Origin: a virus
Lineage: Duplodnaviria; Heunggongvirae; Uroviricota; Caudoviricetes
Reading direction: 5' to 3' (one strand)
Virus record (IMG/VR): IMGVR_UViG_2648501130_000001
Coordinates: 1-14,317 of that record
Length of the DNA: 14,317 bases
The translations under genes were made by a program, and so were the position numbers. The notes under the pieces are model-generated. The model saw only the letters and a list, made by a program, of their open reading frames with translations. It was not told the DNA's origin and searched no databases. Within the stretch, counting starts at the first letter, position 1, and the number at the start of each line of letters is the position of its first letter. Positions 1 to 14,317 of the stretch are shown here, one piece after another.

Positions 1-444
1 GACAATATAAAACCTTATTCGTCCGAGAATTCTGGCGAATCCTCTGACCTGCCAGAAAACGACCTTCCTGTGGTGAAAGCGGATGCTGCGATTCAGAACG
101 GCAGCAAGTGGGGGACAGCAGAAGACCTGACCGCCGCAGAGTGGATGTTTGACATGGTGAAGACCATCGCGCCATCAGCCAGAAAACCGAATTTTGCAGG
201 GTGGGCTAACGATATCCGTCTGATGCGTGAACGTGATGGACGTAACCACCGCGACATGTGTGTACTGTTCCGCTGGGCCTGCCAGGACAACTTCTGGTCC
301 GGTAACGTGCTGAGTCCGGCCAAACTCCGCGACAAGTGGACCCAGCTCGAAATCAACCGAAACAAGCAACAGGCTGGCGTGACAGCCGGCAAACCAAAAC
401 TCGACCTGACGAACACTGACTGGATTTACGGGGTGGATTTATGA
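1..444 (+). CDS. O: Replication initiator protein O, C-terminal portion (5' end lies upstream of the window)
   Basis: Frame 1 is open from base 1 to the stop at 442-444. Translation (DNIKPYSSENSGESSDLPENDLPVVKADAAIQNGSKWGTAEDLTAAEWMFDMVKTIAPSARKPNFAGWANDIRLMRERDGRNHRDMCVLFRWACQ...DWIYGVDL) matches my recollection of the lambda O C-terminal (P-interacting) domain almost residue for residue. Stop overlaps the P start (ATGA). Confidence 0.9.
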   Translation, partial: DNIKPYSSENSGESSDLPENDLPVVKADAAIQNGSKWGTAEDLTAAEWMFDMVKTIAPSARKPNFAGWANDIRLMRERDGRNHRDMCVLFRWACQDNFWSGNVLSPAKLRDKWTQLEINRNKQQAGVTAGKPKLDLTNTDWIYGVDL

Positions 445-1142
445 AAAACATCGCCGCACAGATGGTTAACTTTGACCGTGAGCAGATGTGCCGGATCGCC
501 AATAACATGCCGGAACAGTACGACGAAAAGCCGCAGGTACAGCAGGTAGCGCAGATAATCAACGGTGTATTCAGCCAGTTACTGGCAACTTTCCCAGCGA
601 GCCTGGCTAACCGGGACCAGAACGAACTGAACGAAATCCGCCGCCAGTGGGTGCTGGCTTTTCGGGAAAACGGGATCACCACAATGGAACAGGTTAACGC
701 TGGAATGCGCGTAGCCCGTCGGCAGAATCGACCATTCCTGCCATCACCCGGGCAGTTTGTTGCATGGTGCCGGGAAGAAGCATCCGTTATCGCCGGACTG
801 CCAAACGTCAGCGAGCTGGTTGATATGGTTTACGAGTATTGCCGGAAGCGAGGCCTGTATCCGGATGCGGAGTCTTATCCGTGGAAATCAAACGCGCACT
901 ACTGGCTGGTTACCAACCTGTATCAGAACATGCGGGCCAATGCGCTTACTGATGCGGAATTACGCCGTAAGGCCGCAGATGAGCTTGTCCATATGACTGC
1001 GAGAATTAACCGTGGTGAGGCGATCCCTGAACCAGTAAAACAACTTCCTGTCATGGGCGGTAGACCTCTAAATCGTGCACAGGCTCTGGCGAAGATTGCA
1101 GAAATCAAAGCTAAGTTCGGACTGAAAGGAGCCAGTGTATGA
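441..1142 (+). CDS. P: Replication protein P (DnaB helicase loader)
   Basis: 233-aa ORF MKNIAAQMVNFDREQM...KAKFGLKGASV, essentially identical in length and sequence to lambda P as I recall it. ATG overlaps the O stop; its own stop overlaps the ren start. Confidence 0.92.
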   Translation: MKNIAAQMVNFDREQMCRIANNMPEQYDEKPQVQQVAQIINGVFSQLLATFPASLANRDQNELNEIRRQWVLAFRENGITTMEQVNAGMRVARRQNRPFLPSPGQFVAWCREEASVIAGLPNVSELVDMVYEYCRKRGLYPDAESYPWKSNAHYWLVTNLYQNMRANALTDAELRRKAADELVHMTARINRGEAIPEPVKQLPVMGGRPLNRAQALAKIAEIKAKFGLKGASV

Positions 1143-1432
1143 CGGGAAAAGAAGCAATTATTCATTACCTGGGGACGCATAAGAGCTTCTGTGCGCAGGA
1201 CGTTGCTGCGGTAACAGGCGCAACAGTAACCAGCATAAACCAGGCTGCGGCTAAAATGGCGCGGACAGGAATCTTAGTTATTGATGGTAAGGTCTGGCGA
1301 ACGGTGTATTACCGGTTCGCTACCAGGGAAGAACGGGAAGGAAAGGTGAGCACGAATCTGATTTTCAAGGAGTGTCGCCAGAGTGCCGCGATGAAGCGGG
1401 TGTTGGCATTTTATCGCGGCAATTTTCAATAG
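1139..1432 (+). CDS. ren: Ren protein (lambda ren-like)
   Basis: 97-aa ORF MTGKEAIIHYLGTHKSFCAQDVAAVTGATVTSINQAAAKMAR... matches remembered lambda Ren (96 aa) in size, sequence and position directly after P. Confidence 0.85.
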   Translation: MTGKEAIIHYLGTHKSFCAQDVAAVTGATVTSINQAAAKMARTGILVIDGKVWRTVYYRFATREEREGKVSTNLIFKECRQSAAMKRVLAFYRGNFQ

Positions 1433-1468
1433 ACTATGTACATAAAAATATCATTTTTTAATACATGT

Positions 1469-1675
1469 CTAATTATTGGACGAAATTGGTTTTTGCTTTG
1501 GTTTAGTTAGCCTAGCAATCAAGCCAGAGGCAATAATGATGATCCAAGCAATTTGATGCAATGCTACTCCAATATAAGAACCTTTATAGATAATAAAGGC
1601 ATAGATCGCTAGAAACGAAATAAATATCCATAACGAAAGTTGATAAATTTTGGCGCGCATATTTAATCCAATCAA
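1469..1675 (-). CDS. Small hydrophobic membrane protein (two predicted TM helices), function unknown
   Basis: 68-aa ORF on the minus strand in an AT-rich segment, with two long hydrophobic stretches (LSLWIFISFLAIYAFIIY and IAWIIIIASGLIA) and a basic C-terminus. No recognised family, so coding status is uncertain. Confidence 0.4.
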   Translation of the reverse strand: MIGLNMRAKIYQLSLWIFISFLAIYAFIIYKGSYIGVALHQIAWIIIIASGLIARLTKPKQKPISSNN

Positions 1676-1916
1676 TCAGAAAGACGAGTAATCATAGAGG
1701 TACTATCACCCGGGTAACTATTGCTATTATGAACGGATAGGATAGAGGCTTCAATAACATATGCATCAAGTATGATGGAATATGTAGATGAAAATGACTT
1801 GTGTCAAATTTGTGGAAATGAGTACCATGTTTCTCTGAAATTGATGTCGTTAATGGCTAGTGATAGTGAACTTTTTTACTTTATAATTCCTTTGGTTATA
1901 ACAATAAGGTAAATTT

Positions 1917-2477
1917 ATGAAGAAGATAATATTATTAGCCATGATTATTGGTTCTTTAACAGGTTGCGCTAGTGTGCCACCATTGAATTTTTCAACACCT
2001 AACGTGGGAGTTAGCCAGAAAAAAATAGATGCTGAAATTAAGTCATTAACGGTATCACTTGCTCGTCCAGATGAGCAGAAAGGGGATATCACTGCTGGTA
2101 TGGAGGCTATAACTCCAATTTGGCGTGAATCTTTGCAGGAAGCACTCGACCGAATGACTATTTTTCGTGATAGTTCACCAAATACGGTTAGCTTAAATGT
2201 TAAAGTGTTGGCTCTTGACGTTCCTGCTTTTGGTGTTTCAATGACAACTAAAGCAATTGCAAGGTATGAAATAATCAACCGTGCGAATGGTGATATTATA
2301 TATACGCAGGATATTGAGTCTACCGGTACTGTTCCAGCCAGTTACGCATTCTACGGTATTGTTCGAGCACGCGAATCTGTTAATCGCGCGGTGCAAAACA
2401 ACATAACGCAGTTCTTGCAAGCATTAGAAAGTGTTGATCTTTCTCGTCCAATGTTTCCTGTTAGGGTAGCTAAATGA
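1917..2477 (+). CDS. Lipoprotein of unknown function (cargo gene)
   Basis: 186-aa ORF with a classic signal peptide and lipobox (MKKIILLAMIIGSLTG-C at Cys17). AAGG Shine-Dalgarno about 8 nt upstream. Stop overlaps the next ORF start (ATGA), suggesting an operon. AT-rich, unlike the flanking lambda DNA. Confidence 0.6.
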   Translation: MKKIILLAMIIGSLTGCASVPPLNFSTPNVGVSQKKIDAEIKSLTVSLARPDEQKGDITAGMEAITPIWRESLQEALDRMTIFRDSSPNTVSLNVKVLALDVPAFGVSMTTKAIARYEIINRANGDIIYTQDIESTGTVPASYAFYGIVRARESVNRAVQNNITQFLQALESVDLSRPMFPVRVAK

Positions 2478-2926
2478 AGCGATTATTCGTAATTGCTCCA
2501 CTCTTAGTGTTGGTTGGATGCGCACAAAATATATCGCCAAATAGTTATTCTGTTGGCTCTGTGGGCATGGTTAATCGAACTATCGCTGGTACAGTTATTA
2601 GTGCCAGGGGGGTTGATATCAGTGGGACTTCCGCGTTAGGCGGGACTGCTGGGGCTGCCGTGGGGGCAACCGCTGGTTCTGCGCTTGGTGGGGGAGTTCG
2701 TTCTAATATCGTTGGTGCCGTTGGTGGTGCAGTCATTGGTGGTATTGCCGGGGCAGCAATCGAATCTTCAGCAACAAAACAAACAGGCATGGAATATGTT
2801 GTCGAAACTGAGAATGGGAATTTAATGACCATTGTTCAAGGCAAAGATCCGTTATTTACTCAAGGAAGTAAGGTCCTTGTTTTATACGGAAACCCTTCTC
2901 GCATAATAACAGACCCGCGTCACTAA
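2474..2926 (+). CDS. Glycine-zipper lipoprotein (SlyB/YMGG-like outer-membrane lipoprotein family)
   Basis: 150-aa ORF with signal peptide and lipobox (LLVLVG-C at Cys16) followed by a long Gly/Ala-rich GxxxG-type stretch (GGTAGAAVGATAGSALGGGV...GAVGGAVIGGIAGAAIE) typical of glycine-zipper lipoproteins. Translationally coupled to the upstream lipoprotein. Confidence 0.65.
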   Translation: MKRLFVIAPLLVLVGCAQNISPNSYSVGSVGMVNRTIAGTVISARGVDISGTSALGGTAGAAVGATAGSALGGGVRSNIVGAVGGAVIGGIAGAAIESSATKQTGMEYVVETENGNLMTIVQGKDPLFTQGSKVLVLYGNPSRIITDPRH

Positions 2927-2966
2927 CATACCTTTTGATTTTGTAAAATCAATTCGTAATAATAAA

Positions 2967-2995
2967 GTCATCGGAGCTTGAACAACTCCGGTGAC
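2967..2995 (+). terminator. Stem-loop downstream of the lipoprotein operon (possible weak terminator)
   Basis: gtcatcggag (2967-2976) pairs with ctccggtgac (2986-2995) as a 10-bp stem with one G-U pair and a 9-nt loop. The following T tract is short (tt), so terminator activity is uncertain. Confidence 0.25.
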
Positions 2996-3116
2996 TTCTG
3001 CGCTAAACGGGGACGTTTATGCGCACATACAATCCAAACTCTCTTCTCCCTTCACAGATGCAGAAATGCACCTGCGATTTTTTGCATCCTGCGTTTGACC
3101 TCTGCGGAGGTGAAGC

Positions 3117-3572
3117 GTGAACCTACCACAAGATGGCATCAAATTACATCGCGGCAACTTCACCGCTATCGGCCAGCAGATCCAGCCTTATCTGGAGGAC
3201 GGAAAATGCTTTCGCATGGTGCTTAAACCGTGGCGTGAGAAACGCAGTCTTTCCCAGAATGCACTCAGCCACATGTGGTACAGCGAAATCAGTGAATACC
3301 TTATCAGCAGGGGGAAATCGTTCGCTACCGCAGCATGGGTAAAAGAAGCTCTCAAACACACATACCTCGGTTATGAAACCAAAGAACTGGTTGATGTCGT
3401 AACCGGTGAAATCACCACTATCCAGTCGTTACGCCATACCTCCGATCTTGATGCCGGAGAGATGTATGTCTTCCTGTGTAAGGTTGAAGCCTGGGCGATG
3501 AATATTGGCTGCCACCTGACTATTCCGCAGAGCTGCGAGTTCCAGCTGCTGCGCGACAAGCAGGAGGCGTAA
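3117..3572 (+). CDS. ybcN: YbcN-family protein (DLP12-type nin-region protein, reported DNA base-flipping protein)
   Basis: 151-aa ORF with GTG start, [58 protein letters not shown]..., closely matching my recollection of E. coli DLP12 YbcN (151 aa). GGAGG Shine-Dalgarno immediately upstream. Confidence 0.85.
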
Positions 3573-3742
3573 TGGCTACACCGCTTATTCGTGTCATGAA
3601 CGGACACATCTACAGAGTACCAAATCGTCGTAAGCGTAAACCTGAGCTGAAGCCATCCGAAATACCAACACTGCTCGGATATACCGCCAGCCTGGTTGAT
3701 AAAAAATGGTTGCGACTGGCAGCAAGGAGGAATCATGGCTGA
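3572..3742 (+). CDS. ninE: NinE-family small protein
   Basis: 56-aa ORF (below the ORF-track cutoff) found by manual translation: [59 protein letters not shown] overlaps the ybcN stop (TAATG); matches remembered NinE. Confidence 0.7.
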   Translation: MATPLIRVMNGHIYRVPNRRKRKPELKPSEIPTLLGYTASLVDKKWLRLAARRNHG

Positions 3743-4025
3743 TTTGAGAAAAGCAGCGCGTGGTCGGGAATGCCAGGTAAGAACCCCTGGCGTATGTAAT
3801 GGCAACCCTGAAACGTCTGTACTGGCACATATCCGGCTGACTGGATTGTGCGGCACCGGTACCAAACCGCCAGACCTGATTGCCACCATTGCATGTTCTG
3901 CCTGCCACGACGAAATCGACCGCCGCACACATTTTGTCGATGCCGCATATGCAAAAGAATGCGCGCTGGAAGGTATGGCGAGAACGCAGGTTATCTGGAT
4001 GAAAGAGGGGGTAATCAAGGCGTGA
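3735..4025 (+). CDS. ybcO: YbcO-family protein (DUF1364, Cys-rich putative metal-binding nuclease)
   Basis: The ORF track starts at 3696, but the internal ATG at 3735 gives a 96-aa protein ([64 protein letters not shown]...) matching remembered DLP12 YbcO. AAGGAGG Shine-Dalgarno at 3724-3730; start overlaps the ninE stop. Confidence 0.8.
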
Positions 4026-4384
4026 ATACCTACAACATCACATTACCCTGGCCTCCGAGCAATAATCGCTATTACCGCCATAATCGCGGGCGCACGCACG
4101 TCAGCGCAGAGGGGCAGGCATACCGCGATAACGTCGCCCGAATCATTAAAAACGCAATGCTGGATATCGGCCTGGCTATGCCTGTGAAAATCCGCATTGA
4201 GTGCCACATGCCGGATCGCCGTCGCCGTGACCTGGATAATCTGCAAAAAGCCGCTTTTGACGCACTCACTAAAGCAGGTTTCTGGCTGGATGATGCTCAG
4301 GTCGTTGATTACCGCGTTGTGAAGATGCCTGTTACCAAAGGTGGGAGGCTGGAACTGACCATCACCGAAATGGGGAATGAATGA
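4022..4384 (+). CDS. rusA: Holliday junction resolvase RusA
   Basis: GTG start at 4022 overlapping the ybcO stop. 120-aa product [47 protein letters not shown]...[11 protein letters not shown] matches remembered E. coli RusA nearly residue for residue. The longer ORF-track version (from 3848) is an in-frame upstream extension. Confidence 0.9.
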
Positions 4385-4521
4385 TGTTTGAGTTTTATAT
4401 GGCAGAACTTCTTCGCCACCGCTGGGGGCATCTGCGCTTATATCGTTTCCCCGGTTCTGTTTTGACCGATTACCGAATACTGAAGAATTACGCCAAAACC
4501 CTGACAGGAGCAGGAGTATGA
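4381..4521 (+). CDS. ylcG: YlcG-family small protein
   Basis: 46-aa ORF found manually ([46 protein letters not shown]), start overlapping the rusA stop. Matches remembered DLP12 YlcG in sequence and position. Confidence 0.55.
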
Positions 4522-4534
4522 AGTCAGAGATAAC

Positions 4535-4563
4535 AATCAACTAATACTGTTTTGTTGATTTTT
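4535..4563 (+). terminator. Weak AT-rich hairpin upstream of Q (possible tR-type terminator)
   Basis: aatcaac (4535-4541) pairs with gttgatt (4554-4560) as a 7-bp stem with a 12-nt loop, followed by ttt. Lambdoid phages carry terminators upstream of Q that N-type antitermination reads through. The stem is weak. Confidence 0.25.
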
Positions 4564-4606
4564 GCTTGTGATTGGCGTTCTGGTCTGATTTTTGTGGAGT
4601 AAGTTG

Positions 4607-4984
4607 ATGCGTGATATTCAGATGGTTCTTGAGCGTTGGGGAGCGTGGGCGGCTAATAATCATGAAGATGTGACTTGGTCGTCCATTGCCGCCGGTTTTA
4701 AGGGATTAATTCCTTCAAAAGTAAAATCTCGCCCGCAATGTTGTGACGATGATGCGATGATCATTTGCGGGTGCATGGCCCGTCTGAAAAAGAACAACAG
4801 CGATTTGCATGATTTATTGGTGGACTATTATGTCGGCGGCATGACTTTTATGGCGCTTGCACGTAAGCATGGGCGATCTGATTGTTGGGTTGGCAGGATG
4901 CTTCAGAAAGCTGAGGGCGTAGTGGAGGGTATGCTGATGGTGTTGGATCTCCGATTGGAGATGGATGCTGATTGTTCGAAATAA
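4607..4984 (+). CDS. quuD: Late-gene antiterminator Q (short QuuD-type Q family)
   Basis: The ORF track uses a TTG at 4592; the ATG at 4607 gives [76 protein letters not shown]..., matching my recollection of DLP12 QuuD (about 127 aa). It sits in the canonical Q position after the nin region and before a strong terminator. Confidence 0.8.
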
Positions 4985-5082
4985 TTAAAGGAAAAGTTGC
5001 TGTCTGATTGTCATTAGTCTAACATTTTAAATGTTGGAATCACAACGTAGTTATTATCATATAACAGCTTGTTTCCTGATTT
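4985..5082 (+). promoter_or_regulatory. Putative late promoter (pR'-like) and Q-utilisation region
   Basis: Positional inference only: in lambdoid phages pR' and qut lie directly downstream of Q and upstream of tR'. The AT-rich segment contains -10-like hexamers (tattat/tatcat at 5052-5060) and -35-like ttggaa (5034-5039), but spacing is not canonical and I cannot place the start site. Confidence 0.3.
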
Positions 5083-5111
5083 AGCCAGCCTCCCCAAAGG
5101 CTGGTTTTTTT
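5083..5111 (+). terminator. Rho-independent terminator (tR'-like) downstream of Q
   Basis: GC-rich hairpin: agccagcc (5083-5090), 8-nt loop tccccaaa, ggctggtt (5099-5106; last two pairs G-U/A-U), running into a 7-T tract (5105-5111). Classic intrinsic terminator geometry on the + strand. Confidence 0.65.
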
Positions 5112-5139
5112 CTAATAAGTATTATTTCGGGTAGGGATT

Positions 5140-5664
5140 TTATTGTTTAACCCATAATAATTCATTGACATTGAATCCCAACTTTTGAGCGGTTCGCACA
5201 TAGTCTGCTTTTACTTTATCTGGAATAGTTGGGGTCCTTGCCAGAATCCATAGGTATTCTCTGTTCGGACCACTGACAAGAGCATACTTATACTCATCAT
5301 CCAGTTTGATTACATTATAGCCACCATAGAAGGGGCCAAAAAACGAAACCTTCAATGCTGCAGTTTTAGTATCTCCAGTAAAGTATGCTTTACCTTCGCT
5401 CTCGCTCCATTTATTTTTCGTTGGATCGTATCCACGGTTAAGTACACGAATCCCTCCGTCGTTCCGTTTTCCATAAGTAGCGCTGACCTGTTCCAGACCA
5501 CGTTCGAACCGGTTCTCGAGGCGAGCTATTTCATACCATTTTCCGAGGTAGCGGTTGGCGTCAAAATTTGTAATCGGCTGCACACCTTTAGGTGGTGTCG
5601 GGGCCTTACATGCTATAAGAGTGAAAGAGAGTGCAATGCCAGTCAACACAGGCCATAACTTCAT
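5140..5664 (-). CDS. blc: Outer-membrane lipocalin (Blc family) lipoprotein
   Basis: 174-aa ORF with signal peptide and lipobox (TLIA-C at Cys19) and the lipocalin motif NFDANRYLGKWYEIARLENRFERGLE. Aligns along its length with remembered E. coli Blc but is clearly divergent, i.e. a paralogue rather than the chromosomal blc. Confidence 0.85.
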   Translation of the reverse strand: MKLWPVLTGIALSFTLIACKAPTPPKGVQPITNFDANRYLGKWYEIARLENRFERGLEQVSATYGKRNDGGIRVLNRGYDPTKNKWSESEGKAYFTGDTKTAALKVSFFGPFYGGYNVIKLDDEYKYALVSGPNREYLWILARTPTIPDKVKADYVRTAQKLGFNVNELLWVKQ

Positions 5665-5856
5665 AATAAATCCTGTACTTTTGATAGTTGAGAGTAAGTA
5701 TGAAAGATAGATGATTACGACCGATCACTTAAAGAACTTTCATACTATATTAGGAATAGTCCATAACAGAAAAATTGTCAGTGATGACGCCAGAAAGGCA
5801 ATTTATTCCGTGCACTACACAGTTTATGTGTTAATGAATTAGTCAAGGGGGAGAAT

Positions 5857-6816
5857 ATGATAAAAAAACCTGTGATTGGAATCAGCGGTTGTTTGGCCGG
5901 TTCTGCTGTTCGTTTTGATGGTGGTCACAAAAGAGCTGACTTTTTAATGGACAAATTAGTGGAATGGGTAACATTCAGACCAGTATGTCCGGAAATGGCT
6001 ATAGGGCTGCCAGTTCCGCGTCCTGCTCTACGTCTTGTGCGCTCGATGCAAGGAAATATACGGATGTGTTTCAGCCACGACCAGAATGAGGATGTGACAG
6101 AGAGAATGACAGAGTTTAGTCGTTCTTATATGGACAAATTAAAGGATGTATCGGGGTTTGTGGTTTGTGCTAAATCTCCCAGCTGTGGCATGGAGCGCGT
6201 GCGTGTCTATGATGAAAATGGTAATCGAGGTCGTAAAGATGGAGTGGGACTATTTACGAGCACTTTGATGGAAAAGTTTTCCTGGCTACCGGTTGAAGAG
6301 GATGGGCGATTACATGATCCAGTGCTTCGTGAGAATTTTGTTGAAAGAGTTTTTGCTTTGCATGAGCTCAATCACCTTTACAAGGAGAAATTATCAAGAA
6401 GAGAGTTATTAGCTTTTCATAGTCGTTATAAGCTTCAGTTGTTGGCGCATAGTCAGGCAGGCTATAAAGATATGGGACCATTTGTGGCTGCAATACACGA
6501 GTGGGCGGACCTTGAATCATACTTTGAGGTGTATCGTGATAAGCTGATGGCGATTCTCAGAAAACCTGCATCACGTAAAAATCACACGAATGTGCTGATG
6601 CATATACAGGGGTATTTTAGTAACTACTTAAGTACACGCCAGCGTAAAGAGTTGAGCGAGGTTATACTTAACTATCGTTCTGGCACATTACCTCTTCTTG
6701 CGCCGTTGACTCTGCTGAAGCATTATCTGGGTGAGTATCCTAATGATTACTTGCTTACACAAAATTACTTCGATCCCTATCCGGACGAACTGGCTCTAAG
6801 ACTGATGGTAAATTAA
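5857..6816 (+). CDS. DUF523/DUF1722 two-domain protein (YbgA-like; TudS-type Fe-S domain plus DUF1722)
   Basis: 319-aa ORF. N-terminus (KKPVIGISGCLAGSAVRFDGGHK...RPVCPEMAIGLPVPRP...CAKSPSCGMERV) has the conserved Cys pattern I associate with DUF523/TudS; the C-terminal half resembles the DUF1722 part of E. coli YbgA. GGGGAG Shine-Dalgarno upstream. Confidence 0.8.
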   Translation: MIKKPVIGISGCLAGSAVRFDGGHKRADFLMDKLVEWVTFRPVCPEMAIGLPVPRPALRLVRSMQGNIRMCFSHDQNEDVTERMTEFSRSYMDKLKDVSGFVVCAKSPSCGMERVRVYDENGNRGRKDGVGLFTSTLMEKFSWLPVEEDGRLHDPVLRENFVERVFALHELNHLYKEKLSRRELLAFHSRYKLQLLAHSQAGYKDMGPFVAAIHEWADLESYFEVYRDKLMAILRKPASRKNHTNVLMHIQGYFSNYLSTRQRKELSEVILNYRSGTLPLLAPLTLLKHYLGEYPNDYLLTQNYFDPYPDELALRLMVN

Positions 6817-7310
6817 TTGTATGCGATATCATCCAAAAGGATGAGTTCCTGCATGCAGGATATTTACAATCGTAAAAACTACACTATGATACCCAGAGTG
6901 TCAGTTTGTATAAAAACTCTGTTTACGCTGAAGAAACAATTGAGATGCAACTTAAAGTTGGTAAACATGCCAGTCAAAATATATGATATTATGATTCCAC
7001 GCAGCTATATATAATATAACAGATTGGTTTAATAATTTGTCTTTGTGAGTTAAATACATAATTTTATACTTGTGATGTAATGAAATTTTCCTTATTGTTG
7101 AACTGGCGAATATTGATTTTCCACCTACACTTACCTGGTGTAACCCCAATGATATCAGGTGGATAATATGCCATACATATGTTCTATCATTTTGGTGTTG
7201 AATTCGTTTGATGTCCGAATTGGTAAAGAAGATATTTTGTTTAAAAAAGGAAGTGCTGTTCTCATTGATTACAATTTAAAAGATTTTTTTCATCAAATAT
7301 AGATCATGTA

Positions 7311-7898
7311 ATGATCGTAGATGTTGAAGAAAAAACAGTTAATGATTTCTTTAAAAGCAACACACTCTCACCTTTTTCTGTAAGAAGGTTTTATCCGGCA
7401 TACTTGATGGTGGAATGTGAAGATTTTTCATTGTTAAAGAACTTGATTGCATGCTTGAATTGTGATGGCAGAACTGTGGATTTTGTTAGAAATCAAATAT
7501 CACTTGCATGTCTTGCTATCTTATCTTCAGAGAAAATAGTGCAAAGTTTTTTATTTGGATGTCTTAATAGTTTAGGAAGTAAAGTTAAGGCTATTATTCA
7601 CACGGATATATCTGCAGCATGGAGACTTTGTGATATATCTTCAAGACTGTATCTGAGTGAAAGTCTGTTAAAAAGAAAATTAAAGCACGAAGGCTTATCA
7701 TTTAGTAAGTTAATTCTTGAAGAGCGAATGGTGATGGCGGAAAGGTTATTAAGCTACAATTTATATTCTGTTGGAAAAGTTGCTGAGATATGCGGTTATG
7801 AAAACACGTCATATTTTGTAAGTGTTTTCAGAAGGTATTTTGGTGTTCCTCCCCATCAATATTCATCAAGATTTTTTTTAGAAAAAGACATGATGTAA
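7311..7898 (+). CDS. Short AraC/XylS-family transcriptional regulator (AppY/GadX-like HTH domain)
   Basis: 195-aa ORF with the C-terminal AraC-type double HTH signature (...VGKVAEICGYENTSYFVSVFRRYFGVPPHQY). An in-frame stop at 7266-7268 caps the N-terminus, so the sensing domain is only about 100 aa. Very AT-rich. Confidence 0.7.
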   Translation: MIVDVEEKTVNDFFKSNTLSPFSVRRFYPAYLMVECEDFSLLKNLIACLNCDGRTVDFVRNQISLACLAILSSEKIVQSFLFGCLNSLGSKVKAIIHTDISAAWRLCDISSRLYLSESLLKRKLKHEGLSFSKLILEERMVMAERLLSYNLYSVGKVAEICGYENTSYFVSVFRRYFGVPPHQYSSRFFLEKDMM

Positions 7899-8085
7899 CG
7901 TGATGCGTTTTAATGATTTTGTAATTTTCGTATTTGATAATTGTATGATGCTTTCAGCTACGCCAGAATAATCGCGGCGTTTTTCTTTTTGAATAGATGT
8001 TCAAGCCTTACGCTAATGTAACTTCTATACCTTTCCTCTTCGTTCCGAACCGTGTACACCATCCGTTATTTGCGGAGGTGAGGCT

Positions 8086-8301
8086 ATGAAATCCATGGAT
8101 AAGTTAACAACGGGCATTGCCTACGGCACCTCCGCAGGCAGTGCTGGCTACTGGTTTTTACAGCTGCTCGATAAAGTCACGCCCTCACAGTGGGCAGCAA
8201 TAGGTGTGCTGGGTAGCTTGGTATTTGGCCTGCTGACGTACCTGACAAACCTTTATTTCAAGATTAAAGAAGATAAGCGCAAGGCTGCGAGAGGTGAATA
8301 A
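8086..8301 (+). CDS. essD: Holin (class II / phage 21 S-type, pinholin-like)
   Basis: 71-aa [74 protein letters not shown] with two TM segments and a charged C-terminus. Matches remembered DLP12 EssD / phage 21 S holin; start of the lysis cassette. Confidence 0.85.
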
Positions 8302-8798
8302 TGCCTCCATCATTACGAAAAGCCGTTGCTGCTGCTATTGGTGGCGGAGCAATTGCTATAGCATCAGTGTTAATCACTGGCCCAAGTGGTAACGATGGTC
8401 TGGAAGGTGTCAGCTACATACCATACAAAGATATCGTTGGCGTATGGACTGTATGTCACGGGCATACAGGAAAAGACATCATTCCCGGTAAAACGTATAC
8501 CGAAGCAGAATGCAAAGCCCTCCTGAATAAAGACCTTGCCACGGTAGCCAGACAAATTAACCCGTACATCAAAGTCGATATACCGGAAACAACGCGCGGC
8601 GCTCTTTACTCGTTCGTCTATAACGTGGGCGCAGGCAATTTCAGAACATCCGCTCTTCTTCGCAAAATAAACCAGGGCGATATCAAGGGCGCATGTGACC
8701 AGCTACGTCGCTGGGCATACGCTGGCGGTAAGCAATGGAAAGGCCTGATGACTCGTCGTGAGATTGAGCGTGAGGTCTGTTTGTGGGGGCAACAATGA
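8301..8798 (+). CDS. rrrD: SAR endolysin (T4-lysozyme-type muramidase with N-terminal signal-anchor-release domain)
   Basis: 165-aa ORF starting at the holin stop (TAATG). Gly/Ala-rich weakly hydrophobic N-terminus ([20 protein letters not shown]) typical of SAR domains, followed by the E-8aa-D-5aa-T catalytic motif ([16 protein letters not shown]). Matches remembered RrrD / phage 21 R. Confidence 0.9.
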
Positions 8799-9262
8799 GC
8801 AGGGTAACCGCGATTATCTCCGCTCTGGTTATCTGCATCATCGTCTGCCTGTCATGGGCTGTTAATCATTACCGTGATAATGCAATCGCCTACAAAGAAC
8901 AGCGCGATAACAAGGCCAGTGAACTGGAGAAGGCGAACGCCACCATTACTGACATGCAGCAGCGCCAGCGTGATGCTGATGCACTCGATGATAAATACAC
9001 GAAGGAGTTAGCTGATGCGAAAGCTGAAAATGATGCTCTTCGGCGCAAGCTTGATAATGGTGGTCGGGTGCTCGTCAAAGGAAAATGCCCTGTGCCATCC
9101 TCAGCCGAAACCTCCAGCGCCTCCGGCATGGGCAATGATGCCACCGTCGAACTCTCTCCAGTTGCTGGACGAAACGTTCTCGGTATCCGGGACGGAATTA
9201 TCCGCGACCAAACAGCACTGAGAACGCTTCAGGAATACATCAGGACGCAATGCCTTCGATGA
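8795..9262 (+). CDS. rzpD: Spanin inner-membrane subunit Rz (i-spanin)
   Basis: Start taken at the ATG overlapping the endolysin stop (ATGA); the ORF track's 8783 start adds four residues. [38 protein letters not shown]... matches the lambda Rz N-terminus, with an N-terminal TM anchor and coiled-coil-like body. Confidence 0.85.
9015..9221 (+). CDS. rzoD: Spanin outer-membrane lipoprotein subunit Rz1 (o-spanin), embedded in Rz in the +1 frame
   Basis: 68-aa ORF wholly inside Rz in another frame: [19 protein letters not shown] (lipobox) followed by a Pro-rich segment ([17 protein letters not shown]), the hallmark of Rz1. Confidence 0.8.
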
Positions 9263-9436
9263 TAGCGATAATTTTACTCATCATCCTTCACATCTGGCTC
9301 TGTAGACAGGGTGGTGCTCACTTCTGGAGTGAATCCAGATTAAACATCTCATTGCTGATGCTTGATATTGAGCATTTTGCGCGCGGTAAGGGGCTGCGTT
9401 GAGATAAGAACCAGTCATTACAAATACCAGGATTTA

Positions 9437-9460
9437 GCCTCGCATTCGCGGGGCTTTTTA
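9437..9460 (+). terminator. Rho-independent terminator downstream of the lysis cassette
   Basis: gcctcgc (9437-9443), loop attc, gcggggc (9448-9454): a 7-bp GC-rich stem with one G-U pair, followed directly by ttttt (9455-9459). Confidence 0.5.
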
Positions 9461-9753
9461 TTGCCATTACAAAAGCCACTTCCTACAGAGTGGCTTTGAT
9501 AATGGTTTATACCCTACACGGGATAACTTAACTGATATCCCTTTTAAAGGATAAAGGTATTCAAGCCTGACACATCATGCGCTGTATCGTCGCCGTATTC
9601 CCGTATTAACAGAGACCGTAGCCCGACGGGGAACTCCTTCTGCGCGAGTGTGCGGGAATAATCAAAAACGATGCACACCGGGGTTACCGGGTACACATAT
9701 TTCATCATGCCAGCGAGTCCGGTTCTGGCACGGAAGAAACCGGACGTTATGAT

Positions 9754-10164
9754 TTAGTGCGGAAATATTTGTGTAGTGTTCTGAATGTTCTCAGTAAAGA
9801 GTAATGAATTATCAAAGGTATAGTAATACCTTTTGTTTTCGTGGATATTTGTAATCCATCTGAAAACCCCTGCTGTAGCAAGATTTTTCCTGTATTCGTA
9901 AAATGATAACTCTCCTGATTTGAATCCTTTTAAGGTGGCTTCTATAAGGCATTTATTTTTTGAAAATCTTACATTTACAACCTTACCCTGTCCTTTTATT
10001 AAAACCGTATTATCGTTTTCAAGAACAAGATGAATATTCTCTGTAGCTAAATAGTAAATGTAATGTGAGACATTGTGACGTTTTAGTTCAGAATAAAACC
10101 AGTGATAGTTTAAATTATTTCGCACTTTATCGAATATTTGTTTAAAAATGGCAACCTGAGCCAT
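9754..10164 (-). CDS. ybcV: YbcV-family protein (DUF1398)
   Basis: Minus-strand ORF; I prefer the start at 10164 ([45 protein letters not shown]...) because it matches remembered DLP12 YbcV (about 136 aa). The ORF-track start at 10179 adds MEGTT. Confidence 0.75.
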
Positions 10165-10220
10165 TGTAGTACCTTCCATGTGATATGAGGGGCGTAGTCT
10201 GCACGATTATCTAAATTGCT

Positions 10221-10454
10221 TCAATCTGGTCTGATCTGTTTTCTGAGCAATTCAGTAATGTCACTCTTTTCTTTGTTTGCTTCAGGAGAAACTCTTTTTT
10301 CTGAGCACAGTCTCCGGCGGCAGGCTTCAATGACCCAGGCTGAGAAATTCCCGGACCCTTTTTGATCAAGAGCGATGTTAATTTGTTCAATCATTTGGTT
10401 AGGAAAGCGGATGTTGCGGATTGTTGTTCTGCGGGTTCTGTTCTTCGTTGACAT
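10221..10454 (-). CDS. ylcI: YlcI-like small protein (DUF3950)
   Basis: 77-aa minus-strand ORF MSTKNRTRRTTIRNIRFPNQMIEQINIALDQKGSGNFSAWVIEACRRRL..., matching my recollection of DLP12 YlcI over about the first 50 residues. It lies in DNA that otherwise matches the right end of the lambda genome. Confidence 0.65.
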   Translation of the reverse strand: MSTKNRTRRTTIRNIRFPNQMIEQINIALDQKGSGNFSAWVIEACRRRLCSEKRVSPEANKEKSDITELLRKQIRPD

Positions 10455-10653
10455 GAGGTTGTCCCGTATTTAGTGTCGCTGATTTGTATTGTCTGAAGTT
10501 GTTTTTACGTTAAGTTGATGCAGATCAATTAATATGATACCTGCGTCATAATTGATTATTTGACGTGGTTTGATGGCGTAGATGCACGTTGTGACATGCA
10601 GATGATAATTATTATCATTTTGCGGGTCCTTTCCGGCGATCCGACAGGTTACG

Positions 10654-10665
10654 GGGCGGCGACCT
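10654..10665. other. cos site: cosN cohesive-end sequence GGGCGGCGACCT, with cosQ-side DNA upstream and cosB up to the Nu1 start
   Basis: ccgacaggttacg|GGGCGGCGACCT|ctcgggttttcgctatttatgaaaattttccggtttaagg reproduces the lambda right end, the 12-nt cohesive end and the left end as I remember them, with a few substitutions. The cosB inverted repeat (aggaaacgacag ... ctgtcgtttcct, about 10766-10825) is also present. Confidence 0.85.
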
Positions 10666-10842
10666 CTCGGGTTTTCGCTATTTATGAAAATTTTCCGGTT
10701 TAAGGCATTTCCGTTCTTCTTCGTCGTAACTTAATGTTTTTATTTAAAACACCCCCTGAAAAGAAAGGAAACGACAGGTGCTGAAAACGGGCTTTTTGGC
10801 CTCTGTCGTTTCCTTTCTCTGTTTTTGTCCGTGGAATGAACA

Positions 10843-11403
10843 ATGGAAGTCAACAAAAAGCAGCTGGCTGACATTTTCGGCGCGAGTATCCGTACCATTC
10901 AGAACTGGCAGGAGCAGGGAATGCCCGTTCTGCGGGGTGGTGGGAAGGGTAATGAGGTGCTTTATGATTCTGCCGCCGTCATAAAATGGTATGCCGAAAG
11001 GGATGCTGAAATTGAGAACGAAAAGCTGCGCCGGGAAGTTGAAGAACTGCGGCAGGCCAGCGAGACAGATCTCCAGCCAGGGACTATTGAGTACGAACGC
11101 CATCGACTTACGCGTGCGCAGGCCGACGCACAGGAGCTGAAAAATGCCAGAGACTCCGCTGAAGTGGTGGAAACCGCATTCTGTACTTTCGTGCTGTCGC
11201 GGATCGCAGGTGAAATTGCCAGTATTCTCGACGGGATCCCCCTGTCGGTGCAGCGGCGTTTTCCGGAACTGGAAAACCGACATGTTGATTTCCTGAAACG
11301 GGATATCATCAAAGCCATGAACAAAGCAGCCGCGCTGGATGAACTGATAAAGCGCAGGCGCTCACTATCAACAAGGATGAGGTTAACTCAACAGTTGATT
11401 TAA
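10843..11403 (+). CDS. nohD: Terminase small subunit Nu1, C-terminally truncated at a deletion junction (NohD-like)
   Basis: MEVNKKQLADIFGASIRTIQNWQEQGMPVLRGGGKGNEVLYDSAAVIKWYAERD...KAMNKAAALDELI matches lambda Nu1 up to about residue 169; the final 17 residues (KRRRSLSTRMRLTQQLI) are unrelated, so lambda homology breaks near base 11349. No terminase large subunit gene follows. Confidence 0.85.
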   Translation: MEVNKKQLADIFGASIRTIQNWQEQGMPVLRGGGKGNEVLYDSAAVIKWYAERDAEIENEKLRREVEELRQASETDLQPGTIEYERHRLTRAQADAQELKNARDSAEVVETAFCTFVLSRIAGEIASILDGIPLSVQRRFPELENRHVDFLKRDIIKAMNKAAALDELIKRRRSLSTRMRLTQQLI

Positions 11404-12056
11404 CCCTTACAAAACAATCAGGGACTGGCAATCGTTTTGTTTTACAGAACTCAGGTAATGCAGAACTACCGTTTTCTGTCAGGGTGTGGGGTTCCAGTAC
11501 TCGACAAAACGTTTTTGAGGTTGGAACGTCTGCTGCGTATCTGTTTTATGCGCAAAAAACGTCAGCAGGCCAGTTGTTTGATGTAAATGGCGCTATTAAT
11601 TGCACAACGCTGAATCAGTCATCAGACCGCGACCTTAAAGACGATATTCTCGTTATCAGCGACGCGACGAAAGCAATCCGTAAAATGAACGGGTACACCT
11701 ACACGCTCAAGGAAAACGGAATGCCTTATGCTGGCGTTATTGCACAGGAAGTAATGGAGGCGATACCTGAAGCTGTGGGATCGTTTACTCATTATGGTGA
11801 AGAGTTGCAAGGTCCGACCGTTGACGGCAACGAGCTACGCGAAGAAACTCGCTATCTTAATGTTGACTACTCCGCCGTGACGGGGTTACTTGTTCAGGTC
11901 GCCCGTGAAACAGATGATCGCGTTACCGCGCTGGAAGAGGAAAATACAACGTTACGTGAAAATCTGGCAACAGCAGGCACCCGGATCACCACTCTGGAAA
12001 ATCAGGTAAGCGAACTGGTTGCACTTGTCGGGCAGTTAACAGGAAGCGAACATTGA
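11343..12056 (+). pseudogene. Tail-fibre C-terminal fragment with intramolecular-chaperone (peptidase S74-like) domain; no 5' part or start context
   Basis: Frame 0 is open from the stop at 11340-11342 to the TGA at 12054-12056. The translation contains the autoproteolytic chaperone signature as I recall it (LNQSSDRDLKDDILVISDATKAIRKMNGYTYTLKENGMPYAGVIAQEVMEAIPEAV), preceded by fibre-like sequence. The ORF-track version starts at a GTG (11484). Confidence 0.6.
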
Positions 12057-12239
12057 TATCCTTCAAGCCCTGAAGGAGGCTGTTCCTGGTACGTTCAGAC
12101 TGTTGTTGAGCTGGAAATCGCAACGGAGGAAGAAACCTTGTTGCTGGAAGTCTGGAAGAAGTATCGGGTGTTGCTGAACCGTGTTGATACATCAACTGCA
12201 CCTGATATTGAGTGGCCTACGAACCCTGTCAGGGAGTAA
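12057..12239 (+). pseudogene. Tail-fibre assembly protein (Tfa) 3' fragment, in frame directly after the tail-fibre fragment stop
   Basis: The same reading frame continues after the TGA at 12054-12056 as [60 protein letters not shown], the conserved C-terminus of lambda-type Tfa proteins. No start codon or N-terminal Tfa sequence. Confidence 0.6.
12111..12239 (+). repeat. Direct repeat copy A (about 129 nt, tfa 3' end); partner at 13160-13288
   Basis: ctggaaatcgcaacggaggaagaaaccttgttgctggaagtctggaagaagtatcgggtgttgctgaaccgtgtt... aligns colinearly with 13160-13288, roughly 85-90% identical over the first 105 nt and diverging near the 3' end. Confidence 0.8.
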
Positions 12240-12293
12240 TCATTGGGATTATGCCGCAGCACGTCTTAAGCAAGAGCGAGCTGCGGTTGGATG

Positions 12294-12962
12294 CTATTTT
12301 TTCCCTGAAGCGGAAAACATTACTACAGTACCTTGAACCTTGGTTTTAACATTCTCGAAATGCTCTGAGAGTATATGTGTTAAGCCTTCTTCGGAATCTT
12401 TTGTGTTTGAAAAGATGCCTTTCTGATTGTAAATGCGCATCAGTTTTTGACCGAAGCTATTGTGCACAACTCCATCGCCAAGAATTGTGGCTCCGTATAG
12501 AGTTCCATCGTCAGTTAAGGCCTGCGCCGCATTGCGTATTACACAGCTTTTTGTAGATATATTTCCAGGCAGGCAGTGAAGAAGGTAAAACATGGAAATG
12601 GAATCAAATTGACCATGTAACGCCGCGGGATAAGGTTCAAAAACATCATGGCTAATTTTATGTTTAATTTTTGATTCCCCAGCCCTTGTAGATGCCGCGT
12701 TCAGGCTAGCTTCGTTCAAATCCATTAAAGATATCAGACTACTCTCAGGTACGTGAGTAAGGTAAAACCCAGTTCCAACACCAATATCCAGATGGTTGTT
12801 ACCTAAATGTTCCAGAAAGTGTGGAAGAAGGTGTTCCTTTGTAGGACATCCCCATGCAAGCCGATTTGATACTCCCAAAACCCACCAGTCATAAAGCTTT
12901 AGGGTAAGTGGTGTGTAAATTTTAGCCCCATCATCTGTGTTTTTTTTCATTAATTTCACCAT
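12294..12962 (-). CDS. ybcY: Class I SAM-dependent methyltransferase (YbcY-like), apparently intact
   Basis: 222-aa minus-strand ORF with Rossmann-fold methyltransferase motif I (HLDIGVGTGFYL). Resembles the DLP12 ybcY product, which I recall as a disrupted gene in E. coli K-12; here the frame is open throughout. Alternative start at 12950 (MKKNT...). Confidence 0.75.
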   Translation of the reverse strand: MVKLMKKNTDDGAKIYTPLTLKLYDWWVLGVSNRLAWGCPTKEHLLPHFLEHLGNNHLDIGVGTGFYLTHVPESSLISLMDLNEASLNAASTRAGESKIKHKISHDVFEPYPAALHGQFDSISMFYLLHCLPGNISTKSCVIRNAAQALTDDGTLYGATILGDGVVHNSFGQKLMRIYNQKGIFSNTKDSEEGLTHILSEHFENVKTKVQGTVVMFSASGKK

Positions 12963-13105
12963 GTTATAGTTTTGTTTGTGAATTAAATCAATTATGGTGA
13001 TGAATTACAAGGGGTTAAATGCTGCCGCAGCATAGCGATATTGAAATAGCCTGGTATGCTTCGATACAGCAGGAGCCGAATGGCTGGAAGACCGTCACCA
13101 CATAG

Positions 13106-13288
13106 TTCTACATCCAGGAATTCAGTGAGCATATTGCGCCACTTCAGGATGCTGTAGATCTGGAGATCGCAACGGAGGAAGAAAACTCGTTGCTGGAAGC
13201 CTGGAAGAAGTATCGGGTGTTGCTGAACCGTGTTAATACAACAACTGCACCGGATATTGAATGGCCAACAGTACCCATTATCGAATAG
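13106..13288 (+). pseudogene. Tail-fibre assembly protein (Tfa) C-terminal remnant (tfaX-like)
   Basis: After an in-frame TAG at 13103-13105 the frame reads [60 protein letters not shown] with no Met, a typical Tfa C-terminus. A short upstream ORF (ATG at 13019, 28 aa) may be a further fragment of the same degraded gene. Confidence 0.6.
13160..13288 (+). repeat. Direct repeat copy B (tfa 3' end); partner at 12111-12239
   Basis: See copy A. Same orientation, with the methyltransferase gene between the copies on the opposite strand. Confidence 0.8.
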
Positions 13289-13297
13289 TGCATTACG

Positions 13298-13334
13298 AAC
13301 TGCAGGATATTATATGGGATAATATTCTGCAGTT
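13298..13334. repeat. 16-bp inverted repeat with 5-nt spacer between the tfa remnant and the convergent GGDEF gene
   Basis: aactgcaggatattat (13298-13313), loop atggg, ataatattctgcagtt (13319-13334): 15 Watson-Crick pairs plus one G-T. No clean T tract follows on either strand, so it is either a bidirectional terminator-like hairpin or a protein-binding palindrome. Confidence 0.7.
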
Positions 13335-13361
13335 TATTGGGGCTGTATTTTAAAAAGGTGT

Positions 13362-14234
13362 TTATTTTGAGTGAATTATCACCTTGTTTTTTCCGGTTCT
13401 TTTGGCTTGATATAACGCTTTATCGGCATTGACTAACATTTCAGATGGGCTGAGATTATTCTCTTTTGAAGTAAAGCAACCAATACTGACAGTTATTTTC
13501 TCAGGTCCATGCGATAATAATTTTTCCGAGCATTGCTCTTCAATGTTTTTTCTGATTCGCTCTGCAATTGATAGCAAGAGCTTTTGAGTATTACCTTTAA
13601 TGATAATACCGAACTCCTCACCGCCTAAGCGCCCTAATACATCCTCTTTCCTGATGGATTTTTTTATTATTCTGGTAACCATTACTATGACTTGATCACC
13701 CATATGATGCCCCCATTTGTCATTGATGCTTTTGAAACTGTCAATATCTAACATTATTACTGAGAAATCATGGTGTTTTGATATATTCTTCAATGAGTCA
13801 ATAAAGTATCTTCTATTGTATGTATTCGTTAGTGGATCATGAATTGCCATATGATTAGCATGATTTAATTTCCTGAAAACATAATACATGAGTGTTGAAA
13901 TGATATAAATCATTGATATCAATTCAAGAAATTTTGTCATATACCATGCAGGATGGGATTTATCAATAAAATACAATAAAATTAGATTATTGCATACTGA
14001 CACTATACTAATAAGTATTATACACAACCATATTTTTGAGTAATTACGTATGCTGATGCATGAGCTGATAAGTAATACAAGCCAAAATACTGATATTATT
14101 TTGGTGTACACGATATTCCACGTCGGCAAATGACGATTCAGCGAGTATTGTATAATATTAAGACTATATTTTATATTGTCACTGCTTAGATTTTTTGCTA
14201 CAAACGGAGTAATAAAAAGAATTAATATTGACAA
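13362..14234 (-). CDS. Membrane-anchored GGDEF-domain diguanylate cyclase (intact GGEEF active site and RxxD I-site)
   Basis: 290-aa minus-strand ORF with an N-terminal half of several hydrophobic helices and a C-terminal GGDEF domain (HDPLTNTYNRRYF...IMLDIDSFKSINDKWGHHMGD...IRKEDVLGRLGGEEFGIII): RKED lies five residues before GGEEF. Strongly AT-rich. The true N-terminus may lie upstream of the annotated Met. Confidence 0.85.
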   Translation of the reverse strand: MSILILFITPFVAKNLSSDNIKYSLNIIQYSLNRHLPTWNIVYTKIISVFWLVLLISSCISIRNYSKIWLCIILISIVSVCNNLILLYFIDKSHPAWYMTKFLELISMIYIISTLMYYVFRKLNHANHMAIHDPLTNTYNRRYFIDSLKNISKHHDFSVIMLDIDSFKSINDKWGHHMGDQVIVMVTRIIKKSIRKEDVLGRLGGEEFGIIIKGNTQKLLLSIAERIRKNIEEQCSEKLLSHGPEKITVSIGCFTSKENNLSPSEMLVNADKALYQAKRTGKNKVIIHSK

Positions 14235-14317
14235 AACAACAATTATTATGTTTCTTTTATCTTCTAAAACACTTTTATTTTTAACATTGGTGGAATAAAC
14301 AGCCAGAAAGATTATAG

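Follow-up and report, generated by a model that had tools for sequence, protein, structure and literature searches.

What is the 1.5 kb of AT-rich DNA that separates ren from the nin genes of this lambda-like E. coli prophage, and what could it do for the cell that carries it? In the window, that is, the whole stretch of 14,317 nucleotides that was analyzed, the island lying in this slot (Table 1) has a GC content of 0.397 over positions 1408-2933, against 0.533 in the left flank and 0.503 in the right flank, and it is bounded by sharp homology breakpoints. To the left, lambda/phage-21-type P-ren homology ends at about 1407 (breakpoint at ~1407/1408), and to the right, phage-82-type ybcN-region homology, as judged against phage 82 and 4A7, starts from about 2933. 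The initial annotation had described a compositionally distinct AT-rich insert, had placed it in a cargo slot and had listed three open reading frames on it. The composition and the breakpoints agree with this description, the three frames have the positions and strands that it gave, and the ren-nin slot of related phages holds other cargo, namely an SMR pump, a recombinase and an esterase. Insertion between conserved phage genes, sharp breakpoints and deviant composition are the marks of a phage moron, and the island is of this kind, its functional part being one self-contained operon of two genes. The search for target-site or flanking repeats around the island returned only short, chance-level matches, and an Rfam scan of positions 1300-3300 gave no match. 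RNA folding of positions 2920-3020, which include the hairpin of the right flank, yielded -27.2 kcal/mol (z = -4.06), and none of 200 shuffles folded as well; this hairpin may be a terminator or a regulatory element of the nin region.

Table 1. Features of the island and its borders, in positions of the window
Feature	Position	Strand	Remark
AT-rich cargo island (moron)	1408..2933	.	between ren and ybcN/ninB-type gene
Left, very AT-rich segment	1433..1916	.	GC 0.318; holds the 68-aa ORF and the operon upstream region
68-aa hydrophobic ORF, TTG start	1469-1675	-	not supported as a gene
Candidate sigma-70 promoter, GTGATA-16-TATAAT	1860..1887	+	10/12 matches, ~30 nt upstream of the p186 start
AAGG Shine-Dalgarno	1905-1908	+	upstream of p186
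p186 ORF, 186 aa	1917-2477	+	outer-membrane lipoprotein
p186 lipobox LTGC, Cys17	1965-1967	+	Ala at +2, outer-membrane sorting type
ATGA stop/start overlap p186/p150	2474..2477	+	read directly from the sequence
p150 ORF, 150 aa	2474-2926	+	SlyB-family glycine-zipper outer-membrane lipoprotein
p150 lipobox LVGC, Cys16	2519-2521	+	followed by Ala-Gln; no Asp at +2
p150 glycine-zipper helical hairpin, residues 55-101	2636..2776	+	AF2 secondary structure; predicted transmembrane element
Strong 12-bp hairpin without U-tract	2965..2997	+	phage-82-type right flank, outside the insert

The two genes of the operon, hereafter p186 and p150, share their stop and start codons, and judged by this overlap they are translationally coupled. 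A two-lipoprotein operon with ATGA coupling had been proposed from the start, and both the overlap and the two lipoboxes are present. Of 48 loci, 36 have the same 4-nt overlap, and 47 have a spacing of at most 4 nt. GC content varies with codon position in both genes (0.49/0.43/0.30 in p186 and 0.56/0.52/0.34 in p150), and the family is under strong purifying selection (pN 0.10-0.24 versus pS 0.73-0.85). Upstream of p186, a scan with the sigma-70 consensus found a number of sites in the region that is not above chance, so the promoter listed in Table 1 is a candidate only, and inspection by eye for a PhoP box returned no more than a poor half-site. No canonical terminator was found 3' of the operon.

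Judged by both its sequence and its predicted fold, p150 is a divergent member of the SlyB family. A phmmer search aligned its residues 2-149 to residues 3-155 of SlyB (PDB 7ojf_A) with an E-value of 1.3e-14, and BLASTP gave 33% identity to SlyB over the full length. The AF2 model of p150, which is only moderately confident (pLDDT 68.7), was matched by Foldseek to 7ojf_A with an E-value of 1.7e-8, a probability of 1.00 and TM-scores of 0.63/0.68 over 138 columns, the sole significant PDB match for this model. The lipobox cysteine is conserved in all homologs, and the Ala at +2 is of the outer-membrane sorting type. The hairpin is Gly/Ala-rich and aligns with that of SlyB; together with the lipobox, it agrees with the 150-aa glycine-zipper lipoprotein that had been read here. 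By itself, p150 remains below the Pfam gathering scores for PF05433 and PF13488 (21.1 versus 24.2 bits and 16.9 versus 25, respectively), both matches lying at residues 55-103, while 21 of 22 close members of its family match PF13488 at E <= 0.01 and three of the 22 show weak Pfam TraT matches. The phospholipid-binding residues I65, V69 and F73 of SlyB correspond to T58, A62 and T66 in p150, and the lipid-A contact T77 to A70. Across the p150 family, these four positions are occupied by T/G/A/S, A, T/V/A and A/G/S, in an alignment that is somewhat uncertain because it runs through a Gly/Ala-rich region. Since all three phospholipid-binding residues of SlyB are replaced, p150 would represent a distinct SlyB subfamily. 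The membership of p150 in the SlyB family had been missed in the initial annotation.

p186 is predicted from its model to adopt the beta-alpha-beta3-alpha fold of the LptE/PqiC/PelC type, with an N-terminal lipid anchor. This fold is common to lipoproteins that act as rings or plugs in the outer membrane or beneath it, such as the PqiC octamer, the PelC dodecamer, the CsgG nonamer, the TraT decamer and LptE. The tether that follows the lipidated cysteine, C-x-x-x-PPLNFSVPNVG, is near-invariant in the p186 family, and the N-terminal tether of p150, SPxSYSVGSVGQVNR, is near-invariant as well, a degree of conservation seldom seen in lipoprotein linkers. For p186, searches of Pfam, NCBIfam and PADLOC gave no match, and its PHROG, 12521, has no assigned function, in agreement with the earlier statement that the 186-aa protein could not be assigned to a known family. 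Pfam searches with 20 members of the family gave nothing at E <= 1 except the lipobox motif, a PDB sequence-profile search gave nothing credible, and a search of the BFVD viral folds returned only low-TM, uninformative matches. In a Rosetta-stone search for fusions, the long members of the family contained neither a Pfam domain nor a SlyB-like part. One long member carries a SHOCT tail. By sequence comparison, p186 appears to represent an undescribed and highly conserved family of about 900 clusters at 50% identity that has no Pfam entry. Matches that pointed to a T6SS lipoprotein (IglE) or to TUL4 were rejected, being confined to the signal peptide. The LptE/PqiC/PelC-type fold had also escaped the first reading of this DNA.

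The whole island is present in 280 of 5426 complete E. coli genomes (~5%) and in phage PhiR30_1, whose isolation paper is reportedly that of Brenes & Laub in 2025. Identity among the E. coli copies is nowhere below 99%, and 279 of the 280 genomes retain at least 80% of the operon. Judging from the strain names, the carriers presumably include the enteroaggregative strain 042 and the high-risk ST410 lineage. On a wider scale, 49 of 54 genomic loci, ranging from Proteobacteria to Verrucomicrobia, have the p186 and p150 genes side by side in the same orientation, as have 33 of 37 viral loci. Most occurrences of the pair are chromosomal and outside phages, mostly in accessory or mobile islands, and no fixed chromosomal housekeeping context was found for it; both this and the co-occurrence are in keeping with its first reading as cargo. 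In phages, the pair occupies three insertion sites in three lineages: the ren-ninB slot, the tape-measure/gpM junction of the tail module and a position beside a CI-like repressor. The pair is thus a mobile moron, an ancient and widespread module that appears to have been captured independently by several phage lineages. Neither the wide distribution nor the repeated phage capture had been noted before.

No conserved third gene was found beside the pair, the apparent extra clusters being opposite-strand shadow ORFs, and the plasmid search revealed no carriage but only a 26%-identical partial match in a Vibrio plasmid. A few p186 genes are orphan or paired with a different small secreted protein, which indicates that p186 need not have a SlyB-like partner to work. 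In some strains, IS2 and IS5 have inserted into the island or next to it, and in at least one E. coli strain IS5 disrupts p186, indicating that the module is dispensable in E. coli. The very AT-rich segment upstream of p186 seems to have an origin separate from that of the pair. In E. coli, segment and pair occur together without exception; outside E. coli, none of the loci with the pair is homologous to the segment in DNA or protein, and DNA homology to the Klebsiella oxytoca locus begins at 1917, exactly at the ATG of p186.

What, then, could the two lipoproteins do together? SlyB-type glycine-zipper lipoproteins have lately emerged as scaffolds that are induced by stress and preserve the integrity of the Gram-negative outer membrane. 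SlyB and YfgH form rings and nanodomains that protect this membrane under stress (preprints 10.64898/2025.12.22.696046, 10.64898/2026.06.08.730324). PqiC is an octameric toroid (PMC10897342), and the TraT core combines an LptE-like domain with two transmembrane helices in a decamer (PMC12658005, PMC11733297). We see about an even chance that p186 and p150 form a two-component outer-membrane complex that stabilizes the envelope, as a lysogenic-conversion function expressed from its own promoter. The two proteins would be made in fixed proportion and would most likely act as one complex, in which p186 would dock onto or cap a p150 ring. Such an assembly would be the two-chain equivalent of a SlyB nanodomain or of a TraT-like assembly and would stabilize or remodel the outer membrane; a lysogen would express the operon from the candidate promoter, resulting in lysogenic conversion and a more robust envelope.

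We infer this physical complex, the ring, the membrane-stabilizing role and the expression in the prophage state from the identities of the genes and their family and fold assignments, i.e. the SlyB match of p150 and the fold of p186 with the confidence of its model, from the conserved linkage and coupling, from the purifying selection, from the near-invariant tethers and from the mobility of the pair as a moron. Against it weigh the modest pLDDT of the p150 model, the statistically undistinctive promoter candidate, the p186 genes that have no SlyB-like partner and the disruption of p186 by IS5. In addition, the mechanism of SlyB may not transfer to p150, because the phospholipid-binding residues are not conserved. 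A more specific proposal, which we regard as possible but rather unlikely, is a split TraT-like 'cork' or nanodomain, in which a ring of p150 hairpins would surround a p186 ring or be capped by it, and which several temperate phage lineages would have captured at three positions as a device for lysogenic conversion or exclusion, for instance by sequestering a specific outer-membrane receptor or hardening the envelope of the lysogen. A spanin or lysis function was rejected, since the genes lie in the wrong genome module, both products are lipoproteins of the outer membrane and the pair is found largely outside phages. Literature searches on the protein accessions, the phage name, SlyB paralogs and prophages, and glycine zippers in exclusion returned no description of the pair.

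The envelope-stabilizing complex has to be weighed against other explanations, among them superinfection exclusion, in which a p150 ring together with p186 would enclose or occlude the outer-membrane receptor of phages or of conjugative pili, in the manner of Cor, Llp or TraT. Exclusion and host fitness had been named in the initial annotation as frequent roles of prophage envelope lipoproteins. The cor- and llp-type genes are often located in the tail module, and several temperate phage lineages carry the pair at such classical positions of exclusion genes, be it in the tail module, beside cI or in the nin region. Support also comes from SlyB, which forms a physical ring around outer-membrane proteins, BamA among them (7OJF title), from TraT, a surface-exclusion protein whose LptE-like core is fused to a transmembrane helical hairpin (PMC12658005), and from the weak TraT matches within the p150 family. 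We nevertheless consider exclusion unlikely, as the mostly chromosomal, non-phage occurrence of the pair argues for a general envelope role, and as a receptor-specific binder is hard to square with so high a conservation in hosts that differ in their receptors. Moreover, only in the signal peptide do the proteins resemble Cor, Llp or Bor in sequence (for phrog_1119, i.e. Cor, only matches at E 0.11-0.25 over residues 1-22), and the PADLOC models gave no match at E <= 1 for the pair or for the product of the third frame. It is more doubtful still that the island is neutral passenger DNA, functionless in E. coli. The prophage is indeed defective, its tail and head genes being missing or fragmentary, the insertion sequences in or beside the island point the same way, and the near-identity of the E. 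coli copies fits a recent clonal spread. However, an almost complete retention of the operon among the carriers, an identical island in an infective phage (PhiR30_1), and a family under strong purifying selection that phages captured repeatedly are hard to reconcile with passenger DNA.

Database names suggest yet another explanation, according to which p186 would be the ortholog of a known protein, either an LpxA-like acyltransferase or a YajG-family lipoprotein, and the pair would belong to envelope housekeeping. NCBI and UniRef name p186 UDP-N-acetylglucosamine acyltransferase, and the newer PGAP label is 'YajG family lipoprotein'. LpxA is a cytoplasmic left-handed beta-helix with hexapeptide repeats, whereas p186 is a secreted lipoprotein with an alpha/beta fold and without a match to a hexapeptide-repeat or acyltransferase domain; the acyltransferase label is a widely propagated mis-annotation. 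For YajG of E. coli K-12, hhalign gave a probability of 75% (E 2.5e-5, 119 columns including the signal peptide) and BLASTP a 26% identity (E 2e-4). The hhalign score nevertheless comes partly from the signal peptide, none of 20 p186-family members reaches the Pfam YajG model, and NCBIfam PRK11627 scores p186 at 11.4 bits, in the signal peptide region only, against a cut-off of 242 bits. As only 5% of E. coli genomes have the gene, p186 is not housekeeping, and we hold such orthology to be very improbable. Lowest in our estimation, and highly improbable, comes a three-gene system in which the divergent 68-aa protein, with two transmembrane segments, would be the partner of both lipoproteins, for example as an inner-membrane component or a regulator. 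The initial annotation had counted this frame as a gene and had raised the co-occurrence of the trio. The ORF exists, has two hydrophobic stretches (Kyte-Doolittle ~2.0), always accompanies the pair in E. coli and is listed as a hypothetical protein in the annotation of PhiR30_1. Yet a frame of at least 68 aa arises in 10.5% of 2000 dinucleotide-preserving shuffles of positions 1433-1916, the GC content is flat across codon positions (0.32/0.35/0.33), and RefSeq has no annotation for it; an alternative ATG at 1660 would give 63 aa, and the hydrophobicity could merely reflect the T-rich strand. Its relatives are limited to five clusters, all from E. coli and none below 86% identity, which is too little diversity to gauge selection. 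None of the 52 non-E. coli genomic loci and none of the 17 divergent viral loci with the pair has the ORF, so that the trio exists only in the E. coli element, and neither the gene nor the co-occurrence of the three was borne out.

The envelope-stabilizing pair would also bring a new feature to the SlyB family. To our knowledge, SlyB and YfgH act alone. A divergent branch of SlyB proteins whose genes are nearly always in translational coupling with that of a dedicated partner, itself with the fold of ring formers, suggests a new outer-membrane nanodomain or plug architecture. Being mobile, and present in about 5% of complete E. coli genomes as well as in temperate phages of several lineages, the pair is a candidate lysogenic-conversion factor, with candidate effects on envelope robustness, on tolerance to antimicrobial peptides or serum and on susceptibility to phages or conjugation. 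The operon is compact, about 1 kb, and directly clonable.

Among known systems, SlyB, which is PhoPQ-regulated in E. coli and Salmonella (PDB 7OJF/7OJG), and the related YfgH are the nearest to p150. p150 resembles SlyB in length and in the succession of a lipobox, one beta-strand, a glycine-zipper helical hairpin and a C-terminal beta-domain. It differs from SlyB by the small residues that take the place of I65, V69 and F73, and by its locus: canonical slyB is a core gene, whereas p150 is mobile and phage-borne, is neither linked to slyA nor monocistronic, and is coupled in a prophage to a partner lipoprotein. p186 shares its predicted fold with PqiC/DUF330 (ABC_trans_aux), LptE, PelC and CsgG, but has no detectable sequence similarity to them and is never linked to pqiAB/MCE, lptD, pelB or curli (csg) genes, its only conserved neighbor being the SlyB-like gene. 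With YajG, a putative lipoprotein of E. coli, it has in common a similar size, a lipobox and the weak profile similarity given above, yet it falls below all curated thresholds, and yajG is a core gene beside ampG, without a SlyB-like partner. Like the Bor, Cor and Llp morons, the pair consists of small lipoprotein genes of deviant composition set between conserved phage genes, which are candidates for lysogenic conversion; unlike them, it is a two-gene unit with a wide non-phage distribution and no homology to them beyond the signal peptide. The last comparison is with TraT, which ensures surface exclusion and serum resistance in IncF plasmids and in which an LptE-like core and two transmembrane helices build an outer-membrane alpha-helical barrel (PMC12658005, PMC11733297). 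p186 and p150 would supply these two elements on two chains and, like TraT, the pair has chromosomal relatives that were repeatedly captured by mobile elements.

The window covers part of a defective lambdoid prophage of E. coli, located at att-lambda between ybhC and ybhB/bioA, with lambda-type O, P and ren genes and with nin, Q and lysis regions of the DLP12/phage-82 type. The initial annotation had described a compositionally distinct, AT-rich insert after ren, and our analysis agrees: the GC content is 0.397 in the insert (1408-2933) vs 0.533 and 0.503 in the left and right flanks, and phage homology breaks sharply at both edges. Lambda/phage-21-type homology stops at about 1407, inside the last ren codons, and phage-82/4A7-type homology resumes at about 2933, 7 bases past the stop codon of the second lipoprotein gene. 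The three ORFs proposed for this insert were all found in place. Related phages carry an SMR pump, the ybcK recombinase or an esterase in the same slot, which is therefore a cargo hot-spot. Of 5426 complete E. coli genomes, 280 carry the identical island; their copies are chromosomal throughout, none being on a plasmid, and at least 99% identical. One copy lies in the complete phage PhiR30_1.

Features of the prophage region (window coordinates)
Feature	Position	Strand	Remarks
ren	1139-1432		left neighbour of the insert
68-aa ORF	1469-1675	-	
p186, 186-aa lipoprotein	1917-2477	+	
p150, 150-aa glycine-zipper lipoprotein	2474-2926	+	
Strong hairpin, 12 bp	2965-2997		start of phage-82-type flank; upstream of a 33-aa ORF (3019-3120) and ybcN
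ybcN/NinB-type gene	3117-3572		right neighbour of the insert
Lipocalin-family lipoprotein	5140-5664	-	lipobox LIAC; second AT-rich island
YbgA-family protein	5857-6816		second AT-rich island
AraC-type HTH gene, frameshifted	~7170-7898		second AT-rich island
Rz-type i-spanin gene	8783-9262		embedded +1-frame lipoprotein ORF 9015-9221, lipobox VVGC
Class I SAM-dependent methyltransferase	12294-12962	-	distal prophage end, among tail-fibre gene remnants
GGDEF diguanylate cyclase gene	13362-14317		distal prophage end, among tail-fibre gene remnants

Past the insert, RNA from 2920-3020 folds at -27.2 kcal/mol (z -4.06; 0/200 shuffles as stable), and the hairpin found there is ruled out as a canonical intrinsic terminator by its lack of a U-tract. 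Insertion sequences were seen in the island in some strains (locus L108, 2514-3742 in its own coordinates, and NZ_CP098858, H5/H80): IS2 between p150 and ybcN in EC21Z strains, leaving the pair intact, and IS5 interrupting p186 at about codon 90 in strain CUVET20-1573.

The 68-aa ORF had been read as the gene of a membrane protein divergent from the lipoproteins, but gene status is not supported. Among 5.8 billion clusters, it has just five relatives, near-identical and all from E. coli, and RefSeq does not annotate it. Dinucleotide-preserving shuffling of 1433-1916 produces an ORF of at least 68 aa in 10.5% of cases, and GC barely differs between codon positions (0.32/0.35/0.33), while p186 and p150 are clearly periodic. 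The suggested check for the trio elsewhere was also negative, as the ORF is found in 0/52 non-E. coli genomic loci and 0/17 divergent viral loci carrying the lipoprotein genes. Since, in addition, DNA homology to the closest foreign locus, in Klebsiella oxytoca, begins exactly at the p186 ATG, we assign a separate origin to the left 484 bp (GC 0.318), which contributes at most a promoter. A sigma-70-like site at 1860-1887 has 10/12 matches, in a region where the number of such sites is not above chance expectation.

p186 carries a signal peptide and the lipobox LTGC17; its +2 residue is Ala, as in lipoproteins sorted to the outer membrane. The initial annotation could assign it to no family, and we likewise obtained no match in Pfam, NCBIfam or PADLOC; PHROG 12521 is of unknown function. 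Homologues 60-84% identical occur in Klebsiella, Serratia, Edaphovirga, Bordetella, Xanthomonas, Stenotrophomonas, Luteimonas and others, and an exhaustive profile search gathered 901 clusters at 50% identity. The confident AF2 model (pLDDT 82.6, pTM 0.76) shows a conserved tether leading into a beta-alpha-beta-beta-beta-alpha domain. The p186 family is undescribed; its fold is a known one.

Existing database names do not fit this protein. 'UDP-N-acetylglucosamine acyltransferase', spread in NCBI and UniRef over homologues P0001-P0114 (Escherichia, Klebsiella, Bordetella, Xanthomonas, Lysobacter, Stenotrophomonas, Pusillimonas), cannot apply to a secreted alpha/beta lipoprotein devoid of hexapeptide repeats. 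'YajG family lipoprotein', given by newer PGAP runs, falls under curated thresholds, with an hhalign probability of only 75% over an alignment that takes in the signal peptide. Neither label is supported.

p150 has a signal peptide and the lipobox LVGC16, also with Ala at +2 for outer-membrane sorting. Its sole significant match among PDB sequences is E. coli SlyB (7OJF/7OJG; E 1.3e-14, end-to-end), with 33% identity across the full length by BLASTP. The AF2 model (pLDDT 68.7) has a single beta-strand, a hairpin of helices at 55-101 and a beta-domain at the C-terminus, and Foldseek against the PDB again returned SlyB, from the SlyB13-BamA complex, as sole significant match (E 1.7e-8, TM 0.63/0.68). 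The window copy scores slightly under the Pfam glycine-zipper thresholds, and 21/22 close relatives match PF13488. We place p150 in the SlyB family, though not as an orthologue of the canonical SlyB; its gene is also neither slyA-linked nor monocistronic. SlyB is reported to bind phospholipid through I65, V69 and F73 and to contact lipid A through T77 (preprint 10.64898/2026.06.08.730324); these residues align to p150 T58, A62, T66 and A70, and small residues occupy these positions family-wide. p150 represents a new SlyB subfamily. As a side observation, weak Pfam TraT matches were obtained for 3/22 SlyB-like members of the p150-family alignment (best E 0.002), and TraT chains come next after SlyB, non-significantly, in the Foldseek search, a hint that the SlyB-type and TraT-type hairpins may be related.

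The two genes overlap by ATGA at 2474-2477, as first proposed. p186 relatives were located at 54 GTDB loci (one genome per species), with a p150 relative directly downstream on the same strand in 49 of them and no other conserved neighbour. A 4-nt A/GTGA overlap is present in 36/48 scorable loci, and the spacing is at most 4 nt in 47/48. Hosts span Gamma-, Beta- and Alphaproteobacteria and Chthoniobacteraceae (Verrucomicrobia); between E. coli and the Klebsiella and Edaphovirga copies, pS is saturated (0.73-0.85) and pN is 0.10-0.24. We regard p186 and p150 as a self-contained gene unit of ancient origin. In both proteins the sequence directly after the lipidated Cys is near-invariant. Lipoprotein tethers are not usually so conserved, and a specific contact is suggested. 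The literature searched makes no mention of obligate p186/p150 pairing or of repeated phage capture.

Orphan p186 genes exist in Photorhabdus, Budvicia and Massilia, and in a few phage loci the gene after p186 encodes some other small secreted protein or a lipoprotein. Two such loci, L104 (6001-6851) and L105 (5971-7042), encode a 95-aa signal-peptide protein or a 143-aa Cys-rich putative lipoprotein after p186, and may reflect partner swapping. Downstream of the orphan of Photorhabdus caribbeanensis (L037, 5268-6049) lies a regular DNA repeat array, probably CRISPR or REP-type, whose translation in both strands yields periodic 'FLSCLYGSE' and 'VHCRTGSLE' motifs.

Bacterial neighbourhoods of the pair vary by genus and are mostly accessory: the umuDC/SRAP region (Klebsiella), the edge of a prophage/toxin-antitoxin island (Bordetella), a P4-type integrase island (Edaphovirga), an SRAP-recombinase and HigBA-like module (Alcaligenaceae), a transposase/NERD/PAAR-Tle1 island (Luteimonas), a site adjoining pgaABCD (Xanthomonas), and the interval between a FecIR/TonB-receptor operon and ispH-lspA-ileS (Stenotrophomonas). 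IMG/VR provided 37 viral loci, 20 with the E. coli version and 17 divergent (54-73% identity), the pair being kept in 13 of the latter. It lies between the tape-measure gene and a gpM-like minor tail gene in an enterobacterial siphovirus, and beside a CI-like repressor and the CII/O region in a high-GC temperate phage; in a low-GC lambdoid phage, the p186 gene is likewise in the nin/Q region. With three insertion sites in unrelated phages and copies outside phages, the pair is mobile, repeatedly phage-captured and fits the moron definition.

The prophage carries other cargo. The Q antiterminator gene and holin essD flank a second AT-rich island (4985-8085, minimum GC 0.29), in a slot that holds nmpC/ompC or stx in other lambdoid phages. 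Upstream of the window (L001, 9000-10573), genes for a HipA-family kinase and a DUF3037 protein overlap beside an S24 (CI-like) repressor, at the rexAB position; the two are a candidate toxin-antitoxin or abortive-infection pair. The methyltransferase and GGDEF genes look like further cargo adjoining ybhB/bioA, the latter running past the window end (443-aa sensor-domain protein in RefSeq NZ_CP033401). The i-spanin gene and its embedded ORF show the usual Rz/Rz1 arrangement; RefSeq instead lists a 'lysis protein' and a 50-aa hypothetical protein there.

Conserved coupling and co-inheritance argue that these two outer-membrane lipoproteins, p186 and p150, would assemble in a stoichiometric complex. 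SlyB and YfgH build ring-shaped transmembrane assemblies (7OJF for SlyB13-BamA) that keep lipids and outer-membrane proteins together in envelope stress (preprints 10.64898/2025.12.22.696046, 10.64898/2026.06.08.730324), and by analogy p150 could be a transmembrane hairpin ring. Several p186 fold relatives also assemble into rings in or under the outer membrane, PqiC being an octameric toroid (PMC10897342); by analogy with PqiC, PelC, CsgG, LptE and the TraT core, p186 might act as a periplasm-side ring, plug or client.

As most pair copies are chromosomal, we favour a role in which the pair would stabilise or remodel the envelope, giving the overall model about even chances. The replaced SlyB lipid-binding residues in p150 advise caution against a simple transfer of the SlyB mechanism. 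Receptor masking or surface exclusion by the pair, the chief alternative, would agree with its positions in phages and with the TraT and SlyB-BamA analogies; however, the same predominance of chromosomal copies speaks against it, and we consider it rather unlikely. In architecture, p186 and p150 together would resemble TraT, a decamer with an LptE-like core (PMC12658005, PMC11733297), split over two chains.

Follow-up and report, generated by a model that had tools for sequence, protein, structure and literature searches.

Among lambdoid phages, the slot between the antiterminator gene Q and the holin gene S holds nmpC in DLP12 and stx in Stx phages. The three cargo genes considered here, which differ from both, all have described relatives. 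Overexpression of RudS_vir (gp66 of phage 1H12) in E. coli lowered tRNA 4-thiouridine (s4U) (Jamontas et al. 2024, NAR, PMC11417400); among the RudS enzymes tested this one was the weakest on tRNA despite good protein levels, gave the shortest lag on 4-thiouracil, and could have a preferred in vivo substrate other than tRNA s4U. Relief of the UVA growth delay was shown for a related enzyme, RudS_KT (PMC11417400). The lipocalin Blc of E. coli is an outer-membrane, periplasm-facing lipoprotein that binds lysophospholipids or fatty acids (PMC8177097), and blc was listed as a frequent lambda moron in phages of the infant gut (Mathieu et al. 2020, PMC6969025). Finally, the AraC-type regulators PatE, PsrB and AppY have been reported to activate the gadE/hdeAB acid-resistance genes (PMC10877973, PMC10057817).

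We analysed a 14,317-nucleotide stretch of phage DNA (hereafter, the window) and found that its positions 4985–8085 correspond exactly to the interval between Q and the holin gene in a defective, DLP12-like prophage at att-lambda—3.1 kb of DNA with three non-phage genes. The original prediction had described an AT-rich island of three genes in the lambdoid moron slot, and this was borne out: the GC content is 38.0% for positions 4967–8074, against 49.9% from ybcN to Q and 50.6% across S-R-Rz; the three ORFs are all present where predicted, each with Pfam domain matches; and the slot is the one that carries nmpC in DLP12. The features of the locus are as follows.

4607–4984, plus strand: Q antiterminator gene, left anchor of the cargo slot (PF06530, 2.5e-51; 87.5% identical to K-12 QuuD; RefSeq CDS).
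4998–5026, plus strand: candidate late promoter pR' (TTGCTG, 17-nt spacer, TAACAT), read from the sequence at consensus level.
5055–5074, plus strand: -10-like element TATCATATAACAG..., copy 1 of direct repeat D1, with a core (ATATAACAG) conserved with DLP12.
5083–5113, plus strand: predicted intrinsic terminator tR', a 9-bp GC-rich stem followed by T7 (-14.9 kcal/mol, z = -3.6).
5140–5664, minus strand: blc paralog, predicted outer-membrane lipoprotein lipocalin (Pfam Lipocalin_2, PF08212, 7e-44).
5697–5702, minus strand: putative -10 element for blc (CATACT, part of TCATACTTAC), positioned 32 nt before the ATG of blc.
5810–5820, plus strand: GTGCACTACAC, 36 nt upstream of rudS; in inverted orientation it exactly matches the best-conserved 11-mer of the ancestral spacer between blc and the mlrA-like gene.
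5857–6816, plus strand: rudS, a TudS (DUF523) plus DUF1722 fusion (PF04463 and PF08349), tRNA 4-thiouridine desulfidase by homology.
6817–6858, plus strand: stable hairpin directly 3' of the rudS stop codon (-20.8 kcal/mol, z = -5.0).
7010–7029, plus strand: second copy of direct repeat D1 (TATAATATAACAGATTGGTT); the AraC start follows about 140 bp later.
7168–7898, plus strand: PatE-like AraC/XylS regulator pseudogene, delimited by alignment to the intact 1H12 and IdasGreatGrand genes.
7960–7990, plus strand: weak hairpin and T-run between the AraC gene and the holin gene (centroid -7.3 kcal/mol).
8086–8301, plus strand: holin gene (EssD-like, phage-21-type), right anchor and start of the lysis cassette (PF04971, 2.2e-35; 98.6% identical to K-12 EssD).

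The prophage backbone, ybcN-ninE-ybcO-rusA-ylcG-Q on one side and essD-rrrD-rzpD on the other, shares 93–95% DNA identity with DLP12. Homology to K-12 DLP12 ends at 4966 and restarts at 8075, and the interval therefore coincides exactly with the swapped module; the predicted pR'-tR' segment belongs to it and has only short motifs in common with DLP12. As in the late operon slot of the Q21/Q933W family, to which PF06530 has been assigned (Yin et al. preprint), the cargo lies after the predicted pR'-tR' and before S, and its first gene (blc) is on the minus strand, likewise the orientation of nmpC in DLP12. The order Q, Blc (minus strand), RudS, AraC, holin, lysin recurs in about 70 of 80 IMG/VR loci, and blc-rudS and the AraC ortholog occur together in some 1,024 complete E. 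coli genomes, so that the suggestion that the three genes might travel together was upheld by comparative genomics. The cassette occurs in approximately 21% of complete E. coli genomes—in contrast to reviews stating that E. coli has no RudS—and it is also carried by viable phages and by the phages of Mathieu et al. (2020); IS1, IS2 and IS3 insertions are frequent in the interval. The proposal of an uncharacterised accessory system did not survive these comparisons, given that the 1H12 rudS ortholog has been tested (PMC11417400), blc already figures among the lambda morons (PMC6969025) and the AraC protein falls in the PatE/GadW/AppY/YdeO group of prophage regulators. The stretch is instead a common and already partly studied moron cassette of known kinds in E. 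coli lambda-like prophages.

The gene with the best-described counterpart is rudS. Its product combines, in a single polypeptide, an N-terminal PF04463 domain (formerly DUF523, now Pfam '2-thiour_desulf'; residues 7–149, 4.5e-40) and a C-terminal PF08349 domain (DUF1722; residues 192–309, 5.8e-41), with the K-12 YbgA model matching residues 160–315 only. In a phmmer alignment of the N-terminus to TudS (6z92), C12 and C44 correspond to TudS C10 and C43; E46 aligns next to C44 as in TudS, and S107 and S109 precede C110. These Glu and Ser residues are candidates for the catalytic ones of the TudS active site. The protein is 93.4% identical to RudS_vir, with the same domain fusion, the same length of 319 aa and 21 substitutions, none of which affects a cysteine; C12, C44 and C110, all present here, are the residues that ligate the [4Fe-4S] cluster in RudS_vir and RudS_ST (PMC11417400, Table 1). 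In phage 1H12, too, rudS lies between Q and the holin gene with blc and the AraC gene as its neighbours, whereas the copy in the window sits in a defective prophage. By analogy with this 93%-identical phage ortholog, for which the activity was shown, the RudS of the window would be a [4Fe-4S] enzyme converting 4-thiouridine (s4U8) in tRNA to uridine. In a lysogen, its action would leave less near-UV-sensitive s4U in tRNA and should thereby weaken the effects of UVA, namely tRNA cross-linking, the growth delay and the stringent response.

The lipocalin exceeds the cut-off of the NCBIfam Blc subfamily model NF007786 (316 versus 267 bits) and is 64% identical to the crystallised E. coli Blc over the whole mature domain (PDB 3mbt, 3.5e-69). 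Its lipobox, LIAC (residues 16–19), places the lipidated position at Cys19 (MKLWPVLTGIALSFTLIAC|KA), with Lys at +2; a residue other than Asp at +2 after the lipobox Cys is the sorting rule for the outer membrane. The ampC-linked Blc of known structure (PDB 1qwd, 2aco, 3mbt) is chromosomal, whereas the Blc of the window is a second, phage-borne paralog, closer to the rudS-linked Blc proteins of Enterobacter, Leclercia and Citrobacter (78–82% identity) than to the chromosomal E. coli protein. By analogy with E. coli Blc, it may act as an outer-membrane, periplasm-facing lipocalin that binds lysophospholipids. The CATACT motif upstream of blc is conserved in 79 of 79 phage loci, at the same distance from blc as the near-invariant GCACTACACTTAA core of the ancestral clusters, and resembles a sigma-S -10 consensus. 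At this consensus level, blc is predicted to have its own antisense promoter, and Blc would thus be expressed from a stationary-phase-type promoter on the minus strand.

What had been read as a short AraC regulator turned out to be the 3' portion of a gene for 243 aa (7168–7898), an artefact of a 1-nt deletion that changes TTTCTTTT to T7 at 7284–7290 and creates a stop at 7300–7302. The gene is thereby split into 44 and 195 codons, the residual 195-aa ORF (7311–7898) retaining the C-terminal AraC-type dual helix-turn-helix (HTH_18, PF12833, 6.5e-15; PF00165, 1e-11), and in RefSeq the gene is marked as a pseudogene (frameshifted). The T7 allele is found in 239 complete genomes; IdasGreatGrand, 1H12 and the majority of other loci have an intact copy. 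Full-length comparison of the intact protein gave 54% identity to Sakai ECs_0287, 34% to GadW, 32% to AppY and 32% to YdeO, and ECs_0287 (the Sp1 regulator) is taken to be PatE on the basis of its position in Sp1/OI-8. Equivalence to YdeO or GadX was rejected: YdeO was the best NCBIfam model, with 127 bits against a cut-off of 348, and GadX reached 86 bits against 500. The intact cassette protein shares its size class (243–253 aa), the N-terminal motif M..CS[VI]I and the C-terminal dual HTH with PatE (OI-8/Sp1), PsrA/PsrB, AppY (DLP12) and the chromosomal GadW, GadX and YdeO. Like the prophage regulators PatE, PsrA/PsrB and AppY, it is encoded by AT-rich, prophage-borne DNA; however, it lies in the Q-S slot, whereas the regulators compared lie in the b-region or at a prophage end. 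AraC relatives with 53% identity occur in the b-region of ev099 and mEp332, where neither blc nor rudS is present.

Beyond phages, blc and rudS form a recurrent neighbourhood. Of 62 non-phage species loci, 41 have Blc upstream of RudS and in divergent orientation, and in 36 of these 41 an MlrA-like MerR regulator (with MlrA_helical and MlrA_C domains) and UraH lie between the two; in two Citrobacter loci, blc and rudS are directly adjacent. The cluster, blc | mlrA-like merR - uraH - rudS, is present on chromosomes of Enterobacter, Leclercia, Lelliottia and others, on IncY and other plasmids—conjugative ones included—and as Salmonella ORF242-ORF319, and its Blc and RudS proteins are 70–82% identical to the phage versions. 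The phage copy has neither the MlrA-like regulator nor uraH: no MerR homolog was found in the window or in the 80 viral loci, in contrast to more than 40 chromosomal loci and the plasmids. The 192-bp phage spacer cannot be aligned to the ancestral ones save for the -10-like element at the conserved distance from blc and the inverted 11-mer GTGCACTACAC, which matched a consensus built from 30 unique spacers of the ancestral type with a blastn-short E of 0.005 and of which allele variants exist. The AraC gene is absent from all 62 non-phage loci. The original prediction had seen no obvious shared pathway among the three genes; for blc and rudS this must be revised in view of their conserved chromosomal neighbourhood in other Enterobacterales, and for the AraC gene it stands, given its different GC content (31.6%, compared with roughly 43% for blc/rudS) and its recurrent inactivation while blc and rudS stay intact. 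Purifying selection on both of the latter is strong in phages, with dN/dS values (blc 0.06, rudS 0.11) similar to those of Q, S and R (0.06–0.085) and intact genes in 82 of 83 and 83 of 83 loci, respectively. The AraC gene has a dN/dS of 0.25 and is truncated early in at least 12 cases, with four different lengths, and IS1 stands in its place in SRY206.

The anatomy of the late operon bears on how the cargo might be expressed. A candidate pR' directly 3' of Q fits the canonical Q cassette (Yin et al. preprint); it scored below the threshold of the promoter scan, which listed neither this element nor the -10-like one at 5055–5065, and its TTG.T motif is common to the DLP12 post-quuD region. The core ATATAACAG has just two occurrences in the window and is found in nearly all cassette loci; its first copy (5055–5065, within copy 1 of D1) is possibly a sigma-dependent pause element, and no QBE repeat was identified. 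Copy 2 of D1 is present in 79 of 82 window-type and 94%-type alleles and missing from the 1H12-type allele. The terminator at 5083–5113 is the sole terminator-like site in positions 4500–8400 in the terminator scan, lacks a U-tract on the opposite strand and is followed, in late-operon order, by S, R and Rz from 8086, with endolysin and then Rz downstream of the holin gene. Of the two later hairpins, that at 6817–6858 has no U-tract and failed the terminator scan, and that at 7960–7990 is no better than shuffled sequence (z = +0.87) and unconvincing as a terminator. The only canonical intrinsic terminator thus comes directly after Q, and therefore rudS and the AraC gene, both on the plus strand, lie in the path of the predicted Q-modified late transcript. 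Earlier, the plus-strand cargo genes had been proposed to be passed by Q-antiterminated transcription and perhaps co-induced with lysis: in terms of structure this fits rudS and the AraC gene, downstream of the predicted pR'-tR', but does not extend to blc, which lysis-phase transcription cannot co-induce because it is antisense to it. With the cassette 3' of the predicted pR'-tR' and S not preceded by any strong terminator, rudS is probably carried on the late transcript that depends on Q; once Q is made, rudS and an intact AraC gene would be transcribed with the lysis genes and blc would be read antisense.

We consider it likely that the Q-to-holin interval is a composite moron cassette for lysogenic conversion, assembled from two pieces that were acquired independently, and not a single integrated system. 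The first piece would be the divergent blc | rudS pair, captured jointly from a blc(-) | mlrA-like merR - uraH - rudS(+) cluster with loss of the regulator and uraH; the second would be the PatE/GadW/AppY-like AraC gene, whose characterised relatives activate host acid-resistance genes and which is inactivated in the window by the 1-nt deletion. That all three genes instead form one coordinated unit—a phage-borne stress regulon in which the PatE-like AraC protein took the place of the lost MlrA-like regulator and now governs blc and rudS—appears unlikely. The gene order fixed in most viral loci and the near-perfect linkage in E. coli would fit such a unit, as would the dedicated regulator between blc and rudS in the ancestral cluster, which the phage copy lacks; however, hitch-hiking alone predicts tight linkage in a 3-kb segment between the recombination anchors Q and S. 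Moreover, independent truncations, at least four of them, and an IS1 (SRY206) have disrupted the AraC gene while blc and rudS remain intact under strong purifying selection, it is missing from every non-phage blc-rudS cluster, its base composition is distinct, and its closest relatives elsewhere in phage genomes come without blc or rudS. Because about 1,024 of the 1,029 E. coli genomes with the AraC ortholog also have blc-rudS, there is still room for a functional tie of this gene to the pair.

Two further readings fare less well than the composite cassette. The low GC content, above all of the AraC part, the frequent IS insertions, the decaying AraC gene and the defective state of the prophage itself would all suit silent, neutral, H-NS-silenced xenogeneic DNA, kept merely by lying between essential phage modules. 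We regard this as improbable, since blc and rudS are conserved as well as Q, S and R—unexpected for neutral genes—with their low dN/dS maintained across alleles with 20–30% synonymous-site difference, and viable phages carry the cassette. Lambdoid prophages often have exclusion genes at their moron sites, the Q-S slot among them, and Blc is an envelope protein; a module for anti-phage defence or superinfection exclusion, with RudS altering the tRNA pool or Blc masking a receptor, for example, could be imagined on these grounds. Loss of s4U also alters the stability of some tRNAs (PMC11417400, discussion). Against it, none of the three proteins matched a PADLOC defence-system model at E <= 0.01, their PHROG families have no assigned function, and blc-rudS is conserved on the chromosomes of many Enterobacterales with the MlrA-like regulator or in CFA-synthase/DUF1365-type operons—contexts of stress physiology, not defence islands—making a defence role very improbable, the least likely of the explanations weighed here.

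More speculatively, and with considerable reservation, the composite cassette might serve as a portable module for near-UV and stationary-phase protection, in which RudS keeps tRNA s4U low and Blc protects the envelope. Under this reading, RudS would be boosted during UV/SOS-triggered induction because its gene has been uncoupled from the MlrA-like regulator and placed in the Q-dependent late operon. If this is true, about one fifth of E. coli strains would be physiologically different from K-12. The s4U-C13 cross-linking, the accumulation of uncharged tRNA and the ppGpp burst that would otherwise throttle phage late protein synthesis would all be prevented, while Blc would shield the envelope of the lysogen—and a phage-borne eraser of a tRNA modification would represent an auxiliary gene tuned to the phage's own inducing signal.

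The cassette between Q and the holin gene is a composite moron of known kinds, with one part a pseudogene here. It fills exactly the gap from the Q stop to the holin start (4985–8085). The window as a whole makes up the right half of a lambdoid prophage that is defective and that the annotated record places at att-lambda, with ybhC on one side and ybhB/bioA on the other. E. coli chromosomal segments 100% identical to the window were found in many strains, including WCHEC020031 and 042. The prophage carries int, xis, exo/bet/gam, a cI-like repressor, O/P replication genes, a nin region, Q and a lysis cassette—with only tail-fibre remnants past nohD—and its backbone from ybcN to the lysis genes is 93–95% identical to DLP12 of K-12. 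The AT-rich three-gene island noted at this position in the original prediction was confirmed: the ORFs are present, the GC content is 38.0% across 4967–8074 against ~50% in the phage genes on both sides (near 43% in blc and rudS, 31.6% in the AraC part), and homology to DLP12 ends at 4966 and restarts at 8075. In DLP12 the gap is filled by nmpC, also on the minus strand. Neither a gathering-threshold Rfam scan nor ARAGORN detected an RNA family or tRNA in the interval, whereas tRNAs lie at this slot in stx phages. The three genes are:

5140–5664, minus strand, lipocalin gene (blc)
5857–6816, plus strand, DUF523+DUF1722 gene (rudS)
7311–7898, plus strand, AraC-type HTH ORF

The middle gene (5857–6816) is, judged from its sequence, RudS. 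DUF523 is now named '2-thiouracil desulfurase' in Pfam, the N-terminus of the protein aligns to the crystallised [4Fe-4S] enzyme TudS, and a 2024 paper introduced proteins joining TudS to DUF1722 as RudS, desulfidases erasing 4-thiouridine (s4U) from tRNA (PMC11417400). The cloned viral enzyme, RudS_vir, is gp66 of Escherichia phage 1H12, with C12, C44 and C110 as cluster ligands (PMC11417400). This phage has the same arrangement (Q-blc-rudS-araC-holin), and the window RudS is 93.4% identical to gp66, with C12, C44, E46, S107, S109 and C110 kept. All RudS enzymes tested, RudS_vir among them, reduced the s4U of E. coli tRNA when overexpressed; the viral enzyme had comparatively low activity on tRNA, yet gave the shortest lag on 4-thiouracil, and RudS_KT reduced the UVA-induced growth delay (PMC11417400). 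YbgA of K-12 differs in having DUF1722 only, and the NCBIfam YbgA model covers only residues 160–315 of the window RudS. The rudS ORF is intact in all 83 cassette loci examined; the copy in BL21(DE3) is truncated by IS3 after ~49 codons.

The lipocalin, a Blc paralog, scores above the NCBIfam Blc subfamily cut-off (316 vs 267 bits), shares 64% identity with crystallised E. coli Blc and has the lipobox LIAC, with Lys after Cys19. Blc of E. coli itself is a lipoprotein of the outer membrane that faces the periplasm; it has been connected with starvation and osmotic stress and has high affinity for lysophospholipids (PMC8177097). The study that isolated 1H12 and related phages (Mathieu et al., PMC6969025) reported blc as a moron in more than half of its infant-gut lambda phages, and the blc ORF is intact in 82 of the 83 cassette loci.

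The third gene had been described as a short AraC regulator, a description that does not hold: the gene is not short and has lost 1 nt relative to the intact 732-bp genes of 1H12 and IdasGreatGrand, both viable phages with the same cassette. Alignment to these two phages places the deletion at 7284–7290, where TTTCTTTT has become T7; the resulting stop lies at 7300–7302, the residual ORF has 195 codons from an internal Met, and RefSeq labels the window gene as frameshifted. The stop is a TAG, and the in-frame internal ATG at 7311 follows it by 8 nt; a 195-aa protein with the HTH domain could still arise by termination-reinitiation, and in some RefSeq records each of the two pieces has its own protein entry. 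At 243 aa, the intact allele has YdeO as its best model, at 127 bits far under the 348-bit cut-off, and its full-length identities are 54% to Sakai ECs_0287, 34% to GadW and 32% each to AppY and YdeO. ECs_0287 is the sole AraC-type regulator of prophage Sp1 (OI-8) and is therefore equated, by position, with PatE (z0321); the regulators PatE, PsrA/B and AppY are encoded on prophages and activate GAD/hdeAB acid-resistance genes (PMC10877973, PMC10057817). The phages ev099 and mEp332, with neither blc nor rudS, have relatives of 53% identity in their b-region, beside an IS3 remnant, and ECs_0287 is likewise situated in Sp1. Early truncations of four different lengths affect at least 12 of the 83 cassette loci, the T7 allele of the window accounts for 239 complete genomes against ~292 in frame among 532 probe matches, and in SRY206 the AraC gene is replaced by IS1. 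All three components are members of described families, and two had been noted in these very phages (RudS, PMC11417400; blc moron, PMC6969025), so that the uncharacterised accessory system suggested at the outset was not borne out.

We further examined whether the genes belong together. Among 5,426 complete E. coli genomes, 1,156 match the interval, and in 992 the match covers 80% or more of its length. Since blc-rudS was present on prophages in 1,151 of these 5,426 genomes (80% or more of the pair in 1,045) and the AraC ortholog in 1,029, both occur in ~1,024; the order Q, Blc (minus strand), RudS, AraC, holin, lysin was seen in ~70 of 80 IMG/VR loci. The cassette occupies several chromosomal positions, on DLP12-like and Qin-like backbones and always with its own Q gene, and is present in viable phages too. 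Two short contigs of a 'Candidatus Nanosynbacter sp.' MAG, L057 and L062 (JARKOR010000151.1 and JARKOR010000135.1), carry Q, Blc, RudS, AraC, holin and lysin, with the cassette at 94–100% protein identity, which is almost certainly binning contamination. The three genes travel together in E. coli prophages; outside phages, only blc and rudS do so: the AraC gene is absent from all 62 non-phage rudS loci, a set of species-representative Enterobacterales loci with RudS 66–76% identical to that of the window. The arrangement in 36 of these 62 is Blc on the minus strand followed by MerR, UraH and RudS on the plus strand; a few loci are without uraH or merR, and two Citrobacter loci have Blc (minus) and RudS (plus) directly adjacent, as in the phages. 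The cluster MerR resembles MlrA in having MlrA_helical and MlrA_C domains, and the four-gene cluster is also carried by IncY and other plasmids.

Phage Blc is 78–82% identical to cluster-linked Blc, compared with 64% to E. coli's own Blc. The closest chromosomal RudS (76%) comes from Citrobacter, where its gene does not adjoin blc and is either alone or last in an operon of amine-oxidase, DUF1365, CFA-synthase-like and DUF3833 genes—a context in line with the published link between RudS and light-responsive clusters (PMC11417400). No remarks on lipocalin, Blc or MerR neighbourhoods were found in the supplement text of that paper. On alignment, the spacer of the two Citrobacter loci with the adjacent pair shows no similarity to the phage blc-rudS spacer past the coding ends, and neither this comparison nor the 76% Citrobacter genes singled out a donor lineage.

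Comparison of window-type with 1H12-type alleles gave dN/dS values of 0.06 for blc, 0.11 for rudS and 0.25 for the AraC gene, with Q, S and R at 0.06–0.085. The selection data on blc and rudS contradict the view of the cassette as neutral baggage. A single regulon under the AraC-type gene would agree with the tight linkage in E. coli, but is disfavoured by the repeated loss of that gene; a known defence system found no support, a PADLOC scan of the three proteins returning no match, and that reading was dropped. From the neighbourhood and selection data, we concluded that blc and rudS are one captured unit and the AraC gene a second, dispensable one. A two-gene stress cluster would have been captured without its regulator, with a separately derived regulator beside it, now decaying.

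In the Q21/Q933W family (PF06530), the cassette order is Q, PR', a -10-like sigma-dependent pause element, a terminator and the late genes (Yin et al. preprint). The window has the following elements after Q:

4998–5026, candidate late promoter pR' (TTGCTG, 17-nt spacer, TAACAT), consensus-level
5055–5065, -10-like element TATCATATAAC, with core ATATAACAG common to DLP12
5083–5113, intrinsic terminator (-14.9 kcal/mol), the sole canonical one in 4500–8400

Q-modified polymerase would thus read blc antisense and then rudS, the AraC gene and the lysis genes S-R-Rz in sense; with the only terminator at 5083–5113 and no convincing one further on, such transcription should reach S-R-Rz. A stable hairpin after rudS is without a U-tract, and the hairpin at 7960–7990, which lies past the AraC gene and ahead of S, was rejected as a terminator because it folds no better than shuffled sequence. 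Ancestral spacers, i.e., the gaps between blc and the mlrA-like gene in the Enterobacterales cluster, contain a near-invariant GCACTACACTTAA ~33 nt upstream of the blc ATG; the sigma-S -10 consensus is CTAYRCTTAA. Phage blc has TCATACTTAC 32 nt upstream, conserved in 79 of 79 loci, which suggests that blc has a promoter of its own, in keeping with the reported expression of E. coli blc in stationary phase (PMC8177097). The most conserved 11-mer of the ancestral spacer, which reads there as a sigma-S-like -10 for blc, recurs as an exact inverted copy, GTGCACTACAC (5810–5820), 36 nt upstream of rudS; the 1H12 allele has GTGTACTACACT at this site. A 20-nt direct repeat (D1, 85% identity) has one copy at 5055–5074, between the candidate pR' and the terminator tR', and another at 7010–7029, ~140 bp upstream of the AraC start and absent from the 1H12-type allele. 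Its core ATATAACAG occurs only at these two places in the window (0.17 expected by chance) and is the one motif common with the DLP12 post-Q region; D1 could be a duplicated -10-like/pause element, a module-junction relic or chance. The small ORFs at 5711–5842 (43 aa) and 6817–7014 (65 aa) were treated as non-coding; the former, as read from the alignment, ends 12 codons earlier in 1H12 with mostly non-synonymous changes, and the latter has no Pfam match.

The prophage shows further insertions and decay. The interval itself is an insertion hot spot, with IS1, IS2, IS3 and ISEc12 copies in many otherwise identical E. coli genomes, including 042. A second AT-rich insert (1469–2926, 33–42% GC), in the nin region from ren to ybcN, is probably another moron pair; its ORFs encode a 68-aa membrane-like protein (minus strand) and predicted lipoproteins of 186 aa (lipobox LTGC, no Pfam match) and 150 aa (weak, sub-threshold glycine-zipper domain matches). 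Upstream of the window in the same prophage, genes for a HipA-family kinase and a DUF3037 protein lie beside the S24-peptidase (cI-like) repressor (L001, 8099–9672), and cro/cII is followed by a gene for a YdaT-domain toxin; all may be toxin or abortive-infection cargo of the immunity region. The right end (12094–13293 and 13362–14317) is decayed: duplicated tail-fibre-assembly remnants flank an intact ybcY-like SAM methyltransferase gene (12294–12962, minus strand), Rfam IS009 matches at 13042–13245, and a MASE4-GGDEF diguanylate cyclase gene, extending beyond the window end, takes the place of appY-ompT in K-12 DLP12.

The cassette offers a worked example of moron assembly and is otherwise ordinary. 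Its most useful by-product is a correction: that E. coli lacks RudS, as stated by the RudS paper (PMC11417400) and a 2026 MMBR review, is true for K-12 and not for ~21% of sequenced strains. With blc-rudS in 1,151 of 5,426 genomes and rudS intact at 83 of 83 loci, phage cargo may therefore make E. coli strains differ in the s4U content of their tRNA, in near-UV growth delay and in the stringent response tied to it—a strain dependence of s4U and near-UV physiology that is readily testable.

Follow-up and report, generated by a model that had tools for sequence, protein, structure and literature searches.

A prophage-borne gene of Escherichia coli, located between Q and the holin gene, very probably encodes the tRNA s4U desulfidase RudS

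The DNA analyzed here is a stretch of 14,317 nucleotides referred to below as the window. It corresponds to the right half of a defective lambdoid prophage residing at att-lambda, between ybhC and ybhB/bioA. An example of a carrier is E. coli NZ_CP033401. In this genome, the left part of the prophage runs from int-xis to exo-bet-gam-kil and to the genes for a HipA-family kinase and a DUF3037 protein. The middle part includes the genes for a cI-like S24 repressor, cro, O, P, ren, ybcN, ninE, ybcO, rusA, ylcG and Q. In the right part, Q is followed by blc (on the reverse strand), the gene under study, which we call rudS, a gene for an AraC-like regulator, essD (P21-type holin), rrrD (lysozyme), Rz and Nu1/nohD. 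Beyond Nu1 there are only tail-fibre fragments and the genes for a methyltransferase and a GGDEF diguanylate cyclase, while the head and tail genes are absent. The sole match to an Rfam family in the window is IS009 (13042-13245), and none occurs in or near rudS. A preliminary description of this DNA had considered rudS to be prophage-borne and to sit just upstream of the lysis genes. The prophage origin is borne out by Q on the upstream side and by the P21-type holin, lysozyme and Rz genes on the downstream side. The position was roughly right, except that the holin gene lies 1.27 kb downstream and the AraC-like pseudogene stands in between.

The features of the locus are compiled in Table 1. 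The flanks of the slot that extends from Q to the holin gene are shared with prophage DLP12 of E. coli K-12 and B, in which the slot holds the porin gene nmpC. In Stx phages the corresponding lambdoid slot, between Q and S, holds stx. In place of a toxin or a porin, the cargo here consists of a lipocalin, an AraC-like regulator and the product of rudS, a putative eraser of a tRNA modification. As would be typical of late-operon cargo, rudS is positioned between Q, with its terminator, and the holin gene, and all of them share the same orientation. Base composition is uneven across the cargo, G+C content being ~43-44% in blc and rudS and considerably lower in the AraC-like gene. The latter gene is whole (243 aa) in Escherichia phage 1H12 and in most other copies, is frameshifted in the window and is truncated in several other copies.

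Table 1. Features of the rudS locus in the window
Feature	Position	Strand	Details
Q-family late antiterminator, 125 aa, QuuD-like	4607..4984	+	Pfam PF06530, E 2.2e-51
Q-to-holin cargo ('moron') slot	4985..8075		DLP12 similarity breaks at the end of Q and returns at the essD ribosome-binding site
Intrinsic terminator	5083..5113	+	9-bp G+C-rich stem followed by U7; scan; fold -14.9 kcal/mol, z -3.9
Blc-subfamily outer-membrane lipocalin gene	5140..5664	-	Divergent from rudS; NCBIfam PRK10477, 316 bits vs cut-off 267; Pfam Lipocalin_2
rudS coding sequence	5857..6816	+	ATG start; 319 aa and stop; intact
TudS/DUF523 catalytic domain	5875..6303	+	Residues 7-149; Pfam, invariant residues, fold match
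Predicted [4Fe-4S] ligands	Cys12 5890-5892; Cys44 5986-5988; Cys110 6184-6186	+	Cys numbering as in RudS_vir and RudS_ST (PMC11417400 Table 1)
DUF1722 domain	6430..6783	+	Residues 192-309; Pfam, invariant columns; tRNA-binding half in RudS (role: PMC11417400)
AraC-family (YdeO/GadX-like) regulator gene	7168..7898	+	31% G+C; frameshifted at T-run 7284-7290
Lysis cassette	essD 8086-8301; rrrD 8301-8798; Rz-like 8795-9262	+	P21-type holin, lysozyme, Rz-like

The rudS reading frame is preceded by a strong ribosome-binding site, since the sequence reads as a Shine-Dalgarno AAGGGGGAG (5845..5853, plus strand) that ends 3 nt short of the ATG. In existing annotation the product is labeled 'YbgA family protein' by PGAP, which is a loose family name, and it falls into phrog_3275, function unknown, in PHROGs. 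Pfam searches revealed two domains. The first is PF04463 (2-thiouracil desulfurase, 2-thiour_desulf, formerly DUF523), identified with an E-value of 4.5e-40 and 137.4 bits, and the second is PF08349 (DUF1722), with an E-value of 5.8e-41 and 139.9 bits. Both scores are far above the respective Pfam gathering scores of 34.7 and 22.5 bits. A single polypeptide therefore combines an N-terminal TudS/DUF523 domain with a C-terminal DUF1722 domain, which is the architecture of RudS. The same pair of domains had been proposed in the preliminary description, together with the Cys pattern of DUF523. Both proposals agree with our results: the profile search did not place the protein elsewhere, and the pattern corresponds to Cys12, Cys44 and Cys110.

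The residues expected at the catalytic positions, Glu46, Arg55, Ser107 and Ser109, are also in place. Their spacing relative to the cysteines is that of RudS, with Glu and Arg found 2 and 11 residues after the second Cys, and the two Ser residues 3 and 1 residues before the third. All four, as well as Cys12, Cys44, Cys110, Arg19, Phe20, Ser239 and Arg240, are invariant in 24 enterobacterial homologues (70-76% identity). We related these positions to RudS_KT (Pseudomonas putida PP_0741), which has the two-domain design in common with the rudS protein and has been dissected both biochemically and by mutation. The mapping relies on offsets from the cysteines (PMC11417400 Table 1) and not on an alignment. 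According to it, RudS_KT residues Glu51, Arg60, Ser111, Ser113, Arg24, Ser243 and Arg244 are equivalent to Glu46, Arg55, Ser107, Ser109, Arg19, Ser239 and Arg240, respectively. Mutation of any of these RudS_KT residues, or of Tyr25, abolished or reduced activity (PMC11417400). At the tRNA-binding positions, Arg19, Phe20, Ser239 and Arg240 fit by offset. Phe20 takes the place of RudS_KT Tyr25, and the Tyr25Phe substitution in RudS_KT is neutral, with full activity retained (PMC11417400). The other difference in this region is Asp21, which by the same offset mapping replaces RudS_KT Asn26 throughout the enterobacterial group.

A structural model of the rudS protein, obtained with AlphaFold2 from the 24 homologues, is of moderate confidence (pLDDT 69.8, pTM 0.73). 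When this model was used to search PDB, the only matches at E<=0.001 were the crystal structures of TudS (6Z92, 6Z93, 6Z96 and 6ZW9), with a probability of 1.00 and a target-normalised TM-score of 0.67-0.69. Structure prediction had been suggested in the preliminary description as a check on the cysteine/Fe-S domain, and its outcome is in line with that assignment. Sequence searches against PDB aligned just the first ~60 residues to TudS, pairing Cys12 and Cys44 with TudS Cys10 and Cys43, whereas coverage of the whole domain came from the fold search. The PDB fold search with the AlphaFold2 model found no solved structure resembling the DUF1722 half.

The closest characterized relative of the rudS protein is RudS_vir (Escherichia phage 1H12 gp66, YP_009909557). 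It is likewise 319 aa long, has Cys12, Cys44 and Cys110, and aligns with the rudS protein without gaps. The two sequences are identical at 298 of 319 positions (93%), and none of the 21 differences occurs at a functional position. The genomic neighbors in phage 1H12 also match those in the window: Q, blc (on the reverse strand), rudS, the AraC-like gene and the holin gene. However, 1H12 is a complete lambda-like phage, in contrast to the defective prophage in the window. The chromosomally encoded RudS proteins of Citrobacter, Salmonella, Klebsiella and Enterobacter, among them RudS_ST, which is Salmonella STM1389/ORF319 (PMC11417400), are also 319 aa in length. They are more distant (70-76% identity) and yet keep all of the functional residues.

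Fusions of DUF523 and DUF1722 have been named RudS and described as tRNA s4U desulfidases (Jamontas et al., NAR 2024, PMC11417400). Upon overexpression in E. coli, RudS proteins brought down the s4U content of tRNA by a factor of 4.7 to 26, and the three cluster cysteines were required (PMC11417400). RudS_vir was one of the six RudS proteins tested and was among those that lowered tRNA s4U (PMC11417400). Based on the domain architecture, the 93% identity to RudS_vir and the conserved functional residues, we assign the rudS protein to RudS. With high confidence for an assignment derived from sequence, its predicted function is that of a two-domain [4Fe-4S] desulfidase converting tRNA s4U8 to uridine. 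The type of enzyme, its mechanism and a near-identical phage orthologue are already published, and rudS adds no new mechanism. In this respect the preliminary description, which treated the protein as uncharacterised, has been overtaken by the 2024 study and its test of the 93%-identical orthologue (PMC11417400). Its hedged guess that tRNA thiolation might be involved matches the published function of RudS (PMC11417400), whereas our analysis lends no support to a connection with DNA repair or with modified-base phages, as had also been suggested.

The preliminary description leaned toward a TudS-like desulfuration of thiouracils. Stand-alone TudS (PDB 6Z92/6Z96) shares the fold and the cluster motif with the N-terminal half of the rudS protein at ~26% identity. 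However, TudS is a single domain of ~150-170 aa without DUF1722, and the two enzymes differ in substrates. The substrates of TudS are 4-thio-UMP and the free bases 2-thiouracil and 4-thiouracil; it lets a uracil auxotroph grow on thiouracils and did not lower tRNA s4U in vivo. In contrast, free thiouracils are poor substrates of RudS, and no RudS supported growth on thiouracil as TudS does (PMC11417400). The earlier view was therefore correct as far as the catalytic domain is concerned, but the fusion itself is a RudS, and the possibility that the rudS protein is a stand-alone TudS was rejected on both its 319-aa fused architecture and the un-TudS-like behavior of RudS proteins toward thiouracils (PMC11417400). 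A related explanation is salvage of free thiolated pyrimidines, in which 4-thiouracil or 4-thio-UMP from RNA turnover, rather than tRNA, would be converted to uracil or UMP. Apart from the TudS-like catalytic domain, it draws on the properties of RudS_vir, which displayed the weakest tRNA desulfidation relative to protein level and the shortest 4-thiouracil lag among the RudS proteins tested (PMC11417400). RudS_vir may thus be less strict in its choice of substrate than the other RudS proteins. Nevertheless, every RudS including RudS_vir lowered tRNA s4U, which TudS did not (PMC11417400), and the DUF1722 half of the rudS protein is under purifying selection equal to that on the rest of the protein. 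Taken with the failure of any RudS to give TudS-like growth, this makes salvage an improbable function.

The DUF1722 half on its own resembles E. coli K-12 YbgA (b0707), encoded upstream of the photolyase gene phr. Residues 164-315 of the rudS protein are 49% identical to it, in agreement with the kinship noted in the preliminary description. YbgA is a stand-alone protein of ~169 aa without the catalytic domain that the rudS protein has in addition, and it had no effect on s4U (PMC11417400). We rejected the rudS protein as a YbgA equivalog (NCBIfam NF007549), since it scored 190.8 bits against the cut-off of 237 and the match was confined to residues 160-315. No remnant of a TudS domain was detected in the 5 kb upstream of K-12 ybgA (tblastn, E<10). 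This region consists mostly of ybfD and further Rhs-associated genes, and ybgA directly follows ybfD.

To see how widely rudS is distributed, we may consider both bacterial genomes and viral records. Matches to rudS-region DNA were present in 1145 of the 5426 complete E. coli genomes (about one in five), and 982 of the 5426 contained the whole slot from Q to essD. According to both the original study (PMC11417400) and a 2026 review, RudS is missing from E. coli, a statement that the prevalence of rudS contradicts. A search of 50,697 deposited phage genomes revealed full-length RudS in only 12 records, all of them Escherichia lambdoid phages. Eleven of these are lambda-named (1H12, Lambda_2E9 and the Lambda_ev series), all with the 93%-identical allele, and the remaining one is IdasGreatGrand, an isolated phage with the same gene layout. 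E. coli B REL606, considered as a source of the 1H12 allele, carries rudS neither in the prophage at att-lambda nor in DLP12. The neighborhood is also highly constant in 80 IMG/VR viral contigs. Apart from a small number of loci that are truncated or divergent, Q is found ~1250 nt upstream of rudS. In all 80 contigs, blc occupies the reverse strand ~193 nt upstream of rudS. The essD gene follows rudS in every viral-contig locus with the downstream flank recovered, the endolysin and AraC-like genes being variable.

None of the 83 copies of rudS that we examined has a disrupted reading frame; they comprise 42 alleles at the nucleotide level and 23 variants of the protein. For the two main alleles, those of the window and of 1H12, pN/pS is 0.13 at 25% synonymous divergence. 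Given these two observations, rudS is a real gene and not a chance open reading frame. The same data bear on the idea that rudS is a functionless hitch-hiker, which persists solely because it is closely linked to this Q allele and to the lysis cassette. The linkage to one Q allele is indeed invariable, and the AraC-like neighbor is decaying in the window and in some other copies. However, while this adjoining gene does gather frameshifts, the 319 codons of rudS have stayed open under the purifying selection just described and all of the catalytic residues have been kept, so that hitch-hiking is hardly credible.

The prophage and chromosomal forms of rudS differ in their surroundings and composition. 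In Citrobacter, chromosomal rudS ends a cluster coding for SnoaL, SDR, amine oxidase, DUF1365, CFA synthase, DUF2878 and DUF3833 proteins, none of which are neighbors of prophage rudS. In Salmonella and Enterobacter cloacae, rudS is associated with MerR-family regulators (PMC11417400), and prophage rudS has no such neighbor. The prophage blc gene could not be derived from the chromosomal cluster either: the candidate from the Citrobacter cluster, 175 aa long and of unknown family, shows no similarity to the prophage Blc and was rejected. The G+C content of prophage rudS is 43% (GC3 39%) versus 54% (GC3 62%) in Citrobacter, and synonymous sites between the two are saturated. The compositional gap and the saturation indicate that the prophage lineage of rudS is old and does not represent a recent capture.

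To address the expression of rudS, we considered the transcription signals around it. A scan of both strands between 4400 and 8400 reported only one terminator-like site, the intrinsic terminator that starts 99 nt past the Q stop codon. The stem does not vary among three alleles. The hairpin was rejected as a terminator of blc, as there is no U-run on the reverse strand. A strong hairpin just past the rudS stop was likewise rejected as a terminator, as its sequence is not conserved in the 1H12 allele. The placement of the terminator after Q resembles that of tR', so by analogy transcription coming from the upstream part of the phage should need antitermination to reach rudS. Since rudS lies beyond this terminator in the late-operon orientation, with no further terminator-like site before the holin gene, antiterminated late transcription should in turn read through it. 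Judging by gene order, we thus expect rudS to be co-transcribed with the late operon once Q has been produced, for instance, upon induction of the prophage. No confident position was obtained for the late promoter pR'. Promoter-like matches in general occurred at chance frequency (13 found versus 10.7 expected). No LexA box was found anywhere in the window, and any link to DNA damage would thus have to go via repressor cleavage and Q.

Some transcription of rudS in the lysogen from a promoter of its own is possible. The corresponding explanation, pure lysogenic conversion, retains the molecular function of RudS and differs just in regulation and beneficiary. It posits a Q-independent promoter in the 192-bp region between blc and rudS (5665-5856) and retention of the gene for tolerance of the host to near-UV or other stress. 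Consistent with it, rudS has remained intact under purifying selection although the prophage has lost its structural genes, and a terminator stands between Q and rudS. Its neighbors, the genes for the Blc lipocalin and the AraC-like regulator, are also cargo of a host type, and the latter gene has a promoter-like site of its own (6863-6890), conserved in four alleles. On the other hand, the best promoter match in the intergenic region is only 9/12, which has to be viewed against the chance frequency of such matches. Moreover, rudS has the orientation of the late operon and is not separated from the holin gene by a terminator-like site in the scan, and this explanation leaves room for late expression as well. 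On balance, we regard lysogenic conversion as possible, if somewhat doubtful.

The consequences of removing s4U can be outlined from what is known about this modification. The s4U8 residue is the near-UV chromophore of bacterial tRNA, and its UVA-induced crosslink to C13 leads to poorer aminoacylation, a rise in ppGpp and the near-UV growth delay. The published mechanism of RudS includes a [4Fe-4S] cluster bound by three cysteines, the free iron of which binds the thione sulfur of s4U8, with Glu, Ser and Arg completing the hydrolytic desulfuration, and a DUF1722 domain that holds the tRNA anticodon arm (PMC11417400). Shortening of the UVA growth delay by RudS overexpression was shown only for Pseudomonas RudS_KT (PMC11417400). 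By extension, the N-terminal TudS domain of the rudS protein would carry its cluster on Cys12, Cys44 and Cys110, and the fourth iron would take the thione sulfur, aided in catalysis by Glu46, Ser107, Ser109 and Arg55. Meanwhile, the C-terminal DUF1722 domain would dock onto the anticodon arm of tRNA. The removal of s4U would prevent UVA-induced s4U8-C13 crosslinks, the accumulation of uncharged tRNA and the stringent response, and translation would be kept going in sunlit, UV-damaged cells. The gain might go to the lysogen, to late phage protein synthesis or to both. As the prophage in the window is devoid of head and tail genes, a benefit to the phage cannot apply to this particular copy, leaving only that to the host.

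The timing of rudS expression and its beneficiary are much less certain than the identity of the protein. One speculative scenario puts the s4U eraser under the control of the repressor-Q cascade. DNA damage by sunlight would result in cleavage of the CI-like repressor, rudS would be switched on together with the late genes, and the UVA-sensitive s4U8 would be stripped from host tRNA. The brake that tRNA crosslinks and the stringent response put on translation would then be blocked just when protein is needed by the phage or by the UV-stressed host of a domesticated defective prophage. We consider this scenario rather unlikely in its entirety. If true, phages would possess their own version of the MerR/LitR control through which light induces chromosomal rudS. 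Moreover, for about one in five E. coli the near-UV growth delay would be set by a prophage and would differ from strain to strain.

The loss of s4U might also matter for reasons other than light. It could remodel the tRNA pool through degradosome-mediated decay of certain tRNAs (Tyr, Ser), or it could alter the targets of anticodon nucleases and other tRNA-directed defences. Indeed, overexpression of RudS_KT halved the abundance of tRNA-Ser and tRNA-Tyr, and Vibrio cholerae without s4U shows tRNA decay by the degradosome. However, the effect on tRNA levels in E. coli is modest and the window contains no tRNA genes. In addition, neither rudS nor blc nor the AraC-like protein matched any PADLOC defence model. 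We therefore consider tRNA-pool remodelling or anti-defence very improbable as the role of the rudS protein.

Returning to the assignment of the protein to RudS, three points are absent from the literature that we searched: the prevalence of rudS in E. coli, its fixed position as late-operon cargo and a role for temperate phages. PHROG 3275, which in phage annotation is still of 'unknown function', could now be named. Because rudS-region DNA is carried by 1145 of 5426 genomes and the copies examined are all intact, the level of s4U in tRNA and the classic near-UV growth delay may vary among E. coli strains with their prophage content. The value of rudS thus lies in the correction of the statement that E. 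coli lacks RudS and in the lead that it provides on a tRNA-modification eraser of temperate phages.

The rudS gene and the gene for a Blc-subfamily lipocalin always form a head-to-head pair (features described here are compiled in the table). Between alleles, the lipocalin gene has a pN/pS ratio of 0.07. In PHROGs it corresponds to phrog_2809, which is entered as function unknown.

Features of the prophage around rudS, at its right end and beside its repressor gene (window positions unless a sequence is named)
Feature	Position	Strand	Remarks
Two overlapping ORFs	1917-2477; 2474-2926	+	between ren and ybcN; both hypothetical in RefSeq
Blc-subfamily outer-membrane lipocalin gene, prophage-borne	5140-5664	-	NCBIfam PRK10477, 316 bits, exceeds cut-off
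Stable structure	6817-6858	+	directly 3' of rudS stop codon; -20.8 kcal/mol, z -4.6
Promoter-like site, TTTACA-16-TATGAT	6863-6890		10/12 matches; upstream of AraC-family gene
AraC-family regulator gene	7168-7898	+	between rudS and holin
Class I SAM-dependent methyltransferase gene	12294-12962	-	among tail-fibre fragments, prophage right end
Rfam IS009 match	13042-13245	+	129.9 bits (gathering score 117); between methyltransferase and GGDEF genes
MASE4-GGDEF diguanylate cyclase gene	13362-14234	-	among tail-fibre fragments, prophage right end
HipA-family kinase gene and DUF3037 gene	L001 1-1073; L090 1738-3311		left of window, beside cI-like repressor gene

The stable structure immediately 3' of rudS may be a hairpin that stabilises the transcript, or it may act as a weak terminator. 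We found no clean U-run after it, and its sequence is not conserved in the allele of Escherichia phage 1H12. At the equivalent place 1H12 has a different small hairpin (stem TTCTC/GAGAA versus TCCTGC/GCAGGA in the window), immediately 5' of the conserved TTTACA. The promoter-like site that begins with this hexamer is kept in four alleles, while the spacer around it has diverged. The AraC-family gene downstream has a G+C content of 31%, and its nearest relatives are YdeO and GadX. In the window it is broken by a frameshift at a T-run (7284-7290); most of the copies in IMG/VR, like that of phage 1H12, are intact and encode 243 aa. We presume that its product is similar to the prophage-encoded PsrA, PsrB and PatE, regulators of acid resistance and LEE in EHEC.

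At the right end, in a region adjoined by ybhB, the methyltransferase and MASE4-GGDEF genes appear to be further cargo. A single database record, P0002 (403 aa), has RudS residues fused to a GGDEF domain; this fusion is probably a rearrangement or an assembly artefact. On the other side, left of the window in L001 and L090, the HipA-family kinase and DUF3037 genes directly adjoin the S24 repressor gene, a place occupied in lambda by rexAB instead. They are possibly a toxin or abortive-infection cargo pair. As for the two ORFs between ren and ybcN, Pfam assigned no family to one and gave only a sub-threshold glycine-zipper match for the other.

As a source of the hybrid 1H12 allele, we sought rudS in the att-lambda and DLP12 prophages of REL606 (E. 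coli B), where it is absent. According to two papers (PMC11417400; a 2026 review), E. coli has no RudS; nevertheless, DNA matching the prophage rudS is present in ~21% of complete E. coli genomes.

What the first reader, a model, noticed from the sequence alone, without database searches (positions are those of the whole stretch)
6817..7898. Unusually short AraC/XylS regulator preceded by about 500 bp of very AT-rich non-coding DNA
The 195-aa regulator has a full C-terminal AraC HTH domain but only about 100 residues of N-terminal domain, capped by an in-frame stop at 7266-7268. The upstream AT-rich stretch (6817-7310) has no convincing ORF and resembles H-NS-silenced regulatory DNA upstream of horizontally acquired AraC activators such as AppY or GadX. 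It may control the neighbouring cargo or host genes in trans, or be a decaying remnant.
Basis: partly seen in the sequence, partly recalled or inferred. Interest (0 to 1): 0.45.

Follow-up and report, generated by a model that had tools for sequence, protein, structure and literature searches.

The report
Frameshifted prophage AraC-type regulator pseudogene
The "unusually short" regulator is the back four-fifths of an ordinary 243-residue prophage AraC-type regulator gene, broken by loss of one T from a run of eight; this is an ordinary pseudogene, though the same T-run has been hit repeatedly in E. coli.

Summary
The ORF 7311-7898 (195 aa, AraC helix-turn-helix) and the stop at 7266-7268 are real. 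The ORF is not a short regulator, though. It holds codons 49-243 of a 243-codon gene that starts at ATG 7168. The first 44 codons lie at 7168-7299 in another frame. A T8 run present in intact copies is T7 here (7284-7290). RefSeq already annotates 7168-7898 as "frameshifted". Intact copies occur in about 250 complete E. coli genomes and in isolated lambdoid phages. They align end to end with the likely Sakai PatE orthologue (54% identity), PsrA (39%) and GadW, AppY and YdeO (32-34%). A structure model puts four of the six N-domain strands in the lost segment. Truly non-coding upstream DNA is 351 bp, not about 500 bp. It contains a promoter-like block (6863-6890) that is conserved across allele groups. 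The gene sits between the Q antiterminator and the lysis genes of a defective DLP12-like prophage. T7 occurs on several distinct SNP backgrounds, and each T7 allele outside the window's own lineage has a T8 allele 1-4 SNPs away as its nearest relative (none of those nearest relatives is another T7 allele). The run is therefore a recurrent mutational hot spot. It is interrupted in diverged alleles, so it is probably not an evolved switch. The finding is ordinary and of low interest.

The parts
7168..7898 (+). Whole pseudogene: a 243-codon PatE/Psr/GadW-type AraC-family regulator gene carrying a 1-bp deletion
   Evidence: RefSeq/PGAP annotates the identical DNA (L001 8352-9082) as 'helix-turn-helix domain-containing protein, frameshifted'. 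Intact 732-bp alleles are in L002, L004 and L005.
7168..7302 (+). N-terminal fragment ORF: 44 codons plus TAG. The first 41 codons are the true N-terminus (MPYICSIILVLNSFDV...)
   Evidence: The motif M-x-x-x-C-S-(V/I)-(I/V) is shared with GadW, AppY, YdeO, PsrA and the PatE-like protein. Weak NCBIfam YdeO hit to profile positions 1-42.
7284..7290 (+). T7 run, the frameshift site. Intact alleles have T8 here (codons 40-42, GAT TTT TTT TCA)
   Evidence: Alignment A1; run coordinates. Exact 71/72-nt context counts in 5,426 complete E. coli genomes: T7 239, T8 242.
7311..7898 (+). C-terminal fragment ORF (195 codons, equal to residues 49-243 of the intact protein).
   Evidence: No Shine-Dalgarno-like sequence lies before ATG 7311 (sequence).
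6817..7167 (+). True intergenic/leader DNA, 351 bp, 32% GC
   Evidence: The small ORFs 6817-7014(+) and 6952-7149(-) have no family match and are broken by indels in diverged alleles. No Rfam match. The leader fold is no more stable than shuffles, z = +0.45.
6863..6890 (+). Probable sigma-70 promoter of the regulator gene (TTTACA, 16 nt, TATGAT)
   Evidence: Best promoter-like match in 4900-8150, 10 of 12. Both hexamers are unchanged in all allele groups compared, while the flanks vary and the distance to the ATG ranges from 265 to 359 nt. The function is inferred, not shown.
7157..7163 (+). Shine-Dalgarno-like AGGTGGA, ending 4 nt before ATG 7168
   Evidence: Sequence; conserved in all alleles.
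4607..4984 (+). Context: Q-family antiterminator, the left border of the cargo slot
   Evidence: L001 5791-6168.
5083..5106 (+). Context: intrinsic-terminator-like hairpin just after Q. Its position matches lambda tR' (inference)
5140..5664 (-). Context: lipocalin (Blc-like) cargo gene
   Evidence: phrog_2809.
5857..6816 (+). Context: YbgA-family cargo gene (2-thiouracil desulfurase domain plus DUF1722)
8086..8301 (+). Context: holin essD, start of the lysis cassette and right border of the cargo slot

Best explanation
The locus is a cargo ('moron') gene of a defective DLP12-like lambdoid prophage. It lies in the variable slot between the Q antiterminator and the lysis cassette, together with a lipocalin gene and a YbgA-family gene. 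In its intact form it encodes a 243-residue AraC-family activator of the PatE/Psr/GadW/AppY/YdeO type. That protein has a beta-rich N-terminal domain, a C-terminal double helix-turn-helix, probably its own promoter at 6863-6890, and a leader of about 270 nt. In this window one T has been lost from a T8 run in codons 40-42. Translation from ATG 7168 therefore stops at TAG 7300-7302 after 44 codons. The remaining 195 codons form a separate ORF with no ribosome-binding site. The copy is most likely a non-functional pseudogene. The T8 run is a slippage hot spot that has contracted independently on several haplotypes. Shown: the frameshift, the intact relatives, the family relationship and the recurrence. 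Inferred: loss of function, the promoter, and the guess that the intact protein activates acid-resistance genes such as gadE and hdeA, as PatE, PsrB and AppY do.
For: Frameshift: alignment A1 shows T7 in the window against T8 in intact alleles, with no other indel. PGAP labels the identical DNA 'frameshifted'. Intact 243-aa proteins are found in E. coli PK8277, TUM13867, phage IdasGreatGrand and Lambda_2G7a-type phages.

The upstream ORF is the real N-terminus: it aligns from residue 1 with GadW (34%), AppY (32%), YdeO (32%), PsrA (39%) and the PatE-like Sakai protein ECs_0287 (54%), and end to end with phrog_1450.

Intact alleles are under purifying selection, with dN/dS about 0.2.

Loss of function is likely. 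The AlphaFold model (mean pLDDT 76) puts strands at residues 3-10, 14-18, 21-25 and 29-34, all upstream of residue 49. Full-length fold matches are to Rns, CsvR and ToxT. Further decay is seen in the same lineage: T6 plus a nonsense codon in PC-NDM34, and an IS1 insertion in 9 genomes.

The allele is not a sequencing error. The exact 195-aa product is on at least 1,000 contigs from several sources, and the exact T7 context is in 239 complete genomes.

Recurrence: all four combinations of A/G7331 with T7/T8 are populated, at roughly 214, 50, 25 and 192 genomes. The A7272/C7309 haplotype has no T8 copy, while its near relative S43 has T8. In 57 aligned alleles every T7 allele outside the window's own lineage has a T8 allele 1-4 SNPs away as a nearest relative, never a closer T7 allele (L011 ties at 3 SNPs with L010, which shares its haplotype). 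Parsimony gives a T8 root and 8-9 changes.

Context: searches show the Q-to-lysis slot holds other cargo in other prophages (nmpC in K-12 DLP12) and that psrA lies directly downstream of Q in Sakai Sp4.
Against: No expression or protein data exist for this locus. The stop of the 44-codon ORF (7300-7302) lies 8 nt before ATG 7311, so termination-reinitiation could yield some 195-aa protein, and N-terminally shortened AraC-type proteins can be active (VirF21, PMC5101355). The trees behind the parsimony count rest on few SNPs. Some singleton T7 calls may be homopolymer errors in long-read or old assemblies (L020 and L024 carry other 1-bp gaps). The target genes of the intact protein are inferred from paralogues that are only 32-54% identical.
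Confidence: 0.85

Rival explanations
1. The 195-aa ORF is itself a working, naturally short AraC-type regulator. It would be made from ATG 7311 by reinitiation or from an internal promoter, and would act in trans or as a negative form like Shigella VirF21.
For: The C-terminal DNA-binding domain is complete. The ORF is uninterrupted and the upstream stop is only 8 nt from its ATG. VirF21, an N-terminally shortened AraC-like protein, is functional (PMC5101355).
Against: The same DNA with one more T gives a 243-aa protein typical of the family. There is no Shine-Dalgarno sequence before 7311. The ORF keeps only 2 of the 6 strands of the N-terminal domain in the model. The same lineage accumulates a second deletion, a nonsense codon and an IS1 insertion, as expected for a gene no longer under selection. 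In IMG/VR contigs the intact form outnumbers it 51 to 5.
Confidence: 0.06
2. The T-run is a reversible ON/OFF switch (contingency locus), or full-length protein is still made from the T7 allele by transcriptional slippage, as for the AraC-family activator MxiE of Shigella.
For: Both run lengths are common and occur on the same SNP backgrounds, implying repeated length changes. MxiE is likewise split into two frames joined at a T-run and is restored by RNA-polymerase slippage (PMC7762205).
Against: The run is not conserved. The 90% and 86% alleles read GATCTTTTTTC and GTTTTCTTTTC, so T8 is a recent accident of one allele group. The parsimony root state is T8 and every inferred change is a loss of T (T7, then T6); no clear reversion was seen. 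Isolated phages carry the in-frame form. From my own knowledge, not tested here: known programmed slippage sites use runs of about 8-9 or more, and 7 is short.
Confidence: 0.08
3. The missing T is an assembly or sequencing error in a homopolymer, and the gene is really intact.
For: Homopolymer indels are a common error type. Some single T7 contigs carry other 1-bp gaps.
Against: The window sequence is 100% identical across 6817-7950 to at least 30 independent complete genomes among the 489 that are 99% identical or better. The exact 195-aa product occurs on at least 1,000 contigs from NCBI, JGI, ENA and Logan short-read assemblies. The exact T7 context occurs in 239 complete genomes.
Confidence: 0.01

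Closest known systems
PatE (Z0321, EHEC prophage CP-933H/OI-8). Compared here through Sakai Sp1 ECs_0287, its likely orthologue
   Same: Prophage-borne, about 245 aa, same N-terminal motif and AraC double HTH. 54% identity over 235 residues to the intact allele. PatE activates gadE/hdeA acid-resistance genes (PMC10877973).
   Different: Only 54% identical. PatE sits at the prophage end and not in the Q-to-lysis slot. The window copy is frameshifted. That ECs_0287 equals PatE is my inference from prophage correspondence. Targets were not tested.
PsrA/PsrB (EHEC prophage-encoded secretion regulators)
   Same: AraC-like and found on lambdoid prophages. psrA (ECs_1087) lies directly downstream of the Q antiterminator in Sp4, the same slot as here. 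39% identity end to end using the full 237-codon ORF.
   Different: Lower identity. The psr genes are associated with effector and pch genes, whereas here the neighbours are lipocalin and ybgA-like genes. The window copy is a pseudogene.
GadW, AppY, YdeO (E. coli K-12 AraC-family regulators of gadE)
   Same: Same length class (242-253 aa) and colinear from residue 1, at 32-34% identity. AppY is also DLP12-borne and its expression depends on H-NS among other regulators (PMC10057817).
   Different: Far below the NCBIfam equivalog cut-offs (YdeO 105 bits against 348; GadX 86 against 500), so it is a paralogue and not an orthologue.
Rns / CsvR / ToxT (structurally solved AraC-family virulence activators)
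   Same: Best full-length fold matches (Foldseek E about 1e-12) and sequence matches. Two-domain layout with a beta-rich N-terminal domain.
   Different: 17-19% identity. TM-score is only about 0.43 because the domain orientation differs in the model. No evidence here for fatty-acid binding.
MxiE (Shigella), with frame restored by transcriptional slippage at a T-run
   Same: An AraC-family gene split into a short N-terminal frame and a long C-terminal frame joined at a run of T (PMC7762205).
   Different: In MxiE the split arrangement is the normal state. Here the in-frame T8 form is ancestral and common, the run is only 7 nt, and it is absent from diverged alleles.

Membership tests
AraC/XylS family | C-terminal DNA-binding domain of about 100 residues with two helix-turn-helix motifs | tested here: met
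   Pfam HTH_18 55.6 bits (cut-off 33.6) and HTH_AraC 45.1 bits (cut-off 26.6) at residues 110-186 of the 195-aa ORF. GadX DNA-binding domain 3mkl: 40% identity, rmsd 1.3-1.6 A.
PatE/Psr/GadW/AppY/YdeO-type subgroup | About 240-250 aa, colinear from residue 1, with the N-terminal motif M-x-x-x-C-S-(V/I)-(I/V) | tested here: met
   Met for the intact allele: end-to-end BLASTP alignments at 32-54% identity.
PatE/Psr/GadW/AppY/YdeO-type subgroup | One uninterrupted reading frame in this window | tested here: not met
   T7 in place of T8 at 7284-7290. The frame changes after codon 41 and stops at 7300-7302. PGAP labels it 'frameshifted'.
PatE/Psr/GadW/AppY/YdeO-type subgroup | Activation of gadE/hdeA acid-resistance promoters | not testable with these tools
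   Known for PatE, PsrB and AppY (PMC10877973, PMC10057817). No data for this protein.
YdeO or GadX orthologue (NCBIfam equivalogs NF007407, NF007432) | Score at or above the curated cut-off | tested here: not met
   YdeO 105.2 bits against 348; GadX 85.9 against 500.
Phase-variable contingency gene | Homopolymer in the coding region, with ON and OFF lengths recurring on the same backgrounds | tested here: met
   T8, T7 and T6 are all seen. The four-gamete pattern with site 7331 is populated. Parsimony needs 8-9 changes.
Phase-variable contingency gene | Tract maintained across orthologous alleles | tested here: not met
   The tract is interrupted by C in the 90% and 86% allele groups and in Lambda_2G7a.
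Phase-variable contingency gene | Measurable switching within a clone, in both directions | not testable with these tools
   Needs deep sequencing of cultures. Only contractions are inferred from the trees.
Programmed transcriptional slippage (MxiE-like) | The split-frame arrangement is the conserved state of the gene | tested here: not met
   In-frame T8 is found in 242 of 534 complete genomes carrying this allele group, in 51 of 56 IMG/VR contigs, and in isolated phages.
H-NS-silenced xenogeneic DNA | AT-rich relative to the host | tested here: met
   31.8% GC over 6817-7898, against 43.7% for the window and about 50% for the neighbouring lysis genes.
H-NS-silenced xenogeneic DNA | H-NS occupancy and de-repression in an hns mutant | not testable with these tools
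   No ChIP or expression data for this locus.

The most novel reading that the evidence does not exclude
The T8/T7 run is a heritable, possibly reversible, on/off switch for a prophage-borne PatE/Psr-like acid-resistance or virulence regulator. Alternatively, the T7 allele still yields a little full-length protein through RNA-polymerase slippage, as in Shigella MxiE. Under either version the widespread 'pseudogene' in this E. coli lineage would be a tuned-down regulator and not a dead gene.
Probability: 0.08. Interest if true: 0.5.

Novelty: already known. Interest (0 to 1): 0.15.

Why it matters
It matters mainly as a correction. Gene callers that report the 195-aa ORF as an 'AraC family transcriptional regulator' (623 sequences in one 90%-identity cluster; the exact window product alone is on at least 1,000 contigs) are describing a fragment. 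Anyone inferring regulatory cargo for this prophage in this E. coli lineage would be misled. A smaller point is that an uncharacterised relative of PatE/Psr is carried with lipocalin and ybgA-like genes in the slot where Stx phages carry stx, including on isolated phages. That relative is repeatedly knocked out at one fragile T-run, which suggests it is dispensable or costly once the prophage is resident.

Tried and rejected
1. Structured or known RNA in the AT-rich leader: Rfam found nothing in 6700-8100 at the gathering threshold or at E up to 1. The leader fold is no more stable than shuffles, z = +0.45.

2. Small ORFs 6817-7014(+) and 6952-7149(-): no PHROG match, and they are broken by indels in diverged alleles. 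Rejected as genes.

3. Sequencing error: rejected on the basis.

4. Sakai psrA is annotated at the same length of 195 aa, which briefly suggested a genuinely short family. The ORF in fact extends in frame to 237 codons with the family N-terminus, so that is probably a mis-set start.

5. The primary PatE and PsrB papers (PMC3416394, PMC4288888) are not held, so the review PMC10877973 was used.

6. Literature searches found no paper characterising this protein.

7. The Fitch parsimony line was a coding bug in which all states were collapsed. It was corrected.

8. Searches failed because my coordinates for the upstream ORF were off by one. They were redone.

Full report
**The observation.** The window is part of a lambdoid prophage of E. 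coli. The region 6817-7950 is 100% identical to at least 30 of the complete E. coli chromosomes listed (489 are 99% identical or better), and 1,081 of 5,426 complete genomes hold something at least 80% identical. The ORF 7311-7898 exists and encodes 195 aa. It has a complete AraC-type double helix-turn-helix (Pfam HTH_18, 55.6 bits; HTH_AraC, 45.1 bits). The in-frame TGA at 7266-7268 is there. The DNA is AT-rich: 32.2% GC for 6817-7167 and 31.6% for 7168-7898, against 43.7% for the window. So the low GC is a property of the whole 6817-7950 block, gene included, and not only of the upstream DNA.

A third frame holds a 44-codon ORF at 7168-7302, MPYICSIILVLNSFDVRIGKEDILFKKGSAVLIDYNLKDFFHQI*. It is preceded by AGGTGGA at 7157-7163. 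RefSeq's annotation of identical DNA in strain WCHEC020031 calls 7168-7898 one gene, 'helix-turn-helix domain-containing protein, frameshifted'.
- Near-identical copies in E. coli PK8277 and in the isolated phage IdasGreatGrand are intact at 243 codons. So are the 86%-identical alleles in TUM13867 and in Lambda_2G7a-type phages. A 90%-identical allele has 237 codons.
- A DNA alignment shows a single difference in length: T8 in the intact copies and T7 in the window, at 7284-7290.
- The intact protein reads ...YNLKDFFSSNIDHVMIVDV.... The window gives ...YNLKDFFHQI* in one frame and ...FFSSNIDHV-MIVDV... in the other.
- The 195-aa ORF is therefore residues 49-243 of a 243-residue protein.

**The upstream ORF is the real N-terminus.** The intact protein aligns from residue 1 to about residue 235 with GadW (34%), AppY (32%) and YdeO (32%) of K-12. 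It does the same with the full 237-codon PsrA ORF of O157 Sakai (39%) and with Sakai Sp1 protein ECs_0287 (54%). ECs_0287 is the only AraC-type gene of the prophage that corresponds to CP-933H/OI-8, where PatE is encoded (PMC10877973); the equivalence is my inference. All share the start M-x-x-x-C-S-(V/I)-(I/V). The protein also matches phage family phrog_1450 end to end. Intact allele groups differ with dN/dS about 0.2, so the intact gene is maintained by selection. It falls far below the NCBIfam cut-offs for YdeO and GadX, so it is a paralogue and not an orthologue.

**Consequence of the frameshift.** An AlphaFold2 model built on 16 homologues (mean pLDDT 76; about 80 over the first 60 residues) has strands at 3-10, 14-18, 21-25, 29-34, 48-54 and 79-83, followed by helices. 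Its full-length fold matches are Rns, CsvR and ToxT.
- The 195-aa ORF would keep only two of the six strands of the N-terminal domain.
- ATG 7311 has no Shine-Dalgarno-like sequence.
- Within the window's own haplotype, further damage has accumulated. Strain PC-NDM34 has T6 and an AAG-to-TAG change at 7707. Nine genomes have an IS1 insertion near 7848.
- I conclude the copy is most likely dead. This is an inference, because no expression data exist. The TAG of the short ORF lies only 8 nt before ATG 7311, so some reinitiation cannot be excluded. A shortened AraC-like protein, VirF21, is known to be active (PMC5101355).

**Not an artefact, and recurrent.** The exact 195-aa product is recorded on at least 1,000 contigs from NCBI, JGI, ENA and Logan, as is the exact 243-aa product.
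- Among 534 complete genomes with this allele group, 239 have the exact 71-nt context with T7 and 242 the exact 72-nt context with T8.
- With the SNP at 7331, all four combinations are well populated. A+T8 has 50 genomes and G+T7 has 25. By subtraction, A+T7 has about 214 and G+T8 about 192.
- A haplotype with A7272/C7309 (in at most about 51 genomes) never occurs with T8. Its close relative S43, which shares A7239, C7309, A7835 and a deletion at 7882, has T8.
- In IMG/VR, T7 occurs on 5 viral contigs and T8 on 51. The T7 contigs are shorter, with a median of 12.4 kb against 25 kb (one-sided Mann-Whitney p = 0.004, n = 5).
- In 57 aligned full-length alleles (44 T8, 12 T7, 1 T6), every T7 allele outside the window's own lineage (window/L001/L023, L022, L009) has a T8 allele 1-4 SNPs away as a nearest relative and no closer T7 allele; L011 ties at 3 SNPs with L010, which shares its haplotype. 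Parsimony on NJ and UPGMA trees gives a T8 root and 8-9 changes.
- Caveats: the trees rest on few SNPs, recombination is possible, and a few singleton T7 calls may be homopolymer errors.
- Even so, at least three well-populated independent T7 backgrounds remain, so the T8 run is a mutational hot spot.
- It is not conserved. The 90% allele reads GATCTTTTTTC and the 86% allele reads GTTTTCTTTTC. This argues against an evolved switch and for a fragile sequence that arose recently in one allele group.

**The upstream DNA.** The non-coding stretch is 6817-7167 (351 bp).
- Its best promoter-like site, TTTACA-16 nt-TATGAT at 6863-6890, scores 10 of 12. It lies in a block whose hexamers are unchanged in all allele groups, while the flanks diverge and indels move the ATG between 265 and 359 nt away. 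I take this as the gene's own promoter with a long AT-rich leader. That is an inference.
- No Rfam family matches, and the leader is not unusually structured.
- The two small ORFs there have no family match and are not conserved.
- H-NS binding is plausible for DNA of this composition, and appY expression depends on H-NS among other regulators (PMC10057817). It could not be tested here.

**Context.** The gene order is replication genes, ren, ybcN, ninE, ybcO, rusA, ylcG, Q, then lipocalin(-), ybgA-like and the AraC-type gene, followed by essD, rrrD, Rz, ybcV-like, ylcI-like, nohD and tail-fibre fragments. This is the DLP12 layout. K-12 DLP12 carries nmpC in the same Q-to-holin slot.
- A terminator-like hairpin follows Q at 5083-5106, in the position of lambda tR'.
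- The three-gene cargo cassette is present, with an intact regulator, on isolated phages. psrA of Sakai Sp4 also lies directly after Q.
- During lytic growth the gene would therefore be read with the late operon. In lysogens it would be read from its own promoter. This is an inference by analogy with stx and other morons.

**Comparison and verdict.** The finding is a frameshifted copy of an uncharacterised member of the known prophage-borne PatE/Psr/GadW/AppY/YdeO group of AraC regulators. Public annotation already flags the pseudogene. The recurrent contraction of the T-run is a small new observation. The most novel reading not excluded is a reversible switch or MxiE-like slippage (PMC7762205), which I rate at about 8%. 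Interest is low.

Noticed in passing
L018:13678-14391 (E. coli O157:H7 Sakai, Sp4): psrA (ECs_1087) is annotated as 195 aa from ATG 13804, but the ORF runs in frame from ATG 13678 (237 aa) with the family N-terminal motif MVVVCSVIMV. The RefSeq start is probably set too far downstream. psrA lies directly after the Q antiterminator and before the ileZ-argN-argO tRNA genes.
   Followed up: partly
window about 7848 (L017:1059-1756): Nine complete genomes otherwise identical to the window carry an IS1 inserted in the 3' part of the already frameshifted gene.
   Followed up: partly
window 7284-7290 and 7707 (L009, strain PC-NDM34): One genome of the window's haplotype has lost a second T (T6) and has AAG-to-TAG at 7707. 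This is further decay of the pseudogene.
   Followed up: yes
window 7872-7879 and 7882: A second T8 run lies six codons before the stop. Some alleles have T7872C, which breaks it, and some have a 1-bp deletion in the following A-run, which gives 241-aa variants with a changed C-terminal tail.
   Followed up: partly
window 13042-13245 (+): Rfam match to IS009 (RF02111), 129.9 bits against a gathering score of 117. It is the only Rfam hit in the window.
   Followed up: no
window 10843-12240: The prophage is defective. nohD (small terminase) is followed directly by tail-fibre and tail-fibre-assembly fragments, so the whole head and tail morphogenesis region is missing. The flanking chromosome includes a diguanylate cyclase gene and ybhB.
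   Followed up: partly
window 5140-6816; L005, L019: The cargo cassette of lipocalin(-), a YbgA-family gene (2-thiouracil desulfurase domain plus DUF1722) and the AraC-type gene is conserved between Q and the holin on isolated temperate phages (IdasGreatGrand, Lambda_2G7a group). K-12 DLP12 holds nmpC in the same slot. In some strains IS elements disrupt the ybgA-like gene (L002, L007).
   Followed up: partly
L020-L075 (IMG/VR contigs): Viral contigs with the T7 allele are shorter than those with T8 (median 12.4 kb against 25 kb, one-sided Mann-Whitney p = 0.004, n = 5 against 51). This fits the idea that the frameshift sits mostly in degraded prophages, but contig length also reflects assembly quality.
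   Followed up: partly
window 1350-2100, 9750-10200, 13650-14250: Other AT-rich stretches (27-35% GC) occur in the window, one over the DUF1398 (ybcV-like) gene and one over the diguanylate cyclase gene at the right end.
   Followed up: no

Follow-up and report, generated by a model that had tools for sequence, protein, structure and literature searches.

What is left of a packaging system when the site at which packaging begins is kept and the machinery that acts on it is gone? The question is raised by a locus in a Caudoviricetes record (IMGVR_UViG_2648501130_000001), of which the first 14,317 nucleotides, hereafter the window, were analysed. A first-pass annotation of the letters had proposed that an intact lambda-type cos site and the DNA-binding region of the small terminase subunit Nu1 were retained next to a deletion of the structural module, and that a helper phage might package the DNA in trans. 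In our reading, the region is probably what one deletion left of a lambda-like prophage at att-lambda: its packaging-initiation end, now passive in a defective element.

The locus is a defective lambda-like prophage at att-lambda

The window matches E. coli chromosomes such as that of strain WCHEC020031 at 100% identity, and it occupies positions 562-14878 of the host locus (L001). Two att cores (GCTTTTTTATACTAA), 25.36 kb apart, lie between ybhC and ybhB-bioA. This is att-lambda, where lambda classically integrates next to bioA, and the whole locus is a defective lambda-like prophage of 25.4 kb. From the left, the prophage carries int, xis, exo, bet, gam, kil, a repressor with an S24-peptidase domain, cro, O, P, ren and the nin genes; to the right these are followed by Q, three cargo genes, S, R, Rz, a DUF1398 gene, ylcI, cos, the truncated small-terminase gene (Nu1') and a fragment of a side-tail-fibre gene (stf'). 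After stf', the element ends with tfa fragments, a SAM methyltransferase gene (window 12294-12962), a diguanylate cyclase gene and attR. Int, xis, exo, bet, gam, the repressor, cro, O, P, Q, S, R and Rz are annotated as intact.

Neither the window nor the host locus contains terminase A, portal, capsid or head, or tail genes (A through J are absent). The loss of the structural module that the first-pass annotation had noticed, tail shaft genes included, is thereby borne out, and with it the statement that the element cannot package itself, since the deletion removed that module. A lambdoid gene order between att sites with the morphogenetic genes missing makes the element a cryptic (defective) lambdoid prophage.

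A second gap lies in the early region. No N-like open reading frame was found in the ~500 bp between the genes at the rex position and kil, and the whole N-cIII segment is apparently missing; at the equivalent place the prophage of strain MS15047 has N, sieB, ral, ea10 and cIII. With gene N missing, the element's own early and late expression may be crippled, and its replication is perhaps weak.

Two relatives without the deletion served for comparison. A sibling prophage in strain RMDEC332 (L032), 99.1% identical to window positions 2930-11349, runs past Nu1 into A, W, B, C, D, E and onwards to H. Strain MS15047 has, in the same att site, a complete-looking lambda-like prophage of 60-odd genes, every morphogenetic gene included, annotated as intact.

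The cos region keeps the lambda layout

Window positions 10440-11349 are 96% identical to phage lambda in a pairwise alignment, and about 100 lambda-like phage records match the same segment at 96-98% identity (E = 0). All of these matches stop at 11349. With window position 10654 as lambda bp 1 (pairwise alignment and coordinate transfer), the subsites of cos could be placed (Table 1).

Table 1. Coordinates of the features around cos and the deletion junction (window positions)
Feature	Position	Strand	Remarks
cosQ, packaging termination signal	10624-10630	+	GGGTCCT; lambda bp 48473-48479
cosN, nicking site	10652-10667	+	12-bp cohesive end with 2 bp on each side
cosB R3, critical TerS binding site	10703-10718	+	lambda bp 50-65; G54A at 10707
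R3-R2 interval with IHF site I1	10719-10761	+	bp 73, 97 and 102 changed relative to lambda
cosB R2	10762-10777	-	inverted copy of the 16-bp TerS site CTGTCGTTTCCTTTCT; identical to lambda
cosB R1	10803-10818	+	CTGTCGTTTCCTTTCT; identical to lambda
Nu1' (RefSeq "nohD: DNA-packaging protein")	10843-11403	+	186 aa: 169 lambda-type codons and 17 out-of-frame stf codons
Deletion junction	11349-11350		lambda homology ends at 11349; tail-fibre homology begins at 11345-11350
stf', promoterless side-tail-fibre C-terminal fragment	11349-12056	+	last ~235-236 codons; frame differs from that of Nu1'

The elements that had been noted as present, namely cosN, the flanking cosQ- and cosB-like sequence and roughly 169 codons of Nu1 (1-169), could all be located, cosB extending over 10703-10818. 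The cosQ heptamer is the same as in lambda and in all 11 of the aligned phages, and it stands at the lambda distance from the downstream cosN. For cosN we used the definition of 12 bp and 2 flanking bp on each side (Murialdo and Feiss, PMC9026076); the cohesive end, GGGCGGCGACCT, at 10654-10665 shows no difference from lambda. The complex cosB (R3, I1, inverted R2 and R1, with I1 between R3 and R2 as described in PMC4669245 and PMC9026076) is present at the lambda spacing from cosN. There are zero indels relative to lambda in the alignment from cosQ to Nu1, and every spacing in this interval is therefore that of lambda. An Rfam scan of the window gave no match in the cos region.

Relative to lambda, five substitutions lie upstream of cosQ (bp -59, -55, -44, -36 and -32), one in the gap between cosQ and cosN (bp -17), one in cosN (bp 14), one in R3 (bp 54), three in the I1 interval (Table 1) and two between R2 and R1 (bp 134 and 137). 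A 12-way alignment with sequenced phages shows that, from bp -17 through bp 137, all changes but that at bp 14 have a counterpart in one or more phages.

An illegitimate junction between Nu1 and a side-tail-fibre gene

Nu1' starts at lambda bp 190/191 and matches the Pfam family Phage_Nu1 (PF07471) over profile positions 1-164 of 164 (E = 4e-101). Its residues 1-169 are identical to lambda Nu1 at 167 of 169 positions, the two changes, A75T and L132I, being conservative. Residues 1-74 are the same as in lambda and include the DNA-binding domain (aa 1-68, the N-terminal winged helix, with the recognition helix of lambda), and the packaging specificity is thus that of lambda. Going by its sequence, Nu1' keeps both the winged-helix DNA-binding domain and the central self-association region.

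The last 12 residues of lambda Nu1 (170-181) are gone, with 17 unrelated residues up to the stop codon in their place, which makes the product a truncated Nu1 and not a functional small subunit. The C-terminal ~40 residues of TerS have been proposed to bind TerL (PMC9026076); Nu1' has lost 12 of these, and its C-terminal gpA-binding segment is incomplete. The stf frame differs from the Nu1 frame, and the 17-residue tail is therefore accidental read-through.

As first noticed, lambda homology gives way near 11349 to the C-terminal part of a tail-fibre gene, and the alignment of the window to lambda ends at exactly that position. At the DNA level, stf' shares 93-95% identity with the stf genes of phages Ayreon and mEp460, in their 3' part. 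Its translation aligns to the C-terminus of the Ayreon Stf and contains a Peptidase_S74 chaperone domain (Pfam), and RefSeq annotates it as a tail-fibre pseudogene. In a MAFFT alignment with the Ayreon stf, at most a few bp are common to both sides of the junction, a figure given as an upper bound because Ayreon, at ~93% identity, stands in for the parental stf. With so little shared at the joint, the join is illegitimate and not homologous.

The arrangement would be explained by a single illegitimate deletion running from Nu1 codon 169/170 into the side-tail-fibre gene. Such an event would have taken the C-terminal 12 residues of Nu1, then A, W, B, C, Nu3, D, E, FI and FII, and further Z through J, lom and most of stf. 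Its length of ~21-22 kb, obtained against the complete-looking MS15047 prophage, is an estimate, taken in L036 as the distance between codon 169 of Nu1 and a point 708 nt short of the stf end, because the stf C-terminus of MS15047 is of another type and cannot be aligned with window positions 11350-12056.

Of 5,426 complete E. coli genomes, 189 carry this junction, as does a single IMG/VR contig (L024). All junction-bearing copies listed show 100% identity; in one of them the flanking sequence was read, and that copy sits at att-lambda. Deletions in other prophages end elsewhere: at Nu1 aa 78 in two loci (L016 and L017) and within A in the K-12 prophage DLP12.

Two changed positions in cos and their context

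The first-pass annotation had called cos intact. This holds for cosQ, the cohesive end, R2 and R1, which are identical to lambda, but cosN carries G14T and R3 carries G54A. It had also foreseen that careful alignment might bring out disabling mutations in cos; these two changes came out, and the same allele is found in the complete-looking MS15047 prophage.

G14T is the single mildly unexpected detail of the locus, a conserved base pair that is changed and yet widespread, complete-looking prophages included. It makes the right flank of cosN CT and not CG (window 10667), the left flank being the same as in lambda. The 5'-CG-3' pairs flanking the nicks are highly conserved and under selection (Feiss and colleagues, PMC4669245), and bp 13-14 is one of the two, the one that flanks the bottom-strand nick (PMC4669245, PMC9026076). 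The change would bear on what is known of the sequence that lambda terminase needs for nicking the bottom strand. As to the second change, G54 is the G of the CGTTTCC core that R1, R2 and R3 have in common.

It could be argued from these positions that cos is dead, with G14T, alone or together with G54A, disabling nicking or terminase assembly and leaving an inert fossil that helpers could not use. T14 was absent from all 68 sequenced phage records covering the segment (50,697 phage records searched), and the few phage matches with at least 99% identity are partial alignments that appear to stop short of bp 14. Many of the prophages with T14 also carry other inactivating lesions: an IS66 in A (L014), a portal pseudogene (L034), or a stop in Nu1 together with an IS621 in a capsid gene (the RMDEC332 sibling). 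Since T14 is absent from phage records with full coverage, functional evidence had to come from the context of prophages.

That context speaks against a dead site, which we regard as unlikely. The cos of the MS15047 prophage, annotated as intact for all morphogenetic genes, shows 0 differences from the window over bp -43 to +189, T14 and A54 included, and that of the RMDEC332 sibling shows 0 differences over bp -60 to +189. The T14-bearing 60-mer is found without mismatch in 265 E. coli chromosome records, ~76 more than have the deletion. Fifteen IMG/VR contigs, which represent several SNP backgrounds, carry T14 too, and full-length Nu1, A, B, C, E and H occur among them. In three of them (L020, L021 and L029) Nu1, A and the portal gene are full-length, with L020 running on through H, and in two others (L022 and L026) Nu1 and A are full-length in the available sequence. 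A second, different prophage context, in strain 120899, has T14 as well. Such a spread over backgrounds and contexts would be hard to explain if the allele were non-transmissible. The anchoring of bottom-strand nicking has also been ascribed to TerS bound at cosB (PMC4669245), which speaks against a lesion as well.

TerS contacts R3 at bp 55-63, with bp 56, 58 and 59 as the sensitive positions (PMC9026076), which places bp 54 just outside the contacts and not among the sensitive positions; A54 is also found in the sequenced phage PhiR42_1 (12-way alignment). With an identical allele in the apparently complete MS15047 prophage, this is most likely a natural working variant, and from context we hold it probable that the cos of the window is a natural, functional allele.

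Prospects for packaging by a helper

With no large terminase and no proheads, the region of cos and Nu1' does nothing alone. If a phage of lambda specificity were active in the same cell, its terminase would be expected to assemble on cosB, TerS on R3, R2 and R1 and IHF on I1; TerL would then nick cosN, the DNA being packaged rightwards from cos, towards Nu1'. The sequence requirements for packaging in trans appear to be in place, to judge from the identity to lambda of cosQ, the cohesive end, R2, R1 and the DNA-binding domain of Nu1, and packaging of the element by a helper is, by analogy, plausible in principle.

Completion of packaging is another matter. Termination requires a second cosQ-cosN in the same orientation. 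None was found within 57 kb of chromosome downstream, where cos is single and ordinary host genes follow (bio, uvrB, moa, dinG, fiu, gln, dps and ompX). A degenerate search gave one candidate second cos, a 12-mer ~16 kb downstream in moaC, which was rejected; it has no cosQ context, and ~0.2 such matches are expected by chance. Without a terminating second cos, initiation in situ would yield unterminated, non-infectious particles. Sternberg and Weisberg are said to have described doc particles.

Productive transduction would thus take a longer route. The 25.4 kb element would have to excise through its own Int and Xis, replicate to concatemers through O and P, and be packaged as a dimer of ~50.7 kb. 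According to Feiss and colleagues, packaged chromosomes must reportedly measure roughly 78-105% of 48.5 kb. The monomer, at 52% of lambda, is below the lower packaging limit, and the dimer, at 104.6%, is right at the upper one.

Could the element be a helper-dependent mobile element all the same, excising, replicating and being packaged as the 50.7 kb dimer by a phage of lambda specificity, with Nu1' perhaps modulating or competing with the helper terminase, loosely like the Rpp protein of phage-inducible chromosomal islands (PICIs)? We consider this quite improbable. The version that goes further, in which the element behaves like a satellite that is regularly moved in the capsids of lambda-type helpers and whose cos is kept by selection, we judge very improbable. 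It can draw on the complete cos, on excision, recombination, replication and lysis modules that are annotated as intact (the missing N-cIII segment excepted), on a double length that just fits the lambda head, and on an abundance of helpers, 3,261 of the 5,426 E. coli genomes carrying lambda-type cos-Nu1-A modules, a frequency at the level of the species. Against it, the hallmarks of satellites are missing: the protein next to cos is lambda Nu1 and not Rpp, and cosB is the helper's own. Gene N is missing too. The identity of the listed junction copies, with one read at att-lambda, fits vertical inheritance in one lineage, and the absence of private substitutions in cos relative to complete relatives means that a recent deletion explains its conservation without selection.

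That Nu1' serves as a defence, poisoning an incoming lambda-type terminase or occupying cosB, is scarcely credible: a parallel exists in the PICI protein Rpp, which is TerS-like, has no TerL-binding domain and blocks helper packaging (PMC9026076), and Nu1' does keep residues 1-169 with part of the proposed TerL-binding segment lost, but the Nu1' gene is part of the late operon, behind Q, S and R, where the annotation hints at no expression in the lysogen, its fusion tail is an accidental out-of-frame read, and the differing end points of other deletions (in L016, L017 and DLP12) speak for random breakpoints.

We therefore return to the passive end of a defective prophage, and for such an element two outcomes are more likely than mobilization: incoming lambdoid phages may pick up its cos, Nu1 and lysis DNA through homologous recombination, or nothing happens. 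Recombination of a segment that is 96-98% identical to lambdoid phages would, by analogy with DLP12 (PMC3945230), be at least as likely as packaging. The suggestion that a co-resident helper could package this DNA in trans hence stands as far as the sequence requirements of cos and the precedents of the prophages Sp4 and DLP12 go; its likening to cosmids and satellites was overstated for an element with one cos, a conserved base pair of cosN changed by G14T, a length of 25.4 kb, apparently no gene N and no satellite functions.

Comparison with known systems

Cosmids and the passive prophages used by Feiss and colleagues (PMC4669245) resemble the element in that a lambda cos is the sole packaging function and terminase is supplied in trans. 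Their assays, however, offer terminase two cos sites in the same orientation 38-51 kb apart (in concatemers, tandem dilysogens or ligation products), whereas the element has one cos in a unit of 25.4 kb.

The cos-type PICIs, of which EcCICFT073 is an example (PMC6739421, PMC9026076), are likewise chromosomal and without capsid genes, with a lambda-like cosQ and cosN beside a TerS-like gene, and a lambda-like helper has to supply their terminase and capsids. PICIs do not have the phage cosB; Rpp retargets the helper TerS to a PICI-specific R3 and blocks packaging of the helper (PMC9026076). The element, by contrast, has neither Rpp nor a private R3, and both its cosB and the protein next to cos are lambda's own. 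It is a 25 kb prophage with the lambda early and lysis genes, not an island. On these features of the DNA, the element does not class as a satellite or a cos-type PICI.

Sp4 is a defective lambdoid prophage of E. coli O157:H7 Sakai. Its packaged DNA was measured, and the packaging was attributed, probably, to the terminase of Sp14, for which Sp4 offers an identical cos (Asadulghani et al. 2009, PMC2669165). Sp4 and the element are alike in having no working terminase and a cos identical to that of a complete relative. They differ in that Sp4 lost Nu1 to an IS insertion and its packaging was measured, whereas the element lost the whole structural module and is known from its sequence.

In kind, the element stands closest to the cos-nohD remnant of DLP12 in E. 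coli K-12, whose cos-region genes (cos/nohD) function once recombined into lambda (PMC3945230). DLP12 has the same order of lysis cassette, DUF1398 gene, ylcI, cos and Nu1 homologue, and there too an internal deletion leads into fragments of tail-fibre and tail-fibre-assembly genes, followed by a SAM methyltransferase gene. The name nohD in RefSeq might suggest that the element is DLP12 itself; this is ruled out by the attachment site, the breakpoints and the cos allele. The element sits at att-lambda beside bioA and DLP12 beside appY. In the element, Nu1 passes into stf at codon 169, whereas K-12 has a complete nohD of 181 aa and a fragment A' that passes into tfa'. The cos of DLP12 has G14 and G54 and differs from that of the element at 11 positions across bp -60 to +189. 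Unlike the DLP12 remnant, the element still has int, xis, the red genes, the repressor, O and P. The Qin prophage of K-12 is presumably a similar cryptic prophage.

The element is thus of a well-known kind, a common E. coli prophage remnant that is already understood and whose pieces are annotated in RefSeq. Its significance is mostly one of annotation: it adds one more lambdoid prophage decayed by internal deletion, with cos and part of the small-terminase gene kept. Related phages can take up DNA from such remnants by recombination and, now and then, carry them along as passengers; both roles are documented for DLP12 and the prophage pool of O157 Sakai.

Decay among prophages with the G14T cosN allele

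The cosN of the window carries a G-to-T change at lambda bp 14 (G14T), which alters the conserved CG adjoining the bottom-strand nick. The same allele (T14) occurs in E. coli chromosomes (265 records) and in IMG/VR (15 contigs), with complete-looking prophages among them, but is absent from all 68 sequenced phage records whose sequence covers this segment. Since the inactivating lesions differ among three T14-cos relatives, namely L014, L032 (the undeleted sibling prophage of strain RMDEC332) and L034, the group shows repeated and independent decay.

Coordinates of annotated features in the window and in T14-cos relatives
Feature	Location	Strand	Remark
Lipocalin-family protein	window 5140-5664	-	cargo
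YbgA-family protein	window 5857-6816	+	cargo
Helix-turn-helix gene	window 7168-7898	+	cargo; frameshifted
G14T cosN	window 10667; L020, L032, L033/L036, L034		
Class I SAM-dependent methyltransferase	window 12294-12962	-	flanked by tfa fragments
Sensor diguanylate cyclase	window 13362-14234	-	prophage right end, immediately inside attR
IS66 inside terminase A	L014 6726-11358		T14-cos relative
Internal stop in Nu1 and IS621 in major capsid gene	L032 12233-12778 and 18177-20481		T14-cos relative
Truncated portal gene	L034 3178-3299		T14-cos relative

Left arm of the element

The left arm of the same prophage lies outside the window, on host chromosome stretch L030. Beside the repressor (L030 2738-4311), the position that rexA and rexB occupy in lambda is taken by two genes, one for a HipA-family kinase and one for a DUF3037 protein; this pair may constitute a prophage-borne toxin or defence module. 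The approximately 500 bp separating these genes from kil (L030 4311-4820) contain no N-like ORF, whereas the complete-looking prophage of strain MS15047 carries N, sieB, ral, ea10 and cIII at that position. A second deletion in the element therefore seems to have taken out the N antiterminator.

Cargo and right-end genes

Three cargo genes (window 5140-7898) separate the gene for the Q antiterminator from the lysis cassette, and the same insert is found in the sibling prophage L032. Towards the right end, the methyltransferase gene is shared with phages 2G7b and ev243 and, in a frameshifted form, with the cryptic prophage DLP12 of K-12. The sole Rfam match in the window, to the E. coli intergenic small-RNA family IS009 (13042-13245, plus strand; score 129.9 bits, gathering threshold 117), sits amid tail-fibre-assembly remnants.

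Other deletions that retain cos and the Nu1 N-terminus

In two IMG/VR contigs, L016 and L017, other T14-cos prophages carry an independent deletion. The resulting 477-aa ORF, on the downstream side of cos (190-1623 nt from its bp 1), fuses Nu1 residues 1-78 in frame with some 400 residues from a tail fibre resembling lambda Stf. The cos site and the Nu1 N-terminus were thus kept by three different deletions (L016/L017, K-12 DLP12 and the window), in a sample biased towards cos-retaining elements, as the L016 and L017 contigs were retrieved by a cosN-sequence search. In K-12 DLP12, the deletion joins A' to tfa'.

Follow-up and report, generated by a model that had tools for sequence, protein, structure and literature searches.

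A probable relic of an old S74 fibre-tfa mosaic in a DLP12-like defective prophage, with a tfa stub that may act as a homology arm

The window, i.e. the whole stretch of 14,317 nucleotides analysed here, carries lambda P, RusA, an essD/rrrD/Rz lysis cassette, Nu1/nohD, a DUF1398 gene and cargo genes. Its ORF listing contains no head or tail ORF from 11403 to the fibre fragment, as in DLP12-like defective prophages, and the window is itself a defective lambdoid prophage of this type. Its sequence is identical (100%) to a region of E. coli YD786, and the arrangement in which nu1 runs into fibre DNA is common to 187 complete E. coli genomes. The features of the locus are as follows.

10843..11349, + strand: nu1/nohD-like small terminase gene, cut near codon 169 (Pfam Phage_Nu1, positions 1-164 of 164, E 4e-101)
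11345..11349, no strand: junction left by a deletion that joins nu1 to the middle part of the side-tail-fibre gene (last nu1 match at 11349, first fibre match at 11345-11348)
11350..11618, + strand: distal shaft/tip fragment of a side tail fibre, about 90 codons, without a start of its own (nucleotide identity to stf)
11619..12053, + strand: C-terminal intramolecular chaperone (Peptidase_S74, PF13884), complete, with coiled-coil tail
12054..12056, + strand: native TGA stop of the fibre (identical stop in full-length stf)
12057..12093, + strand: 37-nt spacer, moving together with the fibre cassette (two main alleles in 51 copies)
12094..12239, + strand: tfa 3' stub, the last ~46 codons and the stop of a 194-codon lambda-type tfa, without a start (PF02413)
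12294..12962, - strand: YbcY-like class I SAM-dependent methyltransferase, intact (Pfam methyltransferase domains; annotated in record L001)
13112..13288, + strand: second tfa 3' fragment, tfaX-like (PF02413, positions 77-130 of 131, E 1.5e-24)

The methyltransferase is a neighbour only and lies outside the fibre system; Ayreon lacks it, the gene being missing between the homologues of 12329 and 12989. The core of the second tfa fragment (13143-13269) repeats 12094-12220 in direct orientation with 89% identity (repeat family D1), and on its 3' side lies a GGDEF/MASE4 gene, after which ybhB-bioA come in strain CUVET25-1155. In YD786, PGAP has labelled the fibre piece 'tail fiber domain-containing protein, incomplete, missing N-terminus' and the tfa piece (also in RefSeq) 'tail fiber assembly protein, incomplete, missing N-terminus', both at exactly matching positions.

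A preliminary description of this DNA had reported one frame from 11343 to 12239, interrupted only by the TGA at 12054-12056, and the translation agrees, with 299 codons, this single internal stop and a terminal TAA. The frame opens directly past a TGA at 11340-11342; its codons over 11343-11349 are nu1 DNA read in another frame, and fibre homology sets in at 11345-11351. The two domains recognized by the same description, an S74-type chaperone signature before the stop and a conserved Tfa C-terminus after it, were both confirmed. The translation of 11343-12053 matches Peptidase_S74 (PF13884) at amino acids 94-145 (50.5 bits for a cut-off of 22, E 2.5e-13, profile positions 1-57 of 58), and that of 12057-12236 matches Caudo_TAP (PF02413; 70.2 bits, E 2.5e-19) over profile positions 87-130 of 131 only. 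Judged by these scores, both homologies are far beyond chance. The S-D-x-x-x-K motif lies at S94/K99 of the frame (11622-11639), the serine and lysine of which we take, from the endosialidase literature, to be the catalytic dyad of autoproteolysis; the S74 chaperone domain is cut off after fibre folding. The sequence 'SSDRDLKDDI' of the window (SSDRDLK at 11619-11639) aligns with 'SSDRRIKKDI' of Salmonella phage S16 gp37 (PDB 6F45), and in Mu Tfa (5YVQ; 175 residues) the stub aligns with positions 134-174.

Upstream of the chaperone domain, 11350-11618 shares 92-95% nucleotide identity with stf of Ayreon and mEp460 and 99% with the 1103-aa fibre of the viral contig L042, and protein alignment to solved structures gave a weak similarity to the shaft repeats of T4 gp34. 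An NCBIfam scan returned no family for the full-length L042 fibre, the window fragment or the stub. The window holds no complete, virion-anchored fibre, since 235 codons remain without a start; the anchor domain phage_tail_N (PF08400), present in L042, Ayreon and mEp460, is deleted.

According to the preliminary description, the two fibre systems are joined head-to-tail. This proved incorrect: the TGA is the native stop of the fibre, and Tfa homology sets in only at 12094, after 37 unrelated bases. The identical stop closes the full-length stf of Ayreon (L004, 948-4706) and of mEp460 (L005, 1098-4706), and a stop equal to 12054-12056 is also found in 49 viral contigs. Neither K-12 tfaD' nor lambda tfa nor PhiR26_1 tfa resembles the spacer, and 12057-12093 likewise matches no fibre gene outside its own lineage. 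It contains AAGGAGG and a 6-bp hairpin, neither of them significant. As a candidate ribosome-binding site, AAGGAGG was rejected because no in-frame start follows it, and as a candidate terminator the hairpin has a fold z-score of 0.09 relative to shuffled sequences.

Tfa consists of a variable N-domain, which binds the fibre tip, and a conserved C-terminal helical domain (PMC9608196). The stub corresponds to the latter: its nucleotide identity is 95.7% to K-12 tfaD', 97.4% to PhiR26_1 tfa and 84.8% to lambda tfa, and all three alignments begin at 12094, i.e. at about residue 147-149 of the 194-residue Tfa. The variable fibre-binding N-terminal domain was not found at the stub, the 37 nt upstream being unrelated. 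There is no ATG, GTG or TTG in frame between 12057 and 12137 and no ORF listed in this frame; an in-frame TTG occurs at 12138, 8 nt past a GGAGG. The stub looks untranslated and is presumably not expressed.

The event that is specific to the window, and that was missing from the preliminary description, is the nu1::stf deletion at about 11349. K-12 nohD is 100% identical to the window up to this position, and many genomes match the query only to its position 550, which is 11349 of the window; beyond it, the nu1 ORF runs on out of frame for 18 codons in fibre DNA to a stop at 11401-11403. As nu1 homology ends at 11349 and fibre homology starts at 11345-11348, as measured against Ayreon, DDG220 and mEp460, we conclude that this was an illegitimate deletion at a microhomology of 2-5 nt. 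From the Ayreon coordinates, where the small terminase ends near 520 and the equivalent of the fibre breakpoint is 22224, its size is estimated at ~21 kb, between codon ~169 of nu1 and codon ~870 of the fibre. Only the last 235 fibre codons are left, and the deletion turns the whole region into a pseudogene remnant. The fibre end and the tfa stub therefore carry little weight locally, both being dead remnants that RefSeq already labels as incomplete.

L042 is 99.0% identical to the window over 11348-14317 and carries J (1132 aa), Lom and an intact 1103-aa fibre (phage_tail_N at 3-136, S74 at 960-1011) before the matching stub, followed, as in the window, by the methyltransferase, the second tfa fragment and the GGDEF gene. 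By its sequence, L042 is effectively the undeleted form of the window. Judging from this relative, the fibre/spacer/stub junction predates the window's deletion, because L042 has it behind an intact fibre and it is thus older than the truncation of the locus.

The junction is also widespread. A 211-nt probe over fibre end, spacer and stub (coverage of at least 80%) detected it in 804 of 5426 complete E. coli genomes, where the genes above it are typically full-length and labelled 'prophage tail fiber N-terminal domain and S74 family peptidase'. An exact scan for the spacer found it in 49 IMG/VR viral contigs, in most of them after open fibre frames of 1100-1370 aa. The matching stop, spacer and stub occur as well in Ayreon (MF807953) and mEp460 (JQ182728), both plaque-forming phages, whose stf genes encode 1252 and 1202 aa, respectively. 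In their complete genomes, tblastn with lambda and PhiR26_1 Tfa as queries detected residues 147-194 of Tfa only, and therefore neither phage has a working Tfa. Exact-pattern scans of species-representative genomes gave 0 matches; as an exact match the junction was detected only in genomes of E. coli strains, their phages and IMG/VR contigs, and it may occur elsewhere at lower identity. We found no published description of a tfa stub behind S74 lambdoid fibres in the literature. The junction itself is ordinary and already annotated.

Concerning its origin, 'parents' of the kind that the preliminary description had suggested looking for could be recognized on both sides: on the right PhiR26_1 with an intact tfa and K-12 DLP12 with a longer tfa fragment, in a downstream context like that of the window, and on the left T5-like fibres. 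PhiR26_1 (PV340555) has the order Lom, Stf (1025 aa), full Tfa (194 aa), YbcY and a tfa fragment, and is 97.4% identical to the window over 12094-13243. Outside the lambdoids, the closest match in the phage collection comes from the T5-like slur09, whose long tail fibre has 72% nucleotide identity over 11352-11936; no donor was found for 11937-12093, i.e. the 3' end of the chaperone domain plus the spacer. Receptor-binding modules of the S74/T5-like type are known to move horizontally between phage groups and to be interchangeable with other C-terminal heads (bioRxiv 10.1101/2024.09.12.612763, PMC12143355). The replacement took out precisely the two parts that co-vary, the fibre tip and the Tfa N-domain, and spared the conserved tfa domain. 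Recombination between two different fibre systems, as put forward in the preliminary description, thus stands in part: an S74 end beside a Tfa remnant is best explained by past recombination, but this was not an event specific to the locus.

Taken together, these observations make it very probable that the locus is an inert remnant in a DLP12-like prophage, in which an old S74/tfa mosaic was later cut by the ~21 kb deletion and the stub is a homology arm. In the first step of the history that we propose, an S74-type fibre end would have taken the place of both the Tfa N-domain and the receptor-binding end of a lambda-type Stf, leaving only the conserved last ~46 tfa codons; we infer the direction and the donor of this replacement. 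As S74 fibres use their own chaperone, the carriers would need no Tfa. The resulting ancestor may have resembled L042, with J, Lom, a 1103-aa fibre, the tfa leftover, the methyltransferase, the second tfa fragment and GGDEF, and the single illegitimate deletion of ~21 kb described above would then have produced the window. The stub, for its part, would persist and spread because it closely resembles the 3' end of every lambdoid tfa and so provides a right-hand homology arm for the homologous recombination that carries fibre cassettes from one lambdoid phage to another.

Variation among the copies bears on this last step. At its distal end the stub falls into 17 ungapped clusters, as against two main alleles of the spacer. 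Its endings in ~50 copies include PAVPVME, PTNPVRE, PALP, PEEPDTV and TVNPVWPPPSKR, of which PAVPVME is that of intact lambda tfa and PTNPVRE that of intact PhiR26_1/DLP12 tfa, and the allele at the stub end tracks the downstream context rather than the fibre type. Gapped BLAST distinguished 13 downstream contexts among 44 copies, replacing a first ungapped clustering that had given 16 clusters and was possibly inflated by indels. Each of the two main fibre types occurs with 6-7 downstream contexts, and in several contexts different fibre types are found. Since stub-end alleles and contexts are mixed across fibre types, we read this pattern as the signature of repeated crossovers inside the stub, and it suggests that the stub serves as the right-hand arm for the exchange of fibre cassettes. 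In lambda x Rac crosses, one-third of the recombinants were resolved in a 95%-identical tfa stretch (De Paepe et al. 2014, PMC3945230). In 2G7b/Tritos another S74 cassette, unrelated to this one and consisting of a split fibre and a 99-aa membrane ORF, also ends in a tfa stub; this stub has other upstream sequence, carries a 1-nt deletion, does not lie next to the fibre gene, and has its breakpoint displaced inward by ~10-20 nt. The near-coincident breakpoint fits recurrent use of the boundary and would otherwise be a coincidence, unless the boundary is favoured.

A separate observation concerns the reading frame of the stub, which is open to the natural Tfa stop in all but 1 of ~50 copies (L020 is frameshifted). 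Such open frames could hint at constraint and are equally expected from low divergence and replacement by functional tfa.

Some alternatives to an inert homology arm have to be weighed. The stub might act as non-coding DNA, i.e. as a transcript 3'-end or stability element, a cargo promoter or an invertase target, a proposal that we regard as quite unlikely. It would suit the conservation of the stub and of ~50 nt beyond it beside many different cargo genes, the PinR recombinase encoded just downstream in Tritos and the idea of invertase-driven stf exchange cited in PMC3945230, but scans detected no terminator-like site in 12057-12300 and no enrichment of promoter-like sites there, the hairpin is not significant, 11300-13400 contains no inverted repeats and the window has no invertase gene nearby. 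Very unlikely, in our opinion, is that the stub is a working part, reached by read-through or internal initiation, or a universal docking sequence that second-order selection keeps because it makes S74 cassettes portable between lambdoid phages; the only hints in this direction are the 2G7b/Tritos breakpoint and the almost always open stub frame.

More specific, and highly improbable, is a functional frame in which read-through of the TGA or re-initiation supplies a Tfa trimerisation helix to the S74 fibres of intact phages; even so, the element in the window would still be dead. In keeping with such a role, the frame is continuous in every copy and the stub frame intact with one exception, what has been kept of Tfa is precisely its conserved helical domain, the presumed driver of trimerisation, and the TTG at 12138 has its GGAGG 8 nt before it. 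Polymorphism, though, indicates no coding constraint: over the 78 nt after the stop there are 6 non-synonymous and 1 synonymous changes, compared with 27:45 in the last 100 fibre codons. Moreover, frame continuity is no independent evidence, because all copies inherit one ancestral junction, which had a prior of 1 in 3 of being in frame. The 2G7b/Tritos stub has its 1-nt deletion and does not adjoin a fibre, L020 is frameshifted, the GGAGG merely consists of codons of the conserved ATEEE motif, and the extension would be lost upon cleavage of the S74 domain. A read-through fusion as such was judged unlikely from the polymorphism pattern and the 2G7b and L020 frameshifts. The shared frame, which the preliminary description had pointed out, is thus probably incidental.

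Scarcely credible is the literal reading of that description, in which recombination in this genome or a recent ancestor made a new fibre-Tfa chimera at the locus: both homologies are real, adjacent and in one frame, and an E. coli genome has several recombinable tfa copies, with a median of 3 matching places per genome, but the same junction, spacer included, stands behind full-length fibres in the 804 genomes, 49 contigs and two cultured phages, L042 has it from before the truncation, and the other copies hold the fibre 5' part absent here and so cannot descend from the window locus.

The preferred reading, an inert remnant whose stub is a homology arm, draws attention to the fact that S74-ended lambdoid Stf dispense with Tfa yet nearly always retain the last ~46 tfa codons. 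For annotators, it explains the 'tail fiber assembly protein, incomplete' that follows S74 fibres in hundreds of genomes, and for fibre-swap engineering of lambda-type particles it suggests natural junction points, with no chaperone gene needed. What is mildly new is the evidence suggesting that the tfa leftover is a recombination arm of S74 fibre cassettes; the features themselves carry annotations in identical RefSeq entries.

Among known systems, the Stf of mEp460 and Ayreon resemble the window with 93-95% nucleotide identity over fibre fragment, stop, spacer and stub and with an S74 C-terminus, but their stf are full length (1202 and 1252 aa), whereas the window keeps the last 235 codons and no start. 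The L-shaped or long tail fibre of T5 type (Tequintavirus slur09) shares the tip, the chaperone domain and the self-chaperoning logic; it differs in its N-terminal anchor and genome context, its similarity does not reach the final 120 nt of the chaperone domain, and in slur09 the fibre is followed by an oppositely oriented gene and nothing Tfa-like. To the Stf-Tfa pair of lambda and PhiR26_1 the window is related through the stub, which equals the last ~46 Tfa codons (85% and 97% nucleotide identity, respectively), and the downstream context of PhiR26_1 is identical to that of the window; these phages, in contrast, have a complete 194-aa Tfa with its fibre-binding N-domain and a fibre without S74.

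K-12 DLP12 (nohD - aaaD' - tfaD' - ybcY' - tfaX' - appY) has, like the window, a lysis cassette, nohD, a tfa 3' end, YbcY and a second tfa fragment, with 96.2% identity over 12094-13265, and both are deletion remnants without head and tail genes. In K-12, however, a terminase-large fragment is joined to a 146-codon tfa fragment and there is no fibre DNA, whereas in the window nu1 is joined to an S74 fibre end and ~46 tfa codons are kept. The methyltransferase is intact in the window and frameshifted in K-12, and on the right flank the GGDEF gene of the window is next to ybhB-bioA, as against appY-ompT in K-12. Finally, the recombinants of De Paepe et al. (2014, PMC3945230) show a crossover pattern inside tfa, produced by relaxed homologous recombination, like that proposed here; there the conserved stretch belongs to a working gene, whereas in the window it is a non-functional leftover.

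Within the window, an intact gene for a YbcY-like methyltransferase lies between two 3' remnants of tfa, the lambda-type tail fibre assembly gene.

12094-12220 and 13143-13269: pair of tfa 3' stubs, forming a direct repeat of 127 nt (89% identical)
12294-12962: YbcY-like methyltransferase gene, in the opposite orientation to the stubs

Because the stubs flank this gene and phage Ayreon is missing a counterpart of window positions 12330-12988, the methyltransferase looks, from sequence comparison, like a cargo insertion with tfa ends as its borders. Other cargo-like prophage genes (5140-7898) were observed in the interval that separates the lysis cassette from the nin/RusA region.

5140-5664, minus strand: lipocalin
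5857-6816: 2-thiouracil desulfurase/DUF1722 protein
7311-7898: AraC-type regulator

About 50 copies of the stub left behind the S74-ended fibre gene were compared, and all are open through to the natural Tfa stop except that of IMGVR_UViG_2718218453_000005, which is frameshifted (…EVWKSIGCC*). The Ayreon stub (about 4744-4889 of L004, the comparison sequence from this phage) is not annotated, and the gene called there, which starts within the stub and ends beyond it, is probably a spurious prediction.

L004 4831-5022: SJJBTUD_0021, annotated "hypothetical protein"

A different S74 fibre cassette was found in phages 2G7b and Tritos, where the tfa stub that follows starts from another breakpoint and has lost 1 nt.

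L009 (2G7b) 157-4330 and L010 (Tritos) 160-4320: cassette encoding an Stf N-terminal protein (791 aa), an ORF of 93 aa, an S74 fibre (345 aa) and a hydrophobic ORF of 99 aa

Neither the 93-aa nor the 99-aa ORF had a match in Pfam. Upstream of the S74 fibre sequence of the window, the small terminase gene nu1 breaks at codon ~169 and is joined to the side-tail-fibre gene (stf), an arrangement common to 187 complete E. coli genomes.

11345-11403: deletion junction, nu1 to mid stf, with microhomology of 2-5 nt

The junction appends 18 out-of-frame codons, KRRRSLSTRMRLTQQLI, to the Nu1 ORF, with a stop at 11401-11403.

The right end of the prophage is marked by a diguanylate cyclase gene.

13362-14317, minus strand, and 5563-8477 of L002, a comparison sequence: stretches with the GGDEF/MASE4 diguanylate cyclase gene

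This gene is followed in strain YD786 by IS1 rather than ybhB-bioA. Since ybhB-bioA do come after it in strain CUVET25-1155, the DLP12-like element is placed, on gene order, beside the bio operon, the lambda attachment region, whereas K-12 DLP12 adjoins appY-ompT.

Follow-up and report, generated by a model that had tools for sequence, protein, structure and literature searches.

The DNA that follows the tail-fibre fragment (12094-13288) very likely represents the tfaD'-ybcY-tfaX' module of a lambdoid prophage of the DLP12-like kind, now decayed, in which a 1,049-bp unit bearing the methyltransferase gene ybcY is gained and lost by way of the 3' ends of tfa (tail fibre assembly) genes. Four observations form the basis of this explanation, namely a direct repeat, an intact gene between its two copies, alleles with and without the unit, and the location of the junctions of these alleles within the repeat. 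The module itself is a known one, present in the annotation of K-12 for decades, and its protein is a common RefSeq entry; the sole addition of the present analysis is the mapping of the 1,049-bp presence/absence polymorphism at two loci. The coordinates of the features (Table 1) refer to the whole stretch of DNA that was analysed (14,317 nt), referred to as the window.

Table 1. Features of the ybcY module and its immediate surroundings in the window
Feature	Position	Strand	Basis or remark
S74-type tail-fibre 3' fragment, intramolecular chaperone domain	11484..12056	+	PF13884, E 1.7e-13; phrog_6578, E 7e-95
Repeat copy 1, tfaD-like tfa 3' remnant	12094..12239	+	Last 48 codons and stop; core 12094-12220
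Non-coding tail past the tfa stop	12240..12293		54 nt; within the duplicated unit in strain 774
ybcY-type class I SAM methyltransferase, intact	12294..12962	-	222-aa ORF; Pfam, phrog_2132, WP_000239881.1
Cassette-specific spacer upstream of the methyltransferase	12963..13111		Candidate sigma-70 promoters, minus strand
Repeat copy 2, tfaX-type tfa 3' remnant	13112..13288	+	Core 13143-13269

The window represents a defective lambdoid prophage similar to DLP12, inserted at the attachment site of lambda beside ybhB-bioA. Over positions 11400-14317 it matches many E. coli chromosomes, among them those of WCHEC020031 and 042, with 100% identity. The annotated order runs from replication genes through ybcN-ninE-rusA-Q, lysis genes, nohD, a tail-fibre fragment and a tfa fragment to the methyltransferase gene, a second tfa fragment, a diguanylate cyclase gene and ybhB-bioA, which lies on the bio side of the attachment site. 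The prophage lacks every head and tail gene. The tail-fibre fragment, which is of the S74 type, is labelled as partial by PGAP and is fused at its upstream end to a remnant of nohD (Nu1-like), which runs straight into it (10843-12056); a single deletion therefore took out all of the head and tail genes. An analogous deletion with another junction (nohD-aaaD'-tfaD) is found in DLP12 of K-12, and homology of the window to K-12 ends at position 11349.

Several neighbouring genes were also noted. A lipocalin-family gene (5140-5664, minus strand) and a YbgA-family gene (5857-6816, plus strand) lie between Q and the lysis genes, where DLP12 of K-12 has nmpC, and look like a further cargo swap downstream of Q. 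A MASE4-GGDEF diguanylate cyclase gene (13362-14317, minus strand, G+C 0.26-0.38) is located at the prophage end, adjoining ybhB-bioA, and runs off the end of the window. The gene dgcX of O104:H4 and EAEC strains has been described beside lambdoid prophage DNA at attB-lambda, and the MASE4-GGDEF gene fits this description, the two being compared by position only (PMC4287979). Small ORFs at 13037-13132 (minus strand) and 12181-12336 (plus strand) are labelled by PGAP as "hypothetical", "DinI family partial", "nucleocapsid" or "capsid" in various genomes and look like annotation noise. A DinI remnant between ybcY and tfaX, as the label has it in some genomes, was discarded, since tblastn of a full DinI-like protein against the window returned nothing.

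A repeat search of positions 10500-14317 gave a single strong direct-repeat family, consisting of the two cores listed in Table 1. Over their 127 nt the cores show 14 mismatches (89% identity) and share uninterrupted stretches of at most 34 nt; their starts are 1049 nt apart, and BLAST of one copy against the other gave E values of 1e-28 to 1e-59, far beyond chance. In-frame translation of each copy yields the C-terminal end of Tfa, terminated by a stop codon, and the Pfam family Caudo_TAP (PF02413, 131 profile positions) is matched at 12093-12239 (E 1.5e-19, profile positions 87-130) and at 13106-13288 (E 1.2e-24, profile positions 76-130). A sequence-only reading of this DNA had described two direct copies of a Tfa-coding segment about 1 kb apart, which these results confirm. 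It had also placed the methyltransferase between tail-fibre-assembly genes; tfa sequences do flank it on both sides, but both are remnants rather than genes, as is evident from the loss of every head and tail gene from the prophage. Copy 1 is fused downstream of the S74-type fragment and comprises only the final codons of tfa, while the ORF leading into copy 2 (ATG at 13020) is interrupted at 13103-13105, a TAG standing where K-12 reads CAG. Neither copy amounts to a complete Tfa of ~190 aa with a start codon and N-terminal part, and PGAP labels both as partial.

Alleles with and without the unit were found at two separate chromosomal sites. At attB-lambda, strain BKQ37E contains an undivided match to a synthetic deletion junction (3' end of the S74 fibre, one repeat copy and the GGDEF flank); in this strain the fibre fragment is followed by a single tfa 3' end, the GGDEF gene and then ybhB-bioA, without the methyltransferase. 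This cassette-free form is present at attB-lambda in nine genomes, some of them with full-length S74 fibres, and the window form in 189; many other genomes carry stf there, together with a complete tfa and the GGDEF gene. At the yecD site, strain 774 has the order stf-tfa-ybcY-tfaX'-dinI-yecD with a repeat of 231 nt, which includes 54 non-coding nt past the tfa stop. An undivided natural counterpart of the deletion junction derived from this strain, 94.9-98.9% identical to it, was present in over 25 of the 40 genomes ranked best, its carriers including FORC_069 (placed at the yecD-aspS site) and O104:H4 strains. Cassette-bearing alleles at yecD are longer by exactly 1,049 bp, and the single copy of FORC_069 tracks copy 1 as far as the 3' edge of the repeat, beyond which it follows the flank of copy 2. 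Prophage ends that otherwise match are present with and without the exact 1,049-bp unit at both sites, and the allele junctions are located inside the repeats. Block alignment also showed the two window copies to be mosaic. The 5' part of copy 1 resembles BKQ37E (89/98) and its 3' part tfaD of K-12 (132/136); the 5' part of copy 2 resembles tfaX of K-12 (83/91) and its 3' part, together with the downstream flank, the single tfa beside the GGDEF gene in UTME-7 (135/136) and 15.03CC (130/136). The ybcY unit thus begins and ends within the conserved core of the repeat.

The unit consists of a tfa 3' end, the 54-nt tail, ybcY and the upstream spacer of 149 nt, and a further tfa 3' end lies behind it. 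A circle integrating through one homologous crossover in the conserved 3' end of tfa would produce this layout, as would unequal crossover, and recombination between the two repeat copies would take the unit out again, which would account for otherwise identical prophage ends with and without it. Whether a given event was a gain or a loss we only infer. The conserved tfa 3' end would also act as a joint at which tail-fibre modules are swapped upstream and cargo downstream. The proposal of the sequence-only reading that recombination between the repeats would excise or duplicate the gene agrees in its first part with the presence/absence alleles and their junctions; as to duplication, no tandem copy was seen, a search for duplication or circle junctions having returned no single-piece match above the normal arrangement, although this was a weak test in which two permuted pieces were joined. 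A more far-reaching version, possible but doubtful, is that the ybcY unit is an integrase-free mobile cassette that hops between co-resident lambdoid prophages by repeated Campbell-type homologous recombination at the tfa 3' end, and that YbcY is a lysogenic-conversion methyltransferase acting on a host small molecule or membrane lipid. If this were true, a selectable phenotype would explain the presence of the gene in ~70% of E. coli genomes.

Alternatively, the tfa ends may be passive leftovers of two successive tail-fibre modules, their similarity being that of a conserved Tfa C-terminus with no part in moving the gene. In favour of this, tfa 3' ends match in 5,028/5,426 genomes at a median of three places per genome; the repeat copies also differ by 11%, each being itself mosaic, and the 5' part of tfaX lacks a counterpart in full-length tfa, homology beginning only at 13112. 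However, the repeat of strain 774 extends 54 nt beyond the stop codon into non-coding DNA and so reflects genuine duplication, beyond what conservation of Tfa would explain, and exact 1,049-bp alleles with their junctions in the repeat occur at two unrelated chromosomal sites. The non-coding extension and the two presence/absence polymorphisms largely refute this alternative, which is considered unlikely, and they also largely remove a doubt that the sequence-only reading had raised about itself, namely that the repeat might reflect general Tfa conservation.

The closest known counterpart is DLP12 of K-12 (nohD-aaaD'-tfaD-ybcY'-tfaX), which shares the order and orientation of the module, an equivalent direct repeat (157 nt, spacing 1047) and identical promoter hexamers upstream of ybcY. 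BLAST of window positions 12094-13265 against K-12 showed 96% DNA identity, the common segment starting exactly at the start of copy 1 and stopping at the end of copy 2. The surroundings are different: K-12 has a full-length tfaD upstream and appY-ompT downstream, whereas the window has the S74 fibre fragment and the GGDEF gene, and DLP12 is a separate prophage located elsewhere (K-12 coordinates 564,755-586,056). The ybcY of K-12 is annotated as a pseudogene. Relative to that of the window it has lost 2 bp at codon 5 (GA within ATGAAAAAAAA) and carries four substitutions, of which K15R and F125S alter the protein; the statement of the sequence-only reading that the K-12 counterpart is disrupted was correct. 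The deletion destroys precisely the codon that is probably the start of the gene, corresponding to the ATG at 12950 in the window. A run of eight A residues (12948-12938, minus strand) directly follows this probable start, and the GA was lost in K-12 exactly here; the homopolymer may be a recurrent inactivation site.

An intact ybcY is the usual state, from which K-12 departs. A segment comprising the gene and the DNA directly beside it (12240-13020) was found in 3,834 of 5,426 complete E. coli genomes (~70%), in up to four copies, and identity was at least 95% in all but one of 3,839 matching records. The sequence-only reading saw in the intact copy a chance to assign a function; this valuation is its weak point, an intact copy being the norm and no special opportunity. 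Fifteen phage records also contain the region. The functional lambdoid phages PhiR26_1, ev243 and 2G7b (Nesevirus) encode a 99.5% identical methyltransferase, its oppositely oriented gene having the tail-fibre module on one side and a truncated tfa on the other, which bears out the description of ybcY as a cargo gene between tfa sequences. The order in PhiR26_1 is J-lom-stf-tfa (194 aa)-ybcY (minus)-tfa' (101 aa)-hydrolase (minus)-ompT (minus), that of ev243 and 2G7b being similar; the truncated tfa is an open ORF of 101 aa in ev243 and PhiR26_1 and two short ORFs in 2G7b. These phages differ from the window prophage in having complete tail genes and, as downstream cargo, an alpha/beta hydrolase gene and ompT. 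Homology between ev243 and the window covers 12107-13243 only and again ends within the repeats. That the enzyme has a phage function, such as anti-restriction modification of DNA or RNA or modification of the tail fibre, with its tfa neighbourhood reflecting a role in the virion or in infection, would suit its position next to tail-fibre genes in functional phages and its membership of the phage protein family phrog_2132, but is considered highly improbable.

The methyltransferase ORF was matched by four class I methyltransferase families (Methyltransf_12/23/25/11) above their Pfam cut-offs: PF08242 (37.6 bits, cut-off 30), PF13489 (28.8, cut-off 27), PF13649 (27.7, cut-off 27) and PF08241 (24.6, cut-off 21.2). 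It also matched phrog_2132 over 218/218 profile positions (E 7.7e-157, residues 4-221 of the 221-aa query), and WP_000239881.1 is annotated at this position in a genome record 100% identical to the window over 11400-14317. The hallmarks of class I enzymes are all present, namely a glycine-rich motif I, an acidic residue following strand 2 and a seven-stranded Rossmann-like fold. An alignment of 23 homologues gave 61 family-invariant columns, all 61 of which are kept by the window protein; these include motif I (LDIGVGTG), D80, D105 and the LLHCLPG block, and an N-terminal YDWWV helix is conserved within the YbcY family and peculiar to it. The gene is hence, as the sequence-only reading had it, an intact class I methyltransferase gene on the opposite strand with no disabling substitutions in its SAM-binding motifs. 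The stated size of 222 aa is that of the ORF; the protein itself probably has 218 aa, its true start being the second ATG (12950), because every one of the 22 aligned homologues begins there, at the fifth codon of the window ORF.

An AF2 model of the protein (pLDDT 90.4) had as its best Foldseek matches a phosphatidylethanolamine N-methyltransferase, JHAMT, a polyketide C-methyltransferase and a phosphoethanolamine methyltransferase, the first-ranked structure being 8ys9 (TM 0.61, 15% identity). Identity of the window enzyme to PmtA-type 8ys9, JHAMT 7ec0, UbiG 4kdr and DhpI 3ou2 is only 12-21%. Sequence searches gave weak matches to JHAMT and UbiG and none beyond these, and NCBIfam scores were all far under cut-off, the PmtA equivalog model NF045882 reaching 15.7 bits versus a cut-off of 390. 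A component of a defence system was considered and rejected, as PADLOC gave mad2 alone (E 0.0033, 14 bits), which is no meaningful match. Homologues with 55-68% identity occur across Enterobacterales as stand-alone chromosomal genes with unrelated neighbours, so those of Salmonella, Enterobacter, Yersinia and Aeromonas give no clue to a substrate, and a literature search on ybcY and tfaX gave incidental mentions only. From its sequence and model, the putative enzyme is probably an active SAM-dependent methyltransferase of the small-molecule or lipid substrate class, and it probably serves the host rather than virion assembly.

Two candidate sigma-70 promoters precede the methyltransferase gene on the minus strand, TTGATT-17-TATAAC at 12991-12963 and TTAACC-16-CATAAT at 13018-12991. 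The hexamers TTGATT/TATAAC of K-12 ybcY are listed from SELEX data as a constitutive RpoD site with H-NS binding (PMC3946193). The -10 hexamer TATAAC adjoins the first ATG of the ORF, and the second ATG is therefore favoured as the start. Because consensus promoter matches in the region are no commoner than in shuffled sequence, we infer use of these promoters rather than claim it. A scan for terminators around ybcY found none. G+C across the methyltransferase gene is 0.37-0.43, compared with about 0.5 in the upstream tail-fibre and tfa DNA.

Exchangeable cargo loci, or morons, are a feature of the region downstream of lambdoid tail-fibre genes, examples being lom and bor of lambda and the effector loci of O157 prophages. 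With its G+C dip, its presence or absence at two sites and a promoter by consensus match, ybcY would be a moron poorer in G+C than its flanks, situated in the variable stretch that directly follows the tail-fibre genes, and it would be transcribed from its own promoter, opposed to the late tail genes. It resembles the loci named in its lower G+C, its putative promoter and predicted late-operon-independent transcription, and in the variation of cargo among related phages. It differs from them in being flanked by a direct duplication (127-231 nt) of the 3' end of the adjacent gene, which therefore offers a simple homologous path for gain and loss. The S74 fibre with its tfa 3' remnant precedes other cargo in other prophages. 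A prophage at prfC in E. coli A21005 has a TIR-domain anti-phage reverse transcriptase gene (5591-7195 of the extracted locus) and dinI in this place, and the slot downstream of tfa therefore carries defence genes too. In a prophage at potB it is ybcY-tfaX that follows, encoding WP_000239881.1 as in the window; H235, with a yecD-type end, has a serine acetyltransferase gene as cargo, and in another prophage nothing is annotated after the remnant.

As a discovery the module is of small value, being real but ordinary and widespread in its intact form. The defect of K-12 ybcY is a lineage-specific 2-bp lesion, probably of the start codon, and natural alleles in their thousands, or a 2-bp repair, supply the intact enzyme. 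The tfa 3' end is a mapped case of a conserved linker at which lambdoid prophages would gain and lose cargo as a precise 1,049-bp unit.

Follow-up and report, generated by a model that had tools for sequence, protein, structure and literature searches.

When an AT-rich diguanylate cyclase gene lies beside the tail-fiber remnants of a prophage, the question is whether it belongs to the prophage or to the neighboring chromosome, and whether it encodes a working enzyme. Such a gene closes the window, that is, the whole 14,317-nucleotide stretch of DNA analyzed here, which matches E. coli WCHEC020031 (NZ_CP033401.1, L001 7002-21318) with 100% identity. We are highly confident that it is the distal three-quarters of dgcX, which encodes an inner-membrane MASE4-GGDEF cyclase and is carried as an AT-rich cargo module within a defective lambda-type prophage.

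A dgcX allele at the window edge

The ORF listing places the gene on the minus strand, with its stop codon at 13362-13364 and the frame open through the last base of the window. The complete gene in NZ_CP033401.1 measures 1,332 nt and encodes 443 aa, so the window carries codons 127-443 only, and codons 1-126 (378 nt at the 5' end) lie past its end, as do the promoter region and attR. The first-pass annotation, made from the window alone, was silent on both the minus strand and the truncation of the gene by the window edge. The parts of the gene present in the window are as follows.

13362-14317, minus strand: 3' part of dgcX, 956 nt, codons 127-443 plus stop (ORF and alignment to NZ_CP033401.1)
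13383-13847, minus strand: GGDEF catalytic domain, residues 283-437 (PF00990, 152 bits against a cut-off of 23.8)
13611-13625, minus strand: A-site GGEEF, G357-F361 (motif in the translation)
13641-13652, minus strand: I-site RKED (RxxD), R348-D351, five residues upstream of the A-site (motif; aligns to PleD RAID, R359-D362)
13872-14315, minus strand: in-window part of MASE4, residues 127-274, comprising the end of TM4 and TM5-TM8 (PF17158, AlphaFold2 model)

Judged by its sequence, the gene is dgcX, an accessory E. coli membrane-bound diguanylate cyclase that has already been named and studied experimentally. The protein shares 436 of 443 residues (98%, seven substitutions) with the copy in the O104:H4 strain FWSEC0009, where the gene order is J-lom-stf-tfa-dgcX-ybhB-bioA. 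It is the same gene as that encoding DgcX of O104:H4, ETEC H10407/E24377A, SE11 and Fec101 (PMC4287979, PMC10459773). The O104:H4 protein likewise has 443 aa, a MASE4-GGDEF architecture, GGEEF at 357-361 and an RxxD motif, and its gene also lies by lambdoid tail-fiber genes at lambda attB, but the carrier here is a defective DLP12-like remnant of ~25.4 kb, whereas the O104:H4 prophage bears J-lom-stf-tfa. Twenty-nine residues separate the window allele from the copy at argW/CPS-53, which is where the Fec101-type gene used for mutants is reported to lie (PMC10459773).

The gene was named by Richter et al. (2014) as an extra diguanylate cyclase of EAEC/O104:H4, some ETEC and some commensals (PMC4287979). 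In their description, both the A-site and the I-site are intact, and the N-terminal ~270 aa form a domain, common to YcdT and YeaI, for which eight helices were predicted; dgcX was invariably found beside lambdoid prophage DNA, mostly at lambda attB (PMC4287979). Among reporter fusions to E. coli diguanylate cyclase genes, dgcX expression was the highest and was both sigma70- and sigmaS-dependent, and DgcX was proposed to add to the high CsgD/curli levels and strong biofilm of the O104:H4 strain behind the 2011 outbreak (PMC4287979).

Cimdins-Ahne et al. (2023) class DgcX as a MASE4-GGDEF protein, the overexpression of which increases csgD-independent cellulose production and represses motility (PMC10459773). 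Both effects were abolished in GGEAF and GGAAF mutants, and a dgcX deletion mutant showed slightly raised motility (PMC10459773). The published in vivo work covers alleles 93-98% identical to that of the window. The first-pass annotation would have been undone by a lack of cyclase activity, and the GGEEF-dependent cellulose induction and motility repression seen with these alleles speak against such a lack (PMC10459773).

The GC content is 31.0% in 13362-14317 versus 44.6% over the remaining window, with a GC3 of 31%, and this foreign composition agrees with the earlier suggestion of a separate acquisition. AT-richness is not peculiar to dgcX, as three more low-GC troughs occur in the window (~1500-2250, ~6750-8000 and ~9750-10250). 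A 10/12 match to the consensus -35/-10 elements lies off-window at L001 21795-21767, 73 nt upstream of the dgcX ATG, in a scan whose yield was no higher than that from shuffled sequence. This promoter/terminator scan also missed two hairpins, at 13297-13335 and in a GC-rich element, which were later folded separately.

Membrane domain, catalytic residues and selection

The N-terminal domain, which the first-pass annotation recognized as a multi-helix membrane domain but could not name, is MASE4 (PF17158). The full-length protein scores 124.2 bits against a gathering cut-off of 28.4 (residues 40-274, profile positions 4-237 of 239), and the part in the window still scores 64.9 bits against the same cut-off (profile positions 91-237 of 239). 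An AlphaFold2 model (mean pLDDT 76.6) contains eight long helices (8-27, 38-67, 72-96, 103-135, 142-169, 194-214, 220-244 and 249-284), the eighth of which continues into the GGDEF domain. Kyte-Doolittle hydrophobic segments are consistent with the modeled membrane helices, of which ~4.3 of the predicted eight are covered by the window. The model also places a small beta-hairpin (181-192) in the TM5-TM6 loop, which holds the invariant residues S171, Y176 and W192. Published helix counts for DgcX disagree, with eight in one study and six in the other (PMC4287979, PMC10459773).

Intact GGEEF and RxxD motifs had led to the prediction of an active cyclase, and the alignment to PleD upholds it. Residues D316, K321, N324, D333, R348, D351, R355, the GGEEF motif at 357-361 and K431 of DgcX align to the catalytic and I-site residues of PleD. 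The PleD counterparts D327, K332, N335, D344, R359, D362, E370, E371 and K442 are those that we take to have catalytic, binding or I-site roles. At the position of PleD R446, DgcX has K435, a conservative replacement. When 18 MASE4-GGDEF proteins were aligned, all of the listed PleD-equivalent residues outside the A-site were invariant; within the A-site, only G358 and F361 are invariant, as the degenerate CdgI rows read EGDVF. The E359A and E360A mutants of the published work carry the same A-site numbering as used here. Because its active site and I-site are complete, the window allele is likely an active cyclase.

The paralogs DgcT and CdgI share 35-39% identity with DgcX. DgcT (YcdT) of K-12 is a MASE4-GGDEF protein with intact GGEEF and RxxD motifs and conserved MASE4 residues (37% identity over 408 residues), but unlike dgcX, its gene is core chromosomal, adjoins pgaABCD and has no prophage link. 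DgcT expression is very weak (PMC4287979). CdgI (YeaI) of K-12 is likewise built as a MASE4-GGDEF protein and retains its I-site, but its own A-site is degenerate (EGDVF).

Between attB-type and argW-type alleles, dN/dS is 0.18 and is low in the MASE4 and GGDEF parts alike. PADLOC matched DgcX to no defense-system family at E <= 0.01, and in PHROGs the GGDEF domain alone was matched, to families of unknown function. A literature search on MASE4 yielded no paper giving a signal or ligand for the domain.

Taken together with the family and the published in vivo mutants, these features suggest how the protein may work. The last helix of the eight-helix MASE4 domain would form a stalk into the cytoplasmic GGDEF domain, and a dimer of two GGDEF domains would condense two GTP into c-di-GMP. 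The RxxD I-site would be expected to provide product feedback inhibition, and the MASE4 bundle presumably tunes activity to a membrane or periplasmic cue. Downstream, the predicted consequences would be those published, namely csgD-independent cellulose production and lower flagellar motility.

Attachment sites and the cargo slot

The lambda core GCTTTTTTATACTAA is present in one copy between dgcX and ybhB (attR, L001 22335-22349) and in one copy between int and ybhC (attL, L004 3424-3438). The arms outside the cores are identical to the empty attB of K-12 (75/75 positions at attR and 60/60 at attL), whereas those inside the cores are unrelated to it (17/60 and 19/75). The two cores enclose ~25.4 kb at the lambda attB site (ybhC/ybhB), including int, xis, exo-bet-gam, immunity, replication, nin, Q and lysis genes. 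The prophage is defective, as nohD is joined straight to a tail-fiber fragment and the head and tail genes are deleted.

The start codon of dgcX lies 640 bp inside attR. On the right, the ~400 bp preceding the core (L001 21945-22353) share 92-96% identity with the sib/attP region of HK106 and HK97, in which attP follows tfa with no gene in between. On the left, phage records are matched precisely as far as the stop codon of tfa. What remains is a module of 1,655 bp (L001 20290-21944) with 30.5% GC versus 45% for the prophage, consisting of a hairpin, the ORF and ~250 bp of upstream sequence. Since the att cores lie outside dgcX and phage DNA flanks it on both sides, dgcX is prophage cargo and not flanking chromosome. 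The first-pass annotation had left this to attachment-site mapping, which now puts dgcX within the att boundaries and so agrees with its view of a prophage-linked gene. The anatomy, as far as att cores and flanking similarity indicate, is that of an internal cargo gene, and it refines the proposal of Richter et al. (2014) that dgcX hitchhikes by specialized transduction.

The features on the tail-fiber side of the module are as follows.

11349-12239, plus strand: stf fragment and first tfa fragment, joined directly to nohD (RefSeq annotation)
12254-12293, no strand assigned: GC-rich hairpin element CCGCAGCACG...CGTGCTGCGG, after the first tfa fragment (blastn, folding, alignment)
12294-12962, minus strand: class I SAM-dependent methyltransferase, equivalent to ybcY of DLP12 (RefSeq; Pfam methyltransferase domains)
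13112-13288, plus strand: tfa 3' fragment, lambda-type, equivalent to tfaX of DLP12, left border of the module (RefSeq annotation)
13297-13335, no strand assigned: hairpin with a 17-bp stem between the tfa and dgcX stop codons (folding)

The position of dgcX beside tail-fiber remnants, described earlier, thus holds, with stf/tfa fragments at 11349-12239 and a tfa fragment ending at 13288. The latter is 88-93% identical to tfa of lambda, HK629/630 and ev099, and its stop codon is separated from the convergent stop codon of dgcX by a spacer of 73 nt. The hairpin in this spacer folds at -24.8 kcal/mol (z = -5.4) on the plus strand and at -15.8 kcal/mol (z = -5.2) on the minus strand and is a probable bidirectional terminator. 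It is assigned to the dgcX module and not to the phage tfa gene because the resemblance to phage records does not extend past the tfa stop codon.

The prophage has the gene order of DLP12: ybcN, ninE, ybcO, rusA, ylcG, Q, essD, rrrD, Rz, ybcV, ylcI, nohD, stf', tfa', a ybcY-type methyltransferase and tfa'. In DLP12 itself, the genes of the last part of this order are named nohD-aaaD-tfaD-ybcY-tfaX. After the last tfa', DLP12 carries appY-ompT and the window prophage carries dgcX. The slot (after tfaX in DLP12), the upstream gene order and the AT-richness of the cargo are therefore alike in both, whereas the cargo differs, being a regulator and a protease in DLP12 versus a c-di-GMP synthase here, and the window prophage resides at lambda attB. 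The methyltransferase, which matches phrog_2132 along its full length (E = 8e-157), is cargo as well, giving two tfa-plus-cargo units in tandem.

Folded on the minus strand, the GC-rich hairpin element resembles a terminator. Past the window end, it recurs immediately upstream of the promoter region of dgcX (L001 21945-21990). HK106, which has no cargo, carries the element 124 nt after tfa, and at a Rac-end locus and an E. albertii locus it flanks the cargo on both sides. From this arrangement, we infer that the GC-rich hairpin and the tfa 3' end may act as conserved flanks for recombinational exchange of cargo.

Distribution and relatives

A dgcX match occurs in 771 of 5426 complete E. coli genomes, and at least 80% of the gene is covered in 767 of them (~14%). 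By identity, 584 fall at >=99%, 100 at 95-99% and 86 at 90-95%. The tfa-dgcX junction is kept in 765 of the 767 carriers, the dgcX-attR-ybhB junction is the same as here in 586, and the nohD-stf'-tfa'-methyltransferase-tfa' deletion architecture of the window is found in 187 genomes. A few strains have IS1 insertions in dgcX. Alleles of ~94% identity reside in a prophage remnant at argW/CPS-53, with a tfa fragment on one side and ~110 bp of HK97-like sequence on the other. A gene that lies inside attR and occurs in ~14% of complete genomes is not a conserved core chromosomal cyclase outside the prophage, the alternative that had been weighed when the locus was first described.

Elsewhere, dgcX is present on 16 IMG/VR contigs, and a full-gene search found it in none of the 50,697 isolated phage genomes and gave no match among plasmid records. 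As no isolated phage genome carries it, we infer packaging in viable phage from the prophage anatomy only. A scan of GTDB species representatives returned only E. coli, one 2.5-kb contig labeled as a Bacillota MAG (98% identical) and one weak unrelated match. The Bacillota-labeled contig probably represents E. coli DNA binned in error, and the GTDB species-representative genomes gave no donor lineage for dgcX with its ~30% GC.

Relatives of DgcX within Escherichia have 85, 83, 81, 67 and 51-52% identity, and the nearest outside the genus are Citrobacter proteins with 41-44%. A 51% relative is located at the right end of a Rac-type prophage, adjoining uspF. The E. albertii relative adjoins tfa and is accompanied by a gene with a metallo-beta-lactamase fold and a faint Apyc1 match. 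The 67% relative sits between ybcH, of the nfrBA-ybcH operon, and folD. A broader reading, which we hold to be doubtful, is that DgcX and its 51-85% relatives form a true lambdoid cargo family, exchanged in a tfa-sib/attP slot bordered by hairpin copies, carried by phages rather than transduced, and selected in part because constitutive c-di-GMP would protect the lysogen from competing phages.

Several other explanations of the locus have to be weighed against prophage-borne, active dgcX. Richter et al. proposed hitchhiking by specialized transduction because dgcX always lies directly beside lambdoid prophage DNA (PMC4287979), in which case the gene would be chromosomal DNA from just outside the prophage, moved by aberrant excision; a core chromosomal cyclase would look much the same. 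The lack of dgcX in isolated phages fits this idea, which we nevertheless regard as very unlikely. Between dgcX and the chromosome lies an att core, with a B' arm identical to the empty K-12 attB, the 400 bp from dgcX to that core are sib/attP-arm DNA of the HK106/HK97 type, and the argW-site copies as well as the Rac-end and E. albertii relatives (51-52%) retain phage tfa and phage hairpin flanks. The gene is also missing from 86% of complete genomes, and the att and flank evidence rules out both a core gene and cargo of specialized transduction. It is more improbable again, to the point of being hardly credible, that DgcX lacks catalysis and serves as a c-di-GMP receptor or scaffold in the manner of CdgI, which combines the same architecture with a lost A-site and binds c-di-GMP via its I-site, or that dgcX is a pseudogene decaying in a dead prophage, as the defective state of its host and the occasional IS1 insertions might suggest. 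The GGEEF motif and every aligned metal-, base- and phosphate-binding residue are intact, at least 80% of the gene is kept in 767 genomes, dN/dS between the attB-type and argW-type alleles is 0.18, and the published phenotypes require the GGEEF motif (PMC10459773). Intact motifs, purifying selection and the published mutants rule out both forms of degeneration.

Next to no probability is given to DgcX being a Hypr-type GGDEF protein that makes cGAMP or another mixed cyclic dinucleotide, for instance in cyclic-nucleotide defense, even though dgcX is phage-associated and its E. albertii relative has the faint Apyc1-like neighbor. Hypr GGDEFs typically have Ser at the base-specifying position. 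In DgcX, this residue is an Asp (D333, PleD D344), which is invariant in the MASE4-GGDEF alignment and rules out a Hypr identity, and the phenotypes of DgcX are canonical c-di-GMP outputs. The search with PADLOC likewise gave no match for a defense-system component. Active c-di-GMP synthesis could still be kept mainly for the benefit of the prophage, if constitutive c-di-GMP alters the matrix, motility or c-di-GMP-dependent surface polysaccharides and thereby how competing phages adsorb, by way of superinfection exclusion or masked receptors. In favor of this, DgcX-like genes occupy the classical lysogenic-conversion slot by the tail-fiber genes in several unrelated prophages, and the 67% relative adjoins the nfrBA-ybcH operon, the glycosyltransferase of which is annotated as c-di-GMP-activated in K-12 RefSeq. 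We consider it unlikely, as PADLOC matched DgcX to no defense system, and the cellulose, curli and motility phenotypes are equally explained by an advantage that the host gains in the gut or in biofilms. The change in phage receptor exposure raised in the first-pass annotation is likewise speculative.

The preferred reading, dgcX as internal cargo encoding a predicted active cyclase, adds no new biology in itself, as the existence of dgcX and its prophage linkage are established. The additions made here are modest: base-level placement inside attR, a frequency of ~14% among complete genomes, and the finding that DgcX-like genes recur in the post-tfa slot. With dgcX inside an att-bounded genome, ordinary lysogeny becomes a more plausible route of spread than rare specialized transduction. 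The prophage of the window is a defective DLP12-like remnant, so dgcX would now be inherited as a fixed lysogenic-conversion gene, and about one in seven complete E. coli genomes carries dgcX, often in a defective prophage that is unable to leave.

Disrupted and atypical dgcX records

One E. coli record (P0022) carries an annotated 403-aa protein in which a GGDEF domain, 98% identical to the C-terminus of the MASE4-GGDEF diguanylate cyclase DgcX, is fused to YbgA-type domains (PF04463/PF08349). Because the YbgA-family gene (5857-6816) and dgcX lie on opposite strands in the window, this fusion would require a rearrangement, or else be an assembly artefact. In NZ_CM136147.1, IS1 breaks dgcX apart, with the MASE4 and GGDEF fragments annotated separately, and strain YD786 (NZ_CP013112.1) has an IS1 in or beside the 5' end of the gene (hits H1/H21 and H76 cover both IS1 records). 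In at least one or two lineages, these insertions have probably inactivated dgcX. A 2.5-kb contig from a Bacillota MAG bin (JAEWTL010000008.1) encodes DgcX at 98% identity and is most likely mis-binned E. coli DNA.

DgcX-like genes in other loci

A DgcX-like gene of 67% identity and 30% GC occurs in E. coli CP057162.1 (L027/L028 8001-9335), upstream of folD and with the nfrB-nfrA-ybcH exopolysaccharide operon adjoining it on its upstream side. No prophage genes were found among the called genes around it. A local signalling pairing with NfrB is conceivable, as the K-12 RefSeq annotation describes NfrB as a c-di-GMP-activated glycosyltransferase. The E. albertii locus L031 has a metallo-beta-lactamase-fold gene at 9533-10336 whose Pfam match to Anti-Pycsar Apyc1 is faint. 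It is flanked by the tail fibre assembly gene tfa and a DgcX-like gene of 52% identity, and the cargo slot is the one that dgcX occupies.

Cargo positions and their borders

Stx phages carry stx between Q and their lysis genes. In the window, this slot (5140-6816 and 6750-8000) holds a minus-strand lipocalin-family gene and the YbgA-family gene, after which comes a helix-turn-helix gene that is frameshifted and has 31.6% GC. The K-12 prophage DLP12 has nmpC at this position.

Further along, at 12105-13288, the window contains two tandem units, tfa'-methyltransferase and tfa'-dgcX, each consisting of a tfa 3' end (tfa') and, after it, a minus-strand cargo gene. This layout is matched by tfaD-ybcY-tfaX in DLP12, where appY-ompT stands in place of dgcX. 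The methyltransferase gene is intact in the window (full-length match to phrog_2132), while its K-12 counterpart ybcY is a pseudogene.

A conserved GC-rich hairpin of approximately 45 nt, AAACCGCAGCACGTCGTATGCAAGAACGTGCTGCGGTTGG, which is terminator-like on the minus strand, was located as follows.

Copies of the GC-rich hairpin
Window 12254-12293: one copy
L001 (E. coli WCHEC020031) 21945-21990: further copy
Locus L005 ~3501-3545: further copy
Locus L029 7088-7160 and 9629-9670: two copies
L031 (E. albertii) 7097-7150 and 10595-10670: two copies

In several lambdoid prophages the hairpin is repeated at the edges of cargo genes downstream of tfa, and in the cargo-free phage HK106 it lies a short way beyond tfa. 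The hairpin may mark a site of cargo exchange.
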